From Pseudomonadota bacterium (lineage in GTDB: Bacteria; Pseudomonadota; Gammaproteobacteria; Burkholderiales; Burkholderiaceae_C): a stretch of 64,000 bases of DNA. Positions 1 to 64,000 of the stretch are shown one piece after another (the first letter of the stretch is position 1; the number at the start of each line of letters is the position of its first letter). The translations under genes were made by a program, and so were the position numbers. Below the pieces are notes generated by a model that saw only the letters and a program-made list of their open reading frames with translations, was not told where the DNA came from and did no database searches. The stretch spans positions 1-64,000 of the forward strand of contig JAZKHY010000031.1 of the NCBI GenBank assembly GCA_040385105.1, in the 5' to 3' direction.

Positions 1-194
1 CTGTCCTTGCCGCCCGAGACGCAGACCATGACCTTGTCGCCCTCCTCGATCATGTTGAAGTCCATGATCGCGCGGCCGACCTCGCGGCACAGGCGCTTCT
101 CGAGCTTGTGGGTTTCCCGCTCGATCTTCATGTCCTGCGCAAAGGACGTGCCTTTGGAGGAAGGTTCTTCGGTGTCGATCCAGACTGCACTCAT
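1..194 (-). CDS. ttcA: tRNA 2-thiocytidine(32) synthetase TtcA, N-terminal fragment (gene runs off the window start)
   Basis: Reverse-strand translation from ATG (complement of 192-194): [65 protein letters not shown], with the PP-loop SGGKDS motif typical of TtcA. Confidence 0.7.
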
Positions 195-258
195 GGAGCG
201 TATTGTCTCACCGGCGGGAAAATCTGCCATGCCCCCACGACTCGCGACGAAGTCAGGC

Positions 259-289
259 CAAAAAAAAGCCGACCCACGGAGGGTCGGCT
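259..289 (-). terminator. Rho-independent terminator downstream of rtcB
   Basis: Minus-strand reading gives hairpin GCCGACCC-tccgt-GGGTCGGC followed by TTTTTTTTGG, immediately after the RtcB stop. Confidence 0.75.
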
Positions 290-304
290 TCAATACCGGC
301 TTGT

Positions 305-1543
305 TCAACCTTTCACACACACCACCTGCTTGAGCGTGTGGACCACGTCCACCAGGTCGCGCTGCGCGTTCATCACCGCGTCAATGTCCTTGTACGCGGC
401 GGGCGTTTCGTCGATGACGTCCTTGTCCTTGCGGCACTCGACGCCTTCGGTGGCAGCCCTGTGGTCCGCCCGCGTGAAGTGGCGCTTGGCTTCGCCGCGG
501 CTCATCACGCGGCCGGCGCCGTGCGAGCAGCTGTCAAAGCTTTCCGCATTCCCCTTGCCGCGCACGATGAAGCTGCGCGCGCCCATGCTGCCGGGGATGA
601 TCCCGAGCTGCCCGGTTTTCGCGCTCACCGCGCCCTTGCGGGTGACGTAGACGTCCTCGCCGAAGTGATGCTCCTTCTGCACATAGTTGTGGTGGCAGTT
701 CACCGCCTCGATATGGCTCTGGAAGCTCTTGTGGATCACCGTCTTCGCGGCTTCGATCACACGCTTCATCATCACCTCGCGGTTGATCGCCGCGAACTTC
801 TGTGCCCAGCCCACCGCGCGGACGTAGTCGCCGAAGTAGCGGCTGCCTTCCTCGAAGTAGGCCAGGTCGCGGTCCGGCAGGTTGGCCTGGTGGCGCATCG
901 CATCCTGCTTGGCCAGCTCGATGAACATCGTGCCGATGAAGTTGCCCACGCCACGCGAACCCGAGTGCAGCATGAACCAGACAAAGCCCGCTTCGTCCAG
1001 GCAGACCTCGATGAAGTGGTTGCCCGTGCCCAGCGTGCCCAGGTGCTGGATGTGATTGGTCTTCGCGATCTTGGGGTAGTCGCGGCACAGTTCGGTGAAC
1101 TCCGGCTCGAGTTGCGCCCAGGCAGTGTTGACCGAGCCCGGCAGCTTGTGCCACGCGCCCGGGTCGCGCGAGCCCGGCGAGCGGCCGTGCGGCACGGCGC
1201 GCTCGATGGCCGAGCGCAGCGGCGCCAGGTTGTCCGGCAGGTCTTCGGCCTTGAGCGTGGTCTTGCAGGCCATCATGCCGCAGCCGATGTCCACGCCCAC
1301 TGCCGCAGGAATGATCGCCCTGAGCGTGGGAATGACCGAACCGACGGTTGCGCCGATGCCGAAGTGCACGTCCGGCATGACGGCGATGTGCGGGTACACG
1401 ACGGGCAGGCGCGCCGCATTGGTCACCTGGCGCCTGGCCCCGTCATCGACGGGGACGCCGCGCGTCCACATCTTCACCGGCACGCCGCCGGGGGTGGCTT
1501 CCTCGATGAAGCCGGATTCGATTTCTTCAGTCATGGTGTCCAT
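305..1543 (-). CDS. rtcB: RNA-splicing ligase RtcB (3'-phosphate/5'-hydroxyl RNA ligase)
   Basis: 412 aa ORF with RtcB hallmarks ([29 protein letters not shown]); no rtcA or rtcR in the window. Confidence 0.93.
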
Positions 1544-1600
1544 GATTGTTCTCCAAAAAAGAAGGGTACGCCCCTCGTGGGGACGTACCCTTGAAATGGC

Positions 1601-2737
1601 TCAACGGATCTTCACCAACCCGTTGAGCACCTGGTCCAGACCTCCAAACACGGAGATCTTGTCGATGCGCTCGGCCACGCGCTCCAGCGTCTCCAGCTCC
1701 TTCAGGCGCAGGGCGATGGGGTTGTCCTCCATCACCCTGGCCGTGTTGAGCAGCGAGCGGGTCGCTGCCGTTTCCTCGCGGCGGCGGATCACGTTGGCTT
1801 CAGCCGACTTGCCGGCTTCGACCACTTTCGCGAGGATGGTCTTCATCTCGCCGGGTAGCACGATATCCTTCACGCCCACACCGTCCAGCTCCAGGCCCCA
1901 GGCCGCAAGCCGGCTGCTTGCGCACGCGGTCACGACCTCGTCGATCACCGACTTGTTCTCCAGCAGCTCGTCCAGCGTGCGGGTACCCACCGCCGCGCGC
2001 AGGCCCAGCTGCAGCTCGCGGTACAGGTGCTCCGCGGGTTTCTGCAGCAGGGTGAAGGCCTTCAGCACGTCGGTGTAGCGCCAGGTCGCGGCCAGGTTCA
2101 GCCTCAGGCTGACCTTGTCGCGGGTCAGGATTTCCTGGCCCGTGACTTCCACGGCCTGCAAACGCAGGTCCACCAGCTCGACCGCCACGTTGCGGCTGAA
2201 CTTCCAGAACGCGTACGAGCCGGGCTCCAGCAGACGCGACACCTTGCCGTCCACCGCCAGCACGCCGGTCGCGTGCTCGGGAACCTGAATCTGCAGCACG
2301 CCGGCCAGCCCGGTCACGCCGCGCTGGCGCAGCTGGGTCTGCATCAGGCGCTGCGCCATCGCGGCAGGGAGCTCGGCGGACGCAGCCAGGTCGATCACCT
2401 CGACCTTCACGTCCACCAGGCCCTTCCAGTACAGGCGGCGGGTGCCGGGCGCCAGCACTTCCACCAGCACGCCGTTCTCGCTGCGCAGGCCGGCCTGGGT
2501 CTCGCCCAGCTCGACGCGCAGGAATTCAGCGGCCACCACCTCGGGCTCCATGGCCATCAGGTAGTCGGCCAGGCCGTGCATGAAGGCGGGCTGCTCCAGC
2601 GCGAAGGTCTCCACGCGGAGCTTGTCCGTCATGGAGAACAGCTTGTGTTCGCCGGGCGGCAGGATGCGATCGAAATCGCCGTTGCGCAGCAGGATGCCGC
2701 GTTCGTTCTTCTTCACAGTGACACGCTTGTATTCCAT
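1601..2737 (-). CDS. SPFH/band-7 (slipin family) protein, first gene of an operon with rtcB
   Basis: ORF 1601..2848. The internal start MEYKRVTVKK at 2735-2737 is preceded by a GGAGAA RBS. Coiled-coil rich C-terminal half. 57 nt gap to rtcB on the same strand. Confidence 0.75.
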   Translation of the reverse strand: MEYKRVTVKKNERGILLRNGDFDRILPPGEHKLFSMTDKLRVETFALEQPAFMHGLADYLMAMEPEVVAAEFLRVELGETQAGLRSENGVLVEVLAPGTRRLYWKGLVDVKVEVIDLAASAELPAAMAQRLMQTQLRQRGVTGLAGVLQIQVPEHATGVLAVDGKVSRLLEPGSYAFWKFSRNVAVELVDLRLQAVEVTGQEILTRDKVSLRLNLAATWRYTDVLKAFTLLQKPAEHLYRELQLGLRAAVGTRTLDELLENKSVIDEVVTACASSRLAAWGLELDGVGVKDIVLPGEMKTILAKVVEAGKSAEANVIRRREETAATRSLLNTARVMEDNPIALRLKELETLERVAERIDKISVFGGLDQVLNGLVKIR

Positions 2738-3018
2738 GGTGTTCTCCTTGTGGGTTGCGTGTTTCAAAAATAGGGCGCCGCGGGTTGCGGCCATGCCGGC
2801 GGACGCTGAAGGCCAGGGGCCGGGCTCCACGGCGCGCCTTGGCGGCAAGGTGCCGCTTCAAGCTTGACGTGAGCGCGGACCCGGCGCATCCGGCGCGCGA
2901 GCCGGCATCGCCGGCAGGCTTGGGGCTCGCCCTTCATGGGCGCCGCGCAAGGCGGCGCTTCCTTCAGGTTTGCCCCGCGCCTGCGCGCGGCGCTTGGTCT
3001 TTCGACCGTTTGCGATTT

Positions 3019-3087
3019 GGAAACGGGAGTCGAACCCGTGACAGGTCTTTTATGCAAAGACTGCTCTACCACTGAGCTATCCATTTC
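3019..3087 (-). ncRNA. Degenerate tRNA-like element 1 (tRNA-Met-like body with an aberrant anticodon loop; possible pseudo-tRNA or tRNA mimic)
   Basis: Minus-strand sequence GAAATGGATAGCTCAGTGGTAGAGCA-GTCTT-TGCATAA-AAGAC-CTGTC-ACGGGTTCGACTCCCGT-TTCC. D-arm and T-arm are canonical. The anticodon loop carries CAT but has G at position 33. The 5' and 3' ends cannot form a standard 7-bp acceptor stem together with the T-stem. No CCA. Confidence 0.4.
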
Positions 3088-3090
3088 TAA

Positions 3091-3147
3091 TGGTGGGCGG
3101 CCCGGGAGTCGAACCCGGCTCGTCGCGGAGGTATCCCCACGCCGCCC
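3091..3147 (-). ncRNA. 57-nt armless tRNA-like minihelix element 2 (perfect acceptor stem, T-arm, discriminator A, encoded CCA; no D or anticodon arm)
   Basis: Minus strand reads GGGCGGC-GTGGGGATACCTCCGCGACGAG-CCGGGTTCGACTCCCGG-GCCGCCC-A-CCA. The acceptor stem pairs perfectly over 7 bp and the T-arm is canonical. It lies 3 nt upstream of element 1 in the transcription direction. Confidence 0.45.
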
Positions 3148-3296
3148 TGGCATCCACCGCTTCCCGGCAGCGCGGCATGCAACACGTCCACGGACCGAGG
3201 CCCGGACGGATGCACCGGCGGGGCGGGCGTGAGCCCGAACCCCAGCCTGTCAGCGCTTGGCCGTTTGGCGGAAGATTTCTGTGCGGCTGAACCTGT

Positions 3297-3860
3297 TCAG
3301 TTCAGCCGCGATCCTTTGGGCAGGCGCGAAGCCAGCCACTCATGCACGTCGGCCCGGATGTTCCGGCCTTCCAGCAGGAAGTCCTCGAAGCGGCTGGGCA
3401 CATACGGCAGGTACGCCAGTGCCATGCCCGCTTCTTCGGGCGTGCGGTCGGCCTTGCGGCCATTGCACAGCGCGCACGCCGCGACCAGGTTCATCCAGCT
3501 CCACGCGCCGCCGCGCGACAGCGGGAAGATGTGCTCGCACTGCAGGTCGCGCTCGGCAATCACCTGCGCGCAGTACGCGCAGGTGAACCGGTCGCGGCGC
3601 AGCAGTTTGCGCTTGCTGAAGCCTGGCGTGACGTCGAACAGGTTGTGCCTGGCCGCGCCGTTGAGTGCAATGATGGGGTGCACCGGCAGCAGCGACTGCC
3701 TATTGCTCGAGACGTTCCAGCCGCCGCGCAGCACGGCCAGCGGACTGGCGCCGTCTTCCCACGCGACCGAACCGGTCGCGTAGTGCAAGGCCGCCTGCTC
3801 CAGGCTGATCCAGGCCTGCGGCGTGCCCTGGATATCCAGCTGAAGTACATGCGCTTGCAT
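3297..3860 (-). CDS. HNH endonuclease (McrA-like, about 187 aa) embedded between tRNA genes
   Basis: Motifs CAYCAQ...CEHIFPLSRGG...NLVAACALCN. RBS GGAGAA; the start lies 26 nt downstream of the 3' end of tRNA-Lys. Confidence 0.85.
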   Translation of the reverse strand: MQAHVLQLDIQGTPQAWISLEQAALHYATGSVAWEDGASPLAVLRGGWNVSSNRQSLLPVHPIIALNGAARHNLFDVTPGFSKRKLLRRDRFTCAYCAQVIAERDLQCEHIFPLSRGGAWSWMNLVAACALCNGRKADRTPEEAGMALAYLPYVPSRFEDFLLEGRNIRADVHEWLASRLPKGSRLN

Positions 3861-3886
3861 GGTGTTCTCCTTTGTTTTGATGTTGT

Positions 3887-3963
3887 TGGTGTGGGCTCAG
3901 GGATTCGAACCCTGTACCCCCTGGTTAAAAGCCAGGTGCTCTGGCCGAATGAGCTAAGCCCGC
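3887..3963 (-). tRNA. tRNA-Lys (anticodon TTT)
   Basis: GCGGGCT-TA-GCTC-ATTCGGCCA-GAGC-A-CCTGG-CTTTTAA-CCAGG-GGGTA-CAGGGTTCGAATCCCTG-AGCCCAC-A-CCA. One C2·A71 acceptor mismatch. Confidence 0.75.
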
Positions 3964-4173
3964 ATGAAACTCACCACTCGCCGACTTCGCGCACGCGCTG
4001 GTCCAGATCGAGTCGATCCAGATCAATGCGCCTGCGCGCGCCCTGGCGGTGGACACGGGTACCCACGCGTGCGATACCGCGAACGAGAGCCTGCACCACG
4101 CGGTTGCGCGGCTTGGCTGCTGGCACTGCAAACATTTGCTTGCGCATGATGGCTCCTTTGAAAGTGTTGAAAA

Positions 4174-4249
4174 TGGCGCCCCGTGAGGGAATCGAACCCT
4201 CGGCTTCCTCCTGGACAGGGAGGCACTCTGGCCGCTGAGTTAACGGAAC
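4174..4249 (-). tRNA. tRNA-Asp (anticodon GTC)
   Basis: Cloverleaf with anticodon loop CTGTCCA and T-arm GAGGGTTCGATTCCCTC. Acceptor GTTCCGT/ACGGGGC has two G·U wobbles. Discriminator G, encoded CCA. Confidence 0.75.
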
Positions 4250-4258
4250 GGAAAATGC

Positions 4259-4337
4259 TGGTTGCGCAGGCCGGATTCGAACCGGCGATCTCAGGCGTAT
4301 GAAACCTGCGGGGACAACCAGACTCCCCTACGGCGCT
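4259..4337 (-). tRNA. tRNA-Met (anticodon CAT); possibly initiator-like, or an Ile2/lysidine tRNA
   Basis: Anticodon loop TTCATAC. The 3' end GGCCTGCGCAACCA resembles the fMet 3' end. Unpaired A1·A72, one C6·U67 mismatch, 11-nt D-loop. Confidence 0.6.
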
Positions 4338-4342
4338 ATTTC

Positions 4343-4420
4343 TGGCATCGTGTGCGGGATTCGAACCCGCGATCTCCTGATTGAAAGTCAGGTGTCCTTG
4401 GCCATCTAGACGAACACGAC
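4343..4420 (-). tRNA. tRNA-Glu (anticodon TTC)
   Basis: GTCGTGT-TC-GTC-TAGATGGCCAA-GGAC-A-CCTGA-CTTTCAA-TCAGG-AGATC-GCGGGTTCGAATCCCGC-ACACGAT-G-CCA. Confidence 0.85.
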
Positions 4421-4426
4421 AAAAGC

Positions 4427-4503
4427 TGGTGCCCCAGGGGAGACTCGAACTCCCAGAATCCTGCTTCTGAGGCAGGCATGTCTGCCGGTTCCATCACCGG
4501 GGC
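4427..4503 (-). tRNA. Non-canonical class-I tRNA with anticodon CAG (Leu anticodon, but no long variable arm)
   Basis: GCCCCGG-TG-ATG-GAACCGGCAGA-CAT-G-CCTGC-CTCAGAA-GCAGG-ATTCT-GGGAGTTCGAGTCTCCC-CTGGGGC-A-CCA. 3-bp D-stem, 5-nt variable region, discriminator A73. Confidence 0.55.
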
Positions 4504-4768
4504 AAAAAATCCATTTCGGCTGTGTCCATACGCGAGCCGCAGGCGCGGGGCCTGTGTGGGTCGCTCGCTGCACATGGGGAGCTACCCCGTGCACATCCCG
4601 CCATGCCCTTCCCGAGGCAGCATGCAGGCGGTGCCGTATAGGCACACCCGAAATGGCAGGACGCCTGCGGCCAGTACCGCGGCTTGTCCTGCTGCAATTT
4701 GTTAACGATCAAAACACCGTTCCCGGTGGCGCAGCGCGATCACTGCAATGGGTGCGCCTTCAGGCGGA

Positions 4769-4804
4769 CAAAGAAAAAGGCCCGGTTCCTCAGGAATCCG
4801 GGCC
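4769..4804 (-). terminator. Intrinsic terminator oriented for minus-strand transcription (orphan; no annotated minus-strand gene upstream)
   Basis: Hairpin GGCCCGG-N12-CCGGGCC (4779-4804), followed on the minus strand by TTTTTCTTTG. Confidence 0.5.
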
Positions 4805-5075
4805 TCTTGTGGAAAGAGATGAAGGGGTGTGGGCGCCTACGCGCTACCCCTGCCCGGATAAGTCGGATCCTCATAACCAGCCAGCAGCTGGAGCGCCGGG
4901 AGGCGCGTGGACGGATGCGACATGAATCCCTGATTGCCCGTCGTGGCGACAGGACGCAGCCAGCCACAACCGTCGATAAACGGCCGTTTGCTGGTTGATC
5001 TGATGGTCCTGGTTGTCACGATGGCTTCCTGTCTGTTGACTTGCGTCGGTTGATAACGTGTGCCTCTTTCGAGGC

Positions 5076-5115
5076 GTTGACATGAACTGTAAAGAAACTT
5101 TACTGCAACGTCAAC
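5076..5115. promoter_or_regulatory. Imperfect inverted repeat (GTTGAC...TAAAG-AAA-CTTTA...GTCAAC) in the XRE-regulator promoter region; candidate operator
   Basis: Arms GTTGAC/GTCAAC and TAAAG/CTTTA, 45 nt upstream of the XRE ORF start. Confidence 0.35.
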
Positions 5116-5160
5116 ACCCCGGACAATGAGTTCTGAAATTGTTGCTTCGCATCCACACAC

Positions 5161-5523
5161 ATGAACGTTTCCATCACCACGGTCCGAAGGCAGAACCTGC
5201 TGGTTCTCTACCAGGAGTTCGTTCAACAGGCGGTGGCCAAAGGTGGGACGCCGCGCGGGCTCGACCAGGACTTTGCCGCGCACCTGGAGATATCACCCAG
5301 CATGCTCAGCCAGATCAAGTCGGCGCGGCCGATCGGCGACAAGCTGGCGAGGCAGATAGAGACCCATTGCAACAAGGCGGCGGGCTGGCTGGACCAGGAA
5401 GGGCTGCCTTCAGAGCGTGGGCCTGATGCCGCTGAAGAACGCTTCATCGCGCTGGCCCGCGCGGCGTGGCGGGGCGCCAACACCAGGCGGAAACGGGAGT
5501 TGACCACGGCACTGCGGGCTTGA
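5161..5523 (+). CDS. XRE/Cro-like helix-turn-helix transcriptional regulator
   Basis: 120 aa with an HTH-like segment (ISPSMLSQIKSARPIGDKLARQIE). Confidence 0.55.
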   Translation: MNVSITTVRRQNLLVLYQEFVQQAVAKGGTPRGLDQDFAAHLEISPSMLSQIKSARPIGDKLARQIETHCNKAAGWLDQEGLPSERGPDAAEERFIALARAAWRGANTRRKRELTTALRA

Positions 5524-5546
5524 TGGCTCTTCCGGGCTGTCGTACG

Positions 5547-6266
5547 TCATTCGCCGTCTTGCATGAGCGTGTTCCAGCGCGCATGTCCCAGCCCGTTGCG
5601 CAGGGCCACCGCGCCTTTGGGGCTGAACTGCAGCGCGCGTGAGCCGTTACGGCGTACCAGCCAGCCGCTGTCCAGGCATTGGCTGCAGATCAGTGCGCCC
5701 AGGCGGCCCGCGACATGATGGCGGCGCTCGCTCCAGTCCAGGCAGGGGCGGCAGTGCGGGCGCTTGCCTCCGGCGCCTGACAGCGCGGCGCTATCCACAC
5801 CCAGGGCCTTCAGCACGGCGCCGGCGCGGTCTGTCAAATGGCCTGCCTCGCCATCAAATGCAATGGCGCCGTGGTCCAGCAGGTGCTGGGTAATGGCCAC
5901 ACCCAGCCGCCCGGCAATGTGGTCGTAGCAGGTGCGCGCCATGCGCATGGCCGCGTCGCGCGGGCCGGTCACGGTGCGCTGCACCGATGCCTGTTGCGCG
6001 GCCAGTTGGGTAATGCCTTCCAGCACACGTGCCACATCGGATGACGCGAGCCGGTGATAGCGGTGGCGGCCCTGGCGCTCCATGTGCAGCAGGCCGGCCT
6101 CTATCAGCATCGCCAGGTGGCGGCTGGCCGTGGCCGCGCTGATATTGCCGGCGGCAGCCAGCTCATTGGCCGTCAGCGCGCGGCCGTCCATCAGCGCGAG
6201 CAGCATGGCGGTGCGCGCCGGCTCGCCGACAAGGGACGCGATGTGGGCAATCTGGTTGGTGTTCAT
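5547..6266 (-). CDS. ArsR-family HTH transcriptional regulator with a C-terminal extension
   Basis: ORF 5547..6404; probable start MNTNQIAHIASLVGEPARTAMLLALMDG. ArsR-type HTH (ANELAAAGNISAATASRHLAMLIEAGLL). Confidence 0.7.
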   Translation of the reverse strand: MNTNQIAHIASLVGEPARTAMLLALMDGRALTANELAAAGNISAATASRHLAMLIEAGLLHMERQGRHRYHRLASSDVARVLEGITQLAAQQASVQRTVTGPRDAAMRMARTCYDHIAGRLGVAITQHLLDHGAIAFDGEAGHLTDRAGAVLKALGVDSAALSGAGGKRPHCRPCLDWSERRHHVAGRLGALICSQCLDSGWLVRRNGSRALQFSPKGAVALRNGLGHARWNTLMQDGE

Positions 6267-6435
6267 GGCGATGACGGTACAGCCGGTGGCGGGGCAAATG
6301 CTTCGTTCCGCAGCAAAGCATTCTGGCACTCCATCTGCAAGACCGCGTTGAGGCAGCGGGGTTTCGCGTACGGTACAGGACCAGGAGCTAGAATATCCAT
6401 TCAATTATCTATTCACATATCTATTCAAAGCTGCG

Positions 6436-7779
6436 ATGCGTCCTGACCTGGATACCCTGCGTTTACGCCTGGCCGGCGGGCCCCAGCCCGCGCGGGCGCT
6501 GACGGATGCGCTCGGGCTCAGCCAACCCACGCTGTCGCGGCGGCTGGCCGGCCTGGGCAGTGCGGTGGTGCGCATCGGGGCAGCGCGATCCATTCAGTAC
6601 GCGTTGCGCGATACGCTGCGGGGGCTGCCCGATATCGCGGTTTACCGCGTGGACGCCTCCGGCCAGCTGAGCCGGTTGGGCCTGCTGGTTCCGGTGCGGC
6701 CCGACGGCTTCGTGATGCACACCAGCGCGGGCGACACCCTCTACAGTCCCGGCCTGCCCTGGTGGCTGCTGGACATGCGGCCTCAGGGCTACCTGGGACG
6801 GGCCTATGTGGCGCGCCACGGCGCGGCGCTGGGCTTACCGGCGCGCCTGGGTGACTGGTCCGACACTGACGCCCTGCGCGCATTGCTGGTCCACGGGCAC
6901 GATCCCGTGGGCAACCTGGTGCTGGGCGATGGGGCGCGCGACCAGTTCATTGCCACCCCCGTGGCTGAACCAGTGGCTCCCGGTGACAAGCCCGCCACTT
7001 ACATGCGCCTGGCCCGCGAGGCCGCGCAAGGCGAGGCGCCCGGCTCCTCCGCTGGTGGCGAGCAACCCAAATTCACCGCTTGGTCCGTCACGGCCGATGG
7101 CCCGCGCCACGTGCTCGTGAAGTTCAGTGAGGCCGAACCCGGTCCCGTGCCACAGCGTTGGCGCGACTTGCTGCTGGCCGAGCACATCGCACTGCAGACG
7201 CTGGCCGAAGGCGGCGTGCCCGCCGCCCGCACCGCCTTGCTGGACGCAGGTGGCCAGCGCTTTCTGGAAGTAGTGCGATTTGACCGTACGGGGCCGCTTG
7301 GCCGCCGCGGCATCGTGTCGCTGGCAGCCATGGATGCCGAGTTCGTCGGCGCAGGCCCCGTGCCCTGGCCCGTGGTGGTGCAGCGCCTGGCAGACGCCGG
7401 CCACGTGCAGGCCGAGGCGGTGCAGGGCGCCGCGCTGCTGTGGGCTTTTGGCGCGCTGATCGGCAACACCGACATGCATGCGGGCAACCTGTCGTTTGTG
7501 ACGGAGCAGGGCCGCCCCTGGGGGCTGGCGCCGGCTTACGACATGTCATCCATGGCGTTCGCGCCACGCTCAGGCGGCAGCCTGCCCGATGCATTGGGCG
7601 CGGCCAGCTTGCACCCCGCCATCCCTCACGACATCTGGCGGCAGGCCGCCGCGCTGGCCGGTGGCTTCCTGGTACGGGCTCGGGACGAGCGCGGCTTCAG
7701 CCGGCGCTTTGCGTCATGCCTGGCCGCGTTGGCGCAGCACCAGCAGGCCGCTCGCGAGGGGATTGCGAGGCTTGGCTAG
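6436..7779 (+). CDS. HipA-like serine/threonine kinase toxin homolog with an N-terminal HTH (YjjJ/HipH-like)
   Basis: 447 aa. N-terminal HTH (LTDALGLSQPTLSRRLAGLG) and a HipA C-terminal kinase core (GEQPKFT ... IGNTDMHAGNLSF). Confidence 0.75.
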   Translation: MRPDLDTLRLRLAGGPQPARALTDALGLSQPTLSRRLAGLGSAVVRIGAARSIQYALRDTLRGLPDIAVYRVDASGQLSRLGLLVPVRPDGFVMHTSAGDTLYSPGLPWWLLDMRPQGYLGRAYVARHGAALGLPARLGDWSDTDALRALLVHGHDPVGNLVLGDGARDQFIATPVAEPVAPGDKPATYMRLAREAAQGEAPGSSAGGEQPKFTAWSVTADGPRHVLVKFSEAEPGPVPQRWRDLLLAEHIALQTLAEGGVPAARTALLDAGGQRFLEVVRFDRTGPLGRRGIVSLAAMDAEFVGAGPVPWPVVVQRLADAGHVQAEAVQGAALLWAFGALIGNTDMHAGNLSFVTEQGRPWGLAPAYDMSSMAFAPRSGGSLPDALGAASLHPAIPHDIWRQAAALAGGFLVRARDERGFSRRFASCLAALAQHQQAAREGIARLG

Positions 7780-7790
7780 CTGAGGTGGCT

Positions 7791-8168
7791 TCACCACTGC
7801 CCCGTCTCCACCCGTATCGCCACTTCACAGTCGTCAAAGATCTCCAGCTTGGCGATCTTCACCCGTACCCCCAGCACGCCCGGCAATTGCATCAGCCTGT
7901 GCGCCAGCTTGCCGATCAGGCTCTCCAGCAGGTTGACGTGCTCTGCCGTGCATTCGTCAATGATGATCTGCCGCACCTTGCGGTAGTCCAGCACATGGGT
8001 GATGTCGTCGTCGCGCGGCAGCAGGGGTTGCGGTCCGCGGTTGAGTTCGGCGTCCACCTGGATGGGCTGGGGCTTGCCGATCTCGTGGGCCAGGATGCCG
8101 AGGTTGGCGTCAAAGCGCAGGCCGGTCAGCGTGAGGATCTGGTCGCCTTGGGTGGGGGCAGCGGTCAT
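7791..8168 (-). CDS. folB: Dihydroneopterin aldolase FolB
   Basis: 125 aa with FolB-like sequence (LTLTGLRFDANLGILAHE...). Confidence 0.8.
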   Translation of the reverse strand: MTAAPTQGDQILTLTGLRFDANLGILAHEIGKPQPIQVDAELNRGPQPLLPRDDDITHVLDYRKVRQIIIDECTAEHVNLLESLIGKLAHRLMQLPGVLGVRVKIAKLEIFDDCEVAIRVETGQW

Positions 8169-8177
8169 GGTGCTTCT

Positions 8178-8954
8178 TCAGGAGTTTTGCATCAGCGAGA
8201 AATCGCGCTCGAACTTCATCAGGTGCTGGCCGCCGTCCACCAGCAGCGTGGTGCCGGTGATGCCGTTGTTGTTCAGCGCGAACTTCACGGCTGATGTGAC
8301 ATCTTCAACGGTGGACGACCGGCCCAGCGGCGACAGCTTGTGCAGCGCAGCGAACTTCTCGTCGCTCAGCATGTGGCTGGTGAGGGTCAGGCCAGGGGCC
8401 ACACCCACCACGCGCACACGCGGCGCCAGCGCCAGGGCCAGCATGGTGTTGGCGGCTTCCAGCGCGGCTTTTGACAGGGTGTAGCTGAAGAAGTCGGGGT
8501 TCTGGTTCCAGAGTTTCTGGTCCAGCAGGTTGACCACCACGCCGCTGCCATTGCGTGCGGCCACATGCGCATGCAGTGCCTGGGCCAGCAGGATGGCGGC
8601 GCCGGTGTTGCTGTGCAGGTGCTTGTCCATCGCGGCAAAGCCGAAGCTCGCGGCGCTGTCGTGCTCGAAAGTGGAGGCGTTGTTGATGACGGCATCGACC
8701 TTGCCCAGTTCGGAGGCGATGCGCGGCAGCAGGCCACGAACGGCGGCTTCGTCGGCCAGGTCAGCCTGAAAGGCCGCAGCGCCGGCGCAAAGCGCACGGC
8801 AGTCCGCCACAGTCTGCGCGGCTTCCGCCTGCGAATGCAGGTAGTGCACCGCCACGCGCCAGCCGGCTGCGGCCAGGGCCAGCGCAATCTCCCGGCCCAG
8901 CCGTTTGGCAGAGCCGGTGACGAGCACCGTGCGGGGGCGGGAGGCTTCGGGCAT
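8178..8954 (-). CDS. SDR-family oxidoreductase (possibly a FolM-like pteridine reductase, given the folB neighbour)
   Basis: TVLVTGSAKRLGREIA Rossmann motif and YTLSKAAL catalytic motif. 10 nt upstream of folB. Confidence 0.7.
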   Translation of the reverse strand: MPEASRPRTVLVTGSAKRLGREIALALAAAGWRVAVHYLHSQAEAAQTVADCRALCAGAAAFQADLADEAAVRGLLPRIASELGKVDAVINNASTFEHDSAASFGFAAMDKHLHSNTGAAILLAQALHAHVAARNGSGVVVNLLDQKLWNQNPDFFSYTLSKAALEAANTMLALALAPRVRVVGVAPGLTLTSHMLSDEKFAALHKLSPLGRSSTVEDVTSAVKFALNNNGITGTTLLVDGGQHLMKFERDFSLMQNS

Positions 8955-8968
8955 TCGGGGACAATCAG

Positions 8969-10078
8969 GTGATGACGACAACGGCTAGTTTAACGACGCA
9001 GCTCCAGAGCCTGATTGCGCGCGAAATCGCCGCCGCCGGTGGCTGGATGCCATTTGACCGCTTCATGGCCCTGGCCCTTTACACGCCGGGCCTCGGCTAC
9101 TACGCCAACGACTTGCGCAAGTTCGGCACTATGCCCTCGTCGGGCAGCGACTTTGTGACTGCGCCTGAAATGACGCCGCTGTTTGGCCAGACCCTGGCCG
9201 TACAGGTGGGTGAGGCGCTGGCTGCGACGCAGACGGATGAAGTCTGGGAGTTCGGGGCGGGCTCCGGCGCGCTGGCGCTGCAGCTGCTTGATGCGCTGGG
9301 CAGTACGGTGCGGCAGTACACCATCGTGGACCTGTCGGGCACCTTGCGCGAGCGCCAGCAGGCCACGCTGGCAGGGTATGCCGGCAAGGTGCGCTGGCTT
9401 GGCGAGCTGCCCGGTGTCATGCGGGGCGTCATCGTCGGCAACGAGGTGCTCGATGCCATGCCGGTCAAGCTGCTGGCGCGCGTCGCGGGCCAATGGCATG
9501 AACGAGGCGTGGCGCTGGACGGTGCGGCAACGGCGGGCGACCGGCTGGCCTGGGCCGACCGTGCGACGACCCTGCGCCCGCCGCTTGAACCTGAAGGCGC
9601 GCATGACTACCTGACTGAAATCCACCCCCAGGCCGAAGCCTTCATTCGCACGCTGGCCGACAGGCTGGAGCGCGGCGCGGCGCTCTTCCCGGACTACGGG
9701 TTTCCCGAGGCCGAGTACTACCACCCGCAGCGGCACATGGGCACGCTGATGTGCCACCGCGGGCACCTGGCGGACGGCAACCCGCTGGCGGATGTGGGCC
9801 TGAAGGACATCACCGCGCACGTCAACTTCACCGGCATTGCGCTGGCTGCCCAGGAGGCTGGTCTGGAGGTCGCGGGCTACACAAGCCAGGCGCGCTTTCT
9901 CATCAACTGCGGCCTGGTGCAGCGGCTGGAGGGCGCGCCGCCCGCCGTGCTTGCCCCCGCGCAGCGGCTGGTCAACGAGCATGAGATGGGCGAACTGTTC
10001 AAGGTGCTGGCCCTGACCCGCAACGCCTCCGGGGCATTGACGGGCTTCAGCCATGGCGACCGCACACACACCCTATGA
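8969..10078 (+). CDS. Class I SAM-dependent methyltransferase, MidA/NDUFAF7 (DUF185) family
   Basis: 369 aa with EFGAGSGALALQLLD SAM-binding motif and DUF185-like architecture. Confidence 0.7.
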   Translation: MMTTTASLTTQLQSLIAREIAAAGGWMPFDRFMALALYTPGLGYYANDLRKFGTMPSSGSDFVTAPEMTPLFGQTLAVQVGEALAATQTDEVWEFGAGSGALALQLLDALGSTVRQYTIVDLSGTLRERQQATLAGYAGKVRWLGELPGVMRGVIVGNEVLDAMPVKLLARVAGQWHERGVALDGAATAGDRLAWADRATTLRPPLEPEGAHDYLTEIHPQAEAFIRTLADRLERGAALFPDYGFPEAEYYHPQRHMGTLMCHRGHLADGNPLADVGLKDITAHVNFTGIALAAQEAGLEVAGYTSQARFLINCGLVQRLEGAPPAVLAPAQRLVNEHEMGELFKVLALTRNASGALTGFSHGDRTHTL

Positions 10079-10085
10079 TGTCCCG

Positions 10086-10280
10086 ATGATTCGCTGGTTC
10101 ATTGTCATCTTCCTGGCCCTGATGTTCATCAGCTGGTTCACGCCGCTGCTGCAGAAGCTCGGCTTTGGCAAGCTGCCGGGCGACCTGCGCTTCAGGCTGT
10201 TCGGCCGTGAGTGGTTCATTCCGCTGACCACCACCATCCTGCTGAGCTTCATCGCCAGCATCATCGCGCAGCTGGTCTAG
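10086..10280 (+). CDS. Small membrane protein (DUF2905-like)
   Basis: MIRWFIVIFLALMFISWFTPLLQKLGFGKLPGD...; two predicted TM helices. Confidence 0.5.
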   Translation: MIRWFIVIFLALMFISWFTPLLQKLGFGKLPGDLRFRLFGREWFIPLTTTILLSFIASIIAQLV

Positions 10281-10290
10281 GGCCTGGCGG

Positions 10291-11217
10291 ATGAAAGCCT
10301 GTGTGGACATCGGCGGTACCAAGGTGGCGGTCAGCCTTTCCACCGGGGAGGGCATGGAACTCCAGGCGCGCGTGACGGAGCCCACCGCCAAGGCCGGCAG
10401 CAACGATGCGGTGGCGCAGCAGATACTGCGCATGATCGGGCAGTCCTGCGCACAGGCCGGCATTCCCGAGGCGGCTATCAGTGCGGTAGGCGTTTCGTCC
10501 TGCGGGCCCTTCGTCATGAACGCCGGCATGGTGGAGCTGGCCGCACCCAACATCTGCGGCGGCATGGCAGGCCCCGGGCGCGGCCTGCCCAACACCTGGC
10601 AGACCGCGCTGCTCGAAGCACCGCTTCGCGCGCGCCACAGCCATGTGCGGGTGGAGAACGACTGCGTCGCCGCGCTCGTGGCCGAGCGCCGCTGGGGCGC
10701 GCTGCAGGGCCTGGACCATTGCGCCTATGTGACCTGGAGCACCGGTATCGGCATGGGGGTCTGCGTGGACGGGCATGTGCTGCGCGGCAAAAACGGCAAT
10801 GCAGGCCACGGCGGCCACATGTTCGTGAGCGACGACGCCAGCGGCGCGCTGTGTGGCTGCGGCAATGTCGGCGATGTGGAGGCGCTGGTGGCGGGCAATG
10901 CCCTGGCACGGCGCTTCGGCAGCGACGCGGCGGCGCTGATGGCCGCCGCCGATGCGGGGGATGCAGAGGCCGGCGCGGTTGTCGATGAGCTGTGCCGCGT
11001 CCTGGGCCGTGCGCTGTACAACCTTGTTGTCACGCTGGACCTGCAGCGGGTGAGCCTGGGCGGCAGCGTGTTCTGGCACCACCGCGGCAGGCTGTTGCCA
11101 CGCTTGCAGGCACAGCTGGACGGCAGGCTTGCCGCGCTGACCACAGGCGTGGCGCTGGTGCCGGCCGGGCTGGGCATGCAGGTGGGCGACTATGCGGCAC
11201 TTGCACTGGTGGCCTGA
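10291..11217 (+). CDS. ROK-family sugar kinase/regulator-like protein
   Basis: DIGGTK N-terminus and CGCGNVGDVE zinc motif. Confidence 0.75.
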   Translation: MKACVDIGGTKVAVSLSTGEGMELQARVTEPTAKAGSNDAVAQQILRMIGQSCAQAGIPEAAISAVGVSSCGPFVMNAGMVELAAPNICGGMAGPGRGLPNTWQTALLEAPLRARHSHVRVENDCVAALVAERRWGALQGLDHCAYVTWSTGIGMGVCVDGHVLRGKNGNAGHGGHMFVSDDASGALCGCGNVGDVEALVAGNALARRFGSDAAALMAAADAGDAEAGAVVDELCRVLGRALYNLVVTLDLQRVSLGGSVFWHHRGRLLPRLQAQLDGRLAALTTGVALVPAGLGMQVGDYAALALVA

Positions 11218-11268
11218 TCCGGTGCGATGCATGCGTAAGCTTTTGGGCGGCTGGCCGACAATCAAGAC

Positions 11269-11713
11269 ATGAAGAAGCTCCTCCTGGCCGCAACCCACGC
11301 GCTGGCACTGGCCATCGGCTTCGGGCTGGGCATTTATACCCTGCCCATCCTTGTGGCGCCCGAGGGACCCACGGGCGCTGAGCTGGCCGCCCACGCCGGC
11401 ATGGCCACCTGGAAGGGCGAGTTCCGGCGCAACCTGAAGGGCAGCGACGCCTTGCACTGGGGTGAAGGGGCGGTCTCCGTCGGCCCCCGGAGCATCACCC
11501 TGGCCGGCAAGCTGGCGCCGGGCCCCAACTACAAGCTGTACCTGTCGCCGGAGTTTGTCGAGACCGAGCCCGATTTCAGGCGCGTCAAACCGCAGATGGT
11601 GCAGGTAGGGGACGTGAAGACATTTGACAACTTCATGGTGCCGCTGCCTGCATCCGTGGACCCGGCGCGCTACACCACGGTCATCATCTGGTGCGAAACC
11701 TTCGAACAGTTCA

Positions 11714-11736
<23 letters not shown>
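11269..11736 (+). CDS. DM13-domain protein with an N-terminal signal/TM segment
   Basis: 155 aa with a hydrophobic N-terminus; the DM13 domain assignment is from recall of the family fold. Confidence 0.5.
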
Positions 11737-13143
<1,407 letters not shown>

Positions 13144-13147
<4 letters not shown>

Positions 13148-14973
13148 ATGACGGTATCCCAGGGAGCGGACAGGCGCATCGCGGCATTGATGATGCCGAC
13201 CATGGAATAGGTCTGCGGGAAGTTGCCCCACATCTCGCCGGTCACGGGGTGAGTGTCTTCCGACAGCAGGCCCAGGTGGTTGCGGGCCGCCAGCATGGTC
13301 TCGAAGATGGCGCGCGCTTCATCCTTGCGGCCGATGCGGGCCAGGGCGTCGATGCGCCAGAAGGTGCAGATGTTGAAGGCGGTCTCGGGCTTGCCGAAGT
13401 CGTCGGGCGCTTCATAGCGGCGCATGTAGGGGCCGTCGCACAGATGTTTCTCCAGCGCATCCACCGTGGCGACGAAGCGCGGGTCCTTCGGGTCGATGAA
13501 GTTCACCTCGGCCATCAGCAGCACGCTCGCATCCAGGTCGCGCCCGCCGAAGCTCTCGGCGAAGGCCTGCCGTTCCTCGCTCCAGGACTCGGCGAGGATG
13601 CGCTCGCGCATGCGGTGCGCATGGGCCAGCCAGTAGTCCGCGCGCTGAGGCAGCTTGAGTGCGATGGCGATCTTGCCCAGGCGGTCGCAGGCGGCCCAGC
13701 TCATCAGGGCTGACGAGGTGTGGATGCGCGCACGCGTGCGCAGCTCCCACATGCCGGCATCGGGCTGGCCGAAAACGGCGACCGCCTGTTCGCCCACAGT
13801 TTCAAGCCGCGCGAACTCGGCATGCCCTGCGCGGTGCAGCAGCCGCTGGTCATGAAAGGCCTGGGCCGCGCCCAGGACGACGTTGCCGTACACATCGTGC
13901 TGGAAGTGCTCCTGCGCCTGGTTGCCCACGCGCACCGGGCCCATGCCGCGGTAGCCCGGCAGACCTTGCGCAAAGCCTTCCGGCAGTTCGCGCTCCAGGC
14001 CGATGCCGTACAGCGGCTGGATGTGCCCGCCGCGCGCCTGCACCACCACATCGGCCATCCAGCGCAGGTAGTCTTCCATGGTGCCGACTTCCGACAGGCT
14101 GTTGAGCGCCCGCACCACAAAGAACGCGTCGCGCAGCCAGCAGTAGCGGTAGTCCCAGTTGCGCTGGCTGCCCGGGGCTTCGGGGATGCTGGTGGTCATG
14201 GCAGCGACGATGGCGCCCGTGTCCTCGAACAGCGAGAGCTTGAGCGTGATGGCCGCGCGGATCACCGCCTCCTGCCACTGCAGCGGCAGCGCCAGGCGCT
14301 GGCTCCAGCCGCGCCAGTAGGCCAGCGTCTCCTGCTCGAAGTGCCGCGCCGTGTCGGCCATGCCTTCCTGCAGGCTCTCGTCGGGCCCGAGCAGGAAGTT
14401 CTGCTCGCGGGTGAGCACAAAGGGCTGGCGCGCCAGCAGGTGCGAGATGGATGCGTCGGTGTTCAGCCGCAGCGTCAGTGCGTCGCCGACATAGCGGATG
14501 TGGTTGCTGCCGCGCGTGATGCCGGGCTCGGCCCGGCCCCAGTCAAAGCGCAGGTTCACCGACACGCGGATGCGCGGCGCACCCGACAGCGGCCGCACGC
14601 GCCGCACCAGCGTCATCGGGTGGAAGTAGCGGCCGCGCTGCCAGAAGCGCGGCGCGAAGTCGGTGATCTCTATGCCCTGGCCGCGCTCGTCGAACAGCTG
14701 GGTGCGCAGCACCGCCGTGTTGTGGTCGTACCACTGCTTCGAGCTGGCAAAGTCCTCGATTTCAATGGCGAAGGCGCTGGCATCCTCGCGCGGGTCCAGC
14801 AGGGCATTGAACACCGGGTCGCCGTCAAAGCGTGGCAGGCAGCACCAGACGATGCGGCCGCGCTCGTCCACCAGCGCGCTGAAGGCACAGTTGCCAATGA
14901 CGCCCAGCTTGAGCGAGGCCTCCGCCGGGGCGCCGAAACCGGGATGGCGGGAGGCTGTGGCTGCCGCGCTCAT
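13144..14973 (-). CDS. Glycoside hydrolase family 15 protein (glucoamylase/trehalase-like), between otsB and otsA
   Basis: 609 aa GH15-like. Overlaps otsB and otsA at stop/start codons. Confidence 0.8.
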
Positions 14974-15713
14974 GCCGCCGCCCCCTGCTTCAGCGAGGCC
15001 GCCGTCTCCTCAAGCCAGCGCCTGAATTCGCCGGGGCTGGCGCAGCGGTGCCGTGCCTGGCTCGGCCCGTCACCCACCTTGAGGCCGTGGCCGCCAAGCT
15101 GCTGCACGGCGGCAAAGCCGTCTTCATCCGTCAGGTCGTCACCGGCGAACAGCGGAATGCGGCCTGCGAACGGCGCGGCCGCCATGAAGGCGGAAACCGC
15201 CTGGCCCTTGTTGATGCCCAGCGGCTTGACCTCGAACACCTGCTTGCCGCGCATCAGCTCGGTGCCGGGGCTGCGGCTCACGGCCTCAGTCAGGGTTTCC
15301 AGGCACAGCGACTCCAGCTCCGGCGCCTGGCGGTAGTGCAGGGCCACTGCAGCGTCCTTCCTTTCAACCAGCAGTTGCGGATGCAGCACCACCAGCCGCT
15401 GTGCGGCCCGACTGACCAGGAACAGGTCGGGCGGCGCGACGGCGGTCAACGTGCCGTCGGCGTGGCGCAGCGTCGCGCCGTGCGCGCCGGCGGCCGGAAG
15501 GACCAGCGGAGAAAGGAATGCGTCAAGGCCGGCGATCTCGCGGCCCGAAACGATGGCGAGCGCACCGCCCAGGAAGTCATGCAGCACGCCAAGCGTGGCG
15601 ACCAGGTGCGGGCCGACGGAGACGTCGTCCGGGCGCGGCGCGATGTCGACAAGGGTTCCGTCGAAGTCCAGGAACAGGGCGGAGCGGGAGGTAAGCGGAG
15701 GTAGCAGTTGCAT
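14970..15713 (-). CDS. otsB: Trehalose-phosphatase OtsB
   Basis: Start MQLLPPLTSRSALFLDFDGTL (HAD DxDGT motif). Confidence 0.85.
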   Translation of the reverse strand: MQLLPPLTSRSALFLDFDGTLVDIAPRPDDVSVGPHLVATLGVLHDFLGGALAIVSGREIAGLDAFLSPLVLPAAGAHGATLRHADGTLTAVAPPDLFLVSRAAQRLVVLHPQLLVERKDAAVALHYRQAPELESLCLETLTEAVSRSPGTELMRGKQVFEVKPLGINKGQAVSAFMAAAPFAGRIPLFAGDDLTDEDGFAAVQQLGGHGLKVGDGPSQARHRCASPGEFRRWLEETAASLKQGAAA

Positions 15714-15774
15714 CTTGGCAAAACCATACCACCGCATCGCGCGGCGCAACGTGCGCAAGCAGCGCTTTCAGCCG

Positions 15775-16998
15775 TCAAACCAGCTGTTCATGCACCGCAC
15801 GGACCCGTGCGGCGTGGATCATCTCGCCAACCTTCGAGCCGGAAACCCCTGCGGCTGCGGCCTCTTGTGCTACTGAGTTTGTAGCGACCGACTGCGCGGC
15901 GGCCAGGCATGTCAGAAGGCGCCGGCGTTGTGTGTAGGACTTGTCCTGCATGCCCAGCCGCCCGCGTGCATCGCACTCGCATGCCAGCAGGATCTGCTCA
16001 AAACGCTGCGGCTTGCGGAAGGCGTCACAGCGCTCCAGCAGCCGCACCACGGCCGCCGCGTTGAACTCTTCGCTGCGGTGGATGTTGCCGTGCTCGCGCG
16101 CGACGGCGTCGGCCAGTTCGCGGCACTCCACCGGCACACGCAGCCTTGTGCAGACGTCCTTGAGCAGCCTGGCGCTGCGCATCTCATGACCAATGTGTTT
16201 TGGCAGCACGTCCTGCGGCGTCGTGCCCTTGCCGAGGTCATGGCACAGGCAGGCAAAGCGCACCGGCAGGCCGGCCTCCAGCTGCGCGCTCATGTCCAGC
16301 ACCATCATCAGGTGGACGCCGGTGTCCACCTCCGGGTGGTAGTCGGCGCGCTGCGGCACGCCCCAGAGGCGGTCCACTTCGGGCAGCAGTTTCTGCAGCG
16401 CGCCGCATTCGCGCAGCACACCGAACATGCGCGAGGGCGTGTTCTCCATCAACCCGCGCGAGAGTTCCTGCCAGACGCGCTCGGCCACCAGGGCATCGAC
16501 TTCACCATCTGCCACCATGCCGCGCATCAGCGCCATGGTCCCGGGCGCCACGCTGAAGTCCGCAAATCGCGCGGCAAAGCGGGCCAGTCGCAGGATGCGC
16601 ACCGGGTCTTCGCGGAAGGCCTCGGACACGTGGCGCAGGACTTTGGCTTCAATGTCCCGGCGGCCGTTGTACGGGTCGATGAGTGTCCCGTCTTCAGCCT
16701 TTGCGATGGCGTTGATCGTCAGGTCACGCCGCGCCAGGTCCTGCTCCAGCGTGACATCGGGCGCGGTGTGCATCTCGAAGCCGTGGTAGCCGCGCGCGGT
16801 CTTGCGCTCGGTGCGTGCCAGTGCGTATTCCTCCCGGGTGTCCGGGTGCAGGAAAACCGGGAAGTCCTTGCCCACCGGCAGGTAGCCCTGGCCCGCCAGT
16901 TCATCCGGCGTCGCGCCGACGACCACCCAGTCGCGGTCCTGCACCGGCAAGCCGAGCAGGGCATCGCGGACGGCGCCACCGACCATGTAGATCTTCAT
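15775..16998 (-). CDS. cca: Multifunctional CCA tRNA nucleotidyltransferase with HD phosphohydrolase domain
   Basis: MKIYMVGGAVRDALLGLPVQDRDWVVVG N-terminal polymerase-beta motif and a C-terminal HD domain. Confidence 0.9.
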   Translation of the reverse strand: MKIYMVGGAVRDALLGLPVQDRDWVVVGATPDELAGQGYLPVGKDFPVFLHPDTREEYALARTERKTARGYHGFEMHTAPDVTLEQDLARRDLTINAIAKAEDGTLIDPYNGRRDIEAKVLRHVSEAFREDPVRILRLARFAARFADFSVAPGTMALMRGMVADGEVDALVAERVWQELSRGLMENTPSRMFGVLRECGALQKLLPEVDRLWGVPQRADYHPEVDTGVHLMMVLDMSAQLEAGLPVRFACLCHDLGKGTTPQDVLPKHIGHEMRSARLLKDVCTRLRVPVECRELADAVAREHGNIHRSEEFNAAAVVRLLERCDAFRKPQRFEQILLACECDARGRLGMQDKSYTQRRRLLTCLAAAQSVATNSVAQEAAAAGVSGSKVGEMIHAARVRAVHEQLV

Positions 16999-17071
16999 GC
17001 ACGGAGTTTAGACCGCCATCTGTCATACCGGGCTTGACCCGGTATCCATGCCGGCAAGCAGATGCGCTACT

Positions 17072-17983
17072 TCAACGCCCGGATGGATTGCGGGTCAAGC
17101 CCGCAATGACAGCCCTTGCTTGCGCCTCCACTCCTTCCGGCGCAGGCGGAAGCGGCAGCCGGCACTCTCCTACCTCCAGCCCCAGCGTTCGCAGCATCGC
17201 CTTGATTGACATCGGATAGACCGACTCCTCGGTGTTCACGAAGCCGAAGGAGTCCTGCAACTGTGCGTCGATCGCCCGTGCGCCCGCCACATCGCCGCGC
17301 AGGAAGGCGGCGATCATGGCTTGCGTCTGCACGCCGGTCCAGTGGGTTGTCGTGCCCACCACGCCGACGGCGCCGGCGGCCAGCAGGGGCAGGGTGAAGG
17401 CGTCGTCGCCCGAGTACAGCTCGAAGTGTTCACCCGCCTGCGCCACCAGGGCCGCAGCGGCGGGCGGGTCGCCGGTGGCGTCCTTGAAGGCGACGATGTT
17501 CCGTACTTCCGTGAAAAGCCGCAGCAGTACCTCCTGCGCCACACGGCGGCCGGTGCGCACCGGTACGTCATAGATCATCACCGGCAGTTTCGTCGCTGCG
17601 GCTGCGGCTCGGAAGTGCGCTTCGATGCCGGCCTGCGGTGGCCGGTTGTAGTAGGGCGCGACAACCAGCACGCCTGCGGCACCGAGGCCTTCAGCCTTGC
17701 GCGTGAGCATGACGGTGTGCGCCGTGTCATTGCTGCCGGTACCGGCCAGCACCGGGATCGTCACCGCCTCGCTGACGGCGCGGACCAGGTCGCAGCGCTC
17801 GTCATCCGTCAGGGTGGAGGCTTCCCCGGTGGTGGCGGAGACGACGAGCCCGTCGTTGCCATGGGCCTGCAGCCAGCGTGCGAGCCTGCGCGCTGCGTCC
17901 AGGTCGAGCGCGCCATCCTTGCCGAAGGGCGTGACCATGGCGCTCATGACCGCGCCCCAGCGGGTGGGGGCCTGCGCGCTCAT
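17072..17983 (-). CDS. Dihydrodipicolinate synthase family protein (DapA-like)
   Basis: Start MSAQAPTRWGAVMSAMVTPF...; DapA/NAL family motifs. Confidence 0.75.
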   Translation of the reverse strand: MSAQAPTRWGAVMSAMVTPFGKDGALDLDAARRLARWLQAHGNDGLVVSATTGEASTLTDDERCDLVRAVSEAVTIPVLAGTGSNDTAHTVMLTRKAEGLGAAGVLVVAPYYNRPPQAGIEAHFRAAAAATKLPVMIYDVPVRTGRRVAQEVLLRLFTEVRNIVAFKDATGDPPAAAALVAQAGEHFELYSGDDAFTLPLLAAGAVGVVGTTTHWTGVQTQAMIAAFLRGDVAGARAIDAQLQDSFGFVNTEESVYPMSIKAMLRTLGLEVGECRLPLPPAPEGVEAQARAVIAGLTRNPSGR

Positions 17984-18663
17984 CGCCCGGTTCGGTAAGG
18001 CTCGTCGAAGATGACGAAGTCTTTCTCTGCGAGCGCATCGTCCACCCAGGCTTTCACGCCAGGCAGCGCGCAGACGCGGCGGATGTAGTCGGTGATGTGG
18101 CCAGGTACCGGCAGGGCATAGTTCTTCAGGCGCATGCACACCGGCGCGAAGTACGCGTCTGCCACCGTGAAGCCGCCAAACAGCATCGGCCCCTTGTGCG
18201 CAGCCAGCAGTTCACTCCACATGGCCACGATGCGCTGCACATCGTCGCGCACGCCGGGCTTGTCGCGCCAGACAAGGCGGCCGGCTTCAGGCAGCATGGC
18301 CTCGATGTTCATCGGGCAGGCCGAGCGCAGCGCCGAAAAGCCCGAATGCATCTCGGCGCAGACGCTGCGTGCGCGGGCACGCGCGGCCTTGTCGGCCGGC
18401 CACAGCTGCTTGTCAGGAAAGGTCTCGGCCACATATTCGGCAATCGCCAGCGTGTCCCACACCGCCAGGTCGCCGTCTGCCAGCACCGGCACGCGGCCGG
18501 CGGGGTTGATGCCCAGGATCACATGCTTGAAGGCCGAGTCGGCATCGAAGGCATCGAACTTGACCATCACCTCCTCAAAGGGGATCCCGGCCTGCCTGAG
18601 CAGCACCCAGGGCCGCATGGACCACGACGAGTAATTCTTGTTGCCGATGTAGAGCTTGAGCAT
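17980..18663 (-). CDS. Glutathione S-transferase
   Basis: Start MLKLYIGNKNYSSWS with an AGGAG RBS; the GST fold assignment rests on the overall sequence. Confidence 0.8.
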   Translation of the reverse strand: MLKLYIGNKNYSSWSMRPWVLLRQAGIPFEEVMVKFDAFDADSAFKHVILGINPAGRVPVLADGDLAVWDTLAIAEYVAETFPDKQLWPADKAARARARSVCAEMHSGFSALRSACPMNIEAMLPEAGRLVWRDKPGVRDDVQRIVAMWSELLAAHKGPMLFGGFTVADAYFAPVCMRLKNYALPVPGHITDYIRRVCALPGVKAWVDDALAEKDFVIFDEPYRTGR

Positions 18664-18757
18664 CCTGACCTCCTGTGAATGTCTGGATGCTACCGGGCAG
18701 GGCCGGCCCCATTGATGCGCTTTTGGCGCGGAATTGATGCGGCGGCCAGGCTTGCCG

Positions 18758-19714
18758 TCAGAACCGTCCCGCCGTGCGCCGCATGCCGTCCAGCGAGCTG
18801 CGCGGGCCGCGCGAGCCGAGGTAGCGCGGAACGATCCCCTCCACACCGGATGCCTGGATGCCCAGCGCGTCCAGGCCCGGCAAGTCGCCGGAGGCCACGT
18901 TGTCCACCTGCATGGATGCCAGGTTGTCGCGGCTCATCAGGGGCTCGCCGGGGGCCAGTTCCATCAGCAGGGCCTGCAGGCGGCCCAGCGCCATTGGCAG
19001 GCCGATGACGGGCCTGCCGCGGCCATGGTTGACGCCGGCATGCCGGCCGGCCAGCTGGACCAGCTCACGCAGCGTGAAGACGTCCGGGCCGCAGATTTCA
19101 AAAGTACGGCCGATGGTGTCGCCCTGCTGCAGGCAGTGGATGATGGCGTCGGCCAGGTCTTCCACCCACACCGGCTGGAACCTGGCGTCGGCACCCGCGA
19201 GCGGCAGCACGGGGAAGGCCCGTTGCAGCCTGGCAAACAGGTTGATGAAGCGGTCTTCCGCGCCGAATACCACGCTGGGCCGCAGGATGGTGGCGGCCAG
19301 CCCCGACTCGCGCACGGCCGCCTCCCCGCGTGCCTTGCTGCGCTGGTACATCGACGGCGCATCTTCGGCGGCGCCGAGCGAGCTCAGGTGCACCAGGCGG
19401 CGCGGGCCGGTGGCGGCGCAAGCCCTGGCGATTTTTTGCGGGAGTTCCACATGCGCGCGGTTGAAAGCCGCCTCGCCGCCATGCAGCGTGCCCACCAGGT
19501 TGACAACGGCGTCATGCCCGGCCACGAGGCGCGCGAGCGCAGGTTCGTCATGGATGTCGGCCACAAGGACGGTGACCAGCGGCAGTGGAATGACATGCCG
19601 CGCATGGTCGTAGCGGCGCGTGGCCACGGTGACGCGGCATTGCAGCCGCGCCAGCTTTTCGCAGACATGGCGGCCGATGAAGCCGGTGCCGCCGAGCAGG
19701 AGTATGTTTTTCAT
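18758..19714 (-). CDS. NAD(P)H-binding protein, complex I NDUFA9-like / NmrA-like SDR
   Basis: MKNILLLGGTGFIGRHVCEKL Rossmann motif. Confidence 0.75.
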   Translation of the reverse strand: MKNILLLGGTGFIGRHVCEKLARLQCRVTVATRRYDHARHVIPLPLVTVLVADIHDEPALARLVAGHDAVVNLVGTLHGGEAAFNRAHVELPQKIARACAATGPRRLVHLSSLGAAEDAPSMYQRSKARGEAAVRESGLAATILRPSVVFGAEDRFINLFARLQRAFPVLPLAGADARFQPVWVEDLADAIIHCLQQGDTIGRTFEICGPDVFTLRELVQLAGRHAGVNHGRGRPVIGLPMALGRLQALLMELAPGEPLMSRDNLASMQVDNVASGDLPGLDALGIQASGVEGIVPRYLGSRGPRSSLDGMRRTAGRF

Positions 19715-19754
19715 GTGTCCCGATTTTGCGCCTGCGGGCGCCGCCACGGAAGAC

Positions 19755-20249
19755 TTACTTCTCTTCTTCTGCCGCTTCCCTGTCGATCAGCCGCGTCACA
19801 AACGGCACCAGCGACAGGATGGCCAGCGCCAGCAGGGTGCTGAGCACGGCCGTGGCCTCGCGGCCCAAGCCCGCGGCCACGCCGATGGCGGCCGTCATCC
19901 AGATGCCGGCGGCGGTGGTCAGACCCCTGACCTTTTCCTCGTCATTGCCCTTGAGGATGGTGCCAGCACCGAGGAAGCCGATGCCGGCGATGATGCCCTG
20001 CATCACGCGGCTGAGTTCCGCCTCCTGCAGGCCCGCATGCTGCGGGATCATCACGAACAGGGCCGAGCCCAGCGCCACCAGCATGTGGGTGCGCACGCCG
20101 GCGGCCTTGCCCTTGGACTCGCGCTCAAAGCCCAGCAGGCCGCCCAGCAAGGCGGCGATGGTCAGGCGCAGCACGATCTGCGTGACCTGGGCGACGTCCG
20201 GCAGGTCGGAGAACTCCGACGCCACCGTGCTCCAGACCTGCGCCCACAT
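19755..20249 (-). CDS. MgtC/SapB-family membrane protein
   Basis: 164 aa starting MWAQVWSTVAS; the ORF-track N-terminal extension is probably spurious. Confidence 0.7.
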   Translation of the reverse strand: MWAQVWSTVASEFSDLPDVAQVTQIVLRLTIAALLGGLLGFERESKGKAAGVRTHMLVALGSALFVMIPQHAGLQEAELSRVMQGIIAGIGFLGAGTILKGNDEEKVRGLTTAAGIWMTAAIGVAAGLGREATAVLSTLLALAILSLVPFVTRLIDREAAEEEK

Positions 20250-22309
20250 CAGGGCAGGTCCTTGTTGGGCTCGGGCGCGGCGGCATCGCGCGGCCCCACC
20301 GTGCCCAGGCGCGCCTTGAGCGACTGTGGCTGCCCGGTCAGCAGCGCGGCATAGTTCGTGGTGTTGGACAGCACCTTCTTGACGTAGTCGCGGGTTTCGG
20401 AGAAGGGGACGTTCTCGGCCCAGATGGCCGCTTCGATCACCGGGCCGTTGCGCCAGGCACGCGGCCGGCCCGGCCCGGCGTTGTAGGCGGCGGCGGCCAG
20501 CGGCATGGAGCCCGCAAAGTCGTCCAGCGCGAGCTTCAGGTAGGCCGTGCCGATGGCGATGTTGGTGGACTGGTCGTTGAGCTGGTCGATGGTGAAGCTG
20601 TTCATCCCGATCTTCTTCGCCGTCCAGCGCGCAGTGGCGGGCATGACCTGCATCAGCCCCGAGGCGCCGACATGCGAGCGCGCATCCATGATGAAGCGGC
20701 TTTCCTGGCGGATCAGGCCATAGACGTAGGCCGGGTCGAGCCTGATTTCGGCGGAGCGCTTGATGACGGCGTCGCGGAATGGCATCGGGAAGCGCTGCTC
20801 CGCGTCGATGACGGCCCTGGTGCGCTCGCTGGTGTTGATGCAGCGGTCCCAGACCTCGCGCTGGCAGGCGAAGTCGGCGGCGGCCAGCAGCTCGCGGTCG
20901 TTCATGCCGCCGCGGGTGTGCAGATTGGTGCTGTAGTTCCACTCGCGTGTGCCTTCGGGGCGCAAGCCGATCAGGATGGCATACAGCGCACGGTTGAGGC
21001 CGGGGTTCATCCGCGCTGCGGCTTTTTCCTCGGCGGTCAACGCTGCCGGGCGGGTGGGCACGGTGATGCGCTGGCCCAGTTCCTCCAGCGCCAGCTGTTC
21101 ATAGAAGCCACGCGGCGATGCAATGGACTGCAGCGCGGCCTGGGCTTCCAGCCGGGCCGGGGGGAGGGCCGGGGCAGCGACGACGGCCACGGCGCCTGAA
21201 GCGGCAGGCTGCGGCGCGGGCACTGCCATGGATGCCGTTGCAATGGCCGGACCGGGCGTGGTGGCCAGCTGCGCGCGCGCCTTCCAGTAAACCCAGGTGG
21301 CGTCCTGCCGGGCTTCGGTGCTCATGGCCTGCACAGCCGCCAGCACCTCTTTCCACTGGCCCATGCGCAATGCGGCGCGGACCTTCCAGCCCAGCATGTC
21401 GTCCGTCAGGTCGGTGTCTTTGCCCGCCTTGGCGTAATGGGTCAGGGCTTCGGCTGACTGCAGCTTGCCGGCGGCCTGCTTGCCGATCACGCCCCAGACC
21501 CAGTTGCGCTCCTCGGCGCTGAGCTGCGTGCCCCACTTGTTTTCCAGCAGGAACGCGGCCTGCTCCAGGTCGGTCGTGGCCAGCTTGATCAGCGCCAGGG
21601 TGATCATTTCCTTGCGGGCCTTGCGGATAGCCAGCACCTTGGCGGTGAGGAATTTCGAGGGGCTGGTGTTGATTTCGGCCACCAGGCCCATCGACTCCGG
21701 GGACACGAGTTCAATGGCCCTGCTGACAGCGCGCGGCCGGTTGGCTTCCATCCCCAGGCGGGCCCGGCGCCAGGCGTCGTCGGCCGGCATCTTCTTCATC
21801 TCGATCAGGCGGCCCGCCGCCGTGCTGCAGCCGTCGTCGGCCTCGCGCTGGCCCATCCAGTTGCGGCGGACTTCGTCAACCAGCGCCTCGGTCGCCTGGC
21901 CGCTGGTCAGGCTTTCCACCAGGAGTGCATAGCAGCGCACCTCCTTGTCGTCGTTCATGCGAAAGCGCGGGTATTCGGCGGCAAAGGTGGCCCAGTCGCG
22001 CCGCTGGCCGAGCACCAGCAGCCAGTCGTTGCGCAGGCGGTCTTCCTGGTAGGTGCCGGCGTAGCGTGTGAGGAAGTCCTGGATCTCCTGCGCGGGGGCC
22101 GAGTCCAGCCGCGCCCGCAGCTCCCAGTAGGCGGCCCAGGGCTCCAGCGCATGGCCCCTCGCCTGGGGAAGCAGGGACGCAAGTTTCTTGCGGTCCGCCT
22201 GTCTGTAGGCTTGATTCATCTCAAGGATGAGGTCGTCGCCCCGGTTCTGGGCCTGCGAATGCATCGGCACCACAAGTACGATCAATGTCAGAATGGCTCT
22301 AGTCAGCAT
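20249..22309 (-). CDS. slt: Soluble lytic murein transglycosylase (Slt70 family)
   Basis: Signal peptide MLTRAILTLIVLVVPMHSQA, superhelical N-domain and a C-terminal lysozyme-like domain (ESRF...GLMQ...AYNAGPG). Confidence 0.85.
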   Translation of the reverse strand: MLTRAILTLIVLVVPMHSQAQNRGDDLILEMNQAYRQADRKKLASLLPQARGHALEPWAAYWELRARLDSAPAQEIQDFLTRYAGTYQEDRLRNDWLLVLGQRRDWATFAAEYPRFRMNDDKEVRCYALLVESLTSGQATEALVDEVRRNWMGQREADDGCSTAAGRLIEMKKMPADDAWRRARLGMEANRPRAVSRAIELVSPESMGLVAEINTSPSKFLTAKVLAIRKARKEMITLALIKLATTDLEQAAFLLENKWGTQLSAEERNWVWGVIGKQAAGKLQSAEALTHYAKAGKDTDLTDDMLGWKVRAALRMGQWKEVLAAVQAMSTEARQDATWVYWKARAQLATTPGPAIATASMAVPAPQPAASGAVAVVAAPALPPARLEAQAALQSIASPRGFYEQLALEELGQRITVPTRPAALTAEEKAAARMNPGLNRALYAILIGLRPEGTREWNYSTNLHTRGGMNDRELLAAADFACQREVWDRCINTSERTRAVIDAEQRFPMPFRDAVIKRSAEIRLDPAYVYGLIRQESRFIMDARSHVGASGLMQVMPATARWTAKKIGMNSFTIDQLNDQSTNIAIGTAYLKLALDDFAGSMPLAAAAYNAGPGRPRAWRNGPVIEAAIWAENVPFSETRDYVKKVLSNTTNYAALLTGQPQSLKARLGTVGPRDAAAPEPNKDLP

Positions 22310-22319
22310 GTGGGGGATT

Positions 22320-22904
22320 ATGGACAAGTCAAGCGAGAAGGCGGCCCAGCGAAAGGCCCTCATTGAACAACGGTTGAATATGCCGGACCGCCTGGAGCGG
22401 GCCGATCTTTTGCAACAGGTCATGCGCATCTGGCTCGTGGGCAGGCCTGATGCCGTGATCGGCGCCTACTGGCCGATCAAGGGCGAGTTCGACCCGCTGC
22501 CTGCGCTGCACCGCTGGAAGGAAGACGGCGAGCTCATCGACGAGCCGCAGCCCAGGCGCATCGGCCTGCCGGTGGTGGACAAGGTCCACAAGACCCTGAC
22601 CTTCTGGGCCTGGTACCCCGGCTGCCCGATGGAAGAAGACGCCTATGGCATTCCCAAGCCCAAGGACACCGAAGTGATCGTGCCCACGCTGCTGTTTGTG
22701 CCCTGCGTGGGCTACAGCGCGGGCGGCTACCGGCTCGGGTATGGCGGCGGTTTCTATGACCGCACGCTGGCGACGCTGCAGCCCAAGCCGTTTACCGTGG
22801 GCCTGGGTTTTACACAAGGTTACCTGGATGACTTCGAACCCGAGCCGCATGACGTGCCGCTGGATGCGATATTGAATGACAACGGGGTCGTGTGGCCTGT
22901 GTAG
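22320..22904 (+). CDS. 5-formyltetrahydrofolate cyclo-ligase
   Basis: Start MDKSSEKAAQRKAL; C-terminal GYGGGFYDRTL motif. Confidence 0.75.
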   Translation: MDKSSEKAAQRKALIEQRLNMPDRLERADLLQQVMRIWLVGRPDAVIGAYWPIKGEFDPLPALHRWKEDGELIDEPQPRRIGLPVVDKVHKTLTFWAWYPGCPMEEDAYGIPKPKDTEVIVPTLLFVPCVGYSAGGYRLGYGGGFYDRTLATLQPKPFTVGLGFTQGYLDDFEPEPHDVPLDAILNDNGVVWPV

Positions 22905-22919
22905 GTCCCGGGTGTCGCA

Positions 22920-23900
22920 TCAGTCCATATCGTCCACGGTATCCGGGTCAGGCACTTCCCCGATCGTCTCGCGCGTTGCCTGCGCCTGCCCCTTGAGCCA
23001 CTGGCAGAACGCCTTGATCTCCGGCCGCTGGCCGCTGCGCGGGCCGACGATGACCCAGTAGGCCATCGGTGAGTCCATGCGTTGCTGCGGCAGGGCCTCG
23101 ATCAAATCGCCGTTGGCCAGGCTCTCGGCCACCAGCGGCAGGCGGGCCAGCACCACGCCCTGACCGGTGAGCGCGGCCTGGACCATCTGGTAGGCGTAGT
23201 TGAAGTAAAGCCAGCGCTTGGGGCTGAGCTTGAGCAGGTTCTGCTCCTCGAACCAGCGCCGCCAGGTCAGCCATTGCAGATGGGTCTGGTGTGCGTCTCC
23301 GGCTTCGATCAATGCGAACTGCGCCAGGTCTTCGGGTTTTTTCAGTTTCGTGCTCTTGAGCAGCCAGGGGCTGGCCACGGGTGTCAGCTGCTCGCCGAAC
23401 ATGCGCACCGCGTCGGGCGGCATGGAAGACGCGGGGCCGTAGCGCATGGCCAGGTCCACGTCGGCGATGTCTAGGTCCACTGCTGCGTCTGACGCATCAA
23501 TCCGGATGTCGATGTCGGGGTTGTCCTTCTGGAAGGCCTCCAGCCGGGGGATCAGCCACATCGAGGCGAACGAGGCGAAGGTGGTGATGGACACCGACTT
23601 GCGCCCCGCGCTCTGGCGGATCTGCCGCACGGCCGCATCGATGCGCGGCAGCGCCTGCGACACGCCCAGAAGCAGCTGCGCGCCGGCGCTCGTCAGCTCC
23701 ACTGCCCGGGTGTGGCGCAGGAACAGGCTCACACCGACTTCTTCCTCCAGCGACTGGATCTGCCGGCTCACGGCCGACTGGGTCAGCGCGAGTTCTTCTG
23801 CCGCCGCGCGGAAGTTGAGATGGCGCGACACGGCCTCGAACGCCCGCAGGTGGCCGGCGGAGATCGGGCGGCTGCGCAGGTGGGTTTGCGAATGTTGCAT
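22920..23900 (-). CDS. LysR-family transcriptional regulator
   Basis: HTH LRAFEAVSRHLNFRAAAEELALTQSAVSRQIQSLE. Confidence 0.85.
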   Translation of the reverse strand: MQHSQTHLRSRPISAGHLRAFEAVSRHLNFRAAAEELALTQSAVSRQIQSLEEEVGVSLFLRHTRAVELTSAGAQLLLGVSQALPRIDAAVRQIRQSAGRKSVSITTFASFASMWLIPRLEAFQKDNPDIDIRIDASDAAVDLDIADVDLAMRYGPASSMPPDAVRMFGEQLTPVASPWLLKSTKLKKPEDLAQFALIEAGDAHQTHLQWLTWRRWFEEQNLLKLSPKRWLYFNYAYQMVQAALTGQGVVLARLPLVAESLANGDLIEALPQQRMDSPMAYWVIVGPRSGQRPEIKAFCQWLKGQAQATRETIGEVPDPDTVDDMD

Positions 23901-24029
23901 GACAGGGCGTGTCAGGAGCGAGGAGCTGACTGATGCGATTTTGGAATCAATAGCGTAGCCGGAATTCATTGGACTGCCAAGGGTTGCGCGGCGATCATTC
24001 ATTCCCGAACACCCCTACTGGAGAACGTC

Positions 24030-24554
24030 ATGGCACTTCAAACCACGCACCAATCACTGTCTTCCCCCGTGCTGCCCGGCACCTGGAAGCTGGGCGCCGG
24101 CCGTGCCATTACGCTCCACCCACGCACGGACGCCGTCCTGAAAATTGCGCACGGCCGGGTCTGGGTCACCTTTGACACGCCGCATCGCGGCCATGGCAAT
24201 GAGCTGGGCGACTACTTCCTGTCGGCCGGCGAGCAGCTGACGGTGCAGGCCGGCCAGCGCGCCGTGATCGAGTCTTACGGACCGCAAGCCCGGGAGACGG
24301 CCTATTTCAGCTGGGACGCGCTGCCTGCTGCGGTGCGGAGCCCGGTTCGAGTGGTCAGCCGCTGGCAGCTGGCCGTGGTTCAGCCACTGGTTGACCTGCG
24401 CCTGGCGCTGGGAATGGCGGGTGGTGCTGTAGTGCGCCTGGGCTTCGGGCTGGTGGGCGTCGTCGCCGACCTGCTGCCGGCGCGGGCCGACAGCGGCTTT
24501 GCGCGCGCCTTCAATGCGCAGCCGGGCGTCTGCTCGAACGGCGCGATGAACTGA
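24030..24554 (+). CDS. Hypothetical protein (DUF2917-like), divergent from the LysR gene
   Basis: 174 aa ORF; weak assignment. Confidence 0.45.
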   Translation: MALQTTHQSLSSPVLPGTWKLGAGRAITLHPRTDAVLKIAHGRVWVTFDTPHRGHGNELGDYFLSAGEQLTVQAGQRAVIESYGPQARETAYFSWDALPAAVRSPVRVVSRWQLAVVQPLVDLRLALGMAGGAVVRLGFGLVGVVADLLPARADSGFARAFNAQPGVCSNGAMN

Positions 24555-24615
24555 GACCCCTGCGGGCGCGGCACCGCATCACCGACCCGGGGGCGGGCGC
24601 TGGCAGAATGCCGGC

Positions 24616-25215
24616 ATGGCCCGCCCCAAATCAGCTTCGCACGAACTCAGGCGCGACGAGATCCTCGACATTGCCGCCCTGTGCTTCGCAGACCGGAGCT
24701 ACCCGGCCGCCAGCATGAACGACATCGCCGCCGCCAGCGGCACGTCCAAGGCGCGGCTCTACCACTACTACGAGAGCAAGGAAGCCATCCTGTTCGACCT
24801 GCTCGACAGGTACACCCAGCGCCTGCTGGCCATCATTGCCCAGGCCGAGGCCACGGCGCAGCGGCGCAACCTGGACGAGCGCGCCGCATTGCATGAGCTG
24901 ATCCGCAGCTTCCTGCAGGAATATGAAACCTCGGCCACACGCCATGTGGCGCTGCTGCACGACACCAAGTTCCTCGGCGAAGTGCAGCGCGAGCTGATCC
25001 TGAACCGCCAGCGCGACGTGGTCTCGGCCGTTACCCGCTTCCTGCGGCGCGCCTACCCGCAGCGGCTCAACCCGGTCAACCAGACGGCCGTGACGATGAT
25101 GCTGTTCGGCATGATCAACTGGACTTTCACCTGGCTGCGCCCCGGCGGCGCCATGAGCTACCCGGCCTTCGCCGAGGAAGTGGTCACGATGCTGGAAAAG
25201 GGGCTGGCCTCATGA
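24616..25215 (+). CDS. TetR/AcrR-family transcriptional regulator
   Basis: EILDIAALCFADRSYPAASMNDIAAASGTSKARLYHYYESKE. Confidence 0.85.
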   Translation: MARPKSASHELRRDEILDIAALCFADRSYPAASMNDIAAASGTSKARLYHYYESKEAILFDLLDRYTQRLLAIIAQAEATAQRRNLDERAALHELIRSFLQEYETSATRHVALLHDTKFLGEVQRELILNRQRDVVSAVTRFLRRAYPQRLNPVNQTAVTMMLFGMINWTFTWLRPGGAMSYPAFAEEVVTMLEKGLAS

Positions 25216-25724
25216 CGGCGGTGGCCGGCGGGACCGGCTGCCATCTGGTCATCATGGGGGTGGCGGGCTGCGGCAAGTCCGAGGCCGGCCGCGCGATGGC
25301 GCAGCGGCTCAGCCTGCCCCTGATCGAGGGCGACGACTTCCACCCCAAGCGCAACATCCACAAGATGCAGCAAGGCATCGCGCTGACCGATGACGACCGG
25401 GCCGACTGGCTGCTCACGCTCGGCCGCGAGCTGGCGGGGCAGCCGCTTGGCGCGGTGCTGACCTGCTCCGCCCTCAAGCGGGCCTACCGCGACACCTTGC
25501 GCGCGGCGGTGCCGGGGCTGCGCTTTGTGCACCTGGCCATCACCGAAGCCGAATCGCTCAGGCGAGTGGCCCGGCGCTCGGACCACTTCTACCCGCCCAG
25601 CCTGGTGGCCAGCCAGTTCGAGGCGCTGCAGGACCCGGCGGCCGAGCCGGGTGTGCTGCAGCTCGACGCCACCGCGCCCGTGGAGCAACTCGCGGATGCC
25701 GCTGTGGCATGGGCCCGCGCCTGA
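25212..25724 (+). CDS. Gluconokinase (GntK-type)
   Basis: P-loop VIMGVAGCGKSEAG; overlaps the TetR stop by 4 nt. Confidence 0.75.
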   Translation: MTAVAGGTGCHLVIMGVAGCGKSEAGRAMAQRLSLPLIEGDDFHPKRNIHKMQQGIALTDDDRADWLLTLGRELAGQPLGAVLTCSALKRAYRDTLRAAVPGLRFVHLAITEAESLRRVARRSDHFYPPSLVASQFEALQDPAAEPGVLQLDATAPVEQLADAAVAWARA

Positions 25725-25768
25725 ACGCTCGCCGCAGGGGCATCAGCCCATCCAGGAGTTCAACAATC

Positions 25769-25782
25769 CGTAATCGATTACG
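25769..25782. promoter_or_regulatory. Perfect 14-bp palindrome CGTAATCGATTACG upstream of the MBL-hydrolase gene; candidate operator
   Basis: Self-complementary 14-mer, 34 nt upstream of the ATG at 25816. Confidence 0.45.
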
Positions 25783-25815
25783 ATTAGGTTAAATATTCTG
25801 CCCACAGGAGACCCC

Positions 25816-26805
25816 ATGTCCAAAGCATTCGCAAGCCAGGCCGACCTGGCCGACAAGAAAATCACGTTCGAGCAGCTCAGCCCGCATTGCTGGGCCTACA
25901 CGGCCGAGGGCGACCCGAACTCCGGCGTCATCATCGGCGACAAGTACGTCATGGTCAGCGACTGCACCGCCACGCCCGACATGGCGCGCGACCTGATCGC
26001 CCGCATCCGCGAGGTGTCGGACAAACCCATCAAATATGTGCTGCTGACGCATTACCACGCAGTGCGGGTGCTGGGCGCGAGTGCCTACTTCGCCGAAGGC
26101 GCGACGGAGGTCATCGCCAGCCAGGGCACGCTGGACCTGATCATCGAGCGCGGCAAGGAAGACATGCAAAGCGAGATGGAGCGCTTTCCGCGCCTGTTCC
26201 GCGGCGCCGAGGGCGTGCCCGGCCTGACCTGGCCGACCCTGGTCATCGGCGGCGGCAACCCCGTCAAGGGTGAGGTGCCCGGCAAGCTCACGCTGGACCT
26301 GGGCGGCGTCAAGGTGCAGGTCTGGCACCCGGGCCCGGGCCATACCCGCGGCGACACGATTGCCTGGGTGGAAGAAGAGAAGGTGCTGTTCTCGGGCGAC
26401 CTGGTCGAATACCAGGCCGGCGTCTATACCGGCGATGCGCATCTTGAAGAGTGGCCTGCCACGCTGGAAGCCCTGCGCGCGCTCAGGGCCGAGGCCATCG
26501 TGCCGGGCCGGGGCGAAGCCATGAAAGGCCTGGATGCGGTGAACAAGGCGCTCGACTACACGAAGCAGTGGGTCGAAACGCTGTACCGCTGCGGCAAGGA
26601 AGCCGCCGCTGCCAACATGGACCTGAAGGCCGCCATGGCCCATACCCGCAAGAGCATGGACCCGGTGTTCGGCCAGGTGTTCATCTATGAGCACTGCCTG
26701 CCGTTCGACGTGAGCCGTGCCTACGACGAGGCCAAGGGCATCAAGAACCCGCGCATCTGGACGGCAGAGCGCGACCAGGAGATGTGGGCGGCATTGCAGG
26801 CCTGA
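25816..26805 (+). CDS. MBL-fold metallo-hydrolase
   Basis: LLTHYHAVRV (HxHxDH-like) metal-binding motif. Confidence 0.8.
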   Translation: MSKAFASQADLADKKITFEQLSPHCWAYTAEGDPNSGVIIGDKYVMVSDCTATPDMARDLIARIREVSDKPIKYVLLTHYHAVRVLGASAYFAEGATEVIASQGTLDLIIERGKEDMQSEMERFPRLFRGAEGVPGLTWPTLVIGGGNPVKGEVPGKLTLDLGGVKVQVWHPGPGHTRGDTIAWVEEEKVLFSGDLVEYQAGVYTGDAHLEEWPATLEALRALRAEAIVPGRGEAMKGLDAVNKALDYTKQWVETLYRCGKEAAAANMDLKAAMAHTRKSMDPVFGQVFIYEHCLPFDVSRAYDEAKGIKNPRIWTAERDQEMWAALQA

Positions 26806-26842
26806 GCCCCGCCAGCCTGCGGTGGCCTGGCGTTGGCGGGGC

Positions 26843-27235
26843 CTAGTGGTCCAGGTCGAGCACCGGGATCAGGCCCAGGAAATGCTGCAGCGCCGCCTCG
26901 CCGTCTTTCGCGGCAAGCAGTGTCAGCGCATCCTCCTGCTCGGCAGGCACATAGCCCATGCCAAAGCGCAGGAAGCGACGCTCGGCCAGCGGCGCATAGT
27001 GCAGGATTTCCATGTTGATGTGCCGGGCGTCGGTGCGGATGTGCTCCACCAGGTCGAAGACGAGGTCGCGCGCGCCTTCCAGCAGCTGGGCGAAGCGCGC
27101 GCCGTCAAACATGGTGAGGCCCGTGACGCCGTTGTCCTGGTTGTACCGCCGCGCCTGCGCCATGATGGCGGAGACCACCGTCACCGGTGTGCCGGGCGCA
27201 AGGTTGCTCACATAGAGTATTTCGTAGAGTTTCAA
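26843..27235 (-). CDS. BLUF-domain blue-light sensor protein (short, stand-alone)
   Basis: MKLYEILYVSNLAPG ... QDNGVTGLTMFDGARFAQLLEG; BLUF signature Y..Q..W/M. Confidence 0.8.
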   Translation of the reverse strand: MKLYEILYVSNLAPGTPVTVVSAIMAQARRYNQDNGVTGLTMFDGARFAQLLEGARDLVFDLVEHIRTDARHINMEILHYAPLAERRFLRFGMGYVPAEQEDALTLLAAKDGEAALQHFLGLIPVLDLDH

Positions 27236-27354
27236 GTCGCATCATTCTCCTGGCGGTGAATGTAGGATTGTTGTAACAGCGCCGCAATGTCAAAAGACAC
27301 TGTGCCGCGGTTGCGGGAAGCACGACAATCCTTTCGCAGCAATCACAGGACACC

Positions 27355-28119
27355 ATGGCAAGCCCCCCGATTCCCATCCAGGCCGAAACCTGCCCCGCAA
27401 GCTGCCACGAATGCCGGTTGCGCACGACGGACGCCTTCTCGGCGGTGACCGCCGGCGAGCTGGCGTTCATCGAGAAGCTGCGTGTGACGACCATCAAGGT
27501 CGACGCCGGGCGCGACATCATTTCCGAGCAGAAGAGCACCGGCAAGATCTACACCCTCTACGCCGGCTGGGCGTTCCGCTACAAGACGCTGAGCGACGGC
27601 CGGCGCCAGATCATGAACTTCCTGCTGCCGGGCGACCTCGTCGGCCTGCAGGAGAAGTTCGCCGATGGCGCCACCAGCGGCGTGCAGGCCGCCACCGACG
27701 CCATGCTCTGCGTCTTCCCGCAGGACGGGCTGTGGGAGATCTTCCGCCAGCACCCCAGCCTCGGCTATGACGTGACCTGGCTGGCCGCGCGCGAGGAGAA
27801 CATGCTCGACGAAAACCTGCTGACCACCGGCCGGCGCAACGCGATGGAGCGGGTGGCGATGCTGCTGCTGCACCTGTTCCGCCGGGCGCACCGGGTGGGC
27901 TTGACGAAAGACGGCGAGGTGGACTTCCCGTTCAACCAGCAGCACATCGCTGACGCGCTGGGCCTGTCGCTGGTCCACACCAACAAGACGCTGCGCCGCC
28001 TGCACCGCCTGGGGCTGCATGAGATCCGCGACGGGCGGCTGCGGGTGATCAACCCCAAGGCGCTGCAGCGCATCGCCGACTACTACGACAAGCCGCTGCG
28101 CCAGGTGCCGCTGCTTTGA
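27355..28119 (+). CDS. Crp/Fnr-family transcriptional regulator (N-terminal Cys cluster, FNR-like)
   Basis: CPASCHEC N-terminal cysteines, a cNMP-like domain and a C-terminal HTH (QQHIADALGLSLVHTNKTLRRL). Confidence 0.8.
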   Translation: MASPPIPIQAETCPASCHECRLRTTDAFSAVTAGELAFIEKLRVTTIKVDAGRDIISEQKSTGKIYTLYAGWAFRYKTLSDGRRQIMNFLLPGDLVGLQEKFADGATSGVQAATDAMLCVFPQDGLWEIFRQHPSLGYDVTWLAAREENMLDENLLTTGRRNAMERVAMLLLHLFRRAHRVGLTKDGEVDFPFNQQHIADALGLSLVHTNKTLRRLHRLGLHEIRDGRLRVINPKALQRIADYYDKPLRQVPLL

Positions 28120-28239
28120 TGGCCGTGTAGTCCGTGACCCACGCGCACAGCGTGCGGGGGCCGACACTGCCACCACCTTCCTGCTCCTAAGCTCGGATTG
28201 TGGCGCCCATGTGGCGCCGTTACCTCACAAGGAGTTCCC

Positions 28240-28512
28240 ATGATCCCCAGCAAACCAGCCAAACCCGCCAGCCCCCAGACCGCCTCCACCGAATCGGGCA
28301 AGGGCAGCGCGACCAACCCGGCCAAGGGCCAGATGGGCGAGGGCAGCTATGAAGGCACGCGCGATTACCAGAAGAGCATCAAGGACTACCTGCAGGAAGC
28401 CGATGTCCAGCGCGATGCCCGCGCTGCCAGGCCCTCGTCAGCTGCCGAAGCCGCGGAACTGGAACGCGCCGAGAAGGAAGGCAAATCGCATTCGCGCGCT
28501 TCAGGCGAATAG
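28240..28512 (+). CDS. Small hydrophilic low-complexity protein (stress-protein-like)
   Basis: Strong AAGGAG RBS; 90 aa, Lys/Glu/Ala-rich. Confidence 0.5.
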   Translation: MIPSKPAKPASPQTASTESGKGSATNPAKGQMGEGSYEGTRDYQKSIKDYLQEADVQRDARAARPSSAAEAAELERAEKEGKSHSRASGE

Positions 28513-28527
28513 CCCTGCACGCTGCGT

Positions 28528-29409
28528 CTAGCGCGAGCCGGCGAGGACGCGGAAGTCTTCTTCATAGCCTTGCAGCGTCTTCACGGCTTTTGCGCGCTGG
28601 GCGGGCGTGGTGCTGTTATGCAGGTCGGCAATGGCTGCACAGCCCTCGAGCGTGAGCGTTCCGATATAGGCGCGGTACCCGGCGTCGGGCGAGTTGAGCA
28701 GCCTGTCGAACAGGGACCGCATGTCCTCCCTGACCCTGGCTTCGGGCACCTGCACGCCGGAGCCTGCTGCAAACGCGCGCAAGGTCGCCAGCGAGTCCTG
28801 CTGCCGCCGGACCGTTTCGCGGTAGCTGGTGGCAGCATCGAATGACGAGCGGGAGATGCTCTGGCGTATTGCCGCGAGCTGCCGCTCCTGCATGCCGCCA
28901 TAGAACATCTCGGCCCGCTTGACGGCCTCGTTCACGCGGTGGGCGGTCCGCTTCTGGGCGGAGCCTTCAAGCCATTCGGAGCGCCATTTCCGGTTGCGTT
29001 TTTCCAGGTGCTTTTCAAGCACGGTGATCTGCTGGGCATCAAGCGTCGGGGCGATGGCCATGACCGTGGGCTCCAGGCGCTCCAGCACCGCCAGCGCCCG
29101 GGTGCGGCCTGTGCCGAAGAGTTCGCACACCTGCTCGCGGCTGACCTCGCCGGGTGCCAGCGCCTGCGCGCGGCGCAGCAGCTCGGCATAGGCGGGCAGT
29201 TCGCTGCGGCGGTGCCAGGCCTGCAGCGCATCGAGGTCGGCGCGCACCCGCAGGGTCTGGTCGTCGTTGAAGTCGAAGTAGCTGTCCAGCCACCAGTAGA
29301 GCGCGTCCGGTGCCTGGTTGTAGGCCAGCCTTACCATGCCGCAGCCCTGCAGCGTGGCGGCCACCAGCATCAGGCCGATAATCCGGGAAAACATGGAGAA
29401 CAGTTGCAT
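28528..29409 (-). CDS. Lipoprotein of unknown function
   Basis: Start MQLFSMFSRIIGLMLVAATLQGC (signal peptide with a lipobox-like Cys). The start codon overlaps the glmU start on the opposite strand. Confidence 0.6.
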   Translation of the reverse strand: MQLFSMFSRIIGLMLVAATLQGCGMVRLAYNQAPDALYWWLDSYFDFNDDQTLRVRADLDALQAWHRRSELPAYAELLRRAQALAPGEVSREQVCELFGTGRTRALAVLERLEPTVMAIAPTLDAQQITVLEKHLEKRNRKWRSEWLEGSAQKRTAHRVNEAVKRAEMFYGGMQERQLAAIRQSISRSSFDAATSYRETVRRQQDSLATLRAFAAGSGVQVPEARVREDMRSLFDRLLNSPDAGYRAYIGTLTLEGCAAIADLHNSTTPAQRAKAVKTLQGYEEDFRVLAGSR

Positions 29410-30793
29410 GGCAGAAGTAGATGTCGTCATCATGGCGGCGGGCAAGGGCACCCGGATGAAAAGCAGGTTGCCCAAAGTGTTGCACAGGCTGGGCGGCCGC
29501 GCGCTGCTGGACCATGTTGTCCATACCGCGAAGCAGGTGGGCGCGCGAAAGACGATCATCATCACGGGCCATGGCGCCGACGCGGTGGAGACCGCCACCG
29601 CCGCGCAGGGCATCTCGTTTGTGCGGCAGGAGCCGCAGCTGGGCACCGGCCATGCGGTGCAGCAGGCCGTGCCGCACCTTGCGGACGAGGGCATCACCCT
29701 CATCCTCAATGGCGATGTGCCGCTGATCCAGGCGCAGACAGCCCGCGAGCTCATCCTCGCATGCGGTGGCGGCAAGCTGGCGCTGCTGACGCTGAGCATC
29801 GCCGACGCATCGGGCTACGGCCGCATCCTGCGCGGCAGTGACGGCGCGGTGACCGGCATCGTCGAGCACAAGGACGCCACACCCGCCCAGCGCGGCATCC
29901 GCGAGTTCTATACCGGCGTGATGGCCGCGCCCAGCGGGCTGCTCAAGGGCTGGCTGGCGCGCCTGACCAACAGCAACAGCCAGGGCGAGTATTACCTGAC
30001 CGATGTGGTGGCCATGGCGGTGGCCGATGGCGTTGGCGTGGTGGCTGCGCATCCGCAGTCCGAGGCCGAAGTCACCGGCGTCAACAGCCCGCAGCAGCTG
30101 GCCGAACTGGAGCGGGTGTACCAGATCGGCCGCGCGCGCCAGCTCATGGAGCAGGGCGTGCGGCTGGCCGACCCGGCACGCCTGGATGTGCGCGGCGAGC
30201 TGGCCTGCGGCGCCGATGTGGAGATCGACGTCAACTGTGTGTTTGAGGGCAGCGTGTCGCTGGGCGACGGTGTGAAGATAGGCGCCAACTGCATCATTGC
30301 CAATGCAGCGATCGGCCCCGGCGCCGTGATCCACCCCTTCACCCACATCGACGGCGAGAAGCTCGGCGTGCAGGTCGGCGAAGGCGCGCTCGTCGGGCCG
30401 TTCGCCCGGCTGCGGCCCGGCGCTCAGCTGGGCGCTGAAGTGCATGTCGGCAACTTCGTCGAGGTGAAGAATTCCACGCTGGCCCGCGGTGCCAAGGCCA
30501 ACCACCTGGCCTACCTGGGCGATGCCACCGTAGGCGAGCGGGTCAACTACGGCGCGGGCAGCATCACCGCCAACTACGACGGCGCCAACAAGCACCGCAC
30601 GGTGATTGAAGACGACGTCCACATCGGCAGCAATTCAGTGCTGGTCGCGCCCGTCACCATTGGCAGGGGCGGCACGGTGGGCGGCGGCTCGACGATCACC
30701 AAGGACACCGCGCCGGGCGCTCTGTCGGTGGCGCGCGGAAAGCAGCTGAGCGTGCCGAACTGGCAGAGGCCGGTGAAGAAACCAAAGGGATAG
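29408..30793 (+). CDS. glmU: Bifunctional UDP-N-acetylglucosamine pyrophosphorylase / glucosamine-1-phosphate N-acetyltransferase GlmU
   Basis: MAEVDVVIMAAGKGTRM N-terminus and a C-terminal hexapeptide-repeat (left-handed beta-helix) domain. Confidence 0.9.
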   Translation: MAEVDVVIMAAGKGTRMKSRLPKVLHRLGGRALLDHVVHTAKQVGARKTIIITGHGADAVETATAAQGISFVRQEPQLGTGHAVQQAVPHLADEGITLILNGDVPLIQAQTARELILACGGGKLALLTLSIADASGYGRILRGSDGAVTGIVEHKDATPAQRGIREFYTGVMAAPSGLLKGWLARLTNSNSQGEYYLTDVVAMAVADGVGVVAAHPQSEAEVTGVNSPQQLAELERVYQIGRARQLMEQGVRLADPARLDVRGELACGADVEIDVNCVFEGSVSLGDGVKIGANCIIANAAIGPGAVIHPFTHIDGEKLGVQVGEGALVGPFARLRPGAQLGAEVHVGNFVEVKNSTLARGAKANHLAYLGDATVGERVNYGAGSITANYDGANKHRTVIEDDVHIGSNSVLVAPVTIGRGGTVGGGSTITKDTAPGALSVARGKQLSVPNWQRPVKKPKG

Positions 30794-30801
30794 GTCCTGT
30801 C

Positions 30802-31587
30802 CTAGGCCCCCCTGAATGACGGCTTGCGCTTCTCGATGAATGCGCTGCAGCCTTCATGCGCGTCCTCGCTGTCAAACACGAGGCTGATGGTGGCGGCCTC
30901 GTGCGCCAGGGCTGCGGGAAGGGGCATGTCTGCGCCGTGGAGCATAGAGCTCTTGAGGAACTTGAGGGCGACGGGTGATTTTTCGGCAATCCGCGCTGCG
31001 AGTTTGAGGGTTTGATCCAGCAATTGGTCCCCGGGTACGGCCTGGTTGACCAGGCCCATCGCAACGGCTTCGTCTGCGCCGAGGAAGTCGCCGGTGAACA
31101 TCAGCAGCTTGGCCTGGCACAGGGGCAGCTGGCGCATCAGCCGCTGCGATCCGCCACCGCCCGGGAAGATGCCGAGCTTGATTTCGGGCAGGCCGATGCG
31201 GGCTTCGCTGGCCATGAGGCGGATGTCAATGGTCAGCATGAATTCCATGCCACCGCCCAGCGCCCATCCGTTCACTGCGGCAATCGTTGGCTTGCTGCAG
31301 GCCTCAAAGCGCCTGAAGACGCGGTGTACGGTTTCAGAGAACTCGTTGTAGTGCTGCAGGCCGCGCCGGGCATTGAGATCCTTGATATTGCCGCCGGCGA
31401 TGAAGGCCTTGTCATTCACGCCTGTGACGACGATGACGCGCACGGCGGCGTCCTGCTCAAGCACGGTCAGCGCCGCTTCCATGGCCAGCAGCATGGGCAC
31501 ATGCAAGGTGTTGAGTTCATCCGGGTTATTGAAGCGCATCAGCCCGATGTGGCCGATGGTTTCAGTGTTGACGAGGTCGGGCTTCAT
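30802..31587 (-). CDS. Enoyl-CoA hydratase/isomerase family protein
   Basis: Start MKPDLVNTETIGHIGLMRFNNP; crotonase fold. Confidence 0.8.
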   Translation of the reverse strand: MKPDLVNTETIGHIGLMRFNNPDELNTLHVPMLLAMEAALTVLEQDAAVRVIVVTGVNDKAFIAGGNIKDLNARRGLQHYNEFSETVHRVFRRFEACSKPTIAAVNGWALGGGMEFMLTIDIRLMASEARIGLPEIKLGIFPGGGGSQRLMRQLPLCQAKLLMFTGDFLGADEAVAMGLVNQAVPGDQLLDQTLKLAARIAEKSPVALKFLKSSMLHGADMPLPAALAHEAATISLVFDSEDAHEGCSAFIEKRKPSFRGA

Positions 31588-32230
31588 GCTTGTCTCCTGG
31601 GCTGTCGTGGCCGCGCGGTTGGTTGCCTGCTGCGAGCTTCGCGGCGATCTGCGGCAGGCGGTCCACGCCGAAGAACGGCTCGCCGTCGATGATGACAAAT
31701 GGCGAGCCAAAGACTTTCCGCTCCACGGCAGCAGCAATGGCATCCTGCAGCAGGGTCCTCGCTTCAGCGGCCTGCAGATGGTTGCGCACCACCCCTGCAT
31801 CACCAAGCGCCGCAGTCTGGTCGCAAGCCAGTTGCGCCACCACCTGGAGGTCGGTTATGTCGAGCCCGCCGCTGAAGAACCCGCGCAGCGCAGCGTGCGC
31901 AAAGGGCACTGCCGCGCCGGGCGCATGTTCACGCAGCAGGTAGAAGGCGCGTGCGGCGTGCTGGGTCACCGCCGGAAAGCTGGGCGGCAGCCTGTAGTCC
32001 ACGCCCAGGAACCGGGCAGAGCGGGCAAAGTCTGCCGTGGTGTATTCAAGCTTGACGGGGTGCTCAAGCGGTGCGGGCAAGCCCAATGCGCGCAGCGCGG
32101 CAAACAGCAGTACCGGCCGCCAGGTGACGGTGCGGCCATGCCCCGCGGCCAGCGCGTCGATCTTCTCCGACATGAAGTAGCCGTACGGCGATGCGAAGTC
32201 AAAGTAGAAGTCGATGGGCTGCACCGTCAC
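31562..32230 (-). CDS. 2-hydroxychromene-2-carboxylate isomerase family protein (DsbA-like thioredoxin fold)
   Basis: MTVQPIDFYFDFASPYGYF N-terminus. Confidence 0.7.
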   Translation of the reverse strand: MTVQPIDFYFDFASPYGYFMSEKIDALAAGHGRTVTWRPVLLFAALRALGLPAPLEHPVKLEYTTADFARSARFLGVDYRLPPSFPAVTQHAARAFYLLREHAPGAAVPFAHAALRGFFSGGLDITDLQVVAQLACDQTAALGDAGVVRNHLQAAEARTLLQDAIAAAVERKVFGSPFVIIDGEPFFGVDRLPQIAAKLAAGNQPRGHDSPGDKHEARPRQH

Positions 32231-33216
32231 GCTCCGGCTTGCGCAATGCTGCGCCGCACAGCCGGGCTGCGGCCCAGTTTGCAGGCTTCGTCATACTCGC
32301 CGGCGATGCGTGCGACAAGCGTTGCCACAGGCGGCGCGTCATGGATGGTGGCAATGCCCTGGCCGGCGCTCCAGAGGTCTTTCCAGAGTTTGGCGCTGGT
32401 GTCGGTGAGGGACGACATGTCGGGGCTCTTTGGCGGCAGTGTGGCAACGTCAATGCCCCACTTGTCGAGCGAGGGCTTGAGGAAGTTGGCATGCACGCCC
32501 GAAAGCCTGTCGGTGTAGACCAGGTCGGACACATCGCTGTCGATCACCATCTGCTTGAATTCCTGCTGGGCGTTGGACTCCTGTGTGGCGATGAAGCGTG
32601 TGCCCATGTAGACAAGGTCGGCTCCCAGCACCTGGGCTGCGCGGACCTGGTGACCGTCGTTGATGCCGCCGCCAAGCACCAGGCAGCCGTCCCAGAACTC
32701 GCGGATCTCGCGCACCAGTGAAAAAGCGCTCTGGCTGGAGGCATGGCCGCCCGCGCCCGCGCCCACGCAGATCAGGCCGTCCACGCCTGCATCAACGGAT
32801 TTGCGGGCATGCGCTGCGCTGGTCACGTCGCAGAACACCGTGCCGCCATAGGCGTGCACCGCTTCCACGACCTTGCCGGGGTGGCCGAGGCAGGTGATGA
32901 CAAAGGGCACCTTGTGCTTGATGACGAGTGCAAGATCGGGCTCAAAGCGCGGGTTGGTCCGGTGCACGATCAGGTTGACGCCGTAGGGTGCGGTCACGGC
33001 AGCAGGGTGTTGCAAGCGGAAGGCGGCCAGGTCGGCCTCCATGCCGGTCAGCCATTGGTCCAGCTGCTCCGAGGTTCGCGCATTCACATGGGGAAAGGTG
33101 CCGACCACGCCGGCCTTGCACTGCGCAGTGACGAGCGGCGGGAACGACACGAGGAACATCGGCGAGCCGATGACCGGGACAGACAGGGCGTTGTCAAAGA
33201 GTGTGGGAAGGGGCAT
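32227..33216 (-). CDS. Nitronate monooxygenase (NMO, 2-nitropropane dioxygenase-like)
   Basis: 329 aa FMN TIM-barrel with GAGAGGH motif. Confidence 0.75.
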   Translation of the reverse strand: MPLPTLFDNALSVPVIGSPMFLVSFPPLVTAQCKAGVVGTFPHVNARTSEQLDQWLTGMEADLAAFRLQHPAAVTAPYGVNLIVHRTNPRFEPDLALVIKHKVPFVITCLGHPGKVVEAVHAYGGTVFCDVTSAAHARKSVDAGVDGLICVGAGAGGHASSQSAFSLVREIREFWDGCLVLGGGINDGHQVRAAQVLGADLVYMGTRFIATQESNAQQEFKQMVIDSDVSDLVYTDRLSGVHANFLKPSLDKWGIDVATLPPKSPDMSSLTDTSAKLWKDLWSAGQGIATIHDAPPVATLVARIAGEYDEACKLGRSPAVRRSIAQAGA

Positions 33217-34906
33217 GGCGGTGGAGGGTGGGGCAGGGGGGGCAGGCCGCGGCCTGCGGTGCGGTTGCGGTGCGTGCGTCGCGCTTTTTGAGCGAACGCA
33301 TATCCATCATGCCGGGCAGCGTGCGCGGGTCCTCCCCGGGCTCGAAGATCTGGTGCTTCTGGATTTTCTGGGTGGCAGTCGTGGGTATGCTGCCGGCCAG
33401 GTAGACCCAGCCGGGCGCCTTGTAGTAGGCCAGGTTTGCGTTGCAGTAGTCGAACAGCGTCCTGGCAACGGCGGCCGGGTCTTCCGGTGCGCCGGCCTTG
33501 AGCACCACGCAGGCCAGTACCTCTTCTTCACGCACTTCGTCCTTCACGGCCAGCACCGCGACGTTCCCGACCAGCGGGTGCGCCTGCAGCAACGCCTCGA
33601 CTTCGGCGGCGGCGATGTTCTCGCCCGAGCGGCGGATGATGTTCTTGCGCCGGTCAATGAAGCGGAGCAGGCCCGTGGCGTCCCGGGTGACGATGTCGCC
33701 GGTGTGGAACCATCCGCCACGCCAGGCGGCCTCGGTGGCAGCGTCATCGTCAAGGTAGCCGCTGAAGAAGTGCTTGCGCGGCGTGGCGGCGCTGTGGCGT
33801 ACGATCAGCTCGCCTTGCTGCCCGGCAGGCACATCGGCATCTGCATCATCGACAACCCGCACCTCGATGCCGGGTGTGGCGCGGCCAAAGGCGCGCGTGC
33901 CGGTCTCGCGCGGCAACTGGTTGTCGACGATGGCCCGCACCATCTCGGTCATGCCCCAGATCTCGATCAGCGGGAAGCCGAAACGTTCTTCAAAGGCCTT
34001 GTGGCGCTGGGGCTCGACGCCCGCGCCGATGGCGAAGCGCACGCAGTGGCTGCGCTCAAGCGGCTCTTCCGGGCGGCCCATCAGCATCGGCACGACGACG
34101 CCGAGGTAGTGCACCACGGTGGCCTTGCTTTCGTACACCTCGGTCCACCAGCGCGAGGGCTGGAAGCGGTCGGTCTGTACCTGGCAATTGCCCTTGAGCA
34201 TGGCGCAATAGAACGAGAAAATCGAGGCGTTGACGTGAAACACCGGCAGCGGGTTGTAGATGCGCTCGCAGGCTTCGCCGAATGACGAAAGCCCGCCCCG
34301 GGTCGCATACCAGGCGCCGGCAGCCAGCTCATACCCGTGGGCGAGAACGCACCCCTTCGGGCGGCCGGTGGTGCCGGAGGTGTACAGGATGCTGGCAGGC
34401 GTGGAGGCGTCGGGCGCGGTCGGTGCGGCCGTGCGCTGCGCGGCAGGCAGCTGGCCGGCAAAGCCGCCTGCCGTCACCACATCCGGCTTGCAGCGTCGGG
34501 CCTGGTCGATACCCGGTTGCAATTGCGCTTCCAGCGACTCATGCACCACCACGAGGTCGACATTCGCATGGTCCAGCACATAGGCCAGCTCACGCGGGCG
34601 GTGGTCAGGGTTGAGCGGTACGCAGCAGATGCCCAGCGCATTCATGGCCAGCTTGTGCAGCAGGTGCATGGGCCGGTTTTCCAGCAGCAGCGCCACGCGG
34701 TGGCCTGTGCCGTAACCGGCCGCTGAATAGGCCTGCATAAGCTCACGCACCGCCTGGGCCGCCTCTGCGTAGGTGATTTCAACACCTTCAGCGGCGTAAC
34801 TGCGCGCCGCATTCGCCGGCACTGCGATGAATGACTGGCCGGCGTACTGCTGCGCCGCGCGGAAAAATGTTTCACCTATGGTGGACTGGTCATCGACTGC
34901 AATCAT
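33194..34906 (-). CDS. AMP-dependent acyl-CoA synthetase/ligase
   Basis: LYTSGTTGRPKG AMP-binding motif; start MIAVDDQSTIGE. Confidence 0.85.
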   Translation of the reverse strand: MIAVDDQSTIGETFFRAAQQYAGQSFIAVPANAARSYAAEGVEITYAEAAQAVRELMQAYSAAGYGTGHRVALLLENRPMHLLHKLAMNALGICCVPLNPDHRPRELAYVLDHANVDLVVVHESLEAQLQPGIDQARRCKPDVVTAGGFAGQLPAAQRTAAPTAPDASTPASILYTSGTTGRPKGCVLAHGYELAAGAWYATRGGLSSFGEACERIYNPLPVFHVNASIFSFYCAMLKGNCQVQTDRFQPSRWWTEVYESKATVVHYLGVVVPMLMGRPEEPLERSHCVRFAIGAGVEPQRHKAFEERFGFPLIEIWGMTEMVRAIVDNQLPRETGTRAFGRATPGIEVRVVDDADADVPAGQQGELIVRHSAATPRKHFFSGYLDDDAATEAAWRGGWFHTGDIVTRDATGLLRFIDRRKNIIRRSGENIAAAEVEALLQAHPLVGNVAVLAVKDEVREEEVLACVVLKAGAPEDPAAVARTLFDYCNANLAYYKAPGWVYLAGSIPTTATQKIQKHQIFEPGEDPRTLPGMMDMRSLKKRDARTATAPQAAACPPCPTLHRHAPSHTL

Positions 34907-34946
34907 GCGGCCTCCGGTGGAGTTGGGCGGGCGGGTACAGCGCCGG

Positions 34947-36554
34947 CTAGAGCCTGAGCACGCCATAGCCCATCTCGCCAAACGGCGCGTTCAGCGACGA
35001 GACGATGGCCATGCCCAGCGCATTGCGGGTATCGACGGGGTCGAGGATGCCGTCGTCCCACAGTTCGGATGTCGAGTAGTAGGCATCGCTCTCCGCCTCG
35101 AAGCTGGCCAGCACAGGGTCGCGGATAGCGGCAATGTCTTCGGCGCTGAGCTTGTTGCCCTGGCGTTCCAGCTGCCGGATCTTCACGTCGGCCAGGGTGT
35201 TGGCCGCCTGCTCGGCGCCCATGACGGCGATCTGTGACTGCGGCCACATCCAGAGGAAGCGGCCGTCAAATGCCCGGCCGCACATGCCGTAGTTGCCGGC
35301 CCCGAAAGAGCCGCCGACGATGACGGTGAACTTCGGCACGGTGCAGCCCACCTGCGTCATGATCATCTTGGCGCCATCCTTGGTGATGCCGCGTTCTTCA
35401 TATTCACGGCCGACCATGTAGCCGGTGATGTTCTGCAGGAACACCAGCGGGGTGCGGTCACGGTCGCACAGGCGCATGAAATGCGCGGCCTTGAGCGAGC
35501 TGTCGTTGAACAGCACGCCGTTGTTGGCCAGGATGCCGACCTTGCAGCCCCAGATGCGTGCATAGCCGCAGATCATGGTCTTGCCGTAGTCCGGCTGGTA
35601 TTCATGGAAGTTGCTGCCGTCAACCACACGGGCGATCACCTCACGCATGTCAAAGCCGGTTTTCCAGTCGGTGGGGATGATGCCGTACAGCTCCTTCGGG
35701 TCGTAGTACGGTGCCTCGGCAGGGACGCGGTCAATCGCCTGCTTCTGTATGGGCGAGGTGTTGGCAAAGATGTCGCGCGCAATCGCCATGGCGTGCGGCT
35801 CGTCGTCTGCGGCATAGTCGCAGGTGCCTGATATTGTGGTGTGCATGGTGGCGCCGCCCAGTGCCTCGGCCGTCACCACTTCGCCGGTGGCGGCCTTGAC
35901 CAGCGGCGGGCCGCCCAGGAAAACGCCGCCATTGCCGCGCACGATGACGCTGTAGTCGCACAGCGCCGGAATGTACGCGCCACCAGCCGTGCAGTGGCCC
36001 AGCACCACCGCAATCTGCGGCACGCCCATCTTGGACAGGGTGCACTGATTGCGGAAGATGCGGCCGGCTGCATGGCGGTCCGGAAACAGGTCGGATTGCA
36101 GCGGAAGGAAGCCGCCGGCGCTGTCGCACAGGTGGATCACCGGCAGGCGGTTCTCGATGGCGATGTCCAGCGTGCGGACGATCTTCTTGACGGACAGCGG
36201 GTACCATGCGCCCCCCTTGATGCTGGGGTCGTCGGCATGGACGATCACCTCGCGGCCGTCGATGATGCCAATGCCGCTGACCTGGCCAGCACCCTGGACC
36301 TCGCCGTCATAGGCCTTGTTGGCGGCCAGCGTGCTGAGTTCCAGAAAGGGCGTGCCTGGGTCCAGCAGCAGGTCCAGCCTTTCGCGCACGGTGAGTTTTT
36401 TCTGCCGGTGCAGGCGTTCGATGTCGCGTTCGGGCCGTTCAAAGCGCGCCGCATGCACCCTGGCCTGCAGCGCCTGGACCTTGTCCGTCATGGCGGCATG
36501 ATTCTTTTTGTACAGCGCCGACGCAGTGTCTATCTTGCTGATGATGCGGCTCAT
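34947..36554 (-). CDS. Acyl-CoA carboxylase carboxyltransferase subunit (methylcrotonyl/geranyl-CoA carboxylase beta type, AtuC/LiuB-like)
   Basis: 535 aa CT-beta family. Confidence 0.85.
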   Translation of the reverse strand: MSRIISKIDTASALYKKNHAAMTDKVQALQARVHAARFERPERDIERLHRQKKLTVRERLDLLLDPGTPFLELSTLAANKAYDGEVQGAGQVSGIGIIDGREVIVHADDPSIKGGAWYPLSVKKIVRTLDIAIENRLPVIHLCDSAGGFLPLQSDLFPDRHAAGRIFRNQCTLSKMGVPQIAVVLGHCTAGGAYIPALCDYSVIVRGNGGVFLGGPPLVKAATGEVVTAEALGGATMHTTISGTCDYAADDEPHAMAIARDIFANTSPIQKQAIDRVPAEAPYYDPKELYGIIPTDWKTGFDMREVIARVVDGSNFHEYQPDYGKTMICGYARIWGCKVGILANNGVLFNDSSLKAAHFMRLCDRDRTPLVFLQNITGYMVGREYEERGITKDGAKMIMTQVGCTVPKFTVIVGGSFGAGNYGMCGRAFDGRFLWMWPQSQIAVMGAEQAANTLADVKIRQLERQGNKLSAEDIAAIRDPVLASFEAESDAYYSTSELWDDGILDPVDTRNALGMAIVSSLNAPFGEMGYGVLRL

Positions 36555-37059
36555 GCGCCTTCTCCTGTGACTTTCCCGGCGGGTGCAAGGCGCACCAGCA
36601 TGTCGTTGCGCTGGAAGGTCTGGCCCACGGCCAGCGGAAGCTCGGCCACTGCGCCGTCCAGGTCTGCGCAGATCGTCATCTGAAGCTTCATGCTTTCAAT
36701 GACCAGCAGGGCATCGCCCGTGCGGACTTGCTCTCCGGCCGCCACAAGCAGCGAGATCACGACCCCGGGCATGGGCGCATGCGACACGCCCGCGCCGCCT
36801 GCTGCGCCGCCTGCTGCAGCGCGTGTCGGGTCCACGCGATTGATGCGGTAGCTGCGCCCGCGCAGTTGCACATGGAGCGTGTCGCCATGCGCCACCGCAC
36901 GCAGGCGCTCGGTGCGGCCGTTGTGCGTTGCCACGAAGGCGCCGGCTCCGGCCTTGCGGACCTGGATGGCAACGCCGCCAACATGGACTGCATCGGTCCG
37001 TACTTGCACCTGGTGCAGTTCGGGGGTACCTGTTATCTGTAGTGTGGTCATCTTGGCAG

Positions 37060-37072
<13 letters not shown>
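36551..37072 (-). CDS. Stand-alone biotin carboxyl carrier protein
   Basis: Biotinylation motif VIESMKLQMTI near the C-terminus. Confidence 0.75.
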
Positions 37073-38528
<1,456 letters not shown>

Positions 38529-38532
<4 letters not shown>

Positions 38533-39380
38533 GTGGTTTTCTTGCGGCGCGGCTTTGCCGGCGCGGTGGCAGCCGGAGGTGTTTCGGTTGCAGGGGATCC
38601 GGTAGCTGCGGGGGCGCCTGCGGCACCGGCAGCGATGATTTTTTCAAGCCGGTCCAGCCGGCGCTCGATGTCAGCGCGGCTTGTTGCCTGTGCCGCTGGC
38701 GCGCCGCCGGCGGCATCGGCAGCACCCTGCGGCAGGATGCCCTGCAGCACCATGGCAGTGAAGCGGTCGGCGGCAACTTCCACATCGACCGTGTCGCGGC
38801 CGAACAGCACGCCCCACATGCGGTGCTCAATGCCGCCGTAGACCATGCCCCGCACCATCTCGCCGTCGGTGTCGGCAGGCAGCTCGCCGCTGGCAATCGC
38901 ATCGCGCACAGTGCGCATCAGGAAGGCGGTATACCGGACATGCAACTCATGCAGTGCCGAGTTGAAGTACTCGGGCCGGGTTCGCACCTCATGCAGCACC
39001 AGGCGCGACAGGCCCGGGTCTTCAACGTACACCCGCAGGTGACGCCAGATCAGGAACCGCATTCGGCTGCGCAGGCCCTGCAGGCGGCTGAAGCCCAGCT
39101 CCATCTCGCTGATCAGGGGTTCGTACATGCCGCGCAGGACTTCATTGAGCATGTCGCGCTTGGTCGGGAAGTAGGAGTAGAGCAGGCCCTCCACCACGCC
39201 CACCTTCGCGGCGATTTCGCTGACCGACGCACGCTCAAAGCCCTTTTCAAGGAAGGTTTCGCGGGCTGCGGCAATGATTTCTGCAGCTCGGCGCAGGCGG
39301 CGGGGTGTCTGCTTGCCGGCGGCATTGGTTGGCAGGGCGTCGGTGTCCTGCTCGCTCTGGTTATCGGCAACTGTTTTCAT
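38529..39380 (-). CDS. TetR-family transcriptional regulator with an Ala/Pro-rich C-terminal tail, inside the catabolic operon
   Basis: AAEIIAAARETFLEKGFERASVSEIAAKVGVVEGLLYSYFPTKRDML. Confidence 0.8.
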
Positions 39381-41188
39381 GGCAGGTTCTCGAGAAAGGT
39401 GGCAGGAATGCTGACAGGAAGATCCAGCAACATCTGGGCCAGTGCCTTGCCCTGCGGGTCGTAGCGCAGGGACGCCACGCCGCCGCCGCCGAGTGCATTG
39501 TCAAGCGTGAAGTTCAGGGCATTGAAGCCGGGCAAACTGTAGCGCGTCACCTTGCCGAGCGCGACATGTCCGAGATATCCGGCTACAGCTTCAGCAGTCA
39601 GGGACTGCTGCAGGACGGCATAGAGCGAGTCGCTGCGGGCGATGATGCCGATGTTGGCCATGTCGCCCTTGTCGCCGCTGCGGCCGTGCGCGACGCGCAG
39701 CAACGGTACGGTCACGACCGGACCCTGGTCCGTGGGCGCCGTTGATGCGGTGGTGGGCAGCTCTCTGCGCGTGGTCTGCGCCGGTGGGCTGAAGGCTTCT
39801 TCAAAAGGCAGGGGCTTGCCGTCGAGGATGACCGACGCTTTCACCCGCGTCCTGTCCGCCAGGAACGAGAACAGGCGAACGACGGGAGAAGGGGAGGGGC
39901 GTCCGGCTGCGAAACCTGTGATGCCCTGCGCCATGGCCGTAGCCGCCGGAGCAATCTCGCGCGCCAGCAGCTCCAGCGCGTCGCGCGATGCATGTTTGGC
40001 TGCGATCTTGAGGATCACTTCACGTGTGCCGTCGGCGCGTGAATGCGGGCCGTAAGTTGATTCGGCGCCCATCACCTCCAGGCTGGTCTCGGCAAAGTCG
40101 CCGATGCCGCGTTCCGCAAGCAGGCGGCGGCTGCGCTTGAGGATGGCTTCGCCGGTGCGCTGTGCCTTGCGCGGCGCGTCAGCCCCGCCGATCATGAGGG
40201 TGGTGAACAGCCGCCAGCCATCTGCGAAGGTGGCGCTGACCTTGTAGCTGGACGGCGCCGCCGCGCCGCGCGCGCCGCTGACCCTCACGCGGTCCGGGCC
40301 GTCCTGCTGCAGGGTGACGTTGCGGAAATCGCAGGCCACGTCGGGCAGCAGGTAGGCTGCCGGATCGCCGATTTCATAGAGCACCTGCTCGGCCACGCAG
40401 GCGGGCTCCACCAGGCCGCCGGTGCCGGGTGGCTTGGTCAGCACGAAGCTGGCGCCAGACGACTCGCATTCGGCAATGGGAAAGCCCATGTCGTCCCAGC
40501 CCGGCACGCGTTCCCAGTCGGTGAAGATGCCGCCTGTGGCCTGTGTGCCGCATTCGATGACGTGGCCCGCAAGGCTGCCGGTCGCGAGCTTGTCCCAGTC
40601 GTTCCAGGCCCAGCCAAACTCATGCACCAGGGGCCCGAGTGTCACCGCGCTGTCAACCACGCGGCCGGTGATGACGATGTCGGCCCCTGCGCCCAGCGCT
40701 GCTGCGACCGGCTGCGCGCCGAGGTAGGCGTTGACACTGAGGAACTTCGCGGGCATGGCCGCGCCGCTGAACATCTCGCGGACACCGCCCGCCCTGAATT
40801 CATCGGCACGGGGCGAAAGGTCGTCGCCTTCAATGACTGCAATTTTCAGATCGATGCCCAGCGCAGCCAGCTGCCTTGCCAGCTCCTCGCCGCAGGCCCG
40901 GGGGTTGACGCCGCCGGCGTTGGACACGACCTTGATGCCTCGCGCCTTCAGCTCCCCGGCCAGCGAAGCGACGATGCGCACAAAGTCGGGCGCATAGCCG
41001 GCTTCCGGCGTCTTGGCACGTGCGCGCGCCAGCAGCGACATGGTGATCTCGGCGAGGAAGTCAAACACCAGGTAGTCAATGCTGCCCTGCTTTACCAGCT
41101 GTGCAGCGCCGGCTTCCGAGTCGCCCCAGAAGCCTGTGGCGCAGCCTATGCGCAGGGGCCGTGTGCGGGGTGTTGGGTTGCTTGTCAT
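39377..41188 (-). CDS. AtuA-like protein (DUF1446, acyclic-terpene-utilisation family)
   Basis: LRIGCATGFWGDS N-terminus; about 600 aa. Confidence 0.7.
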   Translation of the reverse strand: MTSNPTPRTRPLRIGCATGFWGDSEAGAAQLVKQGSIDYLVFDFLAEITMSLLARARAKTPEAGYAPDFVRIVASLAGELKARGIKVVSNAGGVNPRACGEELARQLAALGIDLKIAVIEGDDLSPRADEFRAGGVREMFSGAAMPAKFLSVNAYLGAQPVAAALGAGADIVITGRVVDSAVTLGPLVHEFGWAWNDWDKLATGSLAGHVIECGTQATGGIFTDWERVPGWDDMGFPIAECESSGASFVLTKPPGTGGLVEPACVAEQVLYEIGDPAAYLLPDVACDFRNVTLQQDGPDRVRVSGARGAAAPSSYKVSATFADGWRLFTTLMIGGADAPRKAQRTGEAILKRSRRLLAERGIGDFAETSLEVMGAESTYGPHSRADGTREVILKIAAKHASRDALELLAREIAPAATAMAQGITGFAAGRPSPSPVVRLFSFLADRTRVKASVILDGKPLPFEEAFSPPAQTTRRELPTTASTAPTDQGPVVTVPLLRVAHGRSGDKGDMANIGIIARSDSLYAVLQQSLTAEAVAGYLGHVALGKVTRYSLPGFNALNFTLDNALGGGGVASLRYDPQGKALAQMLLDLPVSIPATFLENLP

Positions 41189-41202
41189 GTGCGTCAAAGG
41201 GT

Positions 41203-41994
41203 TCAGCAGCCAGGCCACACGGGCGGGCGGCGCTCTGCAAAGGCTTTCATGCCTTCCTTGGTGTCTTCGCTCTGCGACAGGATGGGCAGTACCGCCTGCG
41301 TGAGGTTCAGGGCATCCGAGAAGGAAAGGTCTGTCACGGCGGAAATGGCGCGCCGCCCGATGCGCAGTGCAACGGGTGAGTTGGCAGCCAGCTTGCCGAC
41401 CATCGCGTCAATGGCCGCGTCCAGCCCTTCCGCCGGCACGACTTCGTTGACGATGTCGAACGCCCTGGCCTCCGCAGCCGTGAACCGGTGGGCAAAGAAG
41501 CACATCTCCTGGAGCCGGCGGCGCGGTATGACGCGCATCAGCACCGGCAGGATCATCATCGGGAAGACGCCAACCCGCGCCTCTGTGGTGCCGAACTTCG
41601 CGCTGTCCACCGCAATGGCAAAGTCGCAGGCGCAGATCAGGCCGAGCCCGCCGCCAAAGGCGCTGCCGTTGACCCGCGCAATGACGGGCAGGTTGCATCG
41701 GTCCAGCGCCTTGAACATGTCGGCGATCGGGTTGTCGAAGCGGCCGGGCTCCAGGGCAAATGGCGAGCCGTCGGCAGTTGGCTTGAGCTTGCCGCCGGCG
41801 CAGAAGGTCTGGGTGCCCGCACCGGTCAGCACAATGGCCCGCACGCCTTCCATTGCTTCCGCATGCCGGAAGGCGGCGATGAGTTCTTCCATCACCACGT
41901 CGGTCATGGTGTTGTGCTCGTCGGCGCGGTTGATGGTGATGTGGCAGGCGGCGCCCCGCTGCTCGACGATCAGCTGTGCATGGTTGTGGTTCAT
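41203..41994 (-). CDS. Enoyl-CoA hydratase/isomerase family protein
   Basis: 263 aa crotonase fold. Confidence 0.8.
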   Translation of the reverse strand: MNHNHAQLIVEQRGAACHITINRADEHNTMTDVVMEELIAAFRHAEAMEGVRAIVLTGAGTQTFCAGGKLKPTADGSPFALEPGRFDNPIADMFKALDRCNLPVIARVNGSAFGGGLGLICACDFAIAVDSAKFGTTEARVGVFPMMILPVLMRVIPRRRLQEMCFFAHRFTAAEARAFDIVNEVVPAEGLDAAIDAMVGKLAANSPVALRIGRRAISAVTDLSFSDALNLTQAVLPILSQSEDTKEGMKAFAERRPPVWPGC

Positions 41995-42896
41995 TTTTGC
42001 CCTTTCCCGGTTCCGGAACCATCGGCAAAGGTTGCGGGCGGCTGGTATTGCGGAAAGCCGTTGAACGCAAAGCTGCGTTCGGCAGGTTGCAGCTTCCAGC
42101 TGTGCCGCGCCGTCGGTACGCCGCCGTCAACCCGTATGACGCTGCCGCTGATGAAGCCTGCCGCTTCAGACAGCAGGTAGACCGCTGCTGAAGACAGCTC
42201 GGCCTCGGTGCCAAAGCGCTGCAGCGGCACCTTGCTGCGCAGGCCGCGCAGCACATTGCGGTATTCCTCGTCATAGGTGTCAATGCCTGCGGAGGCGATC
42301 CAGCCCGGCGCCACGGCATTGACCCGCACCCCGGCATGGCCCCATTCGCAGGCGGCTGTTTCGGTCAGGGTGAGCACCCCGCCCCGTGCAGCGCCCGAGT
42401 GGCCCATGCCGGGCAGGCCGCCCCAGATGTCGGCCAGCATGTTGACGATGCTGCCGCCGTGGTGCTCCATCCACTGGGTGAAGCACTCACGCGAAAAAAG
42501 GAAGGTGCCGTGCAGGTTGTTGCGAACCACTGCGTCCCAGCCCTTGAGCGAGATGTCGCGCAGCCTGGCGGGGAACTGCCCGCCGGCACAGTTGAAAAGC
42601 CCGTCGATGCGGCCATGCCTTTGCAGGATGGCCGCAACGGTTTCGCGGACTGCCGTTTCATCACGGATGTCGCAGACGGCCGTGCTGACGTCACCGGCAC
42701 GCTCGGGGTAGATGGACGCTACCTCGGCCGCGACGGCTTCCAGCTTGGAGGCCTGCCGGCCGACCAGCGCGACATGCGCCCCCAGGCTGGCCAGCTCATG
42801 CGCCGCGCACCGGCCCAGCCCGCTGCCCCCGCCGGTGACGATGACGGTCTTGCCCTCGAACAGGCCCGCCCGGAAGGCGGACCGGTAGCGCGTCAT
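41991..42896 (-). CDS. SDR-family oxidoreductase (AtuB-like)
   Basis: Start MTRYRSAFRAGLFEGKTVIVTGGGSGLGRCAA. Confidence 0.75.
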   Translation of the reverse strand: MTRYRSAFRAGLFEGKTVIVTGGGSGLGRCAAHELASLGAHVALVGRQASKLEAVAAEVASIYPERAGDVSTAVCDIRDETAVRETVAAILQRHGRIDGLFNCAGGQFPARLRDISLKGWDAVVRNNLHGTFLFSRECFTQWMEHHGGSIVNMLADIWGGLPGMGHSGAARGGVLTLTETAACEWGHAGVRVNAVAPGWIASAGIDTYDEEYRNVLRGLRSKVPLQRFGTEAELSSAAVYLLSEAAGFISGSVIRVDGGVPTARHSWKLQPAERSFAFNGFPQYQPPATFADGSGTGKGQK

Positions 42897-43016
42897 GCTC
42901 CCCGGGCCGTCAGGGCCGTCAACGGCGGCAGGGGAGTTTGTGCTGGGTTGGGTCATCGTATGGGGCGCAAGGCGGTTGGGTTGCAGGTGGTCAGGCTGGT
43001 CTGGCTTGTGGCGCGA

Positions 43017-44219
43017 TCAGTAGGCGATGAAGTCCGTGACCGACTTGACGGTGCCGCTGGCCGGGTCCGTCTGGAACAGCTTGATCGGCAGAACCGCCTG
43101 GGCCTTGGGGTTGTTGAACGACACAGGGCCGCTCAAGCCGCCGGTCTGGAAGTTCTGCAGCTTGTTCAGCTCGTTGACCACGCAGACCCGCGTCACGTTG
43201 GCGCCGCAGCGGCGGATGCCTTCGGCGAAAACCAGTGTGCCGACATAGCCGCTGACGGTGTAGCGGTTGAAGTTGGCGAAGTCGTCCGCACTGAGGAATT
43301 TCTTTGCCTTTTCCATCAGTGCCTGGCCTGCGGGGTCATAGTTGGAGGCGTAGTAGTCCGGAATCAGGTACTGGTAGCCCGACGGTGCCGCAAGCTTGAC
43401 GGCTGCAGGCAGCTGGCCGGCCCAGAGCGTGCCCAGGGTGACGTCCATGTTCAGGCGGCGGAACTCCGACATGATGGAGGCCGACTCGGTGGTCAGCGTG
43501 CCGAGGTACACGGCGTCTGCGCCCTTGTCTTTCAGGGTCAGCACTTCGGCGGAAAAGTCCTTAGCGCCGCGCTTGAAAGGGATCTCTGCAACGCTGTTCA
43601 GGTTGTATTGCTTGACCGCCTTCTGGTAGCCGGCCAGCAGCGCCTTGCCGAAGTCGTCGTCCTGGTACAGGATGCCGTACTTGCCGCCCTTCTTGTTCAT
43701 CTTCTCGACCATGTGGCGGATGGGCACGTAGCCTGCATAGTCGTAGTCAGGGCCGATCATGAAGACTGTGGGGCGGCGTGGCGAGACGATGGCGGGGTTG
43801 GGCGCCATGTGCACGATGGTCGGGATCTTCGCTTCTTCAATGGTCGGCAGCATGGCCACCATGTGTGAGCTGCCGGTGGTGCCGGTCAGGCCGAACACCT
43901 TGTCGGAGTCAATCAGCTTCTTGACCGACGACACCGAGCGCGCCGGCACATAGCCGTCGTCTTCATAGATGGCGCGCAGCTTGCGGCCGTTGATGCCGCC
44001 GTTGGCGTTGATCTCGGCAATGGCCAGCTTGGAGCCGGCCGCACCTGCCTTGCCGATGAGCGATGCCGGCCCCGACATGGGCTGGACCTCGCCGATCAGG
44101 ATCTCGGTTGCAGTGACGCCGACGTCCTGGGCTGAAGCGGCCATGGCGGCAGCGGCAGCCAGCGTGAGGGCAGACCATTTCGCGAGCCGGTGGACCGCGT
44201 TCTTGAATTTATCGCTCAT
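43017..44219 (-). CDS. ABC transporter substrate-binding protein (branched-chain amino acid / Liv type)
   Basis: Signal peptide; LivK-like. Confidence 0.8.
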   Translation of the reverse strand: MSDKFKNAVHRLAKWSALTLAAAAAMAASAQDVGVTATEILIGEVQPMSGPASLIGKAGAAGSKLAIAEINANGGINGRKLRAIYEDDGYVPARSVSSVKKLIDSDKVFGLTGTTGSSHMVAMLPTIEEAKIPTIVHMAPNPAIVSPRRPTVFMIGPDYDYAGYVPIRHMVEKMNKKGGKYGILYQDDDFGKALLAGYQKAVKQYNLNSVAEIPFKRGAKDFSAEVLTLKDKGADAVYLGTLTTESASIMSEFRRLNMDVTLGTLWAGQLPAAVKLAAPSGYQYLIPDYYASNYDPAGQALMEKAKKFLSADDFANFNRYTVSGYVGTLVFAEGIRRCGANVTRVCVVNELNKLQNFQTGGLSGPVSFNNPKAQAVLPIKLFQTDPASGTVKSVTDFIAY

Positions 44220-44294
44220 GTTGTCTCCTTTGAATAAACGCCGGCGCCGGGGGATTCCGGTGCCGTGCGAATGCGTTGGCAGCTCGCTGCATGC

Positions 44295-45341
44295 TTATTG
44301 CGAGAGTGGCCATTGAACCCAGAACCGCTTGGACTTGCGCCAGATGCCGGCCATGCCTTCAGGCTCCAGCCTCAGGAAGAGAAGGATGACAACCCCATAC
44401 ATCATTCCCTTGACTTCGTAGATGCGGTCCGCCATCAGGGTCTTGAAGTTGTCCCCGGCGGCTGCAAAGCCGACGCTCAGCAGTTCAGGCAGCAGGATGA
44501 TCAGCGCCGCGCCCAGGATGGCGCCGTGGATGCGGCCCATGCCGCCGACGATGATCATGGCGAGGGCCTCGATGCTGATCAGGATGCTGAAGGTGTCCAC
44601 ATTGATGAAGCGTGTCTGCAGCGCCACCATGGCGCCGGCAACGCCGGTGTAGAACGCGCTGACCATGAAGGCCAGCAGCTTGTAGCGCATCAGGTCAATG
44701 CCCATGGCGCGCGCGGCGATGTCATGGTCGCGCAGGGCCAGCCATGCGCGGCCGATGCGCGAGCGCATCAGGTTCAGCGTGATCAGCACAAATACCACCA
44801 GCATCACCAGCGCCGCGTAGTAGAAGCGCACATCGCCCTTGAAGGAGAAGCCGAAGACGCTGAGCGCCTCGACCGGCATGCCGGTGGAACCGCGGGTGAT
44901 GCCTTCGGCAAACAGCACGATATGGCGCACGATGAAGGTGAACGCCAGCGTGGTGATGGCCAGGTACAGGCCCTTGAGCCGCAGTGAAGGAATGCCGACC
45001 ACCAGGCTGGCGATGGCCGCCACCAGGCCCGACAGGAAGATGGCCGCAAGCGTCGGCACCTTGTAGTCGGTCGTCAGGATGGCCTGCGCATAGGCGCCGA
45101 TCAGCAGGAAGCCGGCATGGCCCAGGGAGATCTGGCCTGCGACGCCGGACAGCAGGTTGAGGCCGAGCACGCCGATGGAGGCGACCAGGATGGCCGTCAG
45201 CATGTTCAACCCGAAGGAGCCGAACAGCAGCGGCATCAGGGCCATGGCCAGCAGGCCGATGGCAGCCCAGGCCCAGGCAGCCGGCTGGCTGGACAGGGCC
45301 ACGAGGCCCGCGTAGGAGTTCTGGTAGGTACGGCTGCGCAT
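44295..45341 (-). CDS. Branched-chain amino acid ABC transporter permease (LivM-like)
   Basis: 348 aa polytopic membrane protein. Confidence 0.8.
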   Translation of the reverse strand: MRSRTYQNSYAGLVALSSQPAAWAWAAIGLLAMALMPLLFGSFGLNMLTAILVASIGVLGLNLLSGVAGQISLGHAGFLLIGAYAQAILTTDYKVPTLAAIFLSGLVAAIASLVVGIPSLRLKGLYLAITTLAFTFIVRHIVLFAEGITRGSTGMPVEALSVFGFSFKGDVRFYYAALVMLVVFVLITLNLMRSRIGRAWLALRDHDIAARAMGIDLMRYKLLAFMVSAFYTGVAGAMVALQTRFINVDTFSILISIEALAMIIVGGMGRIHGAILGAALIILLPELLSVGFAAAGDNFKTLMADRIYEVKGMMYGVVILLFLRLEPEGMAGIWRKSKRFWVQWPLSQ

Positions 45342-46213
45342 CAGACACGCTCGATTTCACGTTGGCCAAACAGTCCATAGGGTTTGACCATCAGCACGAC
45401 GATGATGAGGACAAACCCCGCGATTTCCTTCAGCCCGCGGCCCAGGTAGCCGCCGGCCAGGTTCTCCACCACGCCAATGACCAGCCCGCCGAAAGCGCCA
45501 CCCACCACCGAGTCCAGCCCGCCCAGGATGGTGGCGGGGAAGCCGCGCAGGCCCATCTGGGAAATCTCCGGCTCCAGGCTGAACATCAGGCAGAAGGCCA
45601 GGCCGGAGAATGCGGCGAACACGGCCGAGAGCGCCCAGGCAATCGCGCTGATGCGTTTGACATTGATGCCCATCAGCAGCGCGGTGGTTTCATTGTTGGA
45701 GGTAGCCCGCATCGCAATCCCCACACGCGAGCGCCTGAAGAACAGCCACATGGACAGCGTCAGCACCGCCAGCGACCCCAGTGCGAAGATCTGGCCCGGG
45801 TACAGCGCCATCTCGCCGAAGCGGATGACCGTGTTGCCAAACGGCCGGGGGAAGGCCGTGGGCTCCACGCCCCAGATCAGGATGACGACAGAGCGTATGA
45901 CCACTGCCAGGCCGATGGTGACCATGACCCTTGAGAACATGGGCTCGCCCAGCATCGGGCGGATGAAGGCCCATTCAATGAACAGGCCCAGCGCAATGGA
46001 AGCGGTCAGCACGCAGACCAGCAGCGGGAGGAATGTCAGGCCGGGGATGGTCGCGAAGGTGTAGCTCATGTAGGCGATCAGCATCATGACTTCGCCCTGG
46101 GCAAAGTTCACCATGCCGGTGGCGCGGTAGATGATGGCAAAGCCCATGGCCACCATGCCGTAGAGCGTGCCGATGACCAGCCCGGACATCACGAGGTTCA
46201 TGAAGTAGTTCAT
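45341..46213 (-). CDS. Branched-chain amino acid ABC transporter permease (LivH-like)
   Basis: 290 aa polytopic membrane protein. Confidence 0.8.
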   Translation of the reverse strand: MNYFMNLVMSGLVIGTLYGMVAMGFAIIYRATGMVNFAQGEVMMLIAYMSYTFATIPGLTFLPLLVCVLTASIALGLFIEWAFIRPMLGEPMFSRVMVTIGLAVVIRSVVILIWGVEPTAFPRPFGNTVIRFGEMALYPGQIFALGSLAVLTLSMWLFFRRSRVGIAMRATSNNETTALLMGINVKRISAIAWALSAVFAAFSGLAFCLMFSLEPEISQMGLRGFPATILGGLDSVVGGAFGGLVIGVVENLAGGYLGRGLKEIAGFVLIIVVLMVKPYGLFGQREIERV

Positions 46214-48111
46214 GCTGCTTCCTTTGCGGGGCCGTAGATTTCGCTGATTTCGGCGGCGAACTTCTTTTCGATCACATTGCGGCGCACCTTCATGGTGGCC
46301 GTGAGCTCGCCGTCGTCGTGGTCAAGCTGCTTGCGCAGGATGACGAACTTGCGGATGTTCTCCACCCGCGAGAAGCGGGCGTTGACGCGGTCAACATCCT
46401 GGGAAATCAGTTCCCTGACTGCGTCCAGGGCTGCCAGCGTCTCGTAGGTCGTGTAGGCCATGCCGCGCTCCTGCGCCCATTTGCCGACGGTATCCAGGTC
46501 GATCTGGATCAGCGCCGAGACGAAGTGCCGGCCGTCGCCCAGCAGCACGGCCTCGCTGATGTAGAGGCTTTCCTTGAGCGTGTTCTCTATCAGCGATGGC
46601 GTGATGTTCTTGCCGCCACTGGTGATCAGGATGGCCTTTTTCCGGTCGATGATCTGTACCTGGCCTGTCGCTTCATCAAGCTCGACCACGTCGCCGGTGT
46701 TGAGCCAGCCGTCGGTAAACGCAGCAGCGGTGGCGGCTTCGTCATAGAGGTAGCCGTTGAAGACGATGCGGCCGCGCAGCTGCAGCTCGCCATCGGGCTG
46801 GACGCGCTGCTCGACGATAGCGGGCAGCGGCGGACCGCACCAGCCCAGGCGCGACATGCTTTTTGACTGCCCGTGGCTGGCGCCGCTGCATTCCGTCATG
46901 CCGTAGATCTGGTAGATCGGCACGCCCATCGCGCGGAAGAACAGGATGACCGTGGGCGAGATCGATGCGCCGCCGGTCATGGAGATCCAGGTGCGGTCAA
47001 GCCCGATGCTGGCCAGCAGGTTGCTGAAGACCGTGACCCGCAGCAGCCAGCCGGTGACAGCGTCGCGCAGGCTGGCCGGGTTGCCGCCGTTGCTGATCGT
47101 GCGCTCGGCGATCGGCGTGCCAATGGCCAGCGCCTTTTTGAACGCCCACTGCGCCAGCGGCCTCGCGTCGCGTGACTTGATCAGGATTTCATACTGCAGT
47201 TTTTCCCAGATGCGGGGCACGCCGAAGAAGAAGCTGGGGCCGATCTCGCGCAGGTTCTGGGTGACGGTGTCGATCGACTCGGCAAAGTACACCACCGTGC
47301 CGTAGGCCAGTTGCATCACGGGCGACATCAGGCGCTCGGCTACGTGGCACAGCGGCAGGTAGCAGACTACCGATACCGGCTTGCCGGCGAAGCCGTGGAT
47401 CTGGCCCAGTGCCCATGCGTCCGACAGGATGCCCCGGTGCGAGATGCGTGCGCCCTTGGGCATGCCGGTGGTGCCTGAGGTGTAGACGATGAGCGCGTCC
47501 TGCTCTGCGCGAAGGTTGTCGATGGACAGTTCAAGGGCGGTGGCTTCTTCGGGCTTTGCCGCCAGTTGCCTGCCCTGTTCGACGGCGTCGCTGAATGGCG
47601 CCAGGCAGCTGTCGGTGTATTGCCGCATGCCTTTCCAGTCCACAGTCAGCACGCGCTGCATGTCGGGAAGGCCGCCTTCGCGCTGCATGGCGGTCAGCAC
47701 CTTGTCGGTCTGCTCCTGGTCGCCGCAGACGGCGAAGCGCGCCCGGCAGTGCCGCGCGATGTATTGCAGTTCGGGCCAGGGGTTGGTCGGGTAGATGCCG
47801 ACCGTCACGCCGCCAAGCGACTGTGCTGCCAGGTCGGCAAAGAACCATTCGGGCGTGCCGTCAGAGGCAATGATGAGCTTGTCGCCGGGCATGAAGCCCT
47901 GCGCCTTGAGGTACAGCGCGAAGGCGCGCACGTTCTCGAAATAGCCTTGCCAGGTGGTGCCTTGCCAGATGCCGCGCGTCTTCTCGCGCAGCGCGATCTG
48001 GCCTGGCGTGGTGCGCGCGCGGTGCCGCAGCAGGCCGGGCATGGTGGCCTCGCCTTCCGCAAGGCCGGGCGGGAGCTGCAGGTCTGCGATGGCTGGATCA
48101 GGGCGGGTCAT
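46210..48111 (-). CDS. Long-chain-fatty-acid--CoA ligase (AMP-binding) embedded in the ABC transporter operon
   Basis: VYTSGTTGMPKG motif; 633 aa. Confidence 0.85.
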   Translation of the reverse strand: MTRPDPAIADLQLPPGLAEGEATMPGLLRHRARTTPGQIALREKTRGIWQGTTWQGYFENVRAFALYLKAQGFMPGDKLIIASDGTPEWFFADLAAQSLGGVTVGIYPTNPWPELQYIARHCRARFAVCGDQEQTDKVLTAMQREGGLPDMQRVLTVDWKGMRQYTDSCLAPFSDAVEQGRQLAAKPEEATALELSIDNLRAEQDALIVYTSGTTGMPKGARISHRGILSDAWALGQIHGFAGKPVSVVCYLPLCHVAERLMSPVMQLAYGTVVYFAESIDTVTQNLREIGPSFFFGVPRIWEKLQYEILIKSRDARPLAQWAFKKALAIGTPIAERTISNGGNPASLRDAVTGWLLRVTVFSNLLASIGLDRTWISMTGGASISPTVILFFRAMGVPIYQIYGMTECSGASHGQSKSMSRLGWCGPPLPAIVEQRVQPDGELQLRGRIVFNGYLYDEAATAAAFTDGWLNTGDVVELDEATGQVQIIDRKKAILITSGGKNITPSLIENTLKESLYISEAVLLGDGRHFVSALIQIDLDTVGKWAQERGMAYTTYETLAALDAVRELISQDVDRVNARFSRVENIRKFVILRKQLDHDDGELTATMKVRRNVIEKKFAAEISEIYGPAKEAA

Positions 48112-48923
48112 GCGCTGGCCTCCAGGTCATGGCCGAGGTAGGCCGCGATCACGGCCGGGTCCCCCGAGACGGCCGCAGGCGTGCCGTCGGCAATCTTCCG
48201 CCCGAAGTTGAGCACGCAGACATGGTCTGAAATATCCATCACGATGCCCATCTCATGCTCGATCATCATCACCGTCACGTTCCGGTCTTCCCGGATGTCC
48301 AGGATGAAACGTGCAATGTCTTCCGTCTCTTCCTGGTTCATGCCGGAGACCATTTCGTCCAGCACCAGCAGCTTGGGCTGCATCGCCAGTGCGCGGCCAA
48401 GCTCAACCCGCTTCTGCAGGCCATAGGAAAGGGTTCCCACCGGCAGGTCGCGGATCGACTCGATCTCCAGGAACTCGACGATCTCTTCTGCCGTTTCTCG
48501 CGCGCTGATCTCGGCATTGCGGGTGGCGCCCCAGAACAGGGCAGCGCCGAAGATGCCGGTTGTCAGGCGTGAATGCATGCCGGTGAGGATGTTGTTGATG
48601 ACGGTCTCGTGCTTGAACACGGCAAGGTTCTGGAACGTACGCGCCATTCCGCGCCGCGCCAGCTTGTGGGCGGGCAGGCCGGTGATGTCTTCACCGTCGA
48701 AGCTGATGCTGCCGGTGGTGGGCTTCAGCAGGCACGAAGCCAGGTTGAAGAGGGTGGTCTTGCCCGCACCGTTGGGGCCGATGACGCTGCAGATCTCGCC
48801 CCTGGCCACCCGCAGGTTGATGTTGCCCAGTGCCTCCAGGCCGCCGAAGCGCTTGGACACATCTGAGAACTCGAGGATCGGCGTCGCTGGATTGGCTTGC
48901 ACGGGGGCGTTCATGACAGCCAC
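48108..48923 (-). CDS. ABC transporter ATP-binding protein (LivG-like)
   Basis: Walker A GPNGAGKTT. Confidence 0.85.
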   Translation of the reverse strand: MAVMNAPVQANPATPILEFSDVSKRFGGLEALGNINLRVARGEICSVIGPNGAGKTTLFNLASCLLKPTTGSISFDGEDITGLPAHKLARRGMARTFQNLAVFKHETVINNILTGMHSRLTTGIFGAALFWGATRNAEISARETAEEIVEFLEIESIRDLPVGTLSYGLQKRVELGRALAMQPKLLVLDEMVSGMNQEETEDIARFILDIREDRNVTVMMIEHEMGIVMDISDHVCVLNFGRKIADGTPAAVSGDPAVIAAYLGHDLEASA

Positions 48924-49702
48924 CTCTTGCGCCGCTTGTAGTGCTTGATGTCGCGCATGCTGCGGCGTTCGCCGCTGTTCTGCACGCCCAGGTAGAACTC
49001 CTTCACGTCGTCATTGGCCAGCAGCTTCTGCGGGGTGTCATCCAGCACGATGCGGCCGCGCTCCATGATGTAGCCGTAGTCGGCCACCGACAGGGCCAGC
49101 TGTGCGTTCTGCTCCACCAGCAACACTGTCAGGCCCCGGCTGTCGCGCAGTTGCCGGATGGCCTGGAAGATCTCGGCAATGATCTGCGGCGCCAGGCCGA
49201 GCGAGGGCTCGTCCAGCAGCAGCAGCCTGGGCTGGCCCATCAGCGCGCGGCCGATGGCAACCATCTGCTGCTGGCCGCCTGACAGGTAGCCCGAAACCCG
49301 GTGCCGGTGGGACTCGATGGCGGGGAACAGCCTGAATATCTGGGCCATGGCTTCTGCCGATTCGCCCGCAGGGCGCGCGTAACCGCCCATGAGCAGGTTT
49401 TCCTCCACCGTCAGCGTGTCAAAAAGCCGGCGCCCCTCCGGCACCTGAACCAGGCCCAGCCTGACGATTTCATGCGGGGCCAGGGCGGCGATCGGCTTGC
49501 CCTCATACGAAATGGCGCCGCCGGTGATCTCGCCTTCTTCCGGGTAAAGCACGCCGCTGATGGCCTTGAGCACGGTGGATTTGCCTGCGCCATTGCTGCC
49601 CAGCAGCGCGACGATGCGGCCCGCGCCGACCTCCAGCGAAACATCGCGCACGGCTTCAACCGCATGGTCGTAGAAGACCTGGAGGTTGGTGATGCTCAGC
49701 AT
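48911..49702 (-). CDS. ABC transporter ATP-binding protein (LivF-like)
   Basis: Start MLSITNLQVFY; Walker A GSNGAGKST. Confidence 0.85.
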   Translation of the reverse strand: MLSITNLQVFYDHAVEAVRDVSLEVGAGRIVALLGSNGAGKSTVLKAISGVLYPEEGEITGGAISYEGKPIAALAPHEIVRLGLVQVPEGRRLFDTLTVEENLLMGGYARPAGESAEAMAQIFRLFPAIESHRHRVSGYLSGGQQQMVAIGRALMGQPRLLLLDEPSLGLAPQIIAEIFQAIRQLRDSRGLTVLLVEQNAQLALSVADYGYIMERGRIVLDDTPQKLLANDDVKEFYLGVQNSGERRSMRDIKHYKRRKRWLS

Positions 49703-49943
49703 GCCTGGTGCCTGCTGGCCCCGTTGCCGGGGTCGGTTGAAGTCATGGTGGTCTCCTGGAATGGGTAAATTATGACCCGTACTCAAAAATATGGAGACCT
49801 ATGGATTTCCCTAACAGGAAGCTCAATTTCTTCGGGACTCAGTAAATTTTCGCTCTGAAAATCGGAAAAAACTGGTGTTTACCCTGTGATGTAGATTTGA
49901 CGATGAGGAGTACATATTGATCCTCTTCAAGACAAATTTGAAA

Positions 49944-50756
49944 ATGACTCAAATACAGGGTTCTGACTCGGCTGCGAGCGGTAACGCTCCCTCGCCGATC
50001 CTGTCCTCGCAGGAGGGGGCGGTGCTGACACTGACGCTCAACCGGCCCGACCGGCTCAATGCGCTGGACAGCCACATGGCTGCGGTATTGCGTGACGAGA
50101 TCGCCCGGGCGGGTGTGAACCCTGCCGTCCGGGTGGTGGTGCTTCGCGGCGCGGGGCGGTCCTTCTGTGCGGGCGGCGATGTCGCCGCCATGCATGCGCA
50201 CCGTGACAACCTGCCCGGGTTCATCGAGGCGACGATCGACCCGTTTCATGAATGCGTGCTGGGGCTGCAGCGCCTGCCCATGCCGGTGGTTGCCTGCGCC
50301 CACGGCGCGCTTGCCGGCGGCGGCTTTTCCCTCGCGATGGCCTGCGACTTTGTGGTGGCTGCGCGCTCCGCGCGGTTTGTGGTCGCATACCCGGCGCTGG
50401 GCGCGCCGGCCGACGGCGGCCTGAGCTTCTTCCTGACGCAACGGCTGGGCCATGCGCGCGGCCTGGAGGCATTGACCACGGGCGGCAGGATCACTGCGGA
50501 CAAGGCGCAGCAGCTGGGCCTTGTCAACCGCGTTGCAGATGATGGGGAACTGCAGCAGCAGACGGACCTGTGGGTGGCCGAGATGCTGGCCTTGCCCGAG
50601 CAGTCCCTGCGCGAGCTCAAGCAGCTCGTGGCGGCCCAGTCATTCGATGCCCTGAAGGCGCACCTGTACCGCGAGAAGGCGGCATTCCTGCGCTGCGCCG
50701 CGACGCCGGACTTTGCCGCGCGTGTTTCGGCTTTTTCAGAGAGGCGGGCGGCCTGA
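49944..50756 (+). CDS. Enoyl-CoA hydratase/isomerase family protein
   Basis: Divergent from the ABC operon; crotonase fold. Confidence 0.8.
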   Translation: MTQIQGSDSAASGNAPSPILSSQEGAVLTLTLNRPDRLNALDSHMAAVLRDEIARAGVNPAVRVVVLRGAGRSFCAGGDVAAMHAHRDNLPGFIEATIDPFHECVLGLQRLPMPVVACAHGALAGGGFSLAMACDFVVAARSARFVVAYPALGAPADGGLSFFLTQRLGHARGLEALTTGGRITADKAQQLGLVNRVADDGELQQQTDLWVAEMLALPEQSLRELKQLVAAQSFDALKAHLYREKAAFLRCAATPDFAARVSAFSERRAA

Positions 50757-50801
50757 AGCCGCGCCCCGCCAGTTTCCAGACAATCCATTCCCGAACCTCA
50801 C

Positions 50802-52001
50802 ATGAACACATCAACCCTTTCCGTTTCCCCCATGCAGCGCTTTGCCGGCCTGTCCAACGACGAGCAGGGCATGCTCGACGACGCTGACCGCTTTGCCAGG
50901 CAGGAGCTTTACCCGCTGTCGCCGCGCATGGACAACGAGGAGTGGTGGCCCGAAGACGCCTTCCGCACCATAGGCAAGACGGGTTACTTCGGCATTACCG
51001 TGCCCGAAACCTATGGCGGCGCCGGACTGGACATGTTCACCAGCGGGTTGGTGCTGCAGGCATTTGCGCGCTGGAACCACGCTCTGGCGCTGAGCTGGGT
51101 GGCACATGAGAACCTGTGCCTCTACAACATTTACCGCAATGCCAACGAAGACCAGCGCAAGCGCTACCTGCCGGGGCTGTGCAGCGGCCAGACCATCGGC
51201 GCGCTGGGCCTGACCGAGCCGGGCGCCGGCTCGGACGCGCTCGGCTCGATGCGCACAACGGCCACGCCAGACGGCGACCACTACCTGCTCAACGGCAGCA
51301 AGATCTACATCACCAACGGCCCGGTGGCGGATGTGCTGCTGGTCTATGCAAAGACCAACCGCGAAAAGGGTGCGAAGGGCATTTCAGCTTTTATCGTGGA
51401 GAAGGACTACCCCGGCTTCAAGGTGGCCCAGAAGCTCACCAAGATGGGCTTTCGTGGCAGCCAGACCGCGGAGCTGGTATTTGAGAACTGCAGGGTTCCT
51501 GCGGCCAACCGCGTCGGCGAGGAAGATACGGGCGTGAAGATCGTCATGAGCGGCCTTGACCTGGAGCGCGCGATGATCTCGCCCATCTGCCTTGGCATTT
51601 CGGAGCGCGCGCTGCAGCTGTCGCTCGAATACGCCCAGACGAGGCAGCAGTTCGGCAAGCCGATTGCCAGCTTCCAGATGATCCAGTCCAAGCTGGCGGA
51701 CATGTTTGTCTGGGTCGAGGCCATGCGCGTCTTCACCTATCAGGCGCTGCGGGCGGCCAATGACCTTGAGGTGGGCGGCGGCGGGCGTGGTGACATCCAC
51801 AAGATCACGGCCGCGTCTGTCATGTTTGCGGCAGAAACCATGAACAAGGTGCTCAATGAGGCCGTGCAGATCCACGGCGGCACCGGTTACATCTGGGAGT
51901 CGGAGGTGAACCGGCTCTACCGCGCCATCAAGCTGCTTGAGATCGGTGCCGGAACGACCGAAGTACGCAAGATCATCATCAGCGGCGAGATGATGCGCTG
52001 A
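50802..52001 (+). CDS. Acyl-CoA dehydrogenase (isovaleryl-CoA dehydrogenase-like)
   Basis: 399 aa ACAD family. Confidence 0.85.
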   Translation: MNTSTLSVSPMQRFAGLSNDEQGMLDDADRFARQELYPLSPRMDNEEWWPEDAFRTIGKTGYFGITVPETYGGAGLDMFTSGLVLQAFARWNHALALSWVAHENLCLYNIYRNANEDQRKRYLPGLCSGQTIGALGLTEPGAGSDALGSMRTTATPDGDHYLLNGSKIYITNGPVADVLLVYAKTNREKGAKGISAFIVEKDYPGFKVAQKLTKMGFRGSQTAELVFENCRVPAANRVGEEDTGVKIVMSGLDLERAMISPICLGISERALQLSLEYAQTRQQFGKPIASFQMIQSKLADMFVWVEAMRVFTYQALRAANDLEVGGGGRGDIHKITAASVMFAAETMNKVLNEAVQIHGGTGYIWESEVNRLYRAIKLLEIGAGTTEVRKIIISGEMMR

Positions 52002-52920
52002 CGGGGGTGGGTTCCGTTCCACCTTTGCGCCGCGCCAGCAACACAATGCCTGTGACCACCAGCAGCGCGCCGGCCACCTGGATGGCCGCGAGCTTCTGCC
52101 CCAGGATGAGCCAGCCCATCACCAGCACCGCAATCGGCTCGATGTTCAGCGCGGCCGCGTTGCGCGCCATGTCCAGCCGGGGCATGAGCACGAACAGGCC
52201 GGAGAACGCGGTGCCATAGAGCAGGGTGAGCAGCGCCAGGCCGAGCCAGCCTGTGGCATCGGCCGGCCAGTGCAGGGCGCCGGGCATCACGCCGGTGAGC
52301 CCGCCCAGCAGTGCAGAGATGCTGACTATGGCCATGGTGGTCATGCTGCGCAGCGAGCCTGCGACCGGCTGGAGCCGGTGTTCCGTGACCCAGAGGGCCA
52401 CTGCGAACAGCACGGACGCCCCCAGCCCGAACATGACGCCCGTCGCCAGCGCAGGCCCCGTCCTGGTGGTGGCGCCCAGTGCCGCTGGCGCGTCCAGCGC
52501 CAATGCCAGCCCCAGCAGGATCAACAGCATGATGGCACCCGCGCGCGCGCCTGGCGCCTTGCCGCCCAGTGCCCATGACAGCAGCGCGTAGAGCGCAGGA
52601 AAGGTGCTGAACGACAGCAGTGCGATGGCCACCGGAATGCGCGCCACGGCCGAGTACAGCAGCACGCTCTGGGCGGCCACCACCAGACCGAGGACAGGCA
52701 GCCAGCGCATGGTGCCGATGGGCGGGCGCAGGCTGATGCCCTGCCATTTCACGATGGCGAGAAGCGCCAGCGCGGTAACGCCCGAGCGCACCACCACCGC
52801 CGTGACCAGGCCCGTGCCATGGTCGAAAGCAATCCGCGCCGCAATGTGGTTGCTGGCAAAGCACACGCCCAGCAGCAGGAGCACGATCAACGCCGTGCGT
52901 TTGGGAAAGGAGGAAGTCAT
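51979..52920 (-). CDS. EamA/DMT-family transporter
   Basis: Start MTSSFPKRTALIVLLLLG; 10 predicted TM helices. Confidence 0.75.
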   Translation of the reverse strand: MTSSFPKRTALIVLLLLGVCFASNHIAARIAFDHGTGLVTAVVVRSGVTALALLAIVKWQGISLRPPIGTMRWLPVLGLVVAAQSVLLYSAVARIPVAIALLSFSTFPALYALLSWALGGKAPGARAGAIMLLILLGLALALDAPAALGATTRTGPALATGVMFGLGASVLFAVALWVTEHRLQPVAGSLRSMTTMAIVSISALLGGLTGVMPGALHWPADATGWLGLALLTLLYGTAFSGLFVLMPRLDMARNAAALNIEPIAVLVMGWLILGQKLAAIQVAGALLVVTGIVLLARRKGGTEPTPVSASSRR

Positions 52921-52979
52921 CCGTTTGAGCCTAACGCAAAGCGGGGCGCGCTGCAGCGGGCCGCCGTGCGCCTGCGAGG

Positions 52980-53486
52980 TCAGGCTTTCGCGCGTTTCAT
53001 GGCTGCAGCCAGCGGCACCTGCGGCTCGAACTTGCTGCGCTTGATGCTGAAGAAGGCCTTCACGTTGCGCACATTGGCATCGCCCGCGAACAGCCGCTGC
53101 GCCAGGGCCAGGTAGTCCGGCATGTCCGTGGCGGCGACCACCAGGATGAAGTCGGGGCCGGGTGACACGCGCCAGCATTGCTGGACCGAGGGGTCTGCTC
53201 CCACCCGCGCCTCAAAGGCGTCCAGGTGTTCCACGCCCTGCCGGTCGAGCGTGATCTCGACGATCGCGCTCAGCCCGTGACCAATGACAGAGGCGAGCCT
53301 GTCGGTGCTGAGGATGGCGATCTGCCGCTCGATCAGCCCGGCATCACGCAGCCGCTTGATGCGCCGCAGGCAAGTGGGTGGTGACACATGAACCGCCTCG
53401 GCCAGTGCCTGGTTGCTCAGCGAGGCGTCCTGCTGGAGCTGCGCCAGCAGCCGGAAGTCTGTTTCGTCTAGCGAGATTTGTTCCAT
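52980..53486 (-). CDS. Lrp/AsnC-family transcriptional regulator
   Basis: HTH LSNQALAEAVHVSPPTCLRRIKRL plus a RAM domain. Confidence 0.85.
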   Translation of the reverse strand: MEQISLDETDFRLLAQLQQDASLSNQALAEAVHVSPPTCLRRIKRLRDAGLIERQIAILSTDRLASVIGHGLSAIVEITLDRQGVEHLDAFEARVGADPSVQQCWRVSPGPDFILVVAATDMPDYLALAQRLFAGDANVRNVKAFFSIKRSKFEPQVPLAAAMKRAKA

Positions 53487-53620
53487 TGAATTCAACTTTT
53501 TGAAATTATTAACTTCTTCAGGAAATTTAGGGAATTAAATTCCATAAATGAACGAATTTCAATCATTAATTTCTCAGTCAGGCGCCTAAAGTCCAGACCA
53601 TTGAATCTAAGGAGCCATTT

Positions 53621-55501
53621 ATGTGCGGCATCGTCGGCGCGGTTTCCACCCGCAACATCGTCCCCATCCTCGTGCAGGGCCTGCAGCGGCTGGAGTACCG
53701 CGGGTACGACTCCTGTGGCGTGGCCGTTCATGCGGGCGGCTTGCAGCGGGCGCGCAGCACCTCGCGCGTGGCCGAACTGCTCGAGCAGGTGAGTGCCGAC
53801 CACATTGAGGGCACCACCGGCATCGCCCACACCCGCTGGGCCACCCATGGCGCGCCGGCGGTGCATAACGCCCATCCGCATTTCAGCCATGGTCCCGGCG
53901 CAGATGCCGCGACGCGGCCCGGGCGGGTGGCGCTGGTGCACAACGGCATCATCGAGAACCATGACGAACTGCGTGCCGCGCTCAGGGCCCGGGGCTATGT
54001 GTTCAACAGCCAGACCGACACCGAAGTCATTGCGCACCTGGTGGACAGCCTCTATGACGGCGACATTTTCGAGGCGGTCAAGGCCGCGGTGGGCCAGCTG
54101 CACGGCGCCTATGCGATCGCGGTGTTCTGCAAGGACGAGCCGCACCGCGTCATCGGCGCGCGCGCTGGCTCGCCGCTCATCCTCGGCGTGGGCCAGGACG
54201 GAGAGAACTTCCTGGCCAGCGACGCCATGGCGCTTGCCGGCGTGACCAGCCAGATCGTCTACCTGGAAGAAGGCGACGTCGTTGACCTGCAGCTGGGCAA
54301 GTACTGGATCGTCGACAAGGCCCACAAGGCAGTCGGCGCGCAGCAGCGGCCGGTGAAAACCGTGCACGCGCACAGCGGCGCGGCCGAGCTCGGCCCGTAT
54401 CGCCACTACATGCAGAAGGAAATCTTCGAGCAGCCGCGCGCCATCGGCGACACGCTGGAAGGCCTGGAGGGCATCGTGCCGGAGCTCTTCGAGGCGTCTG
54501 GCAACCACCGCGCGGGCGAAGGCGCGCATACGGTGTTCAGGGAGATCGACTCGGTGCTCATCCTGGCCTGCGGCACCAGCTACTACAGCGGCTGCGCCGC
54601 GAAGTTCTGGCTCGAGGGCATCGCGAAAATCCCCACGCAGGTGGAGATCGCCAGCGAATACCGTTACCGCGAGTCCGTGCCCAACCCGAAGACGCTGGTG
54701 GTCACCATCACCCAGTCAGGTGAGACGGCCGACACGCTGGCCGCGCTGCGCCATGCGCAGGGCCTTGGCATGAAGCACACCCTGACCATCTGCAATGTGG
54801 CCACGAGCGCCATGGTGCGCGAATGCAGCCTGGCCTACATCACCCGGGCCGGCGTGGAGATTGGCGTTGCATCGACCAAGGCCTTCACGACGCAGCTGGC
54901 GGGCCTGTTCCTGCTGACGCTGGCGCTGGCCCAGGCCAAGGGCCGGCTCAGCGACCAGGAAGAGGCCGCGCACTTGAAGGCCATGCGCCACCTGCCTGCC
55001 GCGCTGCAGGCCGTGCTGGCGCTGGAGCCGCAGGTGATCAGCTGGGCCGAGGACTTCGCGAAGATGGAGAACGCGCTGTTCCTTGGGCGCGGCCTGCACT
55101 ACCCGATCGCGCTGGAAGGCGCGCTGAAGCTCAAGGAGATCACCTACATCCATGCCGAGGCCTATGCCGCCGGCGAGCTCAAGCACGGCCCGCTGGCGCT
55201 CGTGACCAGTGCGATGCCGGTGGTCACGGTGGCGCCCAATGACACGCTGCTGGAAAAGCTCAAGAGCAACATGCAGGAAGTGCGCGCGCGCGGCGGCGTG
55301 CTGTATGTGCTGGCCGATGCCGACACCCGCATCGAGAGCGAGGAGGGCATCCACGTCATCCGCATGCCCGAGCACTACGGCCCGCTCAGCCCGATGCTGC
55401 ATGTGGTGCCGCTGCAGCTGCTGGCGTATCACACAGCAGTCGCACGTGGCACCGATGTGGATAAACCGCGCAATCTTGCAAAGAGTGTGACCGTCGAATG
55501 A
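53621..55501 (+). CDS. glmS: Glutamine--fructose-6-phosphate aminotransferase GlmS
   Basis: MCGIVGAV N-terminal nucleophile and tandem SIS domains. Confidence 0.93.
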
Positions 55502-55527
55502 CGGTCAGCGCGCGCAGCGGACAAGCC

Positions 55528-55565
55528 AAAGCCCCCTGACCAGGTTGTCCCGGTCAGAGGGCTTT
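55528..55565. terminator. Bidirectional intrinsic terminator between glmS and the DUF4148 gene
   Basis: AAAGCCCCCTGACC-loop-GGTCAGAGGGCTTT. Confidence 0.6.
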
Positions 55566-55609
55566 GTGATTCAGGAGGCGCGGTGGGCGCCTGTGAATTC
55601 AGCCGTGGC

Positions 55610-55888
55610 TCAGACTTCGCCGACGGTGGCGTAGGCGCGTGCAGCCTGGCGGCCTTCGTCGCGCACGGCAGCGGTGTCACGCACTGCGCTGGACTTGGCT
55701 TCGACGGCGAACTGGCCGACTTCGCCGGTTTGCGGCAGGGCGTCGCTCTTCACGGCGTTGATGACTTCGGCACGCACTTCAGCGCGGGTTGCGGCGCCGG
55801 GTGTGTACACGGGGCCAAAGCTGGCGGGTTCGCCTGCGAAAGCTGCACCGGCGGCGAGGATGAGGGAGGCGAGGGCGATTTTCTTCAT
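55610..55888 (-). CDS. Small secreted protein (DUF4148-like)
   Basis: MKKIALASLILAAGAAFA signal peptide; 92 aa. Confidence 0.6.
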   Translation of the reverse strand: MKKIALASLILAAGAAFAGEPASFGPVYTPGAATRAEVRAEVINAVKSDALPQTGEVGQFAVEAKSSAVRDTAAVRDEGRQAARAYATVGEV

Positions 55889-56061
55889 GATGGTCTTTCA
55901 GTTGGTTAAGGTTGGTTGGTCAGTTTGCTGGCCTTGTTATCGGCGGCGAATCTGTCGTCGATGGATGTAATGTCCGGGAATGCGCCTTTTGCGAAAACCC
56001 GGATGCGACGAAGTGCAGGATCCGCGGCGTGAACTGCAGCCGGCGGCTACCGGGCTGCGGC

Positions 56062-57033
56062 TCAGTAGGTGTCCTTGTTCACTGTCAGGCGGCCGATGAC
56101 GAGGCTGCGCAGGTCCGGCGTGTAGTGGTCCGAGCCGCTGGACAGGCTCCAGGTGTAGCCGGTGATCTTGCCGGTGCTGTCGGTGTACAGGCGGATCTTG
56201 CCGATGCCGGCGCCCGTGCGCTCCGTGCCGTCGGCGTCGCGGCGCGTGTCGCCATTGCCATGGGGCGACGCGGTGGAGTCGACGATTTCAACTTCGTACT
56301 GCGTCGTGCCGGCGACCACCGGGCTGGTGGCGGTGCGCAGCACGGGTGCGTTCTTCACGATCATCATGTGGCCGGTGCCGGACGAGGTGTCGTCAAGGTA
56401 CTTGATGGCGATGATCTGGTTGCGCGCAACGTCGGCGATCTGGGTGATGCGCGTGAAGTGCTTTCCGGCAACGATGGCATCGTGGTAGCGCGCGGAGGTG
56501 GGCTTGGTGGCACCCAGCCAGGTCTTGATGTTGTCGGAGGTGAAGCCGTACACATGCTGGATCAGCAGCGTGACGAAGCCGCTGCAGTCCGAGTGGTTCT
56601 CGTATTTGGTGGCGCCGTCATACCCCTCAAAGCGCACCCACATCGGGCTGTGGCTGTAGACGTTGTCTTCCGGCGCCACGTTGTGCACGAGGTGGTTGGC
56701 CCAGCCATAGACCGTCTTGGCGAATCCGGTGACGATTTCCACTGCATCGTTGGGTGTGCCGGGACGCTGGTAAACCCGCGTCGGGTTGGTCACGCGAACG
56801 AGCGCATGCATTTCGCCGTCCACCGGCAGGCCAAACGGTGCGTCCAGCGACAGCGGGACTTCTTCGGTGTCGCGCATCACGTCGCGCCCGCCGGTGGCGG
56901 CGGGTTGCTCCGTGGCGGCCGCAGCGGGAGCATCGCCGCCGCCGCAGGCGGACAGCAGCAGGGTGAACGCGATCAGCGTGACGGCGCCAAGAATTGACAT
57001 GGCGTTGAAGTAGGAGAGTTTTCTCATGATCAT
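56062..57033 (-). CDS. Lipoprotein with an NlpC/P60-like catalytic motif (putative cell-wall or peptide hydrolase)
   Basis: Lipobox LLLSAC; DCSGFV Cys motif, with His candidates downstream (GHMMIV). Confidence 0.5.
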   Translation of the reverse strand: MIMRKLSYFNAMSILGAVTLIAFTLLLSACGGGDAPAAAATEQPAATGGRDVMRDTEEVPLSLDAPFGLPVDGEMHALVRVTNPTRVYQRPGTPNDAVEIVTGFAKTVYGWANHLVHNVAPEDNVYSHSPMWVRFEGYDGATKYENHSDCSGFVTLLIQHVYGFTSDNIKTWLGATKPTSARYHDAIVAGKHFTRITQIADVARNQIIAIKYLDDTSSGTGHMMIVKNAPVLRTATSPVVAGTTQYEVEIVDSTASPHGNGDTRRDADGTERTGAGIGKIRLYTDSTGKITGYTWSLSSGSDHYTPDLRSLVIGRLTVNKDTY

Positions 57034-57188
57034 TTTTGACGGTTGTGCATGGAGGATTGAAGGAAGGCCGGAGATGCCGGCATGGCAGCGCAGTGTCTCC
57101 AGCGCGCGTCCCCTCGCCGTCCTGCGCTGCGGGGGACGCGCAAGCGACGTGCGGCGGCGAGACTCGCGTCCTTTTGGAGATTCCTGAT

Positions 57189-59543
57189 ATGCGCCCCGAT
57201 GAATCGGCCCTGAAGTTGCTCGGCTGCGCCGTGCTGGTTGCGGCAAGCCTTGCCGCCTGTGGCGGTGGTGGCTCCGGCGATGGCGCCGCCCCCGCCGTTC
57301 CCGGTGCGGGGGCACCTGCCGCACCGGGTGAGCCAGTGCTGCCCGGGGACCCCGGCAGCCCGCCGGGCGCAGAGCCCGGCCCGCCGGCCGGCCCCGATGC
57401 GCCGCCGCCCGGGCCCGTCCTGCCCGCCCATGCGACCTCCATCCTGTTCGTGACGCAGGCGCCCGTGGGCGGCGACACGTTCATGAAGATCACGTCCACC
57501 TTCGGCCACCACCTGCCCACGGTGGATGCGGTGCCGCGCGGGGGCGACCTGTGGGTGGCCTACCGCGACACGGCCGGCGCGCCCGAGTTGCGCAACCTCA
57601 CGGCCGAGGCCGGCTTCGGCATGAGCGGCGGCGTGCCGCTGGAAAACCAGGCGGGTGCCAACGCCATCGCCGTGCGCGAACCCTCGGTCCACCCTTCGGG
57701 CGCGAAGGCGCTGGTCAGCATCGTGGTGGGCACGGGCGCCACCTCGCGCTGGCAGGTCTATGAAGTCACGGGCCTGCGCCGCGGCGAGGCGGTGCAGTTC
57801 ACCCGCCTGAACCAGCCGGCGGGCTACAACAACATCAGCCCGGTGTATGCCAGCAACGGGCACATCATTTTCTCCAGCGACATCCCGCGCCCCGGCCCCC
57901 AGGCGCAGTTCGCGCACCTGGCGCCGCAGCTCGACGAATACGAGGAGCAGCCCACCGTCAGCGGCATCTGGAAGCTCGACCCGGCAACCGGCGCGGTGAC
58001 GCTGCTGCACCATGCGCCCAGCGGCGCCTTCAGGCCGGTGGTCGATTCATTCGGCCGCGTGGTGTTCACCAACTGGGACCACCTGCAGCGCGACCAGCAG
58101 GTCGGCGACCCGTTCTACGGCCTGTTCAACTTCCGCGACGAGAGCGCGGGCGCCGTGATGGAGCCGATCGACGGCGGTGCCGGCACGACGCTGGTCCGCG
58201 AGGTGTTCCCCGAGCCGCGCTTCAACCCCGCCGCGGGCTTTGGCATCCACCGCTTCAACATGTTCCTGCCCTGGATGATCAACCAGGACGGCACCGGCGC
58301 CGAGACGCTGAACCATGTGGGCCGGCACGAGCTGGGCATCTTCGCCGAGCCCACCATCCTCAACGCGGGCCTGAGCGCCACCGAAGGCGCCTCGGGCGTG
58401 AACGCCGGGCTGGTCGGGCAGGGCCTGAAATTCGACTCCGCGCATTTCATCAAGGAGAACCCGCTGGTGCCGGGCGACTACTTCGCCGTGTCTGCGCCCG
58501 AGTTCGGCACGCATGGCGGTGGCATGGTCTACCGCATCAAGGGCGGGCCCGACGTGGCGCCGCAGGCCATGGCCATCTCGCTGGTGACGGACGCATCAAG
58601 CGCCGGCAACGGCGGGCCGGCCCTGTACCGCTCGCCTCTGCCGCTGCGCGATGGCGGCGTGATGGCCAGCGCCAGCTTTGTCACGGTGGCGCCCGGTGCG
58701 GGAACGCCGGCGTATGAGTACCGCCTGCACAGGCTCACCGCCTCGGGCGCAGTCCTGAAGGCCGATGGGGGAACGTACTTCACCACGGGGCTGCGCAAGC
58801 GCCTGGCCGCCGGCGGGCCGCTGGTCACGCTGTGGGAGTGGGATGCGGTCGAGCTGCCGCCCGCGCCCGTGGCTGCGGCGCCCGCACCCGGCGCGCACAG
58901 CCTGGAGCAACCCGAGCTTGATGCGTTCACCGAAGCGGGTGTGCAGGTCGATGCGATCAAGACCTTCCTGCGCAACAACCAGCTCGCGCTGATCGTGAGC
59001 CGCGACGTGACCTCGCGCGACGGCTTTGACCGCCAGCAGCCGTTCAACCTGCGCGTCAAGGGCACGGCCAAGCAGAGCGTCAGGCCCGGCTCGACCGCGA
59101 CGCTGTTCGACATCGACCACCTGCAGCTGTTCCAGGCCGACCAGCTGCGTGGCATCAAGAACGATGCCGCGCGCGGCCGCCGCGTCATGGCGCAGCCCAT
59201 GAGCGGTGCAAAAGTGGGCGCGGTGCAGGCCAACCCTGCGGCGCCCGGCGGCCCCGCCGGCTCGGTGAAGATCGCGCCCGACGGCTCGATGGCGGCCTTC
59301 GTGCCGGCCAACCGCGCGATGACCTGGCAGCTTGTGAACGCAGGCCAGGGCGACGGCGTTGCAGGCACGGACGGTGTTGTGCGCGAGCGGTTCTGGCTGT
59401 CGTTCCAGCCCGGCGAAGTGCGTGTGTGCGTGAACTGCCACGGCACCAGCGACAAGGACCAGACCGGGAAGTTCGTGCCCTTGAACCGCCCGCAGGCCCT
59501 GCGTGACCTGCTGCTGCATTACAAGAGCAGCTTCGCACCTTGA
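57189..59543 (+). CDS. Large lipoprotein: Pro-rich linker, TolB-like beta-propeller repeats, C-terminal CXXCH (candidate c-type heme site)
   Basis: LAACGGGGSGDG lipobox, Pro/Gly-rich linker, and RVCVNCHGT 25 residues from the C-terminus. Confidence 0.5.
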   Translation: MRPDESALKLLGCAVLVAASLAACGGGGSGDGAAPAVPGAGAPAAPGEPVLPGDPGSPPGAEPGPPAGPDAPPPGPVLPAHATSILFVTQAPVGGDTFMKITSTFGHHLPTVDAVPRGGDLWVAYRDTAGAPELRNLTAEAGFGMSGGVPLENQAGANAIAVREPSVHPSGAKALVSIVVGTGATSRWQVYEVTGLRRGEAVQFTRLNQPAGYNNISPVYASNGHIIFSSDIPRPGPQAQFAHLAPQLDEYEEQPTVSGIWKLDPATGAVTLLHHAPSGAFRPVVDSFGRVVFTNWDHLQRDQQVGDPFYGLFNFRDESAGAVMEPIDGGAGTTLVREVFPEPRFNPAAGFGIHRFNMFLPWMINQDGTGAETLNHVGRHELGIFAEPTILNAGLSATEGASGVNAGLVGQGLKFDSAHFIKENPLVPGDYFAVSAPEFGTHGGGMVYRIKGGPDVAPQAMAISLVTDASSAGNGGPALYRSPLPLRDGGVMASASFVTVAPGAGTPAYEYRLHRLTASGAVLKADGGTYFTTGLRKRLAAGGPLVTLWEWDAVELPPAPVAAAPAPGAHSLEQPELDAFTEAGVQVDAIKTFLRNNQLALIVSRDVTSRDGFDRQQPFNLRVKGTAKQSVRPGSTATLFDIDHLQLFQADQLRGIKNDAARGRRVMAQPMSGAKVGAVQANPAAPGGPAGSVKIAPDGSMAAFVPANRAMTWQLVNAGQGDGVAGTDGVVRERFWLSFQPGEVRVCVNCHGTSDKDQTGKFVPLNRPQALRDLLLHYKSSFAP

Positions 59544-59679
59544 CCCTGACCGCGCACGATCCGGTAACAGGAAGTACGTCCGTGTAACCGACTAACCGCG
59601 GTGCGGGTGAGTCCCAAAATCATTCGCTATTCACGGACAGCACAGGTTCCTAGACTCCGCGCAAAGGAGTGAGGAACAC

Positions 59680-61746
59680 ATGCAATTTGAATTTTCGGGC
59701 AGGCCTTTGCTGGCCCTGGGCTTCCTGTTTCTGGCCGCATGCGGCGGCGGTGGTGATGACGCGCCCGCGGGCGCGCCGCCGCCTGTGCCTGTGGCACCTG
59801 TTCCCGGCGCGCCTGCGCCGGACCTGCCGCCACCCGCGGCGCCCGCACCCGACCCCGCCCCGCCGGCGCCTGCACCGGCACCTGGAACACCGGCGCCTCC
59901 GCCACCACCGCCGGGGCCTCCCGCACCCCCGCCGCCGCCCCCGGCACCCCCGCCGCCACCAGCACCGCCACCACCTGCGGGAAGCCTGCTGTCATCGGTC
60001 GTGCCTGCGGTCCAGTACAGCCGGCCCCACACCGGTTGCCCGGTCAGGAACGTGACCTCCAACTATTCGCTTCCCACCGTCAACGAGGCCGTGGCCGGCG
60101 CGGAGGTCACCTCGGCCTGCATGACGTTCGGCGGCATTCCCGCAGGGCAGACTGTGCAGCTCAACACGCTGCGCGGCAGCTATTCCGTCAATGAAGGCGC
60201 GTATGTGCCGGCCGCCACGCGGACCCAGGTCAACAATGGCGACAGGCTGCGCCTGAAGATGAATGCGTCCACCACGCCCAATGAAGAGCGCCTGGAAAAC
60301 ATCGAGCTGCAGTTCGGCAGCAACCCGGTATCGATCCGGCAGTGGACGGTGCGCACCCAGACCGGCACCCGCGCACCCGTGACCTGGCAGGTTGGCGCGT
60401 CCCGTACCTACAAGGAGATTGCCGACGTGGCGGGCCAGCTGTCGCCGGGCGACGTGGTGGAGCTGGATGCCGGTGTGTACCAGCCGGCACGCCTTCGGCG
60501 CGCGGGCGCGGAGGCCGCGCCCATCGTGATCCGCGGCGTGGGCGCAAGCCGCCCCGTCATCCGAGGCACCTCAACCGATGCCTACCAGGCAACGCTGCAT
60601 TTCGACAACGTCCACCACTACCTGCTGGAGAACGTGGAAGTCGACGGCGGCGGCGGCACCCGTGCCACCAGCAACAACCAGGTGTGCGTGCGCCTCATGG
60701 GCAATGTGCTGGTGCTGCGCAATGTGTATGTGCATGGCTGCCCGCGCCACGGCATCCTCGGCACGGACGAGTATTCGGGCACGGTGATCCTTGACCGGGT
60801 GGAGGTCGCCAATGCGGGCGGCCCCAACAACGGCGTGGAGAACACCAAGCACCCGATCTACATTGCCACCGACCGCGACCGCTACCCCGGCAGCCTGCTG
60901 CGGGTGCAGCACAGCTACATCCACGACTATGAAGGCGGCGGCGTCAAGTCGCGCTCGGAGCGCAATGAAATCTATTTCAACTGGGTCGAGACCCGGCCGC
61001 AGCGCGCGCGGCTGCCGGGCGAGACCCAGGATGCCACGCTCTACACGCTGGAGATGTACGGCTACGAGGAGTTCGAGAGCACGCCGCGCATCGACAGCGA
61101 TGTGGTGGGCAATGTGCTGGTCCACCGCAACAACTACGGACTGCGGCTGGGCGGCGACGGCACGGGCGCCTCGCGCGGGCGGGTGCGGCTGGCCAACAAC
61201 ACCATCCTGTTCTCCAGCGCGTTCGATGCCTCCACACCGCTGGTGCGGCTGTTCCACTCGCTGGACTCGCTCTGGTTCCTGAACAATGTGTTCGCGCGGG
61301 TCGGCGCCGGGCAGAGTGCATTCCGCATGTTCCGCGACGACATCGCCGCCGAGAACGACCCGGACTATTACTGGGTGCAGGGCGTGCCCCTGGTAAGCGG
61401 GCAGAGCAACTGGTTTGCCACCGGCACCGAGCTGCGCCTGTATTCGGGCAGCCCGTCGACCACGCCGCCCTCGCCGGCAGCATCGTTCAGCGGCTCGCGC
61501 CAGGGCACGGCCAACCCGGGCCTCACGGCGCTTGGCAGCTTTGACGCCGTGGATGTCACGGTGGTCAATGCGAGCGAACTGCATGGCAACGGCGCTTCCG
61601 CCTCGGCGGCATTGCCTGCCGCCTACGAGCTGCCGTCCAGCCTGCAGGTGATCAATTTCCGCGCACCGGCGACGAGGCCCGCAACCGGCGCTGCCCTCAT
61701 GGCCATTCCGCGGCCGGCCGGCGCGCTGAACATCGGCGCCTTCTGA
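59680..61746 (+). CDS. Lipoprotein with a roughly 90-residue poly-proline linker and a right-handed beta-helix (pectate-lyase-like) domain
   Basis: FLAACGGGGDD lipobox; PAPPPPPPGPPAPPPPPPAPPPPPAPPPP; the beta-helix call is inferred from the NNxVxVRL / HGxxGTDE rung pattern. Confidence 0.5.
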   Translation: MQFEFSGRPLLALGFLFLAACGGGGDDAPAGAPPPVPVAPVPGAPAPDLPPPAAPAPDPAPPAPAPAPGTPAPPPPPPGPPAPPPPPPAPPPPPAPPPPAGSLLSSVVPAVQYSRPHTGCPVRNVTSNYSLPTVNEAVAGAEVTSACMTFGGIPAGQTVQLNTLRGSYSVNEGAYVPAATRTQVNNGDRLRLKMNASTTPNEERLENIELQFGSNPVSIRQWTVRTQTGTRAPVTWQVGASRTYKEIADVAGQLSPGDVVELDAGVYQPARLRRAGAEAAPIVIRGVGASRPVIRGTSTDAYQATLHFDNVHHYLLENVEVDGGGGTRATSNNQVCVRLMGNVLVLRNVYVHGCPRHGILGTDEYSGTVILDRVEVANAGGPNNGVENTKHPIYIATDRDRYPGSLLRVQHSYIHDYEGGGVKSRSERNEIYFNWVETRPQRARLPGETQDATLYTLEMYGYEEFESTPRIDSDVVGNVLVHRNNYGLRLGGDGTGASRGRVRLANNTILFSSAFDASTPLVRLFHSLDSLWFLNNVFARVGAGQSAFRMFRDDIAAENDPDYYWVQGVPLVSGQSNWFATGTELRLYSGSPSTTPPSPAASFSGSRQGTANPGLTALGSFDAVDVTVVNASELHGNGASASAALPAAYELPSSLQVINFRAPATRPATGAALMAIPRPAGALNIGAF

Positions 61747-61853
61747 CAGCGTGCCGCAACGCCGGGGGACGCCACAGGGACGCACGCCTGAAACCATGCA
61801 TGCGCCGGCCCTGTGCCGTCCAGCCCGGTCCATCAACCCTATTGAAAGAAACC

Positions 61854-62201
61854 ATGAAGAAAACCCTCAGGCTTGCCGCCTGCGCCGTCCTCGCCGCCAG
61901 TGCCCTGTCAGCACATTCACGCATGGCCCTCAACGGCCAGGAGCTCAATGGCGCAAGGCTGAATGCATTGACGTACAACGCGATGACTTTCAATGCCCTG
62001 ACCTACAACGCCATGACTTTCAATGCCCTGACCTACAACGCCATGACCTTCAATGCGCTGACGTACAACGGCATTGCCATCAATGGCTTGAGGCTGAACG
62101 GATTCCGCATCAACGGGTGGCGCATGAAGAGCAGCGGCGCGATGGCATCGACGCTGCCGGCGGTTGTCGCCATCGAGTTGGGTGATGCCGCGCGGAACTG
62201 A
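61854..62201 (+). CDS. Small secreted pentapeptide-repeat protein
   Basis: Signal peptide MKKTLRLAACAVLAASALSA followed by 11 consecutive 5-residue repeats (NALTY/NAMTF ... NGFRI/NGWRM). Confidence 0.7.
   Translation: MKKTLRLAACAVLAASALSAHSRMALNGQELNGARLNALTYNAMTFNALTYNAMTFNALTYNAMTFNALTYNGIAINGLRLNGFRINGWRMKSSGAMASTLPAVVAIELGDAARN
61963..62082 (+). repeat. Near-perfect 30-bp DNA tandem repeats (four copies) inside the pentapeptide-repeat gene
   Basis: aatgcNctgacNtacaacgcNatgacNttc repeated head-to-tail. Confidence 0.85.
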
Positions 62202-63024
62202 CCGGCACATTACCGCACCAGCGCGCTGGCGCAAGTCACTGGCTTGGGGCCTGGCGCTGGCAGTCTCTGCAGGCGCTGCCCAGGCCGGGCCGCAAGGCAA
62301 CGAGGTGCTGCTCGTTCTCGACAAGGCCAGTCTCGTCGCGGTGCGGCCTGATGGCCGCCGCGTCGGGGGCGAGCGGCTCGCAGGCTCGGTCCTGTCACTG
62401 CGCATTCAGGGCGTTGCAGCATCGCGGGTGCGCATAGACCGGGTGCGTGCAGACCCCGATGACGCCTCGGGCGACATCCTGCTGTATGAGTTGTCCGACG
62501 CACGGGCCGGCGGCGGCCCGGTCTGCGCACCTGATGCCCAGGGCATCGCAGCGGCCGTTGCCGTGGCGGGAACCTGGTCAACGCAAGGCAGCCGCGTCTC
62601 GGCTGACGGCATCACGATGGCATGCACAAGCGACGCCATGGGCAAGTGCCTGCGCTGGGGTTACAGGCACTGGCTGAAAACGCCCGCCGGCGCACCGATG
62701 CTCGACCACTACACCGCCTGCACCCGGGCCGTGACGGCGGACTATTGCGGAACCGGCCGCGGCCATACACGTGACGGCACGCTGATCGACATCTATGACA
62801 AGGCTGGCGTGCAGGCACCTGCGCCGGACGGCAAGCTGGCGTTCGAGGCCGGCTTCTCGGCCGCGGGCGCCGTGTGCATTGCAAAGCCGCGCCTGGACCG
62901 GGACACGCTTGAAGAAACCGTTGCCGCCTGTCCCGCAAAACTCGCGGCCACCAGCGGGCCGCAGCGCTGCACGGAGGGTGCGGCCGCAGCGGCGGGCGCC
63001 CTGGTGTTTATCCGTTCACGATGA
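62185..63024 (+). CDS. ADYC-domain secreted protein
   Basis: Signal peptide RWRKSLAWGLALAVSAGAAQA and the conserved TRAVTADYCGTGRGHTRDGT motif. The start is uncertain (62164 or 62185) and overlaps the pentapeptide gene. Confidence 0.6.
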   Translation: MPRGTDRHITAPARWRKSLAWGLALAVSAGAAQAGPQGNEVLLVLDKASLVAVRPDGRRVGGERLAGSVLSLRIQGVAASRVRIDRVRADPDDASGDILLYELSDARAGGGPVCAPDAQGIAAAVAVAGTWSTQGSRVSADGITMACTSDAMGKCLRWGYRHWLKTPAGAPMLDHYTACTRAVTADYCGTGRGHTRDGTLIDIYDKAGVQAPAPDGKLAFEAGFSAAGAVCIAKPRLDRDTLEETVAACPAKLAATSGPQRCTEGAAAAAGALVFIRSR

Positions 63025-63120
63025 ATCTTAATATCAAAATTATTGATGCTCAGTGAAAAAACATATCGCTATTCATCAGCGAGATTGATTTTTACACTCG
63101 CCGCAAAGGAAAGCAGCATC

Positions 63121-64000
63121 ATGAGTTTTTTATCCGAGAGCCTGGAGGCCGTCAAACCGTCGCCAACCCTGGCCATCACCAAGCTTGCGGCCGACCTGCG
63201 GCGCCAGGGCAAGGACGTCATCGGCCTGTCGCAGGGCGAGCCGGACTTTGACACGCCGGTCCACATCAGGCAGGCGGCCAAGGCCGCCATCGACAGCGGC
63301 GCCACCCGCTACACCGACGTCGATGGCTCGCCCGAGCTCAAGCAGGCCATCATCCGCAAGTTCCGCCGCGACAACGGCCTGGTGTATGAGCCGCGCCAGA
63401 TCAGCGTGGGCACCGGCGGCAAGCAGGTGATCTACAACGCGCTGCTGGCCACGCTCAACCGCGGCGACGAAGTCATCATTCCCGCGCCCTACTGGGTGTC
63501 CTACCCGGACATGGTGCGCCTGGCGGGCGGCAAGGCAGTGGAAGTCACCTGCCCCGAGAGCCAGGGCTTCAAGCTCACCGCGGACCAGCTGCGCGCCGCG
63601 ATCACGCCGCGCACCAAGTGGCTGGTCCTGAACTCGCCGTCCAACCCCACGGGCGCCGGCTACTCGGCGCAGGAGCTCGGCGCGCTGGCAGCGGTGCTGC
63701 TGGAGCACCCGGCGGTGCATGTGATGACGGACGACATGTACGAGCACATCCGCTACGACGGCTGGGCCTTCCACACCATCGCGGCCGTGGAGCCGCGCAT
63801 CGCGGACAGGACGCTCACGATCAACGGCGTGTCCAAGGCCTATGCGATGACGGGCTGGCGCATCGGCTATGCGGGCGGCCCGCAGCCGCTGATTGCCGCC
63901 ATGGCGACGATCCAGTCGCAGAGCACGAGCAACCCGAGTTCCGTCTCGCAGGCCGCGTCGGTCGCGGCGCTGGACGGCACGATGGACTTCCTGGCCGGGC
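63121..64000 (+). CDS. Aspartate/aromatic aminotransferase (class I PLP-dependent), C-terminally truncated by the window end
   Basis: AAGGAAAG RBS; MSFLSESLEAVKPSPTLAI...GEPDFDTP...NSPSNPTG...SKAYAMTGWRIGY. Confidence 0.85.
   Translation, partial: MSFLSESLEAVKPSPTLAITKLAADLRRQGKDVIGLSQGEPDFDTPVHIRQAAKAAIDSGATRYTDVDGSPELKQAIIRKFRRDNGLVYEPRQISVGTGGKQVIYNALLATLNRGDEVIIPAPYWVSYPDMVRLAGGKAVEVTCPESQGFKLTADQLRAAITPRTKWLVLNSPSNPTGAGYSAQELGALAAVLLEHPAVHVMTDDMYEHIRYDGWAFHTIAAVEPRIADRTLTINGVSKAYAMTGWRIGYAGGPQPLIAAMATIQSQSTSNPSSVSQAASVAALDGTMDFLAG

Follow-up and report, generated by a model that had tools for sequence, protein, structure and literature searches.

Gene content of the locus

The window, a stretch of 64,000 nucleotides from a fragmented MAG, carries on its minus strand, from position 4503 down to 305, five tRNA genes with a 58-aa ORF among them, an HNH nuclease gene, two tRNA-like RNAs, an SPFH gene and a gene for the RNA ligase RtcB. 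At the RtcB end the unit runs into a terminator, beyond which lies a ttcA-like gene. The features are given below, beginning upstream of the array.

5161..5523, plus: 120-aa CI/Cro-type HTH regulator, divergent, putative repressor (homologues, profile match)
5086..5114, minus: sigma-70-type promoter TTGACG-17-TACAGT (promoter scan)
5103-5089, minus: palindrome GTAAAGTTTCTTTAC, putative operator overlapping the promoter (invariant columns)
4837..5019, minus: 60-codon leader ORF, GTG start, AGGA Shine-Dalgarno (conservation among loci)
4770..4806, minus: leader intrinsic terminator GGCCCGGAUUCC...GGAACCGGGCC with U-tract (stem invariant across loci)
4728-4715, minus: boxB-like hairpin, part of an element at 4699..4728
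4710-4699, minus: boxA-like element GAUCGUUAACAA
4505..4662, minus: R1, unannotated structured RNA abutting the first tRNA (RNAalifold, covariance model)
4427..4503, minus: tRNA-Leu(CAG), 77 nt, aberrant (ARAGORN/Rfam, as for all array tRNAs)
4343..4420, minus: tRNA-Glu(UUC)
4259..4337, minus: tRNA-Met(CAU), A1xA72 mismatch, 46 bits
4174..4249, minus: tRNA-Asp(GUC), unusual C at position 37
3971..4147, minus: 58-aa Arg-rich ORF inside the array, own ribosome-binding site (gene call in source contig)
3887..3963, minus: tRNA-Lys(UUU)
3297..3860, minus: 187-aa HNH nuclease (Pfam HNH)
2738..3296, minus: conserved non-coding HNH-to-SPFH spacer, ~560 nt (alignment of 7 loci)
3091..3147, minus: mini-tRNA made up of an acceptor stem (7 bp), a single hairpin, a T-arm and ACCA at the 3' end (Rfam mascRNA-like, 29 bits; placed at 3095-3147 in the Rfam scan)
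3018..3083, minus: tRNA-like RNA, 'b7a-tRNA' equivalent (Rfam tRNA, 35.9 bits over 3020-3082)
1601..2737, minus: 378-aa SPFH/Band-7 protein, putative scaffold (Pfam Band_7, E 2e-26)
1562..1592, minus: intercistronic hairpin with U-tract, partial terminator or mRNA stabiliser (terminator scan)
305..1543, minus: RtcB RNA ligase (Pfam RtcB, E 1.6e-127)
265..291, minus: intrinsic terminator closing the unit (terminator scan)

An earlier note on this DNA had described a single-strand module with 26 nt between tRNA-Lys and the HNH start, 57 nt between the slipin stop and the rtcB start, and a strong terminator followed by ttcA. The coordinates bear out the strand and both gaps, the terminator lies at 291-265, and the next gene of the source contig codes for a PP-loop protein (PF01171, 310 aa), which fits ttcA. 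The tRNA spacers of 5-10 nt hold for the four upstream tRNAs (Leu, Glu, Met and Asp; 5-9 nt) but not between tRNA-Asp and tRNA-Lys, where 210 nt contain the conserved 58-aa ORF. Similarly, the slipin-rtcB gap is as short as claimed but holds a terminator-like hairpin with a 13-bp stem and U-tract, stable in all SPFH-type loci and not conserved in sequence, and so co-transcription of rtcB is not assured.

The window tRNAs score 46-64 bits as tRNAs, and CCA is encoded in Lys, Asp, Met and Glu. These four had been recognised earlier; the fifth, tRNA-Leu(CAG), had been missed, and it has no long variable arm, while its counterparts in other arrays are 83-88 nt long and at most 67% identical to it. 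The tRNA-Glu(UUC) is 96% identical to the copy in array L084. Two non-standard acceptor pairs mark tRNA-Met(CAU), which is not assignable to the initiator, elongator or Ile2 class. The 58-aa ORF found no family match in Pfam and a further family search; its C-terminal motif DLxQRVRxxGEW is kept in five related loci (L006, L007, L010, L017 and L084).

The HNH protein joins a PLMP-like N-terminal domain, for which IsrB and IscB are the best structural matches, to an IscB/Cas9-type HNH domain that comes nearest to IscB and Cas9d and has kept its catalytic and zinc residues. Its gene has a fixed position, a strong ribosome-binding site and a dN/dS of 0.16-0.45, indicating purifying selection. Homology to Anabaena all8564, which precedes the trn operon of 24-26 tRNAs, extends over the full length (33% identity over aa 1-155, E 1e-23). 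A stand-alone clade (~50% identity) is fixed beside ribF-ileS in ~60 Comamonadaceae species, and further relatives occur in tRNA regions of phage contigs.

The tRNA mimics that had been placed between HNH and slipin resolve into two Rfam-supported units. The mini-tRNA is conserved in 7 loci and shows covariation in its T-arm. The second unit has D, anticodon and T arms, an acceptor stem of only 4 bp and no conserved anticodon, with compensatory changes in five anticodon-stem pairs. The surrounding spacer (57% mean column identity, 7 loci) contains many invariant blocks and further conserved hairpins. The SPFH protein, which adjoins RtcB in 7 loci, has no obvious membrane segment on inspection of its sequence by eye and is putatively cytoplasmic.

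Control region and structured RNA upstream of the array

In 18 loci a homologue of the HTH regulator is encoded upstream of the array, in the opposite orientation. The family profile matches the phage CI repressor 7nkv (E 3e-4) and Cro, and the Pfam HTH_3 match is weak. At the promoter and its overlapping palindrome, the columns for TTGAC, GTAAA and TTTAC show no variation across 13 loci.

In 15 loci the leader ORF remains open, at lengths of 34-68 aa; its ends are conserved, and its indels keep the frame. The peptides are unusually diverse in amino acids, all 20 being present in 6 of 14, a statistic in which related sequences are counted as independent. Such long leaders, rich in different amino acids, suggest a general sensor of translation speed. 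Within the final codons lie AUCCGGG (4859-4853) and the 5' strand of a hairpin around the stop codon. AUCCGGG is able to pair with CCCGGAU, the 5' arm of the following terminator, and folding without the 3' arm predicts this alternative antiterminator in almost every locus. This helix is 84% paired, with compensatory changes in 2 pairs and mispairing beside the core in 3 loci; because the core is invariant, these 2 informative pairs give thin covariation support.

Further elements lie between the terminator and the tRNAs. The boxA consensus is known from rrn antitermination, and the window element has diverged from rrn boxA GCUCUUUAACAA. In 8 related loci the exact boxA core GCTCTTTAACAA occurs once per locus, always in the leader before the first tRNA. 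R1 is an RNA of ~140 nt in which a 16-bp closing helix and three hairpins form a four-way junction; of the 37 pairs in its RNAalifold structure 11 show compensatory changes, and the fold z-score is -2.2. Its covariance model matches 21 loci, two plasmids included, always adjoining the first tRNA. A search of Rfam gave no match to R1, which is possibly new. The same may apply to the control region (CI-like repressor, operator, leader ORF, terminator/antiterminator and boxA), of which no description was found in the literature searched.

Conservation, mobility and the nature of the tRNAs

Related loci were taken from Burkholderiales (24 loci, HNH 68-87% identical to the window protein). In 23 of the 24, an array of 1-27 tRNAs is followed on the same strand by HNH, and regulator, leader, R1, tRNAs and HNH form a conserved unit. 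Downstream sequence is sufficient in 23 loci. RtcB or its partner Rsr or SPFH adjoins the unit in 14 of these, with RtcB itself present in 12 and the sequence of two others breaking off directly after Rsr or SPFH; nine have no RtcB nearby. RtcB comes in three formats: accompanied by SPFH and b7a-tRNA, as part of an RtcR-Rsr-YrlA-RlaP-RtcA set, or by itself. In L001 and L003, for example, RtcR, Rsr, YrlA-like RNAs, RtcB, RlaP and RtcA directly follow HNH. Among the genes carried by other arrays are those for AlkB, for HD and RF-1-domain proteins and for an RNA ligase of the Rnl type, and an Ideonella locus has 2 tRNAs left and no leader. The comparison of rtcB and HNH neighbourhoods proposed in the earlier note thus reveals co-conserved parts, and recurrence of one arrangement in many genomes argues against chance linkage. 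Mobility, which the note had left unproven, is supported by the presence of the HNH-array unit on Variovorax plasmids and a conjugative megaplasmid of Methylibium, and by its differing surroundings on chromosomes.

Judged by sequence, the array tRNAs look accessory because of their variable content, plasmid carriage and divergence. Array Lys(CUU) shares only 67-71% identity with a housekeeping Lys(CUU) that is 100% conserved among three Variovorax species. Furthermore, Variovorax plasmid arrays have been published as redundant (PMC7313664). The window array, with five tRNAs of which one is aberrant, is possibly decaying.

Known relatives and proposed working

The earlier note knew of no description of such a module, but published systems of this kind exist. 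Long, supernumerary, horizontally spread tRNA arrays with a conserved HNH, termed L-arrays, are known from cyanobacteria (Santamaria-Gomez et al. 2021, PMC8421152). In Anabaena, a single regulon responding to translational stress comprises the array, HNH, slipin and rtcB, all co-repressed by TrcR (PMC10272220), and in that organism translation inhibitors co-induce the homologous parts, with a survival benefit. The theme of tRNA supply and repair raised earlier for the window matches these experiments. The window resembles the trn operon of Anabaena sp. PCC 7120 in its tightly spaced, same-strand, horizontally spread accessory tRNAs, in the directly linked HNH on the same strand, in having rtcB and slipin in the same functional set, and in a putative dedicated repressor at the -10 region. 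It differs in that its array is short and HNH lies downstream rather than upstream; rtcB and SPFH adjoin the array, co-oriented, where Anabaena has scattered regulon members; and the regulator is of CI/Cro type, not a ribbon-helix-helix protein like TrcR. Since the two regulators are unrelated, the Anabaena regulation is not transferable by homology. The Anabaena locus showed no leader ORF/terminator, boxA or R1 RNA.

According to bioRxiv 10.1101/312249, Burroughs & Aravind 2016 predicted an RNA-repair system of RtcB, Band-7 protein and b7a-tRNA. In the window, too, RtcB has a Band-7 gene and a non-coding tRNA-like RNA as neighbours. Compared with the system as quoted, the cassette here is linked with a tRNA array and HNH, and its RNA region of ~560 nt includes the second, mini-tRNA unit (acceptor/T-arm, ACCA). 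Sister loci L001 and L003 indicate that this cassette is interchangeable with an Rsr/Y-RNA version. RtcB is also paired with tRNA-like RNAs in the RtcR-regulated rsr-yrlBA-rtcBA operon of Salmonella; the window, unlike that operon, lacks RtcR, Rsr and RtcA, and nothing in the locus stood out as a sigma-54 promoter.

IshB proteins are described as ~180-aa PLMP and HNH relatives of IscB/Cas9 (Altae-Tran et al. 2021, via PMC10734217 and PMC11610941). The window HNH looks IshB-like in architecture, possibly a new point, with its 187 aa, IscB/Cas9d-nearest HNH and IsrB/IscB-like N-terminus. Unlike IshB as described there, it has no IS200/605 context, TnpA or recognisable omega-RNA, and its family sits at tRNA-array ends or alone beside ribF-ileS. 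As in trp/his and antibiotic-responsive attenuators, the 3' part of the leader ORF overlaps a strand of the predicted antiterminator and an intrinsic terminator follows. In contrast to those systems, the leader is long and uses many amino acids with no single-codon run, and it precedes tRNA genes, which it putatively controls, rather than biosynthetic or resistance genes. Given the L-arrays, the Anabaena regulon and the b7a-tRNA system, the locus is a variant and not a new system: a betaproteobacterial version in which cyanobacterial-type parts lie together in a single co-oriented cluster that also has a conserved control region.

We consider it fairly probable that a reduced L-array member has been joined head-to-tail to a b7a-tRNA/Band-7/RtcB repair cassette and that the whole restores the tRNA pool under translational stress. 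For the window organism, we infer the regulatory and biochemical steps as follows. During normal growth the unit would be held off by the CI-like repressor bound to the palindrome over the -10 box. The attenuator would be a second off-switch, as a ribosome reaching the leader stop would cover AUCCGGG and let the downstream terminator form. When damaged or scarce tRNAs or ribosome inhibitors slow translation, the ribosome would lag, AUCCGGG could pair with the terminator 5' arm, and RNA polymerase would read through, with boxA favouring processive transcription across the structured array. The transcript would yield spare tRNAs, the small PLMP-HNH nuclease, two tRNA-like cofactor RNAs, the SPFH scaffold and RtcB, which would reseal RNAs cut to 2',3'-cyclic-phosphate/5'-OH ends.

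The idea of the earlier note, an anti-defence or anti-toxin cargo of mobile elements, overlaps this explanation and differs mainly in trigger and beneficiary. Nuclease-insensitive replacement tRNAs and RtcB resealing would shield plasmid, phage or host from anticodon nucleases, for example colicins D/E5, CDI tRNases, PrrC, PARIS or retron effectors. Phage tRNAs with altered anticodon loops are reported to escape such nucleases, and the label 'putative anti-defence' has been applied to tRNA arrays (PMC10264068, PMC11464382, PMC11555353, PMC12803027). Plasmid carriage and HNH relatives in phage-contig tRNA regions fit this, as do anticodon loops: C33 occurs in 20 and A32 in 13 of 249 array tRNAs, where 50 of 50 comparison tRNAs are canonical, and the pyrimidine at position 37 of array tRNA-Asp in 13 of 17 loci is the sole hint of protection from anticodon nucleases. 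On the other hand, the anticodon loop is ordinary in all but one of the five array tRNAs here, and no nuclease or toxin gene is consistently linked among the loci. The isoacceptor set that had pointed to anticodon nucleases is a weak argument, since array content ranges so widely, Lys(UUU) occurs in 2 loci, and the most retained isoacceptors (Arg(ACG), Asp, His, Glu and Leu(CAG)) are also major-codon tRNAs of a GC-rich genome. Phage tRNA clusters acting against anticodon nucleases (T5 and others; PMC10264068) do share clustered extra tRNAs, some non-canonical anticodon loops and a nearby HNH, but units of the window type are chromosomal or plasmid-borne, putatively repressor-controlled and linked to RNA ligase genes. 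Chromosomal copies with putative repressor and attenuator resemble host-regulated stress genes, and we regard the anti-defence explanation as rather unlikely.

It is less likely still that the locus is a decaying phage or plasmid remnant, with HNH a selfish homing endonuclease and the rtcB adjacency an accident of insertion history. HNH homing nickases do occur within the tRNA regions of phage T5, relatives have up to 27 tRNAs, the Leu variable arm is lost, and both the reduced Ideonella locus and the nine loci missing RtcB would suit decay. Such a remnant would hardly keep HNH under selection with catalytic residues, position and ribosome-binding site preserved; fixation of the ribF-ileS clade is not how a selfish element behaves, linkage to RtcB occurs in three independent formats, and the Anabaena homologue is co-regulated with its array. 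Finally, an ordinary housekeeping tRNA operon with unrelated neighbours, to which the well-scoring, CCA-encoding tRNAs would conform, is highly improbable and already disfavoured, as the array tRNAs evolve fast, unlike conserved housekeeping copies, number 1-27 between relatives, travel on plasmids and come with a putative dedicated repressor, a leader, a terminator and HNH.

Architecture of the module and its published relatives

The minus-strand unit near the start of the window represents a small betaproteobacterial form of the translational-stress toolkit known as L-array/HNH/RtcB, here fused with the b7a-tRNA/Band-7/RtcB system; its functions in the source organism are those that we infer. 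It comprises the following elements.

Elements of the module in the window
4503-4427, minus strand: tRNA-Leu(CAG), first tRNA of the array
4420-4343, minus strand: tRNA-Glu(UUC)
4337-4259, minus strand: tRNA-Met(CAU)
4249-4174, minus strand: tRNA-Asp(GUC), with C at position 37
4147-3971, minus strand: 58-aa Arg-rich ORF with its own ribosome-binding site, between tRNA-Asp and tRNA-Lys
3963-3887, minus strand: tRNA-Lys(UUU)
3860-3297, minus strand: HNH gene
3147-3091, minus strand: mini-tRNA
3083-3018, minus strand: tRNA-like unit of the b7a-tRNA type
2737-1601, minus strand: SPFH/Band-7 gene
1592-1562, minus strand: terminator-like hairpin and U-tract ahead of rtcB
1543-305, minus strand: rtcB
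291-265, minus strand: terminator

On re-annotation, the layout and distances described in the earlier note were right and every element that it listed is present; it had missed tRNA-Leu(CAG), the 58-aa ORF and the terminator-like hairpin before rtcB. The five tRNAs of the window are spaced by 5-9 nt with one 210-nt gap, and the Band-7/SPFH and RtcB genes lie 57 nt apart on the same strand. The 58-aa ORF gave no family match, and it also occurs in five related HNH loci (L006, L007, L010, L017 and L084), with its C-terminal motif DLxQRVRxxGEW kept. Beyond the terminator, the next gene encodes a PP-loop (PF01171) protein that fits ttcA according to the annotation of the source contig; the 65-aa ttcA fragment had no match in PDB or NCBIfam.

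L-arrays are long, supernumerary and horizontally transferred tRNA gene arrays of Cyanobacteria, Actinobacteria and all classes of Proteobacteria (Santamaria-Gomez et al., 2021, PMC8421152). In cyanobacteria, an HNH gene is conserved beside the array and is co-induced with it by translation inhibitors, rtcB is found in array neighbourhoods and is co-regulated, and the array improves survival (PMC8421152). Furthermore, the repressor TrcR of Anabaena represses the trn array, and the genes derepressed in a trcR mutant include two HNH genes (all8564 and alr0856), the rtcB gene all3526 and the slipin gene alr0740 (2023 TrcR paper, PMC10272220). The window HNH is homologous over both domains to the product of all8564 (BLASTP E 1e-23), a gene located on the same strand as, and immediately before, 24 tRNAs on Anabaena plasmid delta. 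Similarly to L-arrays, the module has a short-spaced same-strand tRNA run, a linked HNH gene of the all8564 type and a patchy distribution with horizontal transfer, as seen from plasmids and differing chromosomal neighbours. Its five tRNAs fall below the lengths called 'long' in the literature (PMC8421152), although its direct relatives have up to 27. As to the silence of L-arrays and their induction by translational stress, the module shows a matching regulatory anatomy of a putative repressor, operator and attenuator.

The trio of a tRNA-like RNA, a Band-7 protein and RtcB was predicted in 2016 and its RNA named b7a-tRNA, as quoted in a later preprint (bioRxiv 10.1101/312249), in which the RNA was reported in 2018 as not yet validated experimentally. 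In the window, RtcB adjoins the Band-7/SPFH gene and a tRNA-like ncRNA (Rfam tRNA, 35.9 bits) lies beside that gene. As to the RtcR-regulated rtcBA operon, RtcR and RtcA are present in the related loci L001 and L003, whereas tblastn found no homologue of either within the first 12 kb of the window, and matches to a sigma-54 promoter pattern ahead of the repair genes were no more frequent than chance.

Extra tRNAs that replace those cut by anticodon nucleases have been published for phages and proposed for mycobacterial arrays (PMC10264068, PMC11464382, PMC11555353, PMC12803027). In light of the L-array, TrcR, b7a-tRNA and anti-nuclease tRNA literature, the earlier suggestion of an undescribed module does not hold, since the L-array/HNH/rtcB set, the b7a-tRNA/Band-7/RtcB trio and the replacement-tRNA idea had all been published. 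In the papers searched, no description was found of the single-locus architecture, of a CI-type regulator combined with boxA and a putative attenuator in a leader ORF, of R1 or of the IshB-like character of the HNH. If the model is true, Burkholderiales carry a compact and portable "translation first-aid kit" of spare tRNAs, an RNA ligase, cofactor RNAs, a scaffold and a built-in sensor. This would offer a single-locus system, simpler than that of Anabaena, for studying how cells sense a failing tRNA pool, and a second lineage in which the role of the array-linked HNH can be probed.

Conservation of the unit and the HNH protein

More than 1,200 close relatives of the window HNH, about 80% identical, are found across Burkholderiales genera. 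A genome scan with a 10-sequence HNH alignment as query found approximately 586 genomes, 80 of which were retrieved for comparison, with neighbour genes taken from pre-annotated contigs. In the comparison set of 24 loci, whose HNH is 68-87% identical to that of the window (L001-L020, L023, L082, L084 and L091), a same-strand array of 1-27 tRNAs ends approximately 30-140 nt from the HNH start in 23 of the 24, the exception being L018.

The genes after the HNH come in several formats. The tRNA-like RNA, SPFH and RtcB follow it in the window, L004, L012, L016, L019 and L084, and the sequence of L011 ends after SPFH. In L001 and L003 it is followed by RtcR, Rsr (Ro60), YrlA-like Y RNAs, RtcB, RlaP and RtcA, with the sequence of L002 ending in Rsr, and in L009, L015, L018 and L023 by RtcB alone, while nine HNH-array loci are without RtcB. 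In this comparison of the neighbourhoods of rtcB and the HNH family across Burkholderiales, which the earlier note had proposed, one HNH-array unit is joined to RtcB systems in three independent ways, which argues that the link is functional and did not arise from chance insertion. Other genes of RNA metabolism or translation lie in or beside arrays on plasmids, in loci without RtcB or in more distant arrays.

RNA and translation genes in or beside plasmid arrays
L091, 4668-5729: Rnl-type RNA ligase, Variovorax plasmid pRA8-2
L082, 6197-7549: HD protein and AlkB dioxygenase, Methylibium plasmid
L092, 10826-11344: RF-1-domain (PrfH/ArfB-like) protein, Variovorax pSRS16-1

In the closest relative, a Ramlibacter MAG (L084), a gene for a ClpP-like SDH-type serine protease (12318-13328) lies between SPFH and RtcB, an insertion resembling the SPFH/NfeD protease pairing.

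The HNH protein was modelled confidently as two domains (pLDDT 94.9), its zinc-binding cysteines and catalytic His and Asn are invariant, and its dN/dS of 0.16-0.45 indicates purifying selection. IshB is the name given to a PLMP plus HNH architecture of about 180 aa (PMC10734217, PMC11610941). The window protein matches in length, at approximately 180 aa, and in its IscB/Cas9-type HNH domain, but the IS200/605 context and omega-RNA of IshB are not seen at its locus: no transposase was found in the annotated or Pfam-scanned neighbourhoods, and the upstream RNAs are tRNAs. No significant sequence match to PLMP came from Pfam, from a profile search of PDB or from hhalign with one IscB as target, and the protein is therefore called IshB-like rather than IshB. 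It also gave a weak KOW-like match to Spt5 (E 0.03). If the model is true, an IshB-like HNH in this position would connect tRNA biology with a branch of the IscB/Cas9 family that has received little study. That the PLMP-HNH is a domesticated IscB/IsrB relative still using an RNA partner from the same transcript, such as R1, a tRNA or the tRNA-like RNA, appears very improbable; if true, it would be an RNA-directed DNA/RNA nickase coupled to the translation-stress response, or used to copy or spread tRNA arrays.

Linkage to tRNAs is not universal in the wider HNH family. Two cultured phages, Ralstonia phage RsoM2USA and Gordonia phage GodonK, each carry a homologue that has no annotated tRNA gene within 5 kb, and the one in GodonK lies near the terminase gene. 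In a sister clade of approximately 50% identity (L021-L081), which covers about 60 species of Comamonadaceae, the chromosomal gene stands alone, with no tRNA array or RtcB nearby; in the one locus of this clade examined in detail (L055, 10001-10543), the gene is beside and divergent from ribF-ileS. Distant relatives (46-55% identity) are again found 3' of tRNA clusters, on an unclassified contig and on phage contigs. A scan of viral contigs gave eight loci, and the three close ones have the HNH as their exact starting point, probably an artefact of where the provirus boundary was drawn.

Array tRNAs and anticodon nucleases

The window comes from a fragmented MAG, and the evidence that its array tRNAs are accessory, which is indirect, is consistent with that reading. 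Array size and content vary strongly among close relatives. The array tRNAs evolve rapidly: between the window and other loci, corresponding tRNAs share 57-87% identity, apart from one that reaches 96%. Three Variovorax species have an identical tRNA-Lys(CUU) outside the array, which shares only 67-71% identity with the array tRNA-Lys(CUU), and Variovorax plasmid arrays with the same HNH have been reported as redundant with chromosomal tRNAs (PMC7313664). The HNH-array unit is carried by a conjugative Methylibium plasmid and by Variovorax plasmids, and its chromosomal neighbours differ among the window and the related loci L001, L084 and L085. As the earlier note had observed, there is no sign of an integrase in the annotated neighbourhoods, and a search for att-type flanking direct repeats returned only tRNA T-arm repeats. 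The window tRNA-Leu(CAG) has 77 nt and is without the long variable arm present in all other array copies (83-88 nt), and so may be defective or possibly repurposed.

The grouping to which the earlier note had drawn attention was confirmed, while its interpretation as a tRNA repair or replacement module against anticodon nucleases was only partly supported. Its argument from the isoacceptors present is weak. The isoacceptors most kept across loci are Arg(ACG) (18 loci), Asp (15), His (14), Glu (13) and Leu(CAG) (11), whereas Lys(UUU) occurs in just 2. Several of those most kept are known nuclease targets, but they also read the most frequent codons in a GC-rich genome, so that composition does not discriminate between the two ideas. 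The anticodon loops are more distinctive. Position 37 of the array tRNA-Asp is U, C or G in place of A, with a pyrimidine in 13 of 17 loci and C in the window, and among 249 array tRNAs from 30 loci, C33 occurs in 20 and A32 in 13, whereas positions 33 and 37 are canonical in each of the 50 tRNAs used for comparison. Within isoacceptor families the non-canonical loops turn up repeatedly, and the other four window tRNAs have canonical loops. Such changes hint at nuclease evasion, in that the substitutions would fit it, and are not evidence of it.

The control region and conserved RNAs

The control region, which lies outside the stretch covered by the earlier note, was aligned across 13 spacers. 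Five conserved elements were found: a promoter/palindrome, a leader ORF, a terminator, a hairpin with boxA, and a structured RNA.

Features of the leader region
Within 4770-5114, minus strand: promoter TTGACG-17-TACAGT and overlapping palindrome GTAAAGTTTCTTTAC (5103-5089), a putative operator
5019-4837, minus strand: leader ORF with Shine-Dalgarno sequence and GTG start, 34-68 codons, open in 15 loci with in-frame indels
4806-4770, minus strand: invariant intrinsic terminator, approximately 30 nt past the leader stop codon

Next come a hairpin and an rrn-type boxA. Eight loci each have a single exact copy of the boxA core, GCTCTTTAACAA, invariably in this place; the window copy has diverged. 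The predicted anatomy of the leader is that of a ribosome-dependent attenuator: as in leader-peptide attenuators, a short ORF, a downstream intrinsic terminator and a candidate antiterminator strand inside the ORF are all present and conserved. When folded without the terminator 3' arm, AUCCGGG (the His-Pro-Gly codons near the ORF end) pairs with the terminator 5' arm CCCGGAU in nearly all loci. On the alignment, this antiterminator helix is 84% paired; of its nine pairs, five are invariant and no more than two have compensatory changes, while the hairpin enclosing the leader stop codon has four covarying pairs. Quick translation to the stop codon would favour termination, and slow translation would favour read-through.

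All 20 amino acids are represented in 6 of 14 leader peptides. The summed number of distinct residues (264) exceeds that of all 5,000 composition-matched simulations (mean 244), a statistic that is only suggestive of unusual diversity because the sequences are related. A less radical novelty than an HNH with an RNA partner would be a leader ORF of approximately 60 codons that serves as a general 'all-tRNA' sensor of translation speed gating the spare-tRNA operon. If the model is true, the leader ORF and attenuator together are a concrete candidate for a tRNA-pool sensor. The divergent window ORF 5161-5523, which in 18 loci has a divergently encoded homologue 500-850 nt ahead of the first tRNA, encodes a 120-aa protein of the CI/Cro-type HTH class, and we infer that it may act as a repressor at the palindrome.

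Beside the regulator gene are an ArsR-type HTH gene (5547-6404, minus strand) and a HipA_C kinase gene (6436-7779, plus strand), a pair that was not found adjoining the module elsewhere in the set of loci. Aminoacyl-tRNA synthetases are known targets of HipA-type kinases.

The structured RNA, R1 (window 4662-4505, minus strand), is approximately 140 nt long (about 135-160 nt) and is predicted to form a four-way junction of a 16-bp closing helix and three hairpins, with compensatory changes in 11 of 37 predicted pairs. A covariance model found it in 21 loci, including both plasmids, in every case bordering the first tRNA of the array on one side or the other, and gave a weak match in a locus with a 55%-identity HNH.

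Copies of R1 in related loci, among others
L001, 8587-8742
L003, 7587-7738
L082, 4285-4426
L091, 2762-2921

By the same model, R1 is absent from Anabaena and from stand-alone-HNH loci, and it matched no Rfam family. The first nucleotides of its 5' strand are the CCA of the tRNA or hairpin before it. R1 may serve in processing or insulation, or may be an RNA that binds protein. R1 was ruled out as a Y RNA, as it gave no YrlA match and true YrlA-like RNAs are separate in L001. In a Rhizobacter MAG (L005), there are two R1 copies (4173-4325 and 7847-8000) with a boxA core (7717-7728) ahead of the second, which suggests a duplicated or composite array.

The 560-nt spacer between HNH and SPFH is non-coding, conserved over its whole length and contains two tRNA-like units. 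The mini-tRNA has a 7-bp acceptor stem, one hairpin, a T-arm and a 3' ACCA. The second unit has D, anticodon and T arms, which covary across seven loci, an acceptor stem of just 4 bp and an anticodon that is not conserved. Both b7a-tRNA and R1 are here defined by covariation and coordinates.

A stable hairpin, often with a U-tract, is always found 3' of the SPFH stop codon (window 1562-1592, minus strand; L016, L019 and L084). Its fixed place and unconserved sequence suggest positional selection, for example in setting the SPFH:RtcB expression ratio. Furthermore, the translation-initiation regions of HNH (3855-3872) and SPFH (2732-2749) are nearly identical, sharing AAGGAGAACACCATG at 17 of 18 nt, and this motif is also found ahead of SPFH in other loci.

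Follow-up and report, generated by a model that had tools for sequence, protein, structure and literature searches.

Organization of the slipin-rtcB locus

We analyzed a stretch of 64,000 nucleotides (the window) in which two tRNA-shaped sequences, named here Element 1 and Element 2, lie upstream of a slipin gene. As the original prediction had stated, both are present on the strand of slipin and rtcB, which is the minus strand. The genes and predicted RNA features of the locus are the following:

305..1543, minus strand: rtcB, RNA ligase (Pfam RtcB, 1.6e-127)
1601..2746, minus strand: slipin, SPFH/Band-7 protein (Pfam Band_7, 2.2e-26)
2777..2991, minus strand: predicted 3' domain, multi-helix, closed by long-range pairing (alignment A5)
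2996..3007, minus strand: GNRA hairpin GGUC-GAAA-GACC with invariant stem (loop counts)
3018..3083, minus strand: Element 1, tRNA body with short acceptor (Rfam, covariation)
3084..3090, minus strand: spacer UUAGAAA leading from Element 2 to Element 1 (sequence)
3091..3147, minus strand: Element 2, tRNA-like minihelix (sequence, fold, covariation)
3152..3276, minus strand: predicted 5' domain, closed multi-helix fold (alignment A4)
3297..3860, minus strand: gene for an HNH endonuclease, immediately 5' of the RNA (Pfam HNH_5, 2.6e-14)
3887..4503, minus strand: upstream array of five tRNAs (Leu-CAG, Glu-UUC, Met-CAU, Asp-GUC, Lys-UUU)

rtcB is located directly downstream of slipin, each of the five array tRNAs has an encoded CCA, and a 10-bp hairpin (3309-3283) spans the stop codon of the HNH gene. 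The slipin protein, read by eye, has no obvious membrane segment, and its AlphaFold2 model was of low quality (mean pLDDT of 57). A HEARO/IscB omega-RNA was considered for the neighborhood of the HNH gene and discarded: there was no Rfam HEARO match, the HNH protein (187 aa) matched the IscB model through its HNH domain alone, with 41.7 bits against a cutoff of 175, and the RNA persists at loci that lack the HNH gene.

Element 2 extends over 57 nt, from its 5' end at 3147 to its 3' end at 3091, and agrees with its earlier description in length, acceptor, T arm and terminal A plus CCA. Its 5' half (GGGCGGC / GUGGGG-AUAC-CUCCGC / GACGAG) contributes one strand of a 7-bp acceptor, a 6-bp hairpin with an AUAC cap and a 6-nt linker, and its 3' half (CCGGG-UUCGACU-CCCGG / GCCGCCC / A-CCA) provides the T arm, the other acceptor strand, the discriminator A and the encoded CCA; the D arm and the anticodon loop are absent. 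The sequence folded into the expected shape with −33.3 kcal/mol (z = −2.1 against shuffles). Taken alone, folding energies only modestly beat those of shuffled sequences (z of about −2); the case beyond chance is a comparative one.

In Element 1, canonical D (GCUC/GAGC) and T arms enclose a variable loop CUGUC and an "anticodon" arm with a 5-bp stem and the loop UGCAUAA, in which the predicted CAT and the G at position 33 can be read. The Rfam tRNA model matched it with 35.9 bits (gathering score of 29) at model positions 5-66 only, so a normal acceptor stem is absent, as had been claimed. Its ends do pair, in a 4-bp acceptor formed by UGGA (3083-3080) and UCCA (3021-3018) with one bulged U. 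Because of this pairing, the gap between the elements is the 7-nt spacer UUAGAAA and not the 3 nt given before. From the 3' end of Element 1 to the slipin ATG at 2746 we measured 272 nt, close to the "about 280 nt" of the original prediction. ARAGORN did not call a tRNA at Element 1 of the window; it did so at the homologs in most loci.

Conservation and covariation of the tandem elements

The pair was found at the same place and on the same strand upstream of slipin in 80 Burkholderiales loci, as expected if it is conserved beside slipin and rtcB. By motif search, Element 1 was recognized in about 75 and Element 2 in about 71 of these 80 related loci. In most homologs the spacer between the elements is a single C (...NCCA-C-UGGAUAGCUC). 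A slipin homolog is present in all 80 loci, rtcB in 66 (mostly 0-6 kb downstream of slipin, upstream in a few) and the HNH gene in 57; the homologous arrays hold 0-20 tRNAs per locus, and the pair also occurs at loci without any array. The same arrangement was met in Burkholderia, Photobacterium, E. coli and one Firmicute, whose slipins, also present at these distant loci, are only 34-66% identical. These distant slipins were reached by tblastn against plasmid records, the protein homolog search having yielded relatives of more than 80% identity; a Nostoc plasmid match was set aside as a mere fragment of a slipin gene. Photobacterium and Burkholderia also carry the tandem pair, and this tandem arrangement of mimics may be new.

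All stems of Element 1 and the acceptor and T stems of Element 2 covary across homologs. In the Element 1 cloverleaf, 94% of the cells were paired, compared to 81% in shuffles and 36-47% when partners were slid, and double-change cells numbered 150 versus 36 in shuffles. Its acceptor never reaches 7 bp, the fifth pair failing in 43 of 72 sequences, and the full D/T elbow and core are retained. A covariance model built for Element 1 did not separate it cleanly from genuine tRNAs, as array tRNAs scored up to 69 bits and Burkholderia Element 1 scored 61. Element 2 was compared through a structure-anchored parse with strand swapping as the control for bias: acceptor pairing averaged 6.37 of 7, compared to 5.40 +/- 0.075 with 3' strands swapped between species, and at each of positions 3-7 at least four Watson-Crick pair types were observed. 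A 12-bp acceptor/T stack is retained, and the usual form of the element carries a ...UGGAUU... linker. CCA follows Element 2 in 63 of 68 distinct homologs; it is common only in loci of the Comamonadaceae type, with AUU found in Burkholderia and ACA in Photobacterium.

The label "degenerate" that the elements had received is thus misleading, since the short acceptor of Element 1 and the D-arm-less form of Element 2 are conserved traits of a family. Decayed tRNA pseudogenes at the end of the array, or functionless remnants of an integration site, would match the position downstream of a tRNA array, the damaged look of the elements and the tRNA-like score of Element 1. However, the same unusual architecture is shared by 80 species and by distant genera, each variable stem shows compensatory changes, the pair is present where there is no array, and a canonical tRNA occupied the position of Element 1 or Element 2 in none of the 84 loci compared. 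This alternative, which the original prediction had itself raised, is extremely improbable.

Functional decoding tRNAs were likewise rejected, in agreement with what had been proposed: Element 1 has an acceptor of 4 bp, Element 2 has neither D nor anticodon arm, and no U33 loop or anticodon is conserved, the window having G33 and several lineages tetraloops. Comparison of the homologous sequences therefore confirmed the pair as real, conserved, non-decoding tRNA mimics. An optional additional hairpin was observed 3' of Element 1 in some homologs.

The loop of Element 1 showed 47 different sequences among 72, and the "anticodon" read by ARAGORN in the homologs differs in almost every species. 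Such rapid change would fit an arms race, in which tRNA-directed ribotoxins (anticodon nucleases or acceptor-end nucleases) would be competitively inhibited by the mimics or would attack them as sacrificial targets, with spare tRNAs and the ligase produced alongside. [quoted passage not shown]" Nevertheless, Acidovorax, Delftia, Burkholderia and loci L007, L010 and L013 have a GNRA tetraloop in Element 1, and mimicry of an anticodon loop is excluded for the GNRA or UUCG tetraloops of RtcR-type species and Burkholderia; an anticodon arm is wholly absent from Element 2; the loop variation resembles relaxed constraint, with no target sequence conserved; and the two large flanking domains are left unexplained. 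We consider a decoy function unlikely.

A larger RNA around the pair and its genomic linkage

The alignments indicate that the elements are not free-standing and that they are two modules of one covarying RNA of about 500 nt. Upstream of Element 2, the 5' domain of about 125 nt is closed by an outer stem of AUCUUCCGC with GCGGUGGAU that ends 4 nt 5' of Element 2. Of all parts of the RNA, the block CCGGUG...CAUGCCGC within this domain is conserved most widely, and it is recognizable in Burkholderia, Photobacterium, E. coli and Subdoligranulum. In alignment A4, 28 of the 38 predicted pairs of this domain showed compensatory changes, and pairing reached 94.9%, compared to 83.9% in shuffles and 32-51% with partners slid. 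The GNRA hairpin that follows Element 1 had the loops GAAA (41), GCAA (35), GAGA (3) and GCGA (1) over the 80 loci, and its stem varied by one compensatory U-A to C-G change only. The 3' domain, of about 215 nt, ends approximately 30 nt 5' of the slipin start codon; in alignment A5, 39 of its 53 predicted pairs showed compensatory changes, and pairing reached 92.7%, compared to 79.7% in shuffles and 36-45% with partners slid. Its outermost 4-bp helix is invariant and is thus only putative.

Together, the flanking domains have 91 predicted pairs, of which 67 show compensatory changes; this amounts to far more predicted structure than a processing site requires. No Rfam family corresponds to the RNA of about 500 nt, and this structured RNA around the pair may be undescribed. 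The motif CUGUAACGGCACC near the ribosome binding site (RBS) was considered as a sigma-54 promoter and dismissed, since neither the spacing nor the −12 GC fits; it instead pairs with GCCG...CAG about 250 nt upstream, a pairing in which the window itself has a compensatory change from CAG/CUG to CGG/CCG. A phage origin was also dismissed, as the conserved block GGTCGMAAGACCA...CGCCGRACG, a pattern from which the window's own copy deviates, had no match in viral contigs.

The tRNA-like modules are lost individually: Element 2 is missing in L053 and L066, Element 1 is missing in L079, only remnants of both are left in L077, and one T arm is left in E. coli. Therefore, they are not an indispensable core of the RNA. 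A reduced version is found in 30% of complete E. coli genomes (about 1,600), where it lies behind a canonical sigma-54 promoter (TGGCACGCTTCTCGCA) and is accompanied by slipin and a nucleotidyltransferase gene, with no rtcB at this locus; strains WAT and C2 are examples of carriers. Elsewhere too, the RNA stays beside slipin where rtcB lies apart or is missing from the locus. Judged from these gene neighborhoods, and because the E. coli locus combines RNA and slipin in the absence of rtcB, the tightest linkage of the RNA is to slipin and not to RtcB. In Acidovorax and Delftia, the gene order is rpoN - rtcR, a divergent TGGCAC-N5-TCGCA promoter, the RNA, slipin, others, rtcB and RlaP. The placement of the RNA behind an RtcR-linked sigma-54 promoter in these genera, as well as the reduced E. 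coli version, may be new. With rtcB in 66 of 80 loci and such promoters in Acidovorax and Delftia, the link to RtcB/RtcR RNA-repair biology made in the original prediction holds.

Lying in every case on the slipin strand, behind the promoter or the preceding genes and before the slipin RBS, the RNA could be a leader that controls slipin-rtcB expression in cis, its tRNA-like modules included. Control of this kind could operate through separation from the tRNA/HNH transcript by RNase P or RNase E, through a protected tRNA-like 5' end of the mRNA, through attenuation, or by sensing a tRNA-related signal. Element 2 does have features of an RNase P substrate, array-type loci place the RNA after a polycistronic tRNA unit that needs processing, and in many homologs the last helix is followed by a U-rich tract; the RNA of the window is closed just 5' of the RBS by a hairpin with a U-run (2791-2777, then GCCCUAUUUU). 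However, this hairpin was rejected as an intrinsic terminator, terminator-like matches being at chance level (2 found, 2.1 expected). Furthermore, we saw neither a conserved alternative pairing nor a helix sequestering the RBS, which the 3' domain leaves accessible, about 110 covarying pairs are excessive for a processing or stability element, and loci of the RtcR type already have dedicated transcriptional control. Regulation in cis is, in our view, possible but rather doubtful.

Proposed role and comparison with known systems

We favor, with a probability of roughly 0.45, the interpretation that the two elements are the tRNA mimics within a structured RNA associated with Band-7 (slipin), one that would serve as a cofactor in repair by slipin and RtcB. 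This RNA would make up the first 500 nt or so of the transcript of slipin(-RlaP)-rtcB; in the window, transcription probably reads through from the unit of tRNA array and HNH gene. For Acidovorax and Delftia, the start would be the RtcR-linked sigma-54 promoter, and the RNA would therefore appear when broken tRNAs accumulate. By analogy with Mycobacterium smegmatis YrlA, which has a 7-bp acceptor, RNase P may cut at G3147, the 5' end of Element 2. The mimics would present tRNA-like surfaces that recruit or gate tRNA-recognizing proteins, the likeliest partners being the operon's own slipin scaffold, RtcB and RlaP, and the RNA would thus be to a repair particle the kind of cofactor that YrlA is to Rsr/Ro60. 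Against the cofactor interpretation, a constant position 5' of one gene is equally expected of a cis-regulatory leader, modules are individually lost, and CCA after Element 2 is common in certain lineages only.

A broader and more tentative proposal concerns the whole, possibly undescribed multi-domain RNA of about 500 nt, which has at least 110 covarying pairs and occurs beside apparently cytosolic slipins of beta- and gammaproteobacteria and Firmicutes: it would supply the RNA subunit of a ribonucleoprotein (RNP) based on slipin that aids tRNA repair by RtcB/RlaP. RtcB operons are widespread in bacteria. If the proposal is true, bacteria would have in the slipin RNP a counterpart of the Ro-Y RNA particles, with an SPFH protein as its scaffold. 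The question is testable in a tractable organism, since about 1,600 complete E. coli genomes have the reduced version.

Several known RNAs share part of this organization. The tRNA-like domain of tmRNA consists of an acceptor and a T arm with CCA, its D loop being reduced to a short GG-containing strand. Element 2 likewise combines acceptor and T arm with CCA and, in its common form, has a ...UGGAUU... linker, but it lacks a tag reading frame and pseudoknots; the G3:U70 alanine identity pair was present in 3 of 68 Element 2 sequences, ARAGORN called no tmRNA and no Rfam tmRNA match was obtained even at E <= 10. The top Rfam match of Element 2 was the mascRNA-menRNA model (RF01684), with 29.2 bits in the window and in L068, under the gathering score of 42.5. 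The two agree in layout, with a T arm, an acceptor of 7 bp and a short hairpin where the D and anticodon arms would be, whereas mascRNA is a eukaryotic processing product of MALAT1; the resemblance is one of shape and not of descent. Additional tRNA genes together with an HNH endonuclease gene and rtcB form the same context in cyanobacterial tRNA arrays, of which one is induced under translational stress in Anabaena. There, however, HNH lies upstream of the array, and here it lies at the array's 3' end; a term search of the paper on these arrays gave 0 occurrences of "tRNA-like" and no mention of slipin.

YrlA is closer. It is a non-coding tRNA mimic with canonical D and T arms and the same invariant GCUC/GAGC D stem, encoded within RtcB operons controlled by RtcR/sigma-54 (rsr-yrlBA-rtcBA; Rfam RF02553). 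RtcR is activated by tRNA halves, and M. smegmatis YrlA is cleaved by RNase P and gains CCA, YrlAs with shorter stems being left uncut. In contrast to both elements, which keep the normal tRNA order, YrlA is circularly permuted (T arm, closed acceptor hairpin, D arm); it is also joined to a Ro60-binding stem and encoded next to rsr, a gene that is not adjacent here. Between HNH and rtcB of the window there is no rsr and no room for one, and ORFs between slipin and rtcB of L074 and L068 had no TROVE match. With the YrlA model (gathering score of 69), the window scored 20.4 bits, L068 28.4 and L083 27; the match was limited to the part from T arm to D arm in the window and L068 and extended over the whole model in L083. 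The Ro60-binding motif GNCGAAN0-1G is matched in the window by GGUCGAAAGACC, but 39 of the 80 hairpins have GCAA, GAGA or GCGA; because about half of the homologs deviate in this way, the conserved feature is the GNRA tetraloop. These results support the view that the elements are analogues of YrlA and not classical Y RNAs, the latter point having been anticipated. The Rfam search proposed for the region was thus positive for tRNA at Element 1, below threshold for YrlA and mascRNA and negative for tmRNA.

[quoted passage not shown] A preprint citing it describes the b7a-tRNA as a predicted ncRNA with strong resemblance to a real tRNA, whose gene neighbors those of a Band-7/SPFH protein and RtcB; it is reported there to swap places with YrlA/Rsr and is proposed to be a functional counterpart of YrlA; according to this 2018 preprint, it was without experimental validation (bioRxiv 10.1101/312249). 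Compared by the description in the citing preprint only, Element 1 fits: it is tRNA-like, passes the tRNA gathering score with a covarying cloverleaf, and lies 272 nt upstream of a Band_7 gene, with the same arrangement in the 80 and the distant loci. rtcB is associated with it in the window, as in 66 of the 80 loci, and is missing from the E. coli locus. With this fit, the core idea was already known as a prediction, and the class is less novel than the original prediction implied. The interpretation given there is partly supported, its specific roles of regulator, decoy or substrate being candidate functions. In the description of the citing preprint a single tRNA-like RNA is mentioned, whereas here a tandem pair with flanking domains is found. 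The locus family thereby offers a precise, covariation-backed model of a b7a-tRNA-type RNA, in which two mimics, complementary in the tRNA features that they keep, lie within a far larger predicted fold.

The two tRNA-like elements and their setting

On the minus strand, the window carries, in 5'-to-3' order, a tRNA array, an HNH endonuclease gene, a non-coding stretch, a slipin gene and rtcB:

4503-4430, minus strand, tRNA Leu-CAG
4420-4346, minus strand, tRNA Glu-UUC
4337-4262, minus strand, tRNA Met-CAU
4249-4177, minus strand, tRNA Asp-GUC
3963-3890, minus strand, tRNA Lys-UUU
3860-3297, minus strand, HNH endonuclease gene
between HNH and slipin, minus strand, non-coding stretch of 550 nt holding both elements
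2746-1601, minus strand, slipin gene (Pfam Band_7)
1543-305, minus strand, rtcB

Element 2 (3147-3091) consists of the segments GGGCGGC / GUGGGG-AUAC-CUCCGC / GACGAG / CCGGG-UUCGACU-CCCGG / GCCGCCC / A-CCA, and its top Rfam match was the mascRNA model, below threshold. In Element 1 (3083-3018) the D and T arms are canonical, the 'anticodon' stem of 5 bp carries the loop UGCAUAA and the acceptor has just 4 bp (UGGA/UCCA); the Rfam tRNA model matched it with 35.9 bits over model positions 5-66 only, and ARAGORN did not call it. Single-sequence folding gave both elements their expected shapes with modest z-scores (about -2) and, together with sequence and Rfam, agreed with the original prediction of two tRNA-shaped elements, except that the spacer, put there at 3 nt, is 7 nt once the true acceptor of Element 1 is used.

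Conservation, covariation and the larger RNA

A slipin-anchored search retrieved 80 loci from different Burkholderiales species (slipin identity 73-85%), most of which carried the element pair at the same distance upstream of slipin with about 70-80% nucleotide identity. By motif search, Element 1 was detected in about 75 of the 80 loci and Element 2 in about 71. Element 2 was missing in L053 (an isolate genome) and L066, Element 1 in L079, and mere remnants of the modules were left in L077.

Among 72 distinct Element 1 sequences, the D stem did not vary, while both sides had changed in up to 35 sequences in the anticodon stem and in 7-17 in the T stem; 94% of cells were paired, versus 81% after column shuffles and 36-47% with partners slid. 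The acceptor remained at 4 bp, the fifth pair failing in 43 of the 72. Element 2 homologs were parsed by structure because MAFFT misaligned them, and showed an acceptor of 6-7 bp with at least four Watson-Crick pair types at positions 3-7 among distinct homologs. The bias from picking the 5' strand by best complementarity was controlled by swapping 3' strands between species, which gave 5.40 +/- 0.075 pairs versus a real mean of 6.37 of 7. Of 68 distinct sequences, 63 have CCA after the acceptor. As a rule, the inner part consists of a short strand containing UGG and a hairpin of 4-5 bp with GCAA, GCGA, GAAA or UUCG as its cap; the window, which together with L001, L002 and L037 makes up a small clade, has a different inner hairpin. 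The anticodon and T stems of Element 1 and the acceptor of Element 2 thus covary across homologs, a canonical tRNA, which the original note had named as a finding that would refute it, occupied either position in none of the homologous loci, and both structures are under selection. That the pair represents pseudogenes is excluded by this covariation and is extremely improbable.

According to ARAGORN, the 'anticodon' of Element 1 homologs varies between nearly all species (Ile, Met, Val, Glu, Thr, Ser, Phe, Leu, Arg, Gln, Cys, Asn, Pro or undetermined). The 72 sequences have 47 loop sequences, and the loop is a GNRA tetraloop in Acidovorax, Delftia, Burkholderia and loci L007/L010/L013. With the 4-bp acceptor of Element 1 and the lack of D arm and anticodon loop in Element 2, these features bear out the original prediction that neither element is able to decode. 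Variable loops would fit a toxin decoy, but the tetraloop lineages do not, and we regard this role as distinctly unlikely.

Everything between the HNH stop codon and the ribosome-binding site of slipin is conserved, and Elements 1 and 2 are modules of a larger structured RNA of about 500 nt, no part of which matched a family in Rfam 15. Its 5' domain (3276-3152) is a closed multi-helix fold whose outer stem stops 4 nt ahead of Element 2, with 28 of 38 predicted pairs showing compensatory changes. Element 1 is followed by an optional extra hairpin in many species, a GGUC-GNRA-GACC hairpin with an invariant stem (3007-2996 in the window) and a 3' domain (2991-2777; 53 predicted pairs, 39 compensatory), whose outermost 4-bp helix is invariant, so that its pairing is unproven. 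Paired cells amounted to 94.9% in the 5' domain versus 83.9% (shuffled) and 32-51% (slid), and to 92.7% in the 3' domain versus 79.7% and 36-45%; as RNAalifold derived the structures from these very alignments and shuffles ignore phylogeny, these controls are generous, yet the margins are still large.

The optional hairpin (e.g. L005 5708-5730, L007 5735-5755), absent in the window, has a 7-nt loop of anticodon-loop shape such as CUGCAAA or CUGAUAA; in L007, where Element 1 has a tetraloop, it carries CUGAUAA, an Element 1 loop in other species. The complete genome of Rhizobacter sp. (CP050901.1) has two RNA-slipin modules (L043 and L044) at distant chromosomal positions with identical leaders.

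Genomic contexts and distant relatives

Most loci resemble the window, with a divergent orf120 (51/80), an array of 0-20 tRNA genes, HNH (57/80), the RNA and slipin; rtcB (66/80) comes next, separated from slipin by inserts of 0 to several kb. The window array (3887-4503, minus) precedes HNH on the same strand, CCA is encoded by all five tRNAs, and two positions in the acceptor of tRNA-Met form non-standard pairs. Extra-tRNA arrays of up to 20 genes also occur in L003, L007, L009, L022, L031 and others. Between tRNA-Asp and tRNA-Lys lies a 59-codon ORF (3970-4146, minus) with a good ribosome-binding site, for which Pfam, NCBIfam and PADLOC gave no match and tblastn no counterpart in other loci. 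The HNH endonuclease (187 aa) gave sub-threshold matches to PtuB, IscB and Cas9 via its HNH domain only, and a perfect 10-bp hairpin (3283-3309, minus) spans its stop codon right before the structured RNA. The orf120 product (120 aa; 5161-5523, plus), encoded at a constant position in those 51 loci and without family match, may regulate the tRNA array by analogy with TrcR in Anabaena. Just beyond the island (5547-7779) are an HTH gene of ArsR/MarR type (minus) and a gene for a HipA-like kinase (plus); a HipA-like match was nearby in just one other locus, L009.

Acidovorax, Delftia and locus L072 are without tRNA array and HNH gene. Upstream of the RNA, Acidovorax and Delftia instead have a second rpoN copy and rtcR in divergent orientation, the latter with a sigma-54 activator domain besides its Pfam RtcR match (1e-82). 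The first conserved block of the RNA comes about 45 nt after a canonical sigma-54 promoter (TGGCAC-N5-TCGCA), and downstream are slipin, uncharacterised genes, rtcB and the gene for the RlaP nucleotidyltransferase. This gene order makes the RNA the 5' part of an operon laid out like RtcR-dependent rtc operons, linked to slipin, RtcR, RtcB and RlaP. RtcR responds to tRNA halves with cyclic phosphate ends. The full-length rpoN adjoining rtcR in L068 (Delftia sp. PS-11, 2106-3677) points to a dedicated or second copy of sigma-54 serving the repair operon. The slipin-rtcB interval of RtcR-type operons (L074 7436-10087; L068 7143-8057) holds two or three conserved ORFs without family match and one with a ClpP-like SDH-type serine protease domain, a pairing with slipin that recalls slipin/NfeD.

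Tblastn against plasmid and chromid records retrieved slipins 34-66% identical. The Burkholderia cenocepacia locus combines a sigma-54 promoter and the 5' block with an Element 2 that has a 7-bp acceptor but no CCA, an Element 1 with a 6-bp acceptor and a GAAA tetraloop, and a GNRA hairpin. In Photobacterium there is a sigma-54-like promoter together with a pair of neighbouring tRNA-like elements, the first a full cloverleaf (7-bp acceptor, 6-nt loop, 54 bits), the second with a 4-bp acceptor AGGA/UCCU, scoring 46 bits over model positions 4-67 and 73.6 bits on the Element 1 model, more than any genuine array tRNA. The versions in E. coli and Subdoligranulum are reduced, with one or two T arms, and all four keep a recognisable form of the block CCGGUGCGC...GCGYAUGCCG, that of E. 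coli being the loosest. Of 5,426 complete E. coli genomes, 1,632 carried the E. coli module (sigma-54 promoter, leader, slipin, nucleotidyltransferase; no rtcB at the locus), for which RefSeq has no RNA annotation. Its reduced RNA (L081 4681-4995; L085 3501-3836) lies behind the canonical promoter TGGCACGCTTCTCGCA, the gene pair is located between yjbD and lysC, and a zeta-toxin family gene adjoins on the opposite strand. An unannotated 240-bp fragment of the Nostoc flagelliforme plasmid pNFSY08 (L086 7001-7240; 80 residues, 72.5% identical to the window slipin C-terminus) is an isolated slipin gene remnant on a cyanobacterial conjugative plasmid.

Proposed role and comparison with known systems

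Our preferred, still tentative reading (probability about 0.45) makes the RNA a cofactor in slipin/RtcB repair whose two modules would display complementary tRNA surfaces. Element 1 would display the tRNA elbow and core and Element 2 a 12-bp acceptor/T stack with CCA, and RNase P would cleave Element 2 at its 5' end, just as it cleaves the M. smegmatis YrlA with its 7-bp acceptor. [quoted passage not shown] A purely cis-acting leader would suit the position equally well, but not the complexity of the fold; it is possible, though rather unlikely.

The 2016 abstract of Burroughs and Aravind reportedly describes SPFH/Band-7 scaffolds with 'a novel tRNA-like molecule' as cognate RNA. Element 1 strongly resembles tRNA, has an adjacent Band-7/SPFH protein and is associated with RtcB, the three features given for b7a-tRNA in that passage of the YrlA-structure preprint (bioRxiv 10.1101/312249), outside which no mention of b7a-tRNA was found in the literature searched. 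As originally held, the elements are not classical Y RNAs: they score below threshold as YrlA, have no rsr next to them and lack a conserved Ro-binding motif. YrlA has a permuted order of parts, whereas Elements 1 and 2 have the normal order; in Acidovorax and Delftia the RNA occupies the place of rsr-yrlBA in Salmonella. The link of tRNA array, HNH and RtcB is already known from the stress-induced cyanobacterial L-arrays, which the window array resembles; the term 'tRNA-like' is absent from the L-array paper. The finding is real and biologically meaningful, and its core is the rediscovery of a predicted class. What may be new is the extended architecture, the tandem pair, the setting with sigma-54 and RtcR and the version in E. 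coli, which together make the role of tRNA-like RNAs in RtcB operons directly testable.
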